Origin: Acaryochloris marina S15
GTDB lineage: Bacteria > Cyanobacteriota > Cyanobacteriia > Thermosynechococcales > Thermosynechococcaceae
DNA: 32,000 nucleotides
Assembly: GCF_018336915.1 (NCBI RefSeq)
Contig: NZ_CP064923.1
Location: 1,590,001 to 1,622,000, forward strand
Reading direction: 5' to 3'
The notes beneath the pieces are model-generated. The model worked only from the letters and a program-made list of their open reading frames with translations. It made no database searches and was not told where the DNA came from. This document shows, one piece after another, positions 1 through 32,000 of the stretch. Each line of letters starts with the position of its first letter. The stretch's first letter is position 1. Position numbers and translations under genes: made by a program.

Positions 1-805
1 AGTTTTGGGTATCTATTTCGACCACAACGGGAGCATGATCGCTAGGTTTGGGTAACCGACGAGGGGCTGCATCAATCGTGCAGGCTGTCGCTTGTTCGTA
101 TAGCATTGGCGTTAAATAATGATGGTCAATCCGCCAACCCTTATTTCGTTGAAAAGACCCTGCCCGATAATTCCACCAGCTAAACTGCTCTGACTTGGAG
201 TTGAACTTACGGAAAGCGTCTTCTAACCCGAGCTCCAATACCTTTTGCAAAGCTTGTCGCTCTCGATCTGTAGACATAACATGGGTCTCCCGCTTAGTGG
301 GATCATGCATATCTCGATCGTCTAGGGCAATATTAAAATCACCACAGATCAGAAGATGTTGGGAATCCTGATGCAGCAGCTTTTCAACATAGCGATGTAA
401 TAGGTCCAACCACTCTAATTTGTAGGCATACTTCTCACTGTCAATTTCTGAGCCATTGGGAACATATAAATTCAAAATGCGAATGCCAGGAGAAATGATC
501 CCCGTGATCAGACGTTTTTGCTGGTCATAGTGCTGAGTCAAATCATTGGAACCGAGTAGAGGGGTGAAACCCGTATTTACCTCAGATAGAGCCGTCCGAC
601 TGATTAAAGCTACACCGTTATAAGCTTTTTGTCCCGAAACATATACCTGGTAACCTTCCTCCTCAAAAGAGGCTTTGGGGAAGTCATCATCAATAACCTT
701 CGTTTCCTGTAGACATAAAACATCTATCGATTGGGCATATAACCAATCCAAAACATGCTCCAAGCGTGTTCGGATAGAATTTACATTCCAGCTAGCAATT
801 TTCAT
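1..805 (-). CDS. xth: Exodeoxyribonuclease III (Xth/ExoA AP endonuclease); the 3' end runs off the window
   Basis: Absent from the supplied ORF track because there is no stop inside the window. The reverse complement from ATG (805-803) is open for 268 codons: MKIASWNVNSIRTRLEHVLDWLYAQSIDVLCLQETKVIDDDFP...LLICGDFNIALDDRD...GWRIDHHYLTP...PSDHAPVVVEIDTQN. These are the hallmark ExoIII motifs (SWNVN, CLQETK, GDFN, DHAP). Confidence 0.9.
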   Translation of the reverse strand, partial: MKIASWNVNSIRTRLEHVLDWLYAQSIDVLCLQETKVIDDDFPKASFEEEGYQVYVSGQKAYNGVALISRTALSEVNTGFTPLLGSNDLTQHYDQQKRLITGIISPGIRILNLYVPNGSEIDSEKYAYKLEWLDLLHRYVEKLLHQDSQHLLICGDFNIALDDRDMHDPTKRETHVMSTDRERQALQKVLELGLEDAFRKFNSKSEQFSWWNYRAGSFQRNKGWRIDHHYLTPMLYEQATACTIDAAPRRLPKPSDHAPVVVEIDTQN

Positions 806-1332
806 CACGTTTTTTCTATTCCTGAAACAAAACCCTGAATTATTTTTTTGCGTATTTCCGCACAAACTTATGAGGATTAGTAGCCAAATTGACTATAAGT
901 TTTGCGAATCTATACAAAGATACAGCTAAGTCGACAGTGTATTTTTTGACATTGTTGGCGTGTTGAAGGATTCATTGGGGTACCCTAACGGTTTCCCAGT
1001 TTTTATACTTTGCACTTGTCTGAGAAAGCAAGCTATGTCTTTCATTCATCTGATCCCCAGGCCTCTTTTGAAGCTTTTTATCGGATTTCTCATGTCAAAC
1101 ATAAAGAAAAGATAAATGCAGCTTTAATGGCAGGGGATCACCTAACAGCTTGCTGTTAAAGGTTTTATCGGCTGTCGAATGGTGCAAACCCGAAATCTGA
1201 GAAACCTAATATAAAGAAGGCTAATAACCCACTGCAGAAATCCTTAGCAAAACTAAGGAAATACTTCAAATTCATTAACAAATATTACGAAGTTTTTCTG
1301 TCTATTAAAACTACTGATTTTCAACTCACTCT

Positions 1333-1581
1333 ATGAAAACTTTGAGTTCTCCCACTTTTGCTTGCCGCTATTGTCAACATTACTCCCCAGAGGGAAGACG
1401 AGGCGGACAATGTCAGCAGCTTGGGGCTCCAGTTCGTGGGGAGTGGAAAGCATGTTCTCTAATGATCCCAAGTTTTTCTTCTGCTATAGAGGCTCTCTCA
1501 ATTAATCATCCACAGAAGTCTATTGAGCCCTATCGTTTAGAGACCGCATCCGCTCGTCGAGTTCTAACCCCAACTCTTTAG
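1333..1581 (+). CDS. Small Cys-rich hypothetical protein (82 aa), possible metal-binding CxxC...C...C
   Basis: ORF-track protein MKTLSSPTFACRYCQHYSPEGRRGGQCQQLGAPVRGEWKACSL... has four Cys in the first 42 aa. A perfect hairpin follows at 1674-1700. No function recognised. Confidence 0.45.
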   Translation: MKTLSSPTFACRYCQHYSPEGRRGGQCQQLGAPVRGEWKACSLMIPSFSSAIEALSINHPQKSIEPYRLETASARRVLTPTL

Positions 1582-1673
1582 ATTGCATCTAATGATCGAT
1601 CATCGATGCAGGTTGATAAAACCTTTTCATCCGATCTGAGTCTTCAGATCAATTTAAAAAACTAATTTAGTCT

Positions 1674-1700
1674 CAGGGAGCAAGTATTACTTGCTCCCTG
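1674..1700. terminator. Perfect 12-bp stem / 3-nt loop hairpin between convergent genes (candidate bidirectional terminator)
   Basis: cagggagcaagt-att-acttgctccctg read directly. It lies between the 3' end of the 1333-1581 ORF (+) and the 3' end of menB (-). There is no strong U-tract on either side. Confidence 0.5.
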
Positions 1701-1763
1701 AACTGTATATAAGCCAATAGCATTATGGGATCATGGCCCAGCATGCTCGAAAAAATGACTCCA

Positions 1764-2597
1764 TCAAGGCCGCCAAGGAAACTGTCTAAAATTCGGATCC
1801 CGTTTTTCGAGAAAGGCATTTTTTCCCTCTGCACTTTCCTCATTCATGTAGAACAACAGCGTGGCATTCCCAGCCAACTCTTGAATACCGGCCTGTCCGT
1901 CACAATCTGCATTAAAAGCTGCTTTCAAACAGCGGATTGCCAAAGGACTTTTTTGCAAAATCTCTTGGGCCCATTGAATCCCTTCAGCTTCTAGTTCTGC
2001 GACTGGGACTACCGTATTCACTAATCCCATAGATAAGGCTGCTTGGGCATCGTATTGGCGGCAGAGAAACCATATTTCTCTGGCTTTCTTTTGGCCTACC
2101 ACACGGGCTAAATAGCTGGCTCCAAAACCACCGTCAAAGCTACCCACTTTAGGACCTGTTTGGCCAAAAACAGCATTGTCTGCAGCAATGGATAAATCAC
2201 AGATCAAGTGCAAGACATGCCCGCCGCCAATGGCATATCCTGCCACCAGGGCAATAACGACCTTGGGGATCGAACGAATTAACCGTTGTAGATCTAGAAC
2301 ATTAAGACGTGGGATGCCATCATCTCCAACATAGCCAGCATCTCCTCGAATACTTTGATCCCCACCGGAGCAAAACGCATACTTGCCGTCTGTATGGGGA
2401 CCTGCTCCCGTTAAAAGAATGACGCCAAGGCTTGGGTCTTCCCGAGCATCTATAAAGGCATCATAGAGTTCGAAAATGGTTTGAGGGCGAAAGGCGTTTC
2501 GTTTGTGAGGACGATTAATGGTGATTTTGGCAATGCCGTCAGCTTTGTGATACAGGATATCTTGATAGGATTTGACGGGTTGCCAAGAGAAAGACAT
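1764..2597 (-). CDS. menB: 1,4-dihydroxy-2-naphthoyl-CoA synthase (phylloquinone/menaquinone pathway)
   Basis: 277-aa crotonase-fold protein with MenB-typical sequence: [23 protein letters not shown]...[25 protein letters not shown]...[12 protein letters not shown]...[24 protein letters not shown]. Confidence 0.93.
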
Positions 2598-2605
2598 GAC
2601 TTGCG

Positions 2606-3196
2606 TTAATTAGAAACTTCAGCAAACTCTATTACAGCACCTTCGTAGGTCTTAACTAAGAAGTTTAGTGGTTTTTCTCGCCGAATCTTATATTTCACAT
2701 AGCGAGTTTGCACCTTCATCAAAATCTGTTCTAGACAGTCATGATCAAAGCAAACATGACGCTGCCTGTTTTTGTCTCCAATGCTCGCCCCACCAATCAC
2801 ATGCAATTGGACATTTTTTTTGAGTTGATACCAAAATCCATCGGTGCCGCTCAATTGCTGCATGGCTGGTCGGCCAAAATCCGTAGACATATAAAGGGGA
2901 TCTATCCCCGATAAGCCCAGCGTTTGCTCATAGTTGTAATAGTAGTGAAGGGGGACTTCTGCGGTTCGCAACTGCAGCTCTCCTTCAAAAAATTGGCGAG
3001 CTAATTCCAGATCTGACACCATCAGCGTATGCACCTTGGGTGCACTTGACAGGAACATCCACATGGCCCCAGCATAGGCCGCCAAAAGCATCACCATTAC
3101 CCCTTGAGTGGAGAAGAGGCCATCAATCGGTAGAAAAAAACCAGCAACAAGAGGAGTCTGCAGGGGAACAAGGCTGAGATAGATAGGGGAAATCAT
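2606..3196 (-). CDS. Membrane-anchored VOC (glyoxalase/bleomycin-resistance-like) family protein, function unknown
   Basis: Two N-terminal hydrophobic helices precede [22 protein letters not shown] (VOC beta-alpha-beta N-motif pattern) and a second-half [16 protein letters not shown]. Its stop is 8 nt upstream of the menB start on the same strand (likely co-transcribed). The family call is motif-level only. Confidence 0.45.
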
Positions 3197-3362
3197 TCCG
3201 GTTTCTATGAATTTCTATAGGAAAGTAATCGTCAAGCTGAAACAGTACAGACTGCTCTTATACGAGTTGAAGGTAAGTCAATTACATAACGTCTTACTAT
3301 TATAAGAATCCTAGATAGAGAATCGAGGCCAATGTGAGTCATAACTCTATTCTGGAGACCTC

Positions 3363-3884
3363 ATGACTTTAGCCTATTGTTATACGTTGTGCTTAAAGGC
3401 TGTTCTATCAATAGTGACAAAAAAGATTTTGGGTTTAGATCCGGGGTTAGCATCCTTAGGCTTTGGTGTGATCAGCACGGATACAGATAGCATTGGACTC
3501 CTGGACTTTGGAATTATCCAAACACCTGCCAAAACTGATATTGGGCAACGATTGCAGACGATTTACGAGGACTTGCATCAAGTTCTCACCACCCATCAGC
3601 CCGATTTGGTGGCGATAGAAAAACTTTTCTTCTATCGCATGGGCAATACGATTTTAGTGGCCCAAGCTCGTGGGGTCTTATTGCTGGTGCTAGCGCAGCA
3701 TCAGCTTCCCATCATTGAATATACGCCGGCTCAAATTAAGTTGGCTCTAACTGGATATGGCGCTGCAGATAAAGTTGCTGTGCAGGAAGCAGTTGCTAGA
3801 GAACTCTGCTTAGATTGCTTGCCTCGGCCAGACGACGCGGCAGATGCCCTAGCCGTTGCCCTGACTGCATGGTTTCAGCGATAA
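3363..3884 (+). CDS. ruvC: Crossover junction endodeoxyribonuclease RuvC
   Basis: [16 protein letters not shown]...[24 protein letters not shown]...[24 protein letters not shown]...[17 protein letters not shown] 3363 is preceded by GGAGA. In-frame GTG 3414 would give the more canonical N-terminus [11 protein letters not shown], so the start is uncertain. Confidence 0.9.
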
Positions 3885-4049
3885 GCATCAATATGCGCCG
3901 AAATATGGACTTACCTCCCATATTTAACCAGTCCAACTATAGCCAAAACATCAAAAAAAAATTGATGTTAACTCTAAACTTTTTTTATTTGTAAAGCTCT
4001 AAAGGTACCTAATAATGGGCATCCTGAGTAGGTTGATAAGCCATAGCTG

Positions 4050-4073
4050 CCCCTAGAAAATATTTGCTAGGGG
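4050..4073 (-). terminator. Weak hairpin downstream of lepA stop (candidate terminator)
   Basis: cccctag-aaaatatttg-ctagggg (7-bp stem), 28 nt beyond the lepA stop in a convergent ruvC/lepA spacer. No clear U-tract. Confidence 0.25.
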
Positions 4074-4100
4074 CTTTCCTGATCGGAGAGGAAATTGGAT

Positions 4101-5912
4101 TTATTCATCCGTAATCCGTAGAACAGCCATAAAGGCTTCTTGTGGAACATCAACCCGCCCCACAGATTTCATCCGTTTTTTACCTGCTTTTTGCTTTTCT
4201 AAGAGCTTTCGCTTCCGGGAAACGTCGCCACCGTAGCATTTTGCCAGTACGTCTTTCCTTAGGGCTGGAATGCTCTCACTGGCAATCACCTTAGCCCCAA
4301 TCGCAGCCTGTATCGGAATCTTAAACTGATGTCGTGGAATCAGCTCTCGCAGCTTACTGACTAAAGCGCGTCCTGTGTAATAGGCTTTATCTCGATGAAC
4401 AATGGCGGCTAGAGAGTCAACAGGATCCGTATTGATCAAAATATCCAGCTTGACTAAGGGATTTTCTCGATAGCCAATCAGTTGGTATTCCATGCTGGCA
4501 TACCCCCTTGACCGCGACTTCATTTGGTCGAAAAAGTCAGTAACCACCTCGGCTAGAGGTAACTCATAGACTAAGGTTGTTCGCCCTGGGGTGAGATATT
4601 TCATATCTTTGAAGGTACCCCGGCGACTCTGCCCTAACTCCATTAGGGTGCCGACATACTCTTCCGGCGTAATCATATCCACCTGAACAAACGGTTCTTC
4701 AATTTTCTCGCGACGTTGAGGGTCAGGCAGAGCACTGGGATTATCAATCAGCAAGATTTCGCCTTTAAGGGTGGTCACTCGATAGACCACAGACGGAGCT
4801 GTAATAATCAAATCCAAGTTATATTCTCGCTCCAAGCGCTCTTGCACAATCTCCATATGCAACAGTCCTAGGAATCCACAACGGAACCCAAACCCCATGG
4901 CACTAGAGGTTTCTGGTTCATAGTTTAATGCTGCATCATTGAGTTTGAGACGTTCTAAGGCATCTCGTAAATCTGGAAACTGATCGGCGTCGATGGGAAA
5001 CATCCCGCAAAAGACCATTGGCTTAGCTTCCACATAGCCTGGTAGTGGTTCAGCAGCTTGAGCTTTAGCAAGGGTGATGGTGTCACCGACCCGAGCATCT
5101 TCAACGGCTTTAATTGCAGCGGCAAAGTACCCCACTTCCCCAGCATGCAGTTGTTCAACTTGAACTTGGGTGGGTGACAATACTCCTAATTCATCAATGT
5201 CGTATTCTGTCCCTGATGCCATTAAACGAACGCGGTCGCCTTTTTTGACTGTGCCGTCCATGACCCGAAAGTAAACTACTACACCTCTATATAGATCGTA
5301 GTAACTGTCGAAGATCAATGCGCGCAAGGGGTCTTGGGTTGTATCTTCTGGTGGGGGGACTAAATGGACGATGGATTCCAGAATCTCTTCAATGCCGATG
5401 CCTGTTTTAGCAGATGCCAGAATGGCCCCACTACAGTCTAAGCCAACAATTTCTTCAATCTCTTGCTTCACCCGATCAGGCTCAGCGCCGGGTAAATCAA
5501 TTTTATTAAGGACCGGGATGATTTCTAGATCATGTTCGATGGCGAGATAGACATTGGCTAAAGTTTGCGCTTCTACCCCTTGGGAAGCATCTACCACCAA
5601 CAGGGCACCCTCACAGGCTGCCAAGGAACGAGAGACTTCATAAGAAAAATCGACATGCCCAGGTGTATCAATCAGATTAAGAACATAATCTTCCTGGTCT
5701 GCTGCTTTATGGGCCATGCGGGCCGCTTGCAGCTTAATGGTAATTCCTCGCTCCCGCTCTAGTTCCATATTGTCGAGAAATTGCTCTTTCATCTCTCGAT
5801 CTGCCACGGTGCCAGTGGTTTGTAACAGACGATCCGCTAGAGTCGACTTGCCATGGTCAATGTGGGCAATGATGGAAAAATTTCGAATGCGAGAGACAGG
5901 AACATCAGTCAT
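4101..5912 (-). CDS. lepA: Elongation factor 4 (LepA, ribosomal back-translocase GTPase)
   Basis: 603 aa: [37 protein letters not shown]-motifs and the LepA-specific C-terminal domain (...[22 protein letters not shown]). Confidence 0.97.
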
Positions 5913-6481
5913 GGAAATTTGGCCAGTCCTTAGCAGAATAATCGCAGCATCTTATGAATGAATTGTAATCCTTCTTAATCCAGTCCAACGAATACAGCCT
6001 GCCCAAGACCTGGAAATGCATGAAGTGATCCGCCACTATATCCAAGAACCCATTTGTTCTTGAAAATAATGAAATCGTAACATTGAGATTAAGTAATTCT
6101 TAAGAGAAAGTAGGTTGGATTAGGTGTTTAAGAGTCATGCAATATCGTCTTGTTAAGCTTAACAATGCTTGATTTATAAGCGGTATTTGTGGAGCAACAG
6201 TATTAATTGTTTTTTAGATTTGAATAGCAGATTAAGTTTTTTATATGCTTTGTGTAAAGGGGCTATAGCCGAATCCTGTGTAAAAATACTCACTAAATTA
6301 ATCAATCTTCCTCCAAAAATAAATCTCATTTGTGGGCAGATTCTATGGTATGTAGATCAGAGGGAAATATTTTTTGCTTGTTAACAGAAAATAAGACAAT
6401 ATCTATTCACAGCTTTTTCACGATGGTTCTCTAAGATACAAATATGGTTTGCTTTGAGCAATTTTTCAGTGGAGATATTAC

Positions 6482-6817
6482 ATGAGCTTTCATGCCCTTC
6501 AAGTCACATTGCGTAAATTGACTCAAAAAAGTCGCTCATACCCTTACCAATGTCTTGCAGCGGGACGAAAGTGGCATCAATATCTTTGGAGAGATCTCAA
6601 TAATCAATTTGTGCTAGAGGCCTCGCCAGATCAGAGCCTTTATTACATGACGACCCAAAGGGATGGTGTAAAACCTGGAGACTATATCGAGATCTCTGGT
6701 TTAGGTAGCTCTAGTCATTATCAGATTATTCAACTAGAGCGTTATTGCGATCCACCTGACATGTGGATGGCTACATTACGGAAACTGACTCTTAACTTTG
6801 GATATAGTCAGGCATAG
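6482..6817 (+). CDS. Hypothetical protein (111 aa)
   Basis: Clean ORF after a 570-bp AT-rich spacer. Composition is normal for coding sequence. No domain recognised. Confidence 0.4.
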   Translation: MSFHALQVTLRKLTQKSRSYPYQCLAAGRKWHQYLWRDLNNQFVLEASPDQSLYYMTTQRDGVKPGDYIEISGLGSSSHYQIIQLERYCDPPDMWMATLRKLTLNFGYSQA

Positions 6818-6970
6818 AATAATTTTCATGGATTCGAGAGAATATACTTAGAATAGGGATGGCCCATTTGATGGGATTGCCTCTCTATATATGGTGACTG
6901 TCTTGACCCAATGCTGGTGTAGATAGCGTTTTAGAAGAGAGCATTCTTCGCCGTTCATGTCATTGGCAGT

Positions 6971-8956
6971 ATGTCCTTCGTCTCTTTTAGATTCTGTCTG
7001 CTTTTTACCGTTGCCAGTTCTCTGGTGAGTGGGGCTACGGATGGGGTAGCGATTGAGCAGGTTGAATGGTTGCCTGTATCATCAGAAGCTTCAGATATAA
7101 GATCGCTTCAACCACCAAAATCTAGCCATTTATCTGCTGCGCCCCTGAGTCAAACGGATAGCTCAGCCTCGACTTTAGCTGTTGCCCAGGCCAATCGTGA
7201 TCTATCTCAGTCTGAAGAGACAGCCGATGCTCCTCCGGAACCATCAGTGTCTGAGGCAGAGGCCACATCTGTTCCGGTAGATACGAATCCTGGAAAAGAT
7301 GAGACAGATGAACTGTCCCAATCTAAAGATGCTGATGGTGTTGATGATCAAGCATCACAGTCTCCGGAGGAAAAAGCTAGGCAAAAGTTGCTGATAGAGG
7401 CTGATCAGCTATATCAATCGGGTCAAATTAAAGCTGCTTCCGCCCTCTATCAGCAAGCGAAACGCCCATTCTCGGATAGTGCTACAGCGAAACCTCTGGC
7501 TGAGCCGATGCAGGATTCAGCTCAATTATCGCCGGGTGGGCGAGTGTATTGGCGAGAAGCCAAAGCAGGATCTGAGCTTAATCTAAAAACGAGAATTTTT
7601 GTGCCCTTGAGATTGCTGGTGAAGGAGTATCCCGAATTTGTGCCGGGACATCTACGGCTGGCAGAAGAACTTGTGGCGGATGGAAAAGTGGATGAGGCTT
7701 TAGCGGTGATGGCGCGGGCTGCTGCATTGTATCCTAATCAGCCTGAGCTGCAAAAAGGGCTCATGCAACAACAAACTCAGGTTAAACAATGGTTAGAGGC
7801 TTCGATCACAGCCCGCCAATTTGCATTGTTGAATCCAGATCATCCTGAAGCTCCGGAGTTTGCACGTTTATCGGAGGAATATCAGGATCGCTTCCGAGCC
7901 CGCTTGCGCACCCAGATTACCAATAATACGATTGGTAGTTTTATTACGGGAGCGTTGGGGATTGCGATTACGGGGAGTCCTATACCTGGCTTGTCCGCTT
8001 TGCAGACTTCCATTTTGCTATTGCGCGGGGAGACGGCAGTGGGAGATGCGATCGCAAATCGAGCCAAGGACCAACTCCCCCTCATAGAGGATCCAGGAGT
8101 CCAAGATTACGTGGATCGGATTGCCCAAAAACTAACGCCGATAGCAGGGCGGGAGTTTAACTACCAGTTCTATGTGGTCAATAACGAAAAGCTCAATGCC
8201 TTCGCATTGCCTGGGGGAAAAATCTTTATTAATGGGGGAGCCATCCTCAAAAGTAACTCTGAAGCGGAGTTAGCGGGATTGATTGCCCATGAACTGTCCC
8301 ATGCAGTCCTCTCCCATGGATTTCAGATTGCGACGGAGAGTGCTGAGGCGGGTGGACTAACTCGATTAATCCCTTATGTGGGCGGTTTATTTACGAGTCT
8401 AGTGGTGGCTGACTATAGTCGAGAGATGGAACGGCAAGCTGATGTTTTGGGCACTCGTCTTTTAGCGTCTGCGAACTATGCTGCGGATGGCCTTCGTAAT
8501 TTGATGGTGACTTTGAGTAAGGAAGATAAACCCTTTGTTGCCCCGTGGTTTTCGTCTCATCCTGGCAGTGTAGAGCGGGTTCAATATCTCGAAACTCTCA
8601 TTACGGACAATGGCTATAATCGCTATGCCTATGAAGGCATTGAAGAGCATCAGCGAATTCAAGAGCTGGTGCGAGCCGAACTAAAAAAAGCGAAGGAGGA
8701 GGAAGAGCAATCTGAAGACTCCTCGGAGCAATCTGAGAGCGATACCAATCCAACCAAAAACGATACCAACTCTGATACGGAATCTCAGTCCTCTTCTACT
8801 TCTCCGTCAGAAAAAGTTCCATCGATAGAAGAATCACAAACTAATCTTGAAGAGAATACACCTAAATTATCTGCAGAAGAGCAAACCTCTGATTCTGCTT
8901 TACCAAACCAACCCGCAACGACTGACCCATCAGAGCGAAAGAACGAACCGAATTGA
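6971..8956 (+). CDS. Secreted M48-family zinc metalloprotease with TPR-like region and acidic low-complexity tails
   Basis: N-terminal signal peptide. HELSH (HEXXH, codons 440-444, nt 8288-8302), downstream EMERQADVLG and SSHPGSVERV typical of M48/BepA-like peptidases. A helical TPR-like segment precedes the protease domain. S/E/D/T-rich disordered stretches lie at aa ~40-135 and ~590-661. Confidence 0.85.
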   Translation: MSFVSFRFCLLFTVASSLVSGATDGVAIEQVEWLPVSSEASDIRSLQPPKSSHLSAAPLSQTDSSASTLAVAQANRDLSQSEETADAPPEPSVSEAEATSVPVDTNPGKDETDELSQSKDADGVDDQASQSPEEKARQKLLIEADQLYQSGQIKAASALYQQAKRPFSDSATAKPLAEPMQDSAQLSPGGRVYWREAKAGSELNLKTRIFVPLRLLVKEYPEFVPGHLRLAEELVADGKVDEALAVMARAAALYPNQPELQKGLMQQQTQVKQWLEASITARQFALLNPDHPEAPEFARLSEEYQDRFRARLRTQITNNTIGSFITGALGIAITGSPIPGLSALQTSILLLRGETAVGDAIANRAKDQLPLIEDPGVQDYVDRIAQKLTPIAGREFNYQFYVVNNEKLNAFALPGGKIFINGGAILKSNSEAELAGLIAHELSHAVLSHGFQIATESAEAGGLTRLIPYVGGLFTSLVVADYSREMERQADVLGTRLLASANYAADGLRNLMVTLSKEDKPFVAPWFSSHPGSVERVQYLETLITDNGYNRYAYEGIEEHQRIQELVRAELKKAKEEEEQSEDSSEQSESDTNPTKNDTNSDTESQSSSTSPSEKVPSIEESQTNLEENTPKLSAEEQTSDSALPNQPATTDPSERKNEPN

Positions 8957-9002
8957 ATTAACATAAATTGAAACTGCAAATCAGCAGTAACCGAGGGGAA
9001 GC

Positions 9003-9161
9003 ATGCCTGCCGTTGTTTTTATTGTTCTATTGGCAATTAGTATTCAAATCACCAAAATGATGCTGTTTTGGCCCATTGATGCTTTCCATGCTTTGAGTAT
9101 TCCCAAGCTGTTAACTATGGGGCTGATCTTGGGACTATTTTCCTGGTTGTTTGGAGAATAG
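9003..9161 (+). CDS. Small hydrophobic protein (52 aa, two predicted TM helices), below the ORF-track length cut-off
   Basis: ATG at 9003 is preceded by GAGGGGAAGC. Translation: MPAVVFIVLLAISIQITKMMLFWPIDAFHALSIPKLLTMGLILGLFSWLFGE*. It fills the otherwise empty 254-bp gap between the M48 and TPR genes. Confidence 0.35.
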   Translation: MPAVVFIVLLAISIQITKMMLFWPIDAFHALSIPKLLTMGLILGLFSWLFGE

Positions 9162-9210
9162 CAACAAGCTTAGTTTAATGCACAATTACAACAGCTAATA
9201 CAAAAATAAT

Positions 9211-10668
9211 CTATTTTTTTTCTCCTAATCTTTTCTTCTTTAATTCTGAAGATTGGCGATAGAATTCAATGGCTTTCTGGTACTGTCCAAGGGCATCATA
9301 GGTATTTCCCAGGCTATTCAGCGAAGATATTTCAACAGTGTGATTGCCAATTTGTCTTGAAGCTGATAGCGACTGCTGATAATATTCAAGTGCTTTAGGA
9401 TATTGACCTAGTGCATAGGTTGTATTACCTAAATTATGTAAAGAATTTACCGCGATTGTTTGCTCACCCATTTGACGAGCAATAGTTAAGGATTGTTGAT
9501 AATGTTCCAAAGCTTTTTGATATTGACCCAGAGAATATGATGCAAGTCCTAAATTATTGAGAGCCTTTACTTCACTTTCTTGATTGCCAAGCTGACGGAC
9601 GATAGGCAAGGATTGTTGGTAGTATTCCAATGCTTTTTGATGTTGGCCCAAAGAATATGATGCAAGTCCTAAATTATTGAGAGCCTTTACTTCACTTTCT
9701 TGATTATTAAGCTGACGTGTAATCTCTAAAAGGTTTTGGTAGTATGTAATTGATTTTTGGTATTGACCTAACGAGAAAAAAGTATTTCCAATATCATTTA
9801 AAACTTTCGCCTTAGCTTCATTGTTGGCACTGCCAATGAACTCTAATAATTGTTGGTACTGCTCAATTGCCTTTGGAAGTTGACCGACTGAAGTATAAGC
9901 AGTTGCTAGATTGGTGAATAGAATAGTTTTCTGTTCAGTATTATTGTTGTCATTGGTTATGGCGATAAACTGCTCATAGAATTCTATCGCCTTCTGATAT
10001 TTACCCAAGGCATATGCTGAATTTCCCAACTGATTGAGAGCTTGTATTTCAGCCTTGCGATTACCTACTTTTTTCTGAATCTCTAAAGAGCGGAGATAGT
10101 ACTCAAAGGCATCTTGATATCCTTGATTTGCATAAGAAGCATTGCCAAGGTTATTTAAAGCATCAGCCTTAATATTTTTCATGCCAGATTGATTAGCAAT
10201 ACCTAATGATTTTTTATGGTAGTTAATTGCTTTTAGGTATAGCTTTTGAGAGTAATAAGTTGACCCCAGGTTATTAAGTGAACTCGCTTCAGTTTTTTGA
10301 TCGCCAATTTTACGTGCAATCGTTAAGGACTGTTCATAGAGCTGAATAGCTTTCTTGTATTGGCCTAAATTAGAGTATGTAAGCCCCAGATTATTCAGAG
10401 TTTTTAATTCACCGTCATCACTCTTGAGCACCTGGTAGATTTTTAGCGCTTTCAACCAAGACTGCAAGGCAGATTGATACTGACGCACCTCAAACTGCTT
10501 AATTCCTTGCTGAAAAAGGTAATTGGCATTTGAATTTTGTTCACCAGAAGGAATAGCTTGTGATAAAAGAACCTCAGAGCTAGTTGGTTCAGCAGCAACT
10601 CTGCAAGTTAACAGTACAAGCAAAAATGCTGATAGTGCCATGCGGAATAGTCTAAGGCCATAGCTCAT
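9211..10668 (-). CDS. Secreted tetratricopeptide-repeat protein (about 10 consecutive 40-aa TPR units)
   Basis: Repeated pattern ..ALNNLG..Y..LG.Y.KA(I/L)E.Y.QSL.I.R..G.. throughout. Signal-peptide-like MSYGLRLFRMALSAFLLVLLTCRVAAEP from ATG 10668, which has AGGAGA 9 nt upstream. The ORF-track longest start is 10698. Confidence 0.85.
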   Translation of the reverse strand: MSYGLRLFRMALSAFLLVLLTCRVAAEPTSSEVLLSQAIPSGEQNSNANYLFQQGIKQFEVRQYQSALQSWLKALKIYQVLKSDDGELKTLNNLGLTYSNLGQYKKAIQLYEQSLTIARKIGDQKTEASSLNNLGSTYYSQKLYLKAINYHKKSLGIANQSGMKNIKADALNNLGNASYANQGYQDAFEYYLRSLEIQKKVGNRKAEIQALNQLGNSAYALGKYQKAIEFYEQFIAITNDNNNTEQKTILFTNLATAYTSVGQLPKAIEQYQQLLEFIGSANNEAKAKVLNDIGNTFFSLGQYQKSITYYQNLLEITRQLNNQESEVKALNNLGLASYSLGQHQKALEYYQQSLPIVRQLGNQESEVKALNNLGLASYSLGQYQKALEHYQQSLTIARQMGEQTIAVNSLHNLGNTTYALGQYPKALEYYQQSLSASRQIGNHTVEISSLNSLGNTYDALGQYQKAIEFYRQSSELKKKRLGEKK

Positions 10669-11097
10669 TTTTACTGTTCTCCTAAAGCAATCAGTCACAG
10701 TAGTGTTTCTGTACTATTTTATGGGTCTACCTGAACTCCATTCGATATAAACTATCAAGAATTCAATCCAAGATCTTGATATAAAACAATTAAAAAGACA
10801 GCTAAAAAATATCTAGCAAGACTTTATAGAGCCTCTAAATAGTGATTATTTAATGTATTTTTAGGCATAGGCAGAGAAGTTGTGACTATTTATTCGATTT
10901 GAATTAAATAAAATTACATTACTGTATAACTGCTCCTGAAAATTGTCTATAATTCTATTTTGGAGCTTATACATCTTCATCAACACTTATTAGTATTTAC
11001 TAAGATCTGTTGGATTTATTGAAAATTAGCCTGAATGCCGCAAGGTAAACTATAATCTGCATTTGAAAAATGCCCAACTCTATCACTAACTATTTTA

Positions 11098-12906
11098 ATG
11101 ATGTGTTTATCCATATTACCGACAGCACTTCTGGGCATAGTAATTACAGCAACCCAACCTTATGTAATTGCTGCAAACAAACAAGCTGATGTTTACCGCT
11201 TAGCTAAAAAAAGCACCATTCTGGTTGATGGGCAAAATCCTGGCTCCGGCGTAATTATTGGCAAACAAGGAAATAGCTATTTTGTTCTAACTGCTGAACA
11301 TGTTGTTGAAACGGAAGATGAATATGAAATAGTGACACCCGACGGATCAAGATATCGTTTGGATTACAGCTCTGTTAGAAGGTTGCCAAACATTGATCTT
11401 GCTATTGTGTCATTCATCAGTAATAAAAATTACCCTCAAGCTAAACTAGGCAACTCCGATAACGTCACAGAAGGAGACAAAGTATTCATTGCTGGCTGGC
11501 CAGCACCGGGTAAAGCGCTCCCTCACGTCTATCAGATTACAAGTGGAGAAATCTCTGGCATTTGCCCACGCCCTGTTGCTAGAGGCTATCGGTTAATCTA
11601 CACAAATGTTACTCGTGCCGGTATGAGTGGTGGCCCCATTTTTAATGAAGGTGGGGAAGTTATCGGTATTCATGGATTAGCTGAAGGTAGAGAGGTCTAT
11701 CAGTCAGGGTATGAAGAATACCCCATTAAAACTGGATTTAACCTTGGTATTCCGATAAACACATTCTCTAGAGCCGCAAAGCAAGTAGATACCAATATTG
11801 CTCAATTGCCTAGTTCTCCCTCTACACCTCAACAAACAGTTGCGAAGTCGACTCACCTACCGGCAACTTCTAAAGCACCACCAGCTTCCCTACAAACAAC
11901 TGCAAAGCCAGCTCAGCTGCCCGCCGCTACTCCCAAAGCACCACCAGCTCCTCTACAAACAACTACAAAACCAGCTCAGCTACCGGCAACTCCTAAAGCA
12001 CCACCAGCTCCCCTACAAACAACTGCAAAACCAGCTCAGCTGCCCGCTACTACTCCCAAAGCACCACCAGCTCCCCTACAAACAACTGCAAAGCCAGCTC
12101 AGCTGCCCGCTACTACTCCCAAAGCACCACCAGCTCCCCTACAAACAACTGCAAAGCCAGCTCAGCTGCCCGCTACTACTCCCAAAGCACCACCAGTTCC
12201 CCTACAAACAACTGCAAAGCCAGCTCAGTTACCTGCCACTACTCCCAAAGCACCACCAGTTCCCCTACAAACAACTGCAAAGCCAGCTCAGTTACCTGCC
12301 ACTACTCCTAAAGCACCTCCAGCTCCTCTACAAATAACTGCAAAACCAGCTCAGCTACCTACTTCTCCTATAAGTCCTACAACTCAACCTAAATCGACAA
12401 CCAAGTTAGCTGAATTGCTGGATGCTCCCAAAATTCCATCTAAAAACCGTGGCCCTCAAATTTCATTTGCCCAAGCACCTAGATTAGTTCGCTCGCAATC
12501 TACCAGTAAAAATGCGAAAGAATTAGGGGCAACTTACTACTTCACAATTGATGTTCCCGCATCAGCTAACTTACCGCTTCAGCAAATTAACTTAACTCTT
12601 AAACAGGGAGTTGAATATCCACGATTTAAAGCTAGAGCAGTAAATGCTTTTGAGGGTACGCCAAGAAATAAGGGGACAGAATTACCTCTAGGACTTATCG
12701 TTACAGATCCCCCTACCCGGACTCTCACGGTTGTTTTTGACTCACCGGTAGTCCCTGGGAAAGGAGTGACTATCGCTGTTCGACCCGTTAGAAATCCTTC
12801 TGTTGGTACTTATCAATTTGAGGCAACGGCATTTCCAGAAGGAGACACTGCTAAAGGGCAGTTTGCAGGCATTGGAAGATTCGATTTTTACAGAAGCTCC
12901 AAGTAA
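11098..12906 (+). CDS. Secreted trypsin-like (S1) serine protease - proline-rich tandem repeat - DUF2808-like C-terminal domain
   Basis: Signal peptide. Catalytic triad context TAEH68VV / NID100LAIV / GMS177GGP. Eight KAPPAPLQTTAKPAQLPATTP units. The C-terminus (PRLVRS...ATYYFTIDVP...LPLQQINL...AFEGT...VVFDSPVVPGKGVTIAVRPVRNP..G.YQFEATAFPEGD...GIGRFDFY) matches my recollection of the cyanobacterial DUF2808 family. Confidence 0.8.
   Translation: MMCLSILPTALLGIVITATQPYVIAANKQADVYRLAKKSTILVDGQNPGSGVIIGKQGNSYFVLTAEHVVETEDEYEIVTPDGSRYRLDYSSVRRLPNIDLAIVSFISNKNYPQAKLGNSDNVTEGDKVFIAGWPAPGKALPHVYQITSGEISGICPRPVARGYRLIYTNVTRAGMSGGPIFNEGGEVIGIHGLAEGREVYQSGYEEYPIKTGFNLGIPINTFSRAAKQVDTNIAQLPSSPSTPQQTVAKSTHLPATSKAPPASLQTTAKPAQLPAATPKAPPAPLQTTTKPAQLPATPKAPPAPLQTTAKPAQLPATTPKAPPAPLQTTAKPAQLPATTPKAPPAPLQTTAKPAQLPATTPKAPPVPLQTTAKPAQLPATTPKAPPVPLQTTAKPAQLPATTPKAPPAPLQITAKPAQLPTSPISPTTQPKSTTKLAELLDAPKIPSKNRGPQISFAQAPRLVRSQSTSKNAKELGATYYFTIDVPASANLPLQQINLTLKQGVEYPRFKARAVNAFEGTPRNKGTELPLGLIVTDPPTRTLTVVFDSPVVPGKGVTIAVRPVRNPSVGTYQFEATAFPEGDTAKGQFAGIGRFDFYRSSK
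11872..12372 (+). repeat. Coding tandem repeat, 8 units of 63 nt (one of 60 nt)
   Basis: Units start at 11872, 11935, 11995, 12058, 12121, 12184, 12247 and 12310, all in frame. Units 4 and 5 are identical. Units 6 and 7 differ at 1 nt. A degenerate unit precedes at ~11806. Confidence 0.95.
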
Positions 12907-13049
12907 TTGCGGGATGACAATGGCTTTTTGATTCGTCTGTGGCAAGTCTTAGTGTTGACTTGACTACGAAAAACAGAGGCTCTCAGGCAATCACAATGAC
13001 CTGTTCTGGGTACGGTCATTCAAAATAGAGCTTTGAATCACCTTTCTCA

Positions 13050-13963
13050 GAAGCTGTTTGAAAAGTAAAAAGACAGTCTACCCAGCTTAAGTTTGAGGCT
13101 CTAATCGACGAACCATCAAATGAACCATAGCGGCAAAGATCATCATTTCGCTAGTGGTTGGCAAAAATTCATAATCCTTACTCAAGCGTCGATAATGACC
13201 GAACCAGGCATAGGTGCGTTCGACAACCCAGCGCTTCGGAATGACTGTAAAACCTGGTTCATCGCTGGTGCGTTTGAGGTGCTCTAGTGTCCAACCAAAC
13301 TGCTGGCCAACCCAGGCCATAAAGTCTTTACCTGCAAAGGTACTATCCACCCAAATCACTTGGAGACAACTCCAAAAAGCGGCGTAGAACGTTGCCAGTA
13401 AGGTCATTCCGTCATGGTCAGAACGTTTCGCACTATGGACACAGACCCCCAGCACTAACCCCATCGTATCGACCAAAATGGTGCGTTTGCGTCCTTTGAC
13501 TTTCTTTCCCCCATCAAACCCGATGTCTTGTCCGCCACTGGCAGTCTTGACCGATTGGCTATCGACACTCCCTGCACTGGGGAGTGCATTACGACCTGAT
13601 TGAAGGCGAATCTGTGTGCGCAATGCAGTATTGAGCTTCTCCCAGGTTCCGTCGTCCTCCCAAGCCCGAAAATAGGTGTATGTGCTTTGCCATTTCGGGA
13701 AATCATGGGGCATTGCACGCCACTTAATCCCGTTGGCAACCAAGTAAAAAATCCCATTCAAAACCTCTCGCATATCAATACTGCGCGGGCGTCCACCCGG
13801 TTTGGCATCAGGAATATAGGGTTTTAATATTTCCCACTGGGCATCGGTTAAGTCAGTGTCGTATGCTAGTCGTGTCATTTTGGGGTCTCCTGGTAGACCC
13901 CTTTACCTTAAAACCCCTCTCGATGAGAGATACAAGGGGTAAAACAACTTTTCAAACAGCTTC
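13050..13963 (-). mobile_element. Intact IS5-family insertion sequence (IS427/IS1031-like), 914 bp
   Basis: 17-bp perfect terminal inverted repeats GAAGCTGTTTGAAAAGT (13050-13066) and its reverse complement (13947-13963). These are flanked by a direct TCA duplication (13047-13049 and 13964-13966), the TNA 3-bp target duplication typical of this IS5 subgroup. It encloses one uninterrupted transposase ORF. Confidence 0.9.
13087..13878 (-). CDS. IS5-family DDE transposase (263 aa, single ORF, no frameshift)
   Basis: LTDAQWEILKPYIP...GGRPRSIDMREVLNGIFYLVANGIKWRAMPHDFPKWQSTYTYFRAW N-terminal HTH region. DDE region with VDSQSV..., WVDSTFAG..., VVERTYAWFGHYRRLSKDYE. Confidence 0.92.
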   Translation of the reverse strand: MTRLAYDTDLTDAQWEILKPYIPDAKPGGRPRSIDMREVLNGIFYLVANGIKWRAMPHDFPKWQSTYTYFRAWEDDGTWEKLNTALRTQIRLQSGRNALPSAGSVDSQSVKTASGGQDIGFDGGKKVKGRKRTILVDTMGLVLGVCVHSAKRSDHDGMTLLATFYAAFWSCLQVIWVDSTFAGKDFMAWVGQQFGWTLEHLKRTSDEPGFTVIPKRWVVERTYAWFGHYRRLSKDYEFLPTTSEMMIFAAMVHLMVRRLEPQT

Positions 13964-14408
13964 TCAGGTAGACAGATCTTTGAGTCTGTAAGAGTTTCCA
14001 TGTTCGTGTAAATAGAATTGTCATACAGCAGGCTCTTTAGATTGCTTTTGTATTTGATTAATAAATGACTTTTCAGTGGTTATCAGTAAAACCAAAATGC
14101 TGAAAATATTTAGATCGTCGTTTAAGATTACCTATATTTGTGCTCACCTAAAAAACAGCATGAATTCGGTTCTGTCTTGATTATTCTCCTTATAGTTCCC
14201 AGAATCTTGCTCATCCTATAAATGAGTGATTTCAAGCCTGATATTAAGCCAATTTACACTTTTTACACAACTTAAACATCACATAACTCTTGTTACTCAA
14301 AGGTTTCAAGCTCTATTCTTTATTAGGCATGAATGTCTTAGCTTCAAAGTATGCTAAATGCTGACAAAATAAGTTTGTGAAAAATTAAAGGTGTGAGAAA
14401 GTAGAATT

Positions 14409-16415
14409 ATGAAAAAAAATATTCAAAAAAAGACTTGTATTAGGATATTCTTTTTGGGGCTTACGATTGCGGCAGGAGAATTAGCTGTAGCTGCAGCTCC
14501 AATCACCCCACTAAAAAATAATCAAGAGAATTCTCCTATTGTTGCTGAGTCTGGGAATTTTACGAAACCGATATTATCTCAACCCATTAAAATTGCTGAT
14601 GCTGAAGAATTGACTGTTGATGAGTTACTGGGATCTGAGTCAGGCAAGGCTTACCACGGTGATCGTAGCCTGCATGAGCTGGGAGATAATTCCCAAGCTC
14701 AGGTTACTGCTGTTGGTCAACTAAGCGATGTAGACCCAACAGATTGGGCTTTTCAAGCAATTCAATCCTTAGTTGAGCGATACGGCTGTGTTGCTGGATA
14801 TCCGAATGGAACATTTAGGCCAAGCCGGGCTATTTCTCGACGAGAAGCTGCTGCTTTGGTTAATGCTTGTTTGGATAACCTCAGCAATCGTTTTGCCACA
14901 AAAGAAGATTTAGATGCCCTTAAAGCGCTGCAGGATGAGTTTGCGGCAGAACTCGCCACTTTAAGAGGACGTGTTGATGGATTAGAAGCACGCGTTGCAA
15001 CGGTAGAAGCACAGCAGTTTTCAACCACCACCAAACTGCAGGCTGAAGTGGTTATGGCTGCTCAGTTTGGCGACTTTGTCAGCAATGCTCAAAATACGAT
15101 TCCTGTGCCACTTGCAGCTCCAAATAGAACCAATGGTCAATTTATACCAGGTCCGGTCATACCAGGAGTTTTGAACCCCTTGGCACCATTACCAGTGAAC
15201 TCTCCCCGTATCGGTGACTCCCGACCATCTGCAATTTCCCGAGTTCGGCTGAATTTTAATACCAGCTTTCGTGGCGATGATTTATTACAAACTCAGTTTG
15301 AATTTGGCAATGGGGGACTGGACTTCTTTTCATCTGCGGGTCTTAACTCTCCTGTCTCTAATGGAGTGGGTGGTTTCCCCGGAGGGGACCCAAATCCTTT
15401 TCCCGTTCCCCGTGTTGTGGGTGGCACCTCACAGGGCAATAATCTTGGGGTATCTCTGGTTGATTTAGGAGCTGTTGACTACGCCGGACTTAGAAACGGT
15501 GTTGTTTTGCGGCGGTTAGCGTATAGTTTTAAACCCATTGGCCCAGATGTAACAATTACTGCGGGAACGAACATATTCCCAAGCGATTTTATTGATAGTA
15601 ATAGCTATGCTAATAATTCTGCCCAAGATTTCAATTCCGGCTTTTTCATCAATAATCCTTTAATTATTGCTAACTCTACTGGATTCTCTGCTGGTAATTG
15701 GGTTCCTGGTGGTGCAGGAGCTGCCGTTGACTGGAATGTTAACGGTGGACCAATCAGTTTCCGAGCTCTTTACATCGCAAGAGATGGGAAGAATGCAGCA
15801 GGTACTAGTGGTTTATGTGATTCAGCATTTCCTTGTAACGGTGGACTCTTTGGCGATCCTTACCAGGCTTCAGCTGAATTAGAGTATGCCGATACTTGGG
15901 GTGCAGAAGCCCAGAATAACTTTGCTGTTCGATTGCAATATACTCATTCAGAGACGAATAACGTTCGGCAGAATGCCCTTGGTGCCAACGTTGAGGCAAC
16001 TTTTAATCGCCGATTTGGGTTCTTTGGTCGGATTGGCTATTCGATTAACCCACAGATTGTCGTTAATACAGTCACTGGGCAACGAGGCGATCTGTTTAAC
16101 CCTGATCCCAATAATGTATTGGGTACGGGTATCGGAAACACCGGCATTAGCAACTACATTCTGACGTGGATGGGCGGCTTGGGCATCCGGGATTTAGGCG
16201 CACCGGGCTCACTGCTGGCTGTTGCGATAGGTCAACCCTTTGTGGTTGCGGGTGATGGTCAACCGTCTCAAACTAACTTTGAAGCGTTTTATCGTTTTTC
16301 GATTAACGACAATATTACTCTGACACCCACTGTAATGTTTATTTCTAATCCCTTTAACGTGAGTGGAAATAACGATGTTATTCAGGGGCTACTTCGGGCG
16401 ACGTTCTCGTTCTAA
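14409..16415 (+). CDS. Outer-membrane porin with N-terminal SLH domain, coiled-coil linker and OprB-type beta-barrel
   Basis: Signal peptide. SLH motif SDVDPTDWAFQAIQSLVERYGCVAGYPNGTFRPSRAISRREAAALVNACL. Coiled coil DLDALKALQDEFAAELATLRGRVDGLEARVATVEAQQF. G/N/F-rich barrel ending in ...LLRATFSF (C-terminal Phe). Confidence 0.9.
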   Translation: MKKNIQKKTCIRIFFLGLTIAAGELAVAAAPITPLKNNQENSPIVAESGNFTKPILSQPIKIADAEELTVDELLGSESGKAYHGDRSLHELGDNSQAQVTAVGQLSDVDPTDWAFQAIQSLVERYGCVAGYPNGTFRPSRAISRREAAALVNACLDNLSNRFATKEDLDALKALQDEFAAELATLRGRVDGLEARVATVEAQQFSTTTKLQAEVVMAAQFGDFVSNAQNTIPVPLAAPNRTNGQFIPGPVIPGVLNPLAPLPVNSPRIGDSRPSAISRVRLNFNTSFRGDDLLQTQFEFGNGGLDFFSSAGLNSPVSNGVGGFPGGDPNPFPVPRVVGGTSQGNNLGVSLVDLGAVDYAGLRNGVVLRRLAYSFKPIGPDVTITAGTNIFPSDFIDSNSYANNSAQDFNSGFFINNPLIIANSTGFSAGNWVPGGAGAAVDWNVNGGPISFRALYIARDGKNAAGTSGLCDSAFPCNGGLFGDPYQASAELEYADTWGAEAQNNFAVRLQYTHSETNNVRQNALGANVEATFNRRFGFFGRIGYSINPQIVVNTVTGQRGDLFNPDPNNVLGTGIGNTGISNYILTWMGGLGIRDLGAPGSLLAVAIGQPFVVAGDGQPSQTNFEAFYRFSINDNITLTPTVMFISNPFNVSGNNDVIQGLLRATFSF

Positions 16416-16461
16416 GCAAGACCCATGATTTTGAGGAGTAAGTCTTGCTTAGAACGAGAAC
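16403..16461 (+). terminator. 20-bp perfect-stem hairpin (19-nt loop) that includes the porin stop codon
   Basis: gttctcgttctaagcaagac (16403-16422) pairs with gtcttgcttagaacgagaac (16442-16461). The stop TAA at 16413-16415 lies in the left arm. No U-tract follows, so it may be a terminator or an mRNA-stabilising 3' structure. Confidence 0.55.
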
Positions 16462-16597
16462 ATATTGAGTGAATATTCTGTATGGTTTCTGCTTCTGAGC
16501 TAAGGCACCTCTAATACCAAAGATTCAACTTTGCGTTCAGGTAAAACCTCTCTGAGACACCGGTTGAGCTTTCGTTAACCTCTGCCAATCGTTTAAT

Positions 16598-16642
16598 AGA
16601 ATGTTAACCCTGTGGGAGGAATTCTCACAGGGTTAACATTCT
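16598..16642. repeat. 45-bp palindromic element (17-bp perfect arms)
   Basis: agaatgttaaccctgtg (16598-16614) and cacagggttaacattct (16626-16642) around an 11-nt centre. Intergenic. Function unknown. Confidence 0.6.
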
Positions 16643-16684
16643 GAAAAAATGTGGATAGTAACTTTGACTGCTCACAGTGACTGG

Positions 16685-16822
16685 GCTCTTTCGGGAGCAT
16701 GTCACCTTTGTAAGCTAGTATTTATACTCATCTCAAAAATCCTTGCTAGCCTTGCTTTCAGGCATCAAATTTTTAATTCCAAACTTTGTGCATTTGCAAA
16801 GGTGACATGCTCCCGCTCTTTC
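16685..16822. mobile_element. MITE-like non-autonomous element: 122 bp with 18-bp perfect TIRs and an 8-bp target-site duplication
   Basis: TIRs GGGAGCATGTCACCTTTG (16693-16710) and CAAAGGTGACATGCTCCC (16797-16814). The identical direct repeat GCTCTTTC sits immediately outside both ends (16685-16692 and 16815-16822). The 86-bp core is AT-rich and has no coding capacity. Confidence 0.7.
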
Positions 16823-17058
16823 TTTGAGAATGAAACGAGTCATGTTGATAAGGCAACGTAACTACCAGAGGAAACAACTAAGAAAAGAGATCTTTCTAAG
16901 CACTTAGCTGACAGCTGTTCTGTGAGGAGTAACGTAGTAAGCCAGGCTCTTGTGCGAGGCCAAGAACATAATCGGTAATGTTACGTTCCCCATCGCTGCA
17001 TCATTTGGGGACAGCTCTAGTAGTAGACTAGCGGGTAAATTTTTTGTGAGTGCCTTCC

Positions 17059-17322
17059 ATGACCTCTCCCCGCGTGCCCAACTACTGGCGGCAAAATACT
17101 GCCCTGATTCGCACCCTGCTGATTGTATGGGGTTTAGTCTCTCTTGTTTTCAGTATTTTGCTAGTTCAGCCCCTCAACAACATTTCCATTGGTAATTTAC
17201 CCCTTGGGTTTTGGATGGCTCAGCAGGGCTCCATCTTCGTATTTGTGGCCTTGATCTTTATCTATGCCAAGCAGATGGATAAGCTCGATCGCCAGTACAA
17301 CGCCAACCCTAAGCAGAAGTGA
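17059..17322 (+). CDS. DUF4212 small membrane protein (small subunit associated with sodium:solute symporters)
   Basis: YWRQNTALIRTLLIVWGLVSLVFSILLVQPLN...LPLGFWMAQQGSIFVFVALIFIYAKQMDKLD is the typical DUF4212 pattern. It sits directly upstream of an SSS transporter. ATG 17059 is preferred over the track start GTG 17050. Confidence 0.8.
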   Translation: MTSPRVPNYWRQNTALIRTLLIVWGLVSLVFSILLVQPLNNISIGNLPLGFWMAQQGSIFVFVALIFIYAKQMDKLDRQYNANPKQK

Positions 17323-17326
17323 TCCT

Positions 17327-19018
17327 ATGACTGTTGAAGTTTGGACAACTATTTTTGTCATCATTACCTTTATGGTGTACCTCTACATTGGTTGGCGATC
17401 TCGGGTGAAAGATAGCAAGGGCTTTTTCATCGCCGACCAGGGCGTTCCAGCCATTGCGAATGGTGCAGCGACGGCAGCGGATTGGATGTCAGCGGCCTCC
17501 TTTATGGGGATGGCGGGACTGATTTCATCTTTGGGCTATGATGGTTCGATTTATTTGATGGGATGGACTGGGGGCTATGTGTTGCTGGCCCTGCTGTTAG
17601 CGCCCTATTTGCGCAAATTCGGCAAGTACACGGTTCCTGATTTTGTGGGTGATCGCTACTATTCCAATGTGGCTCGATTGGTGGCTGTTGTGGCTGCTAT
17701 TTTTGTCTCTCTGACCTATGTGGCGGGACAGATGCGGGGAGTTGGCATTGTCTTTAGCCGATTTTTGCAGGTGGATGTCAATATTGGCGTGATGATTGGC
17801 ATGGTGATCGTCGGTTTTTTTGCCATTTTGGGGGGTATGAAGGGGATTACCTGGACTCAAGTGGCTCAATATTCTGTATTGATTGTGGCCTATCTGATAC
17901 CGGCCATTGCGATTGCCTGGCAACTGACAGGAAATCCTATTCCCCAACTGGCTTTCACCTTTGGGGATGTGGTGGATAAGCTCAACCAAGTGCAGTTGGA
18001 TTTGGGGTTTGATGCTTATACCCAACCTTTTGCCTCAAAATCCATGCTGGATATCTTGTTTATCACCATTGCCTTGATGGTGGGGACGGCGGGGCTTCCC
18101 CATGTGATTGTTCGGTTTTATACGGTTCCCAATGTGCGGGCGGCTCGTTACTCTGCGGGTTGGGCCTTGTTGTTTATTGCGTTGCTGTATACGTCTGCCC
18201 CTGCGATCGCATCTTTTGCTCGCTATAACTTGATTAACACTTTGCATGACCAGCCTATTGCCGAAGTCCAGCAGCTGGACTGGGTACAAAAATGGCAAAC
18301 CACCAAGCTGCTGACCCTAGACGACAAGAATGGTAACGGCATCATTGAATGGACGCCGACGGAAGAGACGAGCGATGTCAAAATTAGCCCCGATATTATT
18401 GTCTTGTCTACACCAGAGGTGGCTAAGCTTGCGCCTTGGGTCGTGGCATTGGTTGCTGCGGGTGGCTTAGCTGCAGCCCTATCGACGGCATCTGGCTTAC
18501 TCCTCGTTATTTCTAGCTCCATTGCCCATGATGTTTATTACAAACTCCTGAAACCGGATGCGTCTGAAGGAGAGCGGGTGCTGGTGGGCCGCATTATGGT
18601 TGGGTTTGCTATTTTGATTGCAGGATATTTTGGCATCAATCCGCCGGGGTTTGTGGCCCAGGTGGTGGCCTTTGCTTTTGGTTTGGCGGCGGCGAGTTTT
18701 TTCCCGGTGATTTTGCTGGGGATTTTTGATAAACGGACGAATCGGGAAGGTGCGATCGCAGGCATGGTATCAGGTCTGCTATTTACCACCGTTTATATTT
18801 TAGGTGTGAAATTCTACGGCATGTCTCCCTGGTTCTTTGGGGTTTCAGCAGAAGGGATTGGCACCTTGGGAATGCTCATCAACCTAGTGGTGACCCTGGT
18901 GGTGTCTCGGTTGACGCCACCTCCACCCCCTGAAATTCAAGCTTTAGTGGAAAATCTACGAACCCCTGGAGATGCACCTTTGGCGTTGGCAGATATTGGG
19001 GAAGAACAATTGGATTAA
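17327..19018 (+). CDS. Sodium:solute symporter family transporter (ActP/VC_2705-like, large subunit)
   Basis: About 13 TM helices with SSF signature regions (GFFIADQGVPAIANGAATAADWMSAASFMG..., GGYVLLALLLAPYLRKFGKYTVPDF). ATG 17327 lies 4 nt after the DUF4212 stop. The track start 17264 would overlap the upstream gene and adds a non-hydrophobic, unconserved-looking leader. Confidence 0.9.
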   Translation: MTVEVWTTIFVIITFMVYLYIGWRSRVKDSKGFFIADQGVPAIANGAATAADWMSAASFMGMAGLISSLGYDGSIYLMGWTGGYVLLALLLAPYLRKFGKYTVPDFVGDRYYSNVARLVAVVAAIFVSLTYVAGQMRGVGIVFSRFLQVDVNIGVMIGMVIVGFFAILGGMKGITWTQVAQYSVLIVAYLIPAIAIAWQLTGNPIPQLAFTFGDVVDKLNQVQLDLGFDAYTQPFASKSMLDILFITIALMVGTAGLPHVIVRFYTVPNVRAARYSAGWALLFIALLYTSAPAIASFARYNLINTLHDQPIAEVQQLDWVQKWQTTKLLTLDDKNGNGIIEWTPTEETSDVKISPDIIVLSTPEVAKLAPWVVALVAAGGLAAALSTASGLLLVISSSIAHDVYYKLLKPDASEGERVLVGRIMVGFAILIAGYFGINPPGFVAQVVAFAFGLAAASFFPVILLGIFDKRTNREGAIAGMVSGLLFTTVYILGVKFYGMSPWFFGVSAEGIGTLGMLINLVVTLVVSRLTPPPPPEIQALVENLRTPGDAPLALADIGEEQLD

Positions 19019-19045
19019 AAAGCAGATTGAGAGCTTAGCTTGCAG

Positions 19046-19984
19046 CTATCCGTCTTGGCTACTAGGCGTGCCAACGGTCTGACTCTCCTTGCGCTCAGAG
19101 GCGGATAGAAATTCCAAAATATAGTCAGCAGTGAGTTGAGACTGCTCTAAATGGGGGACATGACCACAGTTGGGAATCCAAGTTAGCTGGCTATGGGCAA
19201 TGGTTTGATCAAAGGTGTCGGCATCCTTCACTCCCATAATTTTGTCCTCTTCTCCCCAGAGGATCAGAGTGGGGTGTGGGATGTCTTTGATGGTGTCGTA
19301 GAGGAAGTTGTAGCCGCCACTTTTGGTAAAGCCGACTAAGGCCCGGTGCCAATTGGGATCCTCTAGGTGCAGAGACGCACAGCATTCGGCATCGGGAGTA
19401 ACGAAGCTGCGATCGCAATAGGCCTGCACACTCACCCACCGTCGGACCCGAGGACTGCGTAGAAAGTTGGTCAGCCAGCGATCAAACGGCGGCATGATGA
19501 ACTTGGTTGCCTTAGGAGAGGGAGCATAGCCGGAACTATCCAACAGCACTAACTTCTCGACAGCCTCAGGATAGGTGAGGGCAAAATCTAGGGCCGTCGC
19601 CCCACCCATCGATGCCCCGGCGATGATCATGGGCCGTTGAATCATCTGTTGCCAAAAGCTATGGAGGTGAGTTTTGAGATCCGTGGGACTGAAGGCAACC
19701 CCCTCGGGCCGCTCCGTAAAGCCAAATCCCAGCAAGTCCAATGCCCATATTTCAGTGTGTGGGGCCAGCTTGGGGATAAGGCGCCGAAATTCTAAGAGGG
19801 AGCTATCGAAGCCATTCAGCAACAGGATGGGGATATCTCCTTCTCCTTGCTGCACATAGGTTGTCAGGATCGGGTCGGGAAGAAGAGGGGTCGTAATAGC
19901 TTCTTGCTGGATCTGTTGCGCTAGGGCAATGGAAGTGTCTTCAGTGAGTTGAGCAACTCCGGGGGGTAAAAAAGATGGAAACAT
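19046..19984 (-). CDS. Alpha/beta-fold hydrolase
   Basis: ILLLNGFDSS (oxyanion region), nucleophile elbow GASMGG, C-terminal CGHVPHLE histidine motif. Confidence 0.85.
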   Translation of the reverse strand: MFPSFLPPGVAQLTEDTSIALAQQIQQEAITTPLLPDPILTTYVQQGEGDIPILLLNGFDSSLLEFRRLIPKLAPHTEIWALDLLGFGFTERPEGVAFSPTDLKTHLHSFWQQMIQRPMIIAGASMGGATALDFALTYPEAVEKLVLLDSSGYAPSPKATKFIMPPFDRWLTNFLRSPRVRRWVSVQAYCDRSFVTPDAECCASLHLEDPNWHRALVGFTKSGGYNFLYDTIKDIPHPTLILWGEEDKIMGVKDADTFDQTIAHSQLTWIPNCGHVPHLEQSQLTADYILEFLSASERKESQTVGTPSSQDG

Positions 19985-20299
19985 GCAGAACGAGAGTCAG
20001 GACAATGGTTTTCCCCGCTGCCGGAATAGGTAAAAAGAGCACCATTTTTGACGACATTATTTGGGGTTGCATTCTAGAAGTATAAAGAATTCATGCCATC
20101 CTGCGAGTGAAGAGACCGAAGCTAGGCGGGGTGAAGCACTTTACTGCCTCATGCATTGAACGTGCTTATTTCCATTAGATTGCTAAATGTCTAGAGATCT
20201 AATCTGATTACAAAATTCTTTTAAGTCAACTATGGCTAAATAACAAAATCGACAAGATGGCGGTTCATTATATGATTTGCCAGAGATTTTTTTGTGTCC

Positions 20300-20734
20300 C
20301 TAAGTAGCAGAATTACGGTAAAGATCATCACAGTAGAATGCCCATATCAGCCCCAATATAGCTGTGACAATGCCTGCGACAGCTCCTCCTAATATCCACC
20401 CTAGGCTTCCCCAGTTAGTGATCAACAGAGTAATTTTCTTGATCAGGATTTGATAGGTGATAAAAGTTGTGATTGTGCTGACAGCCGTAACGGTCAGTAG
20501 ATCTTTAATAATGCCCCAGGGGCTTTTTTGAGATAGATTATCGTCAAAATAAGCATCCCAAATCAGGATGAACATAACGATATTAGCAAAGGTTAGGATG
20601 ATATTTTTGGTGAATTCTATATTGAGGGAAGGTGCTGCCATCACAATGGCATTACTAATCACGACACCTAAAATATCAACACGAACTCTTTTTCTTATTC
20701 TTCTTAATTGATGTGCCAATAGATACCTATCCAA
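20300..20734 (-). CDS. Hypothetical integral membrane protein (144 aa, 4 predicted TM helices)
   Basis: Hydrophobic segments with a basic N-terminus (RRIRKRVR). TTG start. It lies 29 nt downstream of the HPP gene on the same strand. Noticeably AT-rich. Confidence 0.45.
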   Translation of the reverse strand: MDRYLLAHQLRRIRKRVRVDILGVVISNAIVMAAPSLNIEFTKNIILTFANIVMFILIWDAYFDDNLSQKSPWGIIKDLLTVTAVSTITTFITYQILIKKITLLITNWGSLGWILGGAVAGIVTAILGLIWAFYCDDLYRNSAT

Positions 20735-20763
20735 GATCTAAATACTTTTCAACATAAAAGAAC

Positions 20764-21498
20764 TTATAACCAGTGACGAGGATAAGAACGTTCTGGTATT
20801 AAATTATTAAAAACAAAGGTACAAAACAGGAGGATGACTGATCCTGCGACGACAGGTGTGAGTACAAAATTCCAGCTGGCTTGACTCATAACTCCTACCA
20901 AAGCCACAGCTCCTCCCGGTGGGTGGAGGGTTTTGGTTAACTGCATCACTTTAATGGCGGTCGCGACAGATAAAGCCATGACCCACGGTTCAGAACCAAA
21001 TAGATAAACCATCACGACACTCACAACTCCCCCCAATAAGTTGCCAAAAATTAAATTTCGGGGTTGGGCAAGGGGACTATTCGGCACAGCAAATACGAGT
21101 ACTACAGCAGCACCAAAGGGCGCAGCAATTAGCGGATAATCTGAGACCATACTCAGATAGGCTAAGGCTGCAATTCCTAGAAAACTACCGATGTAAGTAA
21201 ACAGGATTTGACTCAGGGAAAAACGAGGTTGAACGCTTGAACTTCCGTGGATGCCAGACAGATATTGTCTCAATTTGAACCAAATCTTATTCCCTTTGAA
21301 GTTTAAAGATTTTGTAGAATGCAATTGTTGCAATTCCAGATTCAAATATTCGATTTGATTTTGTTGCTGCTCCAGCATTCTTTCATATTGCTGGAGGATC
21401 TCTTGCATCTGCTTCGATGGAGAGAATTCGAGGAAAGACTGTTGTGGTGAAATTAATAAGTTGTTCGAGGCAGCACTTTCGCTCGAATGATGATCCAT
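20764..21498 (-). CDS. HPP-family membrane protein (family includes cyanobacterial/plastid nitrite transporters) with ~95-aa Q-rich coiled-coil N-terminal extension
   Basis: Eponymous motif TLHPPGGAVALV plus 4-5 TM helices in aa ~100-244. The N-terminus contains MQEILQQYERMLEQQQNQIEYLNLELQQLHS. Confidence 0.8.
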   Translation of the reverse strand: MDHHSSESAASNNLLISPQQSFLEFSPSKQMQEILQQYERMLEQQQNQIEYLNLELQQLHSTKSLNFKGNKIWFKLRQYLSGIHGSSSVQPRFSLSQILFTYIGSFLGIAALAYLSMVSDYPLIAAPFGAAVVLVFAVPNSPLAQPRNLIFGNLLGGVVSVVMVYLFGSEPWVMALSVATAIKVMQLTKTLHPPGGAVALVGVMSQASWNFVLTPVVAGSVILLFCTFVFNNLIPERSYPRHWL

Positions 21499-21705
21499 AT
21501 GTTTTCCCCCTACCGCTAACGATATTCTTGACCTTACCTAAGCCTTTGATTGATTAGGAAATAAAAGATGGTCAAAAGAAATTGGCTATCAGTTCCTGAA
21601 CTTGAGAACAAATCAATACAGATCACGAAAGATAGGTTGCGATCTGAATCTTATTTCATAACTTTGGACGAGCTAAGTAATGGGAACGTACCCTTTGGAT
21701 CATAG

Positions 21706-21746
21706 TATTTACGCTAGACGGCATTGCTTACAGTAACGATTGATAC
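21706..21746 (-). promoter_or_regulatory. Candidate NtcA-activated promoter (GTAN8TAC + TAN3T)
   Basis: GTAacgattgaTAC at 21733-21746 (palindromic consensus). On the minus strand a 21-nt spacer separates it from TAAATA (plus-strand 21706-21711). This is about 200 nt upstream of the HPP gene start. About 8 GTAN8TAC matches are expected by chance in 32 kb, so the evidence is moderate only. Confidence 0.3.
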
Positions 21747-21810
21747 AGAAGCGAATAATCCAGGTGTAATGGAGGTTTTATCTCGCATCTTTTAAGGTTT
21801 GACCGTGAGG

Positions 21811-22266
21811 CTAGAGCTCCGTCAATGACTTTTCTATAAACGCACTATAGGGCTTTGCCTGATACTGGCCGAAGGGTCCCCGCTGTTGATAGCCTAATTG
21901 GGTAAATAACCCCAATACTTCAGGTTGGGACACTCCACTTTCTAAGCGGAGGTAGGGTAAATGCAGCGCTACAGCCCTTGTCTCCAGGTCCTGGGGCAGT
22001 CGGTGGCCGAGCTGCATCCCTCGAAATTTCGGTTGGATAAAAAATCGTTTGATTTCCCCATAGTCTGTCGTGATTCACCAAGGCTCTACAATCAGCGATG
22101 CTTCTTCCCCACGGTTAGAAACTGGATATGGGTTTGCATGAGGGCTGCCTTGGATGTCAGGTGATGACCGTCCGGTGGATAAATACTGTTCAGGGTCCCG
22201 TTGCTGAATGAGGCTGAGGGCTTCTGGGAGAGCTGGATCACGCGGCTGAATAGAGGCAGGGGACAC
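21811..22266 (-). pseudogene. GNAT-family N-acetyltransferase, disrupted (in-frame TGA at 22075-22077, probably additional frameshifts)
   Basis: ORFs 22075-22266 and 21811-22017 are in the same frame (22266-22017=249) and are separated only by one TGA. Read-through gives ...LIVEPW*ITTDYGEIKRFFIQPKFRGMQLGHRL...LRLESGVSQPEVLGLFTQLGYQQRGPFGQYQAKPYSAFIEKSL (GNAT motif A and C-terminus). The family-like N-terminal segments IYPPDGHHL..AL...IQFLTV and GRSIADCRAL appear in the +1 and +2 frames. Confidence 0.7.
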
Positions 22267-22268
22267 CG

Positions 22269-22868
22269 CTATGCTTTGGGCAGACCAATCACGCCTTGGG
22301 CAATCCGACTTCCAGCATTACCAGTGGGTTGTCCGCCATCATCGGTTTCGGCATGAATAATCAGGCCACGTCCCAGAATGGGGTTTTGGGGGCCGTTAAT
22401 GGAGATGTTATTGACGGTAATTTCCTTAGCGACTTCTCCCTGGCTATCGGCTTTGAGGTTGCCCAAATCTCCGGCATGACGTTCAGGATTGTTGGGGAGT
22501 CCGTGGGGCATTTCTTCTGGATTGTAGTGGCCGCCCATAGCTTTCCCATCTGGACTGGAGGCATCACCAAATTCATGGATATGCCAAGCATGGACGGAAT
22601 TGGGCTGTAAGCCTTGGAGATTGGCGAGAATAGTGATTTTATCCTCTGCTTGCTTGAATTTGATTGATCCGGTTACCTGATTTCCCTCTGTTGGGGAGAG
22701 GATGGCCAGTGCTACGTTCAAGGGCTCAGTTGCGGTGAGGGACTCAGCTTCCGGCGAGGGACTAGGGGCTGTACTAGTTGGGTTGGGGGTGGAGCAACTG
22801 GCAAAAAACACGAGTGCGATCGCAGCACAAAACAGGGGGATAAATTTCTTAGGTAACATAGCGAACAT
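22269..22868 (-). CDS. sodC: Cu/Zn superoxide dismutase, lipoprotein-type signal
   Basis: HAWHIHEFGD...GGHYNP...HAGDLGN...GRGLIIHAETDD...GNAGSRIAQGVIG metal-ligand motifs. The signal peptide ends in the lipobox-like FFAS-C. Confidence 0.92.
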   Translation of the reverse strand: MFAMLPKKFIPLFCAAIALVFFASCSTPNPTSTAPSPSPEAESLTATEPLNVALAILSPTEGNQVTGSIKFKQAEDKITILANLQGLQPNSVHAWHIHEFGDASSPDGKAMGGHYNPEEMPHGLPNNPERHAGDLGNLKADSQGEVAKEITVNNISINGPQNPILGRGLIIHAETDDGGQPTGNAGSRIAQGVIGLPKA

Positions 22869-22976
22869 TGAGCGGACTTTTTTACAATCTCACTCCCGCT
22901 GAAAAATCACAACCTTTCTGATCACAAGCTCAACCCTATGCATACTTGTGCTTTTGGGGATTCTCTATAATTCTCT

Positions 22977-23912
22977 TTATTGCTGGGAATTTTGAGGGCG
23001 AGCCACAATAATGCCGATGGATTGATCGACATTGGCAACATAGGTGGCTAAATCCGGGGCAATACGCACGCTACCGCCGGGAGAGGCATGGATGAGTCCC
23101 TTGGTCTGATCAGACATTTGGTAAACCAGTCCCGTATGGGTGACATCTAACCCTGGAACTGCTGTAGCCACGGCAATAATATCTCCTGGCTGTAGAGACG
23201 CTTCAATCCCTCGGATTTGGGCTTGGGGAATATAGTGCAAGGGTAGTGACTGCAACCGAGTCTCTACGACCTGGATGCATTGCCAGTTAGCTGTGCTCTT
23301 TAGCTGTGGGTAGCTCTGGCGATGCTGGCTCATAAAGTTGAGCGGTTTGTTGAGAAGAATGCCTCCCAAGGCTGGGGTAATATTCTCGACTAAGCCACGA
23401 CGCTGGTTATCGGCAATCCAATCGGAAAAATAATGGAGACGACTGCAATAGCCTTGCATGTGTCCTTGGCGATAGCGTTGGGTTTGGACTGCATTGCTAA
23501 ATACTTGGGGGGAAGGCTCCTCGACGGTGAGGGTACGGGCGATGGCGAGGACGGTTTCTACAAAAAGGACGCAGTCGAACTGGCTGAGAGAAAGGACTAA
23601 TTCTTCTTGGGGACTTTGATCCAGGAGTCCCCCTGTGTAGGCTGCCCCTTCGAATTTGGCGGCCAGGGTTTGCAGGAGTTGCGGCCAAGCCTGCTGCTGG
23701 AGCTGGGGAGCTTGCTGTAGAAGCTGGGTTAGCTGGTTTTGGTCGGCTGAGGGGAATTGGACGGTTGTGGTTTGGGTTGGGAATTCGGATAGTTGGAGGG
23801 CGGATTGCGATCTTGTGGGTTGCGATCGCACCGAAGAAACCGGCAGATCAAAGCTAAGGGTGCCCAGCCCGATCAGTAGAAGTTGCCCAAGTTTAGAGGT
23901 TGTCCGCTTCAT
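22977..23912 (-). CDS. Secreted DUF1460 (NlpC/P60-like, AmiA-like amidase fold) domain protein
   Basis: Signal peptide and a Q-rich linker, then AAYTGGLLDQSPQEELVLSLSQFDCVLFVETVLAIAR and LQPGDIIAVATAVPGLDVTHTGLVY...GLIHAS, as I recall for DUF1460. Motif-level call. Confidence 0.55.
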   Translation of the reverse strand: MKRTTSKLGQLLLIGLGTLSFDLPVSSVRSQPTRSQSALQLSEFPTQTTTVQFPSADQNQLTQLLQQAPQLQQQAWPQLLQTLAAKFEGAAYTGGLLDQSPQEELVLSLSQFDCVLFVETVLAIARTLTVEEPSPQVFSNAVQTQRYRQGHMQGYCSRLHYFSDWIADNQRRGLVENITPALGGILLNKPLNFMSQHRQSYPQLKSTANWQCIQVVETRLQSLPLHYIPQAQIRGIEASLQPGDIIAVATAVPGLDVTHTGLVYQMSDQTKGLIHASPGGSVRIAPDLATYVANVDQSIGIIVARPQNSQQ

Positions 23913-23981
23913 TGATGTAAGGGTAACGAATAATGCCTATGTCTAAGGACAGGATTTATGCCCAAAGGGTGCCCGTCTATT

Positions 23982-24860
23982 TTAAGGGGATTGCATCCAG
24001 GCCCGAGTGCCAAAGGATTGGCAGGCGGTTGCTGCGACTTGGGCGGCCTGGGCTAGGGCCTGGGGGAAATCGCTATGCAAAATAAAGTGGCAAAAGGCTC
24101 CATGAAAGATATCTCCTGCACCCAAGGTATCAGCGGGGGTAATCTTTGGGACGGGCACAGTACCTGCGGTGCCCTGCCAATAGAGAATAGGCTGATTGCC
24201 TTGGGTGATGGCAATATGACTGGATTTGGGCAGAGTTTGTTTTAAGTAGTCCAGCGTGGCTTGGGTGTTGTGGCAGCCAGGGGGATGGAAATCGGCGGAG
24301 CAAATGGCGTAGTTGATGTAGGGCAGAAGGGTCTCTAGACCAGGTTTCCAGCTGCCACCATCTAAGACGATGGGAATGTTAGTGGCTTGTTGGGCGATGG
24401 CGAGGCTAACGGGGATTTGATGGCCGTCTATCAGAATAATGTCGGTGGTGGTGATTTTTTCCCATAAATCTTGGGGGATTTGGTGGGGCTGGGCGATTTG
24501 GCGCTGGGCATTGAGGGAGATAAGGGCACGTTCTCCTGTGGTTTGGGTGACCACGATGGAAGAGACCGGGGGGGATTGAGTTTGGTCGGGGGTGAGGTCG
24601 GTGAGGATGACGGGTTGCCTGAGACTTTCTAGGTCGGCTCGCATCAGTTGGGTAATGGGATGTTGGCCCAGGGCGGTGAGGAGATGGGCGGTATTGTTGA
24701 GGTGGGCGAAGGCGGCGGCGGCGTTGGTGGCGGGTCCGCCTGCTGAAATTAAGCTGTCTTGGGCGACTAGTTTTTGGTTGGCTTGGGGTGGACCAGAGGC
24801 GAGATAAATCATATCCAGCGTGGATAGTCCGATGAACAATCCTGATTTCTGGCTATCCAT
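23982..24860 (-). CDS. PfkB-family carbohydrate/nucleoside kinase
   Basis: Ribokinase-fold pattern: N-terminal GLSTLDMIY, GGPATNAAAA, and C-terminal ATP/anion-hole motif DTLGAGDIFHGAF. Confidence 0.8.
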   Translation of the reverse strand: MDSQKSGLFIGLSTLDMIYLASGPPQANQKLVAQDSLISAGGPATNAAAAFAHLNNTAHLLTALGQHPITQLMRADLESLRQPVILTDLTPDQTQSPPVSSIVVTQTTGERALISLNAQRQIAQPHQIPQDLWEKITTTDIILIDGHQIPVSLAIAQQATNIPIVLDGGSWKPGLETLLPYINYAICSADFHPPGCHNTQATLDYLKQTLPKSSHIAITQGNQPILYWQGTAGTVPVPKITPADTLGAGDIFHGAFCHFILHSDFPQALAQAAQVAATACQSFGTRAWMQSP

Positions 24861-25072
24861 AACTTGTATAGGCGATAGGCTTTGCTTAAATACGAGGTAA
24901 TTGAGATATCTATCTTCTTTGATTTTATTAGGTTCATTGTGGATTCAGATTTTGGATATCAGCGTTGAAAATTTGAGCATGAAGTAATGAGTGTAAAGGT
25001 TTAAGATTCTGGAGAAATTCATTCCCAACGGCTTCTGTCCTGTTGAAATCAGTAATCAGCTATGATTTGGGC

Positions 25073-25351
25073 ATGGAGTTTGAGTGGAATGATTCCAAAG
25101 CAACGGCCAATCTGAAGAAGCATGGCGTCAGTTTCGAAGAGGCAAAGTCTGTTTTTTACAATGCGCTAGCAATTATTTTTGATGATGAAGCCCACTCAGT
25201 GAGCGAAAAACGAGAGATTCTTGTTGGACATTCTAAAAATAACCGATTACTTTTGGTTTTTTTCACTGAACGCCCCCATGCGATTCGCATTATTAGCGCC
25301 CGTTTAGCTACCCGGAGGGAGCTTGAAGATTATGAAAGACAAAGCTTTTGA
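25073..25351 (+). CDS. brnT: BrnT-family toxin (DUF497 ribonuclease toxin)
   Basis: MEFEWNDSKATANLKKHGVSFEEAKSVFYN...EKREILVGHSKNNRLLLVFFTERPHAIRIISARLATRRE is the canonical BrnT pattern. ATG 25073 is preferred over the track TTG 25043. Confidence 0.85.
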   Translation: MEFEWNDSKATANLKKHGVSFEEAKSVFYNALAIIFDDEAHSVSEKREILVGHSKNNRLLLVFFTERPHAIRIISARLATRRELEDYERQSF

Positions 25352-25565
25352 AGAGTCTAATGACATAAATGATGAACTTCAAGCTGAGTATCAATTAGAT
25401 TATAGAAAGGCTAAACCTAATCGATTTGTAGCCCGTAATGTAGAGCAGCAGCTGAAGGTCGTTGTTTTAGATGATGACGTTGCTCAGGTGTTTAGAACAC
25501 CCGAGTCGGTTAATAATGTGCTGAGAGCATTAATTGATACGATGCCTCAATCAGTAGAGAACTAA
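25332..25565 (+). CDS. brnA: BrnA-type antitoxin (CopG/RHH-like C-terminus)
   Basis: Overlaps the brnT 3' end by 20 nt (ATG 25332; track TTG 25323). Motifs: LDYRKAKPNRF and VVVLDDDVAQVFRTPESVNNVLRALI, typical of BrnA partners. Confidence 0.75.
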   Translation: MKDKAFEESNDINDELQAEYQLDYRKAKPNRFVARNVEQQLKVVVLDDDVAQVFRTPESVNNVLRALIDTMPQSVEN

Positions 25566-25961
25566 ATAACTGGGTTGAGTTATGGGTCTGAATCAATAGG
25601 TTTTTGAAATTGGTTCTCGGGCCTATCGTCGTTTTTGCCAGGGGTATAAACCGAAGCCCAAGCCACCTCAGAAAAGTCATTGGGGAACGAAGTTATTGGC
25701 AAAACTGAAGCTAAAACGGAAACCCCGTAAGCCATCACCGGGACAAACTCGTTTGCCTTGGGATGATTGGGATGGTGTTGATCCAGAGATTCAAGCGGTG
25801 GCAATGAAGTTTGTACTTGCGAATTGCTGGAACCCGGAGGTGGTGAGAACTCGGTATGAACCGAATTTTATCCCGCCATAAGTAAAACAATGGGAGTTGC
25901 GAGGTGCCAGGTAAGGAATCGTTGAAAAGGTGGGTTTTATGTTGATCTGAACGTGGAAATG

Positions 25962-26008
25962 AAATTTAAAAAATGCTTGTAGACTGTCTCGTGCTACAGT
26001 CTACAAGC
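25962..26008 (-). terminator. Rho-independent terminator of the TIR-GUN4 gene
   Basis: Minus strand reads GCTTGTAGACTGT-AGCACGAG-ACAGTCTACAAGC followed by ATTTTTTAAATTT (13-bp perfect stem, 8-nt loop, U-tract). The stop codon TAG (26001-26003) lies inside the stem. Confidence 0.85.
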
Positions 26009-26996
26009 CTTTGTGCGAGAAAATGCCTAAGAAAAGAGATCTTCTTTTTAACGAGAACCCGCCAACAAACCATCTCGGAAATTCTCCGAAGGAAGTTTTT
26101 TGGAGGTCGAAGGTGAGTTGTTTGTAGCCTAACCACTCGCTATTTTTGCGCCAACCGACACGATCGCCGAATTTTTCCCAATCATCATTATAGGTTCTAG
26201 GGCTACCGCATTCTTCCCAAATTCGCTTCTGGACGCTAAAACCCCATTTGCCTTTGCTGTACTTTACCCATAAACGATCCAGTGTTTGCAAATCCTCACA
26301 GAGGAATGTTTTTAGGTCTTTTTCACGAAAGTAGTCTCCTTCTGTTCTCCCCATAATAGTGATCATCAACCGATAGGTTTCTTGATCGGCTTCTTTCCAT
26401 TGCTGGTTTTGTAGTAATTCCTCCAGTTTTTCGTATTTGGGATCAGCAGTAACTTCTTGAGAGTGATCGGAGATGTCCTTGGCAGGTGTTTCGTGCTGAG
26501 CCGTGAGTTTTGTTTGGGCCGACAGGCCGAGTAGGGGGGGTATCCCCTTGATCAGCCTATCCATATCGCGATGAAAATCAGGGTCTCGTCTAATTTGAAT
26601 CCCATTACGATAGATTAAGCTAGATAAACACTCCGGTAACTGAGAGGAGCTAGGCATCGCTGCCCCACTCACTAGAAGCGGAATCACAGGAATATCTCGA
26701 TTTAAGGCAGCTTCAATTTCAATTCTGACAAAATCTTGCTGATTATCAAGCCGTTTGTTGCCATTGCCATCGGCACAATTTACCCATTTTGTGCCAATTA
26801 CAGCCAATAGAATTTGGCATCGACTTACTTCTTCGTTTAGATGCTTGCGAAAGTCCTTGCCTAAGGGAATATCATCCACATCTTTAAATACAGCATCTCC
26901 CCCAAACTCCCCAACGAGCCTGTCATAGATTCTTCCTGTCACATCTGGGCTATCTTCTCTGCGATAAGAGATAAAAATAGAACCTTGGCTAGACAT
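26001..26996 (-). CDS. TIR domain - GUN4 domain fusion protein (331 aa)
   Basis: N-terminus (aa ~5-150): SIFISYRREDSPDVTGRIYDRLVGEFG..VFKDVDDIPLGKDF...ILLAVIGTKW...DFVRIEIEAALNRDIPVIPLLV (TIR_2-type, conserved Glu region). C-terminus (aa ~187-310): YEKLEELLQNQQWKEADQETYRLM...FLCEDLQTLDRLWVKYSKGKWGFSVQKRIW...GDRVGWR...W..YKQLTF (GUN4-like signature). Confidence 0.85.
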   Translation of the reverse strand: MSSQGSIFISYRREDSPDVTGRIYDRLVGEFGGDAVFKDVDDIPLGKDFRKHLNEEVSRCQILLAVIGTKWVNCADGNGNKRLDNQQDFVRIEIEAALNRDIPVIPLLVSGAAMPSSSQLPECLSSLIYRNGIQIRRDPDFHRDMDRLIKGIPPLLGLSAQTKLTAQHETPAKDISDHSQEVTADPKYEKLEELLQNQQWKEADQETYRLMITIMGRTEGDYFREKDLKTFLCEDLQTLDRLWVKYSKGKWGFSVQKRIWEECGSPRTYNDDWEKFGDRVGWRKNSEWLGYKQLTFDLQKTSFGEFPRWFVGGFSLKRRSLFLGIFSHKGL

Positions 26997-27246
26997 AAAT
27001 TACTTGCAGCTAATCCCAGATTGATAAAAAATACTTTGGTGCTAACGCCTTAGATAGATCAAGGTTCACCCTTATCTTTAGCTAGAGACCCATGCTTTAA
27101 GTGTGCAAAAACAATGGAATAAAAACGTATTCTATGTGTCTTCTCAGTATGGCTGAAAGACTGTTTGAAACATTTTAGTTCACGTCTTTTAGATATCTAA
27201 TCTCACCTCATAATTCAATCTCACGCATTATCCAATCTATCAGCAA

Positions 27247-27507
27247 CTATTCAGATTTTTGTGTGAAATACAGATTATTCAAACAATCGAATGCTGCCTC
27301 CATATCGAAAACTAAATCATAGCGGCATAACAGTTGCGCGCTTCCTGAAATAATTCTTCCACCCTCACCATCAGAAAGGATGGCAACCATCACAAACCTG
27401 AGTGCTGAAACCAGCAAGCTACTCAACACTACAAAGTAACCAGAACAATTAAGTCTATTTTGGAAAGGTGCCGTATATTCAGCCACAAAAGCTGACAGCG
27501 CCATCAA
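27247..27507 (-). CDS. Doubtful small ORF (86 aa) in the TIR-GUN4 / HTTM divergent spacer
   Basis: The only ORF over 60 aa in the 540-bp spacer, with a hydrophobic middle segment (YFVVLSSLLVSALRFVMVAIL). No recognisable domain or RBS. It may be spurious. Confidence 0.2.
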   Translation of the reverse strand: MMALSAFVAEYTAPFQNRLNCSGYFVVLSSLLVSALRFVMVAILSDGEGGRIISGSAQLLCRYDLVFDMEAAFDCLNNLYFTQKSE

Positions 27508-27537
27508 AGGGGAACACAGTTACCAACAAACCAACCG

Positions 27538-29100
27538 ATGAGTCCGTTCTCAATCTTCACCATCCTCTACATGACTGCCTTTCTGCTAGAAATGCAGGAA
27601 AAGTGGAAAGCACCAGGCTTTGCCCTCGCCTTTTTAGGCTTAATCACCGTCTTCGTCTGCACCCGAATAACCCGGAGCAAATTTTTTACCTTCCTGGTCC
27701 TCTCCACCGCCTACTTCTTAATTTTTCGCTTCCCCGACGTCGCCAACCACGTCAACTTCCTGATCTACCTCAACCTCACTCTGATAGTGGGTATGGTCTA
27801 CGCCTGGATCAAACAGGCCAGCGCCGACGACTACTACGCCATGATGCGCCCCGCTCTCAGAGCTTCCTTGCTCGGTGTCTATTTCTGGGCCGGATTCCAT
27901 AAACTCAACACCGACTTTCTCAACCCCCAAGTGTCCTGCTCCAGCATGATGCTGTATCGCATTCTGGATATGCTCCAATCCAATCTCTTGGGCATTCCAG
28001 TTATGGTAATTGGGATTGCCCTGGCCCTCTTCGGACTGTGGCAAGGACTCATCCGTCCCAGACTCAAATCCTCAAAACGTCCCAAAATCCTGCTGCTCGC
28101 CTTACTCACCTGTGGCGGTATTCTGCTCTATGCCTTCGGATTTGCCTATCAAGATTACGTCCTGCTACCCGACCTAATCTTGCAAGCCAATATCTACTTT
28201 GTCCTCGCTTGGGAATTGCTGGGGAGTCTCTTGCTGTTTGTGCCCAGATTGCAGGCCCCGATCCTGTTGCTCTCATGGCTGATGCATGGCTTTATCGCCA
28301 TGATTGGCTTCGTCGATTTCAGTGCTCTGGCTGGAAGCTTACTCTTTACCTTTATTCCCGATCGCTACCTGCAGCTTTGGCAAGAACAGTCAGAAATCTC
28401 TCTGGGGGGAAGAAAGATTCATCGGGTACACCTGTACTTTGGCCTCAACGTTATGGCAGGTGTCTTCTCTGCCCTGTATTACCTCGCCTATTTAGAATTC
28501 GATATCAAAGTCACTGCCGGAGCCATCTTCAACCTTGCTTCAGTCATTTTCCTTTGGCCGATTCTCACCCAGCTCTTTACACCTAAAAATCGACCCAATT
28601 GGCAAGGACTTTCCGTTCTCAATAGCTCCATGCCCAAATTTATGGCGGTATTTTTAATTGGCCTCTGCTGTTTCGGCCTCATGCCCTACCTAGGACTCCG
28701 CACTGCTGGAACCTTCTCCATGTTCAGCAATCTCCGCACGGAAGGGTCTCGCTCCAACCATTTACTGCTGGGTAGTAATCCCCTCAAGCGCTGGGGCTAT
28801 CAGGAAGATGTGGTCTGGATTCTGAGCTTGCCGCCAGAGGTGGTGGACATGGATCCGAAAAATGCAGAGCTAGAGGGTAGTGCTCTCCCCGTGGTGGAGT
28901 TCAAGAAAATGATCTATGACTGGACTCAATCGGGGCAGACCGTACCGGTAGTCTTTGAATATCAGGAGCAAATCTACGACAGCCCCAATATTGTTCAGGA
29001 TCCTCAATGGCAAACGCCTCGGCGGAATTGGGAGATGTATTGGATGGATTTTCGAGTGATTGAGCCTGAAAATTCTGGTCCTAATTTATGTCGATGGTAG
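27538..29100 (+). CDS. Polytopic membrane protein, HTTM / vitamin-K-dependent gamma-carboxylase-like
   Basis: About 10 TM helices. GVYFWAGFHKLNTDFLN resembles the VKGC/HTTM motif (I)VYFIAGVKKLDADW. WLMHGFIAMIGFVDFS resembles YFHCMNSQLFSIGMFS. The soluble C-terminal ~110 aa ends in ...LCRW. The family call rests on remembered motifs only. Confidence 0.5.
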   Translation: MSPFSIFTILYMTAFLLEMQEKWKAPGFALAFLGLITVFVCTRITRSKFFTFLVLSTAYFLIFRFPDVANHVNFLIYLNLTLIVGMVYAWIKQASADDYYAMMRPALRASLLGVYFWAGFHKLNTDFLNPQVSCSSMMLYRILDMLQSNLLGIPVMVIGIALALFGLWQGLIRPRLKSSKRPKILLLALLTCGGILLYAFGFAYQDYVLLPDLILQANIYFVLAWELLGSLLLFVPRLQAPILLLSWLMHGFIAMIGFVDFSALAGSLLFTFIPDRYLQLWQEQSEISLGGRKIHRVHLYFGLNVMAGVFSALYYLAYLEFDIKVTAGAIFNLASVIFLWPILTQLFTPKNRPNWQGLSVLNSSMPKFMAVFLIGLCCFGLMPYLGLRTAGTFSMFSNLRTEGSRSNHLLLGSNPLKRWGYQEDVVWILSLPPEVVDMDPKNAELEGSALPVVEFKKMIYDWTQSGQTVPVVFEYQEQIYDSPNIVQDPQWQTPRRNWEMYWMDFRVIEPENSGPNLCRW

Positions 29101-30270
29101 GGAGGGGGTTTTGCTAGATGCGATCGCAATCATCGCTACGATAAAGCTAACAATCGCGACAGCCGTCATCACTAAGGGGGACAAAGCGTCCGGCTGTTTG
29201 AAAAAAGCCCCAAATAAGCTAGCAGACAATGCTCCCCCGCTAAAAAACATCCCGGTTCCCAATCCCGCTTTCTGGGCAGGCACCATCGACAGAGCAAAGG
29301 GCAAAGTGCCATTATTCACCAAACTCAAACAGGTACCAATGGCTATAGCTACGCCCACCGCTGCCCAGGTCTGGCCGACCCCATTCATCACGACCAACGT
29401 TATGGCTAATCCCACTAATCCCAACAGAATGGCTTGACGATTCCCCAGCTTACGGGCAACGTTTCCTGCCGGAATGGCCGTTATCCCCAAGGCAATAAAG
29501 ATCATGCCCATTGTCAGCCCTACATTTAGGTTGGGAATGGTTTTGAGGATTTTGGGAAACGTCGTCATCAATAACCGAAACCCCAACGAGGTGCCCCATC
29601 CCACCGTAAACACCAGGGCTAAATTTCTCATGGATGGACGAGCCCCAACCCCAGAAGGTTGATGGGGCATCTTCACTTCCGTATTGACAGACCGCAAAAT
29701 AGCCGCAGCCCCTAGCAAAATGAGTGACGCTAGGCCAAAGGCAATCCCCGGTCCTAACTCCAGAATATATTTATTGGCCAAAGGCCCCATTGCCCCCGCA
29801 ATCGCCCCCATTACGGTTAATACACTGGCTGCTTGCGGTAGACCACTGCCAAAGGCATATCGACTGAGCAAGGACAGAGCTGGACTGCGAAACACTGTCA
29901 TGGAAATGGCCCAAGCCACGAGTAATATCGGTAAGAGCCAGCGAAAGACCCCCTCGGGCTGACTAAACGTGACCAGCACCGCAGTTGCCATCAGTAGTCC
30001 CGATGCCAAAATTACCCCTGCGGCAATAAACGGGAAGCGGCTACCTAGCCAGCGCTGGGCGCGATCGGAGTAGTTCCCCATTAGGGGTTCCATGAGCATT
30101 GCCAGGCCGTTTTCCAGCAGTAAGATACCCGTGACAAAGACAGAGGTAAATCCAAACTCACCTAGCAGTTTTCCCAGGTAAAGGTTGTAGATCACCCACA
30201 TCAATACAATCGCTCCTTGGACTAGGGCCAGGGCAAAGACTTGTACCCACAGAATTCTTTGCTGTTGCAA
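29086..30270 (-). CDS. MFS transporter (12 TM)
   Basis: 394 aa, uniformly hydrophobic with an MFS loop 2-3-like motif (GNYSDRAQRWLGSRFPFI). TTG start, which is uncertain. Its 3' end overlaps the convergent 27538-29100 gene by 15 nt. Confidence 0.8.
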   Translation of the reverse strand: MQQQRILWVQVFALALVQGAIVLMWVIYNLYLGKLLGEFGFTSVFVTGILLLENGLAMLMEPLMGNYSDRAQRWLGSRFPFIAAGVILASGLLMATAVLVTFSQPEGVFRWLLPILLVAWAISMTVFRSPALSLLSRYAFGSGLPQAASVLTVMGAIAGAMGPLANKYILELGPGIAFGLASLILLGAAAILRSVNTEVKMPHQPSGVGARPSMRNLALVFTVGWGTSLGFRLLMTTFPKILKTIPNLNVGLTMGMIFIALGITAIPAGNVARKLGNRQAILLGLVGLAITLVVMNGVGQTWAAVGVAIAIGTCLSLVNNGTLPFALSMVPAQKAGLGTGMFFSGGALSASLFGAFFKQPDALSPLVMTAVAIVSFIVAMIAIASSKTPSLPST

Positions 30271-30516
30271 AATTTGTATTCCCTTCTCTTGCTATGGGGT
30301 AAAGTGACTTGAAACCAACGTTCTTATCTGATTAAAAGTTTCTCACTCTATCACCAACCAGATGCTGTATCAGGCTTTTTCTTTTTTTATGGCAGCATAG
30401 ATGCCCAGTAAGCTTGCCCATTTCATTCCCCTGAAACAAACAGATCAACACCCGATTTAAGTATTGATGCCAAAGTTGTAGAAAAGCTTCAGTTCTCGTC
30501 ATTCTGCGCTTTTATA

Positions 30517-31332
30517 TCACTCTAGAACTAGCCTTTGAAACTCCTTCAACGTTTGAAAATACCGTTCACCTGCGACTTGCGAGAAATTATTGTGACCGGC
30601 CTCTGCAACCCATAAGGATCGTTTGGGTCCAGATGCTGCCTCGAATAACCGTCGGCCCTGTTCAATGGGAATCACCTGATCGTTTTCTCCATGCATCACC
30701 AGCACGGGAGCTTTGACTTGCTTTAATCTGTCCAGACTGGTGAACTTATCGAAGGGCAAAATCGGAATCGGCACCACCACTCGAAAGATGGAAGTAAATG
30801 TGCTTTCCAAGATCACTCCCGCCACTGGATACTGGGTGGCCAAATACACCGCAGATCCGCCTCCCAGGGAGCGCCCCTTTACTAACAGCCGATTAGGCTT
30901 TACCCCCAACTCTTTGGTCAGATAGGCATAGGCTTGCTTTGCATCTTCATAGGCATTGCTTTCACTGGGGTGACCATCACTGGTGCCATAGCCTCTGTAA
31001 TCGTAGGCAAACACGCTCAGGCCAGATTGCTGAAGCTGTTCTAGCCGGGGCCGGATATCTCCCAAATCTTCTGCATTGCCGTGGATATACAGCAACGTAA
31101 AAGTCGCATCGGGATTGGGGAAATAGAGGGCCGAGATCTCTTCCTGGTTGGTGACCGGAAGCTTGATCACCTCATCTGTATCTCGGTAGCTTGGGGACTG
31201 AGGCAGGAAAATCATGCTGTCCGCTTTGAAAAAGATATAGAGCGCAAAGCAACCGTAGATAAAGATGGGGGCCAGAATCAGTCTTTGCCAACTGAAAGAC
31301 CCCAGCAAAATTTGTCGATAGTTTAACTTCAC
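30517..31332 (-). CDS. Membrane-anchored alpha/beta hydrolase (BEM46/ABHD13-like serine hydrolase)
   Basis: N-terminal TM helix. LLYIHGNAEDLG, nucleophile elbow GRSLGGG, VLVMHGENDQVIP, and AGHNN catalytic His region. GTG start. Confidence 0.85.
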   Translation of the reverse strand: MKLNYRQILLGSFSWQRLILAPIFIYGCFALYIFFKADSMIFLPQSPSYRDTDEVIKLPVTNQEEISALYFPNPDATFTLLYIHGNAEDLGDIRPRLEQLQQSGLSVFAYDYRGYGTSDGHPSESNAYEDAKQAYAYLTKELGVKPNRLLVKGRSLGGGSAVYLATQYPVAGVILESTFTSIFRVVVPIPILPFDKFTSLDRLKQVKAPVLVMHGENDQVIPIEQGRRLFEAASGPKRSLWVAEAGHNNFSQVAGERYFQTLKEFQRLVLE

Positions 31333-31432
31333 GATCCTTGTGCCTCAGGTCTTTGATGGGGAGAGCTGCGTTCGTTGCTTCTAGTCTAGGCAATTAAGCT
31401 ATGGTTGAAACGTCAGCAACGCCAGTAAACCT

Positions 31433-31927
31433 ATGAAACTCAGTCGTGAAGAATTAAGCCGTCGCTACGCAGCCGGAGAACGTCGATTTGCCGGAGCCGA
31501 CTTCACTTCCTTAGACCTCCATCAGCTGGATCTGAGCCAAGCCGATTTTAGCGGTGCCGAGTTTTGTAGCTGTAACCTGAGTGAGGTTAACCTCAGCCAA
31601 GCCGATTTGAGTGGGGCTGATTTGAGTGATGCCAATCTCACTAAAAGTGATCTGAATAAAGCCGATTTGAGCGGGGTGGATTTAAGTGAAGCCAACCTGA
31701 CAGCCGCCAACCTCAAGGATGCCGATCTGAGCGGGGTGGATTTAAGTGAAGCGAATCTAACAGATGCAGACCTTCAAAATGCTGACTTGAGCGGGGTCGA
31801 TCTGAGTGAATCCAACTTACAAGGGGCCAATTTGCGAGGGGCTGATATCAGTGGTGCCGATGTTACCAATAGCCGCTACTGCCAAACCATCTTTCCCAGC
31901 GGCAAGATTCGCAATGACCATTGTTGA
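31433..31927 (+). CDS. Pentapeptide-repeat protein
   Basis: About 25 consecutive A(D/N)LxG-type pentapeptides (ADLSGADLSDANLTKSDLNKADLSGVDLSEANL...). Confidence 0.92.
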   Translation: MKLSREELSRRYAAGERRFAGADFTSLDLHQLDLSQADFSGAEFCSCNLSEVNLSQADLSGADLSDANLTKSDLNKADLSGVDLSEANLTAANLKDADLSGVDLSEANLTDADLQNADLSGVDLSESNLQGANLRGADISGADVTNSRYCQTIFPSGKIRNDHC

Positions 31928-32000
31928 ATAGCTCTCCCGATTTTTTGAGGCTAGTTTTGCCATCACCTCATTAGATTCGGCGTTGGCAAACCATTCCGAA

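Follow-up and report, generated by a model that had tools for sequence, protein, structure and literature searches.

The TIR-GUN4 gene of Acaryochloris marina S15 encodes a stand-alone two-domain protein, which on balance, judging from sequence comparisons and structure models, we read as a TIR NADase of the abortive-infection or conflict type, whose GUN4-like sensor is diversified. The gene was found in the window analyzed here, a stretch of 32,000 nucleotides, as a single minus-strand ORF of 331 aa (26001..26996), and its product is 100% identical to the NCBI entry "GUN4 domain-containing protein [Acaryochloris marina]." An earlier note on this DNA had described one ORF joining TIR_2 to GUN4, and the Pfam searches it proposed confirmed this, with significant matches above the cut-off for both TIR_2 (PF13676, residues 7-147, E=1.1e-11, 45.7 bits, cut-off 28) and GUN4 (PF05419, residues 185-308, E=2.1e-36, 125.6 bits, cut-off 29.2). 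On the minus strand, the gene comprises a SARM1-like TIR_2 domain (26556..26978, residues 7-147; Pfam, PDB profile match, and Foldseek), an inter-domain linker (26442..26555, residues 148-185, with pLDDT <50 at residues 167-179), a GUN4-paralog core whose C-terminal end is G-E-F-P (26076..26441, residues 186-307; Pfam, PDB alignments, and Foldseek), and a hypervariable tract of 55 nt starting at residue 308 (26021..26075), which stands where the LxNxLR lid motif would be (pLDDT <50 at residues 312-331). The AF2 model of the protein has a pLDDT of 85. Upstream lies a spacer of 541 bp (26997..27537, from gene coordinates; earlier given as 540 bp), which extends to a divergent gene for a 520-aa membrane protein.

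Judging from its SARM1-type fold and invariant catalytic Glu, the TIR half is plausibly an NAD+-cleaving effector. The best profile and structure matches of this domain were the TIR domains of SARM1 and TIR-1, with a PDB sequence-profile match at E~1e-8 and, against SARM1, a TM of 0.79-0.85 and an rmsd of 2.4-3.1 Å (Foldseek on the AF2 model); the FISYRR and D-[WF]-V-x-x-E motifs are shared and the catalytic Glu is aligned. By residue count on the printed alignment, E93 (codon at 26718..26720, minus strand, located by the family and SARM1 alignments) pairs with SARM1 E642 in the D-W-V-H-K-E stretch, and it is invariant in a 22-sequence alignment of the TIR family. The catalytic Glu, on which the earlier note had made its reading depend, is present in the alignment and is E93, whereas E95, which had been named with it, aligns with SARM1 V644 and is not catalytic. 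Unlike SARM1 and TIR-1, the TIR-GUN4 protein has no ARM or SAM domain, which leaves the GUN4-like half as the part that must regulate it. Elsewhere, this TIR (at 60-68% identity) occurs as a fusion to FGE/C-lectin domains.

Many bacterial TIR domains are signal generators, and the TIR considered here could in principle make a cyclic ADPR-type messenger for a separate effector encoded elsewhere, as in Thoeris. This general knowledge, together with weak matches to ThsB1, SAVED-TIR, and ThcB4 profiles on residues 3-72 (PADLOC and NCBIfam), speaks for such a scheme, and the protein resembles Thoeris ThsB and other bacterial defense TIRs in having a TIR effector, a phage-defense-like context, and weak profile similarity. 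However, these matches are far under the cut-offs (33 bits against a cut-off of 220 for the ThcB4 model of NCBIfam; no ThsB match above its cut-off), the closest relatives by both sequence and structure are SARM1 NADases, and no conserved SIR2, SLOG, Macro, or SAVED partner adjoins TIR-GUN4 in five lineages. No ThsA-type effector was found next to the gene in the window or in six related loci, and TIR-GUN4 differs from Thoeris in being a single gene with its own fused sensor. We consider Thoeris-like signaling improbable. Neither PADLOC nor NCBIfam gave a convincing defense-system assignment for the protein. The PADLOC match to PD-T4-6 covers only model positions 292-431 and lies on the GUN4 half; the Ser/Thr kinase part of that model (the N-terminal ~290 positions) is unmatched, and there is no kinase Pfam match. 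Because it matches GUN4 domains, the PD-T4-6 model will over-call this system in cyanobacteria. In phage and plasmid records, the GUN4 domain was found in no phage and on no plasmid from outside the cyanobacteria, and on this basis E. coli PD-T4-6 was rejected as a true GUN4-containing defense relative.

The GUN4-like half was shown to belong to the "paralog" clade and not to that of the Mg-chelatase cofactor; this is the sll1380-like clade, loss of which causes no gun4 phenotype. Superposition on known structures, which the earlier note had suggested, bore out the fold (TM 0.69-0.73 against plant and algal GUN4, including 7E2R/4YKB; Foldseek on the AF2 model), and the PDB sequence alignment showed that the hydrophobic "palm" positions are kept (palm residues from PMC1084334), but LxNxLR is not retained. 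The kept palm would allow a hydrophobic ligand. The likeness to canonical Gun4 (Synechocystis sll0558, PDB 1Y6I/4XKB/7E2T) consists of the fold (TM ~0.7) and the palm residues up to G-H-L-P. The window protein differs in lacking the N-terminal helical domain, in having LxNxLR interrupted by a variable insert, and in carrying a short frame-dependent tail in place of the C-terminal helices. Syn Gun4 reads G205-H-L-P208-L-L-N211-Q-L-R214, while the window protein reads GEFP307-RWFVGG... at the equivalent site; the LxNxLR of the Gun4 orthologs is absent after GEFP307, exactly where the hypervariable insert begins. In this motif, Asn211 is needed for bilin binding and Arg214 is essential for porphyrin binding.

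These observations bear on the idea, central to the earlier note, that the GUN4 module is a tetrapyrrole sensor, in which case free protoporphyrin IX, Mg-protoporphyrin, or a bilin released by photodamage or infection would switch the TIR NADase on allosterically. The GUN4 fold, the retained palm, and a published prediction (Kaur et al., 2020; Kibby et al., 2022) favor it. So does the tail that follows the insert, in which L-x-x-R/H is kept in all three frames of the GUN4-paralog family and which in frame 1 (SLAQRLV) resembles LLNQ(L)RGV; taken with the conserved palm, this tail leaves room for a tetrapyrrole ligand. We nevertheless regard tetrapyrrole sensing by the GUN4-like half as doubtful, because LxNxLR is not retained and the insert sits where the motif should start. 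Asn211 is not kept, and the window tail (IFSHKGL) has His where Arg is usual. The paralog clade was proposed to have lost bilin binding (Rockwell et al.), and a paralogue without Arg214 was proposed to bind other metabolites (Verdecia et al.). Moreover, a single conserved small molecule would leave unexplained why near-identical paralogues differ in the lid. Gating of the TIR by a tetrapyrrole is thus, to our minds, a minority possibility.

The TIR-GUN4 gene lies in a strain-variable spot flanked by toxin-antitoxin (TA) genes. Comparison with the same syntenic locus of A. marina NIES-2412 by blastn delimited two variable blocks. In the first (26475..27440: spacer, TIR, and linker), NIES-2412 carries ORF135, a caspase, and a linker instead; the homology break against this caspase-GUN4 gene falls in the linker at about residue 174 (blastn boundary at 26474). 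In the second (24845..25603: BrnT and its partner), NIES-2412 has the 5' part of a Y1 gene and a Gp49/HTH_3 TA pair. The adjoining BrnT/BrnA pair reported earlier held for the toxin gene, brnT (25043..25351, plus strand; Pfam PF04365, E=2.8e-27), but not for "BrnA"; the 80-aa ORF that overlaps the end of brnT (25323..25565, plus strand) is an antitoxin by position only and has no Pfam, NCBIfam, or PADLOC match even at E<=10. The rest of the 32-kb window holds mostly housekeeping genes, and this is a small variable spot, not a defense island.

Beyond this genus, distant TIR-GUN4 genes stand alone and adjoin VapBC, HicAB, HepT/MNT, transposase, NACHT-TPR, and CHAT-TPR genes. Among 74 GUN4 genes bearing the conserved 3' motif (see below), the N-terminal partners included NACHT (19), caspase (12), kinase (10), and TIR (9), which fits sensor-effector conflict proteins. 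In addition, 44 cyanobacterial plasmids, of which 19 are conjugative, carry GUN4 paralogues. These data also weigh on the view that the gene is a housekeeping regulator of chlorophyll biosynthesis, whose GUN4 part acts on Mg-chelatase with the TIR as an interaction module. Membership of the GUN4 family by profile and the metabolic genes around it agree with this view. However, a Gun4 ortholog would be expected to be a core-genome gene inherited vertically, and here caspase-GUN4 occupies the locus in another strain and paralogues reside on plasmids; the gene is not the syntenic core-genome gene that would have counted against the earlier note's reading. With the locus not conserved even within the genus, the GUN4 part in the paralog clade without the ortholog motif, the catalytic Glu strictly conserved, and the same module found on NACHT, caspase, and kinase proteins, a housekeeping role is very unlikely indeed.

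In the GUN4-paralog family, a G/T-rich tract starts right after GHLP/GEFP and interrupts LxNxLR. The stretch encoded after G-[HE]-[LF]-P is hypervariable and rich in Gly, Leu, Val, Phe, and Trp, and in many tracts it includes charged residues. Over 89 tracts, the length has a median of 62 nt (range 29 to ~120 nt) and is uniform modulo 3 (29/28/32). No codon structure is visible: the three codon positions have the same base composition, and all of them show the G/T bias. In the frame used, stops occur in only 3 of 78 tracts; the other two frames have them in 34 and 36, and shuffles would lead one to expect 40±3.7. Such strong purging indicates that the tract is translated and that read-through is selected; it shows that read-through matters, not that the tract peptide binds anything. 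The tract could instead be a functionless, frameshift-tolerant spacer.

Variation in the tract is dominated by indels. Between four Acaryochloris strains the flanks are ~87-94% identical, while the tracts differ in both length and sequence. Tandem paralogues of Lyngbya (88% identity over the whole block by blastn) have an unrelated tract of ~40 nt between flanks that match at ~95% when the alignment is judged by eye. Some tracts hold partial duplicates of the 5' end of the 3' element described below. Replication slippage with selection, gene conversion between paralogues, or the activity of the Y1 enzyme could each produce this diversification. No templated repeat unit was recognized, as no k-mer dominates in the tract.

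A hypervariable ligand-binding segment with a conserved cis element is reminiscent of the C-type-lectin (FGS) regions diversified by diversity-generating retroelements (DGRs) at the 3' ends of cyanobacterial kinase, caspase, and TIR genes, and this TIR subtype also occurs as a fusion to FGE domains. In contrast to the adenine-specific substitutions of DGRs, the present tract shows indels, varying length, and G/T bias. Neither a template repeat nor, among the called genes, a reverse transcriptase was seen in the neighborhoods inspected. A DGR variable region, which is of fixed length with adenine-specific differences and an RT nearby, was rejected on these grounds. We also rejected a PEP-CTERM-like sorting signal or tail anchor (motif-hydrophobic-basic layout) in view of the charged residues in many tracts, the lack of codon structure, and the partner domains; TIR, NACHT, caspase, and kinase domains are cytosolic.

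Abutting the tract is a 3' DNA element (25903..26028, minus strand, ~126 nt in the window; ~130 nt in general), which is conserved at the nucleotide level at the 3' ends of GUN4-paralog genes across cyanobacteria. It consists of block 1 with stops in three frames, a hairpin with a T-run, ATCAACATAA, and CCTGGCACC. All of its 86 genome hits are cyanobacterial, and 82 of 90 instances end a GUN4 ORF. In these 90 instances, stop offsets of 17, 24, and at least 31 are used 31, 28, and 29 times, respectively, or about one third per frame. Since independent assemblies carry the same sequences, the reading frames are not assembly errors. The gene is not a frameshifted pseudogene either, its frame (stop offset 17) being common to 31 of the 90 family members, with independent assemblies in agreement.

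The strong intrinsic terminator that the earlier note took as the mark of an independent unit does exist as a terminator-like 13-bp hairpin with a T-run (25965..26008, minus strand; stem at 26008-25975, with the stop codon TAG inside the stem), but it is part of the 3' element common to GUN4-paralog genes. In sister strains, the stem pairs imperfectly. A local repeat or MITE was rejected because the window has the hairpin only once, and a known RNA family because a gathering scan of the window and seven loci gave no Rfam match at the element. RNAalifold found no consensus RNA structure in an 88-sequence MAFFT alignment, which is gappy and makes this result weak. The conserved 3' motif was not found in viral contigs.

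Facing the TIR-GUN4 gene in convergent orientation is a remnant of a Y1 (HUH) RAYT-like transposase gene (25600..25878, plus strand), which was absent from the earlier description of the locus and was found by tblastn (aa 167-259, 89% identity). Only this C-terminal remnant is left in the window, while the NIES-2412 locus has a full-length copy. The gene lies downstream of 41 of 98 element instances, always in convergent orientation; counting decayed copies, it is present in about half of the loci. Conversely, 36 of 51 Y1 loci (71%) face a GUN4 ORF. Association with Y1 had seemed Acaryochloris-specific from four distant loci without it, and larger sets overturned this. The same Y1 and element were not found behind a TIR-FGE gene in the one locus family inspected. 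Across genera, the Y1 proteins share 64-74% identity and keep their catalytic motifs intact, the HUH and Tyr motifs (H60/H62/Y122) being invariant in 13 homologues. Their best NCBIfam model is RAYT (REP-associated tyrosine transposase), at 66 bits with a cut-off of 80; the IS200 model scored 21 bits (cut-off 55). They share the NHVH, WE, and YIHANP motifs and the length of ~255 aa with RAYT/TnpA-REP Y1 HUH proteins of class 2, subclass 2.1, a subclass with no known REPs or function (Quentin et al., 2018). They differ in that the RAYT score is under the NCBIfam cut-off and the element is one-sided and located at GUN4 3' ends, not dispersed over the genome. REPs have hairpins on both sides of the gene and many dispersed copies, and the window has one copy. 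Likewise, the two hairpin ends and near-identical copies at unrelated sites that characterize IS200/IS605 elements were not seen, and an autonomous IS with two ends was rejected, as no conserved block lies upstream of Y1 and the conserved DNA is on one side only. We found no literature report tying a RAYT-type Y1 to a specific protein-coding gene family.

One reading of this association is that the 3' module is the footprint of a selfish, target-specific Y1 element (IS200/RAYT-like), with the tract as a tolerated spacer that has no sensor role and the GUN4 core working alone. The motif, element, and Y1 act as a repeated unit with an end at -8 to -4 relative to the motif, which, together with the Y1 genes (whole or decayed) at roughly half of the loci, the partial duplicates within tracts, and the placement of the Y1 family in a transposase superfamily supports a footprint. 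Against it, a conserved second end is missing upstream of Y1, the identity across genera and intact catalytic motifs rather suggest a host gene that is being maintained, nucleotide-level conservation of the element persists in loci without Y1, the purged stops indicate a translated tract, and the motif is absent from non-GUN4 sites (596 Gb searched). We give this footprint a minor share of our belief. Another reading makes Y1 the agent of diversification. In this RT-independent cassette, which would belong to the GUN4-paralog sensor modules of cyanobacterial immune-type proteins (NACHT, caspase, kinase, and TIR), the ~130-nt cis element and the RAYT-like HUH enzyme, whether working in cis or in trans, would repeatedly rewrite the lid tract, with termination in any frame. 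Functionally, it would parallel DGRs or V(D)J junctional diversity in generating receptor variation. This is a speculative reading that we think rather unlikely. The tract G+T is 0.76 in every Y1-state class (p=0.76) and independent of whether the neighboring Y1 is intact, so no cis effect of an intact Y1 on the "freshness" of the tract was found.

The hypervariable insert that can be read in any frame, the conserved DNA element, and the transposase-like gene together suggest a diversified immune receptor rather than a simple sensor of chlorophyll precursors. In the NADase reading that we prefer, the GUN4-like module would act as sensor through a binding surface that diversifies rapidly. Ligand binding would relieve auto-inhibition or drive TIR-TIR assembly, and the TIR would then hydrolyze NAD+, leading to cell arrest or death. 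The effector half would be exchangeable, as a TIR in this strain and a caspase at the same locus in another.

The earlier note knew of no characterized system with this logic. However, both the architecture and the idea of a sensor gating an effector had been published. The TIR fusion is among those listed by Kaur et al. (2020; PMC7159879), who suggest that tetrapyrrole binding by GUN4 regulates the fused enzymes, and GUN4 on NACHT proteins was proposed to monitor virally induced changes in photosynthesis (Kibby et al., 2022). TIR-GUN4 has the architecture class and logic of these GUN4-fused conflict proteins (kinase, caspase, trypsin, TIR, and NACHT; Kaur, Burroughs, Iyer and Aravind, 2020/2021; Kibby et al., 2022), whose partner domains our census recovers. 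We found no experiment on the GUN4 fusions of either study. Both treat GUN4 as a tetrapyrrole sensor and describe no hypervariable insert, nucleotide-conserved 3' element, or transposase (the word "transposase" occurs 0 times). The hypervariable tract, the all-frame 3' element, and the association with a RAYT-like Y1 are new here.

TIR-GUN4 is a tractable test case for the prediction published in 2020. Should the TIR prove to be an NADase under the control of the GUN4-like half, a phylum of ecological importance would have a compact abortive-infection system made of one gene. Tetrapyrrole sensing is the current reading of GUN4 fusions, while here the ligand-contacting motif is replaced by the fastest-changing stretch of the region. 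The tract and the element may be a natural example, and an unusually clear one, of frameshift-robust coding under diversifying selection, or else they may mark a new mechanism of targeted hypervariation linked to an orphan HUH class, RAYT subclass 2.1.

The TIR-GUN4 gene (26001-26996, minus strand) encodes a 331-aa protein with the same sequence as an Acaryochloris marina entry annotated as "GUN4 domain-containing protein", and the two-domain architecture proposed in the earlier note was borne out, since both Pfam profiles score above their cut-offs: TIR_2 at residues 7-147 (45.7 bits; cut-off 28) and GUN4 at residues 185-308 (125.6 bits; cut-off 29.2). An AlphaFold2 model with 63 homologues as input had a mean pLDDT of 85 and was confident in both domains, with values <50 in the linker (167-179) and the final 20 residues (312-331). 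In Foldseek, its N-terminal half matched the SARM1 TIR domain (TM 0.79-0.85, rmsd 2.4-3.1 Å) and its C-terminal half GUN4 of Arabidopsis and Chlamydomonas (TM 0.69-0.73). The best solved relatives of the TIR profile were SARM1 and C. elegans TIR-1 (E about 1e-8). E93 and E95 had both been placed at the catalytic Glu site; E93 is invariant and E95 nearly invariant in a 22-sequence alignment of the window-type TIR subfamily, but only E93 takes that position. D88-F-V-R-I-E93 aligns to D-W-V-H-K-E of SARM1, so that E93 pairs with E642 (by residue count within the 143-residue construct), the catalytic Glu established by experiment, while E95 pairs with V644. The domain is a SARM1-type TIR with its catalytic Glu, and NADase activity is predicted for it. 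The subfamily is highly conserved, with 60-68% identity to TIRs of many metagenomes that carry other C-termini, which is consistent with a strongly constrained enzymatic module combined with varied C-terminal modules. C-termini joined to this TIR subtype include FGE-sulfatase/C-lectin domains (of the DGR-target type), YeaQ/YmgE membrane segments, ACP and ferredoxin-like domains, and many such fusions are non-cyanobacterial metagenome proteins, e.g., of Anaerolineales (P0038-P0040, P0063, and others).

An earlier study delimited the hydrophobic "palm" in Gun4 of Synechocystis and showed that porphyrin binding requires Arg214 (Verdecia et al., 2005; PMC1084334); this residue ends the LxNxLR motif, L209-R214 (Rockwell et al., 2023), within A-P-Q-G205-H-L-P208-L-L-N211-Q-L-R214-G-V-R-V of the PDB sequence. 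In a HMMER alignment to 1Y6I, mapped by hand, the window protein stays hydrophobic at most of the palm and loop positions (W200, M211, L228, F231, L236, L239, W243, F253, V255, I259, W260, Y269, W273, V280, W282, and W288). Past G304-E-F-P307, however, it reads RWFVGGFSLKRRSLFLGIFSHKGL to the stop, modelled at pLDDT <50, and LxNxLR is absent there. By sequence alignment, the hydrophobic palm is largely kept and the lid motif is not, and a classical tetrapyrrole-gated TIR, for which the palm would speak, seems unlikely to us. The tetrapyrrole-sensor hypothesis of the earlier note matches a published computational prediction, because tetrapyrrole binding by GUN4 was proposed as an allosteric regulator of fused enzymes (Kaur et al., 2020; PMC7159879), a proposal extended to STAND/NACHT proteins (Kaur et al., 2021) and made for them again with the suggestion that virally induced changes to photosynthesis are under surveillance (Kibby et al., 2022). 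Comparative genomics has thus already described the TIR-GUN4 fusion and put forward the sensor hypothesis; our literature search found no experimental work on any GUN4-fused protein of this kind.

Homologues end in one of three tails (...SLAQRLVxCS..., ...LFSRAxTCxL-stop, or ...L[LF]SRxDL-stop), after a stretch very variable in length and sequence. In the window a single DNA sequence encodes all three, one per frame, and the gene uses the third (IFSHKGL-stop). Among four Acaryochloris strains the DNA is well conserved to the GEFP codons and again from CTCTTTTCTCGC onwards, with an indel-filled, G/T-rich segment of 33-55 nt between, and the same core, identical at nearly all synonymous sites, recurs at loci with a protein identity of only about 45%. 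A 27-nt degenerate pattern, scanned against 596 Gb of representative genomes (~4 chance matches estimated, assuming equal base frequencies), found 86 loci, which span many orders and are without exception cyanobacterial. An ORF matching the GUN4 HMM ends at 82/90 motif instances, most others being cut by contig ends; the pattern overlaps the gene end, and its GUN4-only occurrence is unsurprising in itself. What is surprising is conservation at the nucleotide level combined with indifference to reading frame: the stop offset is 17 in 31 instances, 24 in 28 and at least 31 in 29, the three frames being equally used, and the element works in any of them. In an 88-sequence alignment, conservation reaches about 125 nt past the variable tract, in the order block 1 (stops in three frames), variable segment, T-rich run and CG[AT]TACCTGGCAC. 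This element occupies 26028-25903 (minus strand) in the window. The hairpin and T-run are indeed present at 26008-25965, but what had been read as the gene's own intrinsic terminator lies inside an element conserved across GUN4-gene 3' ends. Rfam has no match at the element, and RNAalifold gave no consensus structure on the gappy 88-sequence alignment.

Between the G[HE][LF]P codons and the motif opening the element, the tract has a median length of 62 nt over 89 instances (length modulo 3, 29/28/32) and consists of A 16%, C 14%, G 35%, and T 35%, where the gene body has 30/21/25/24. First, second and third codon positions of the tract share one base composition (A.15, C.11, G.41, T.33), unlike those of the adjacent GUN4 body, which has normal position-specific codon bias; runs of at least 4 are enriched 7-fold for G and 3-fold for T, and no dominant repeat or template unit was found in the tracts. 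Two tandem paralogues of Lyngbya PCC 8106 are ~95% identical (by eye) either side of an unrelated ~40-nt tract, and 88% identical over the whole block (blastn); many within-genome pairs have the same alignment gap, about -100 to -8. Assembly error was ruled out as the cause of the frame differences, as independent assemblies show the same. The tract is translated and kept open, because, of 78 distinct tracts, just 3 contain a stop in the frame that is used (34 and 36 in the other two), against 40±3.7 in composition-matched shuffles (minimum 28 of 1000). The encoded peptides are rich in Gly, Leu, Val, Phe, Trp, Arg, and Ser. The conserved block encodes L-x-x-R in all three frames, the window having His for that Arg, and since the frame-1 tail SLAQRLV is similar to LLNQ(L)RGV of Gun4, the tract would appear to be inserted in the α6/α7 lid, a homology that we infer. 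The C-terminal half is a paralogue of GUN4 fold whose ligand-contact motif has given way to a translated, hypervariable insert.

The 3' module (the last ~130-170 nt of GUN4 coding sequence, tract and element) is duplicated, in tandem or in part, at L059 (7579/7837), in Arthrospira platensis PCC 7345 (L067, 1352/2772), and in Lyngbya PCC 8106 (L032), with a different tract in each copy; the short copies may represent gene fragments or else silent cassettes. Some tracts (L049, L092, L040, L060) contain partial duplicates of the conserved block's 5' part, e.g., TTCTCTTCTCTCGCGCAAAGACTTGGTAGACTGTAGCATGAG before the real motif, a pattern suggestive of repeated copying of the boundary.

A RAYT-like Y1 HUH gene is a frequent neighbour of the element. 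It or a remnant lies downstream in 41/98 motif instances, 81 of which have at least 600 nt available; it is always convergent, and its end is usually 114-226 nt from the motif start. The window retains a remnant (25600-25878, plus strand; aa 167-259, 89% identity), convergent with the TIR-GUN4 gene, that breaks off where the BrnT block starts. Identity among thirteen full-length copies is 64-74%, and none departs from the HUH and Tyr motifs; of the NCBIfam models, REP-associated tyrosine transposase scores highest at 66 bits (cut-off 80), and IS200 scores 21 bits. By its NHVH, WE, and YIHANP motifs the family is consistent with class 2 subclass 2.1, a group with neither known REPs nor a known function (Quentin et al., 2018). 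In the reverse test, among the 51 metagenomic Y1 loci that extend 600 nt or more past the stop, 36 (71%) face a GUN4 ORF, as do 27/32 of the closer relatives (hand count), and the loci without one share no alternative partner. No Y1 gene is present at one TIR-FGE locus, and the conserved 3' motif is absent from viral contigs. Two loci of one genome are alignable only at -8 to +594 (motif, element and Y1), so this segment behaves as a unit, but it is not a two-ended IS, because no conserved block lies upstream of the Y1 start. We consider it improbable that the 3' module is purely a selfish element, an explanation that is in any case compatible with a TIR effector. Equally doubtful is a dedicated HUH-linked hypervariation system serving GUN4 sensors. 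Tract composition is independent of whether the adjacent Y1 is intact, remnant or absent, and cis-linked Y1 activity on the tract is therefore not supported.

Effectors are swapped at this locus. TIR-GUN4 genes 75-76% identical occur in the same neighbourhood of two other Acaryochloris assemblies (MFS transporter, 509-520-aa membrane protein, the gene, TA pair, PfkB kinase, AmiA-like amidase, Cu/Zn SOD). In A. marina NIES-2412 (L004) the same slot holds ORF135 and a caspase-GUN4 gene, then a full-length Y1 gene and a Gp49/HTH_3 TA pair that replaces BrnT. By blastn, the two loci are colinear over 32000-27441 (91.5%); 27440-26475 (spacer, TIR and linker) is replaced by ORF135 and caspase; 26474-25604 (GUN4 domain, 3' element and Y1 gene end) is common at 87%; 25603-24845 (BrnT and partner) is replaced by the Y1 5' part and the Gp49/HTH_3 pair; and colinearity is regained from 24844. 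The whole upstream spacer, put at 540 bp before, measures 541 bp. Because replaced blocks surround the common block in an otherwise syntenic region, the locus is a small recombination hotspot at which effector domain and TA module are exchanged and the GUN4 module stays. Of the adjoining BrnT/BrnA pair described earlier, BrnT stands, whereas the "BrnA" ORF (25323-25565, plus strand), overlapping the brnT end, matches no antitoxin family even at E≤10; the syntenic partner ORF at L003 has 77 aa and no Pfam match on record. This is not a large defence island, because the remaining window content is ordinary (RuvC, LepA, porin, transporters, hydrolases). A multi-pass membrane protein of 520 aa (27538-29100, plus strand) is kept beside the variable slot in 4/4 Acaryochloris strains; Pfam, NCBIfam, and PADLOC assign it no family, the nearest match being VKOR at E=0.07. 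Elsewhere, a low-GC stretch (9001-11000; 0.35-0.36) with a 495-aa TPR protein (9211-10698), together with a trypsin-DUF2808 protein (11098-12906) and an IS4/5-family transposase (13087-13878), may be another acquired segment.

Among 74 GUN4 genes bearing the conserved 3' motif, the N-terminal domain is NACHT in 19, caspase in 12, protein kinase in 10, and TIR_2 in 9, plus one ThsB-type TIR, with AAA_35, KAP, CHAT, NB-ARC, FGE, and cNMP-binding domains in smaller numbers. In a protein search, TIR+GUN4 made up 25 of the best 120 clusters (Acaryochloris, Nodosilinea, and marine/mat metagenomes). Distant TIR-GUN4 genes (41-47% identity) are single genes with no conserved partner, adjoining VapBC, HicAB, HepT/MNT, or DUF433 TA modules, transposases, and NACHT-TPR/CHAT-TPR genes. 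Phage records contain no GUN4-paralog domain; 44 cyanobacterial plasmids carry such domains, and 19 of these plasmids are conjugative. PADLOC matched the GUN4 half to PD-T4-6 (PDLC04062, E=8e-38) over model positions 292-431 only, and Pfam finds no kinase domain in the protein; we take this match as a property of the model, not as a sign of kinship to the E. coli defence gene. Since the last ~140 positions of PDLC04062 match GUN4 domains as strongly as Pfam's own model, PADLOC likely over-calls PD-T4-6 on cyanobacterial GUN4 proteins. The S. thermophilus 'PD-T4-6' calls are PASTA kinases.

On balance we lean towards a one-gene sensor-effector of abortive-infection type, in which the GUN4-like half would sense a ligand that is probably variable, and its activation would lead to NAD+ loss. 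The hypervariable lid, the three-frame element and the Y1 partnership, none of which we found in the searchable literature, alter how the GUN4 module should be read.
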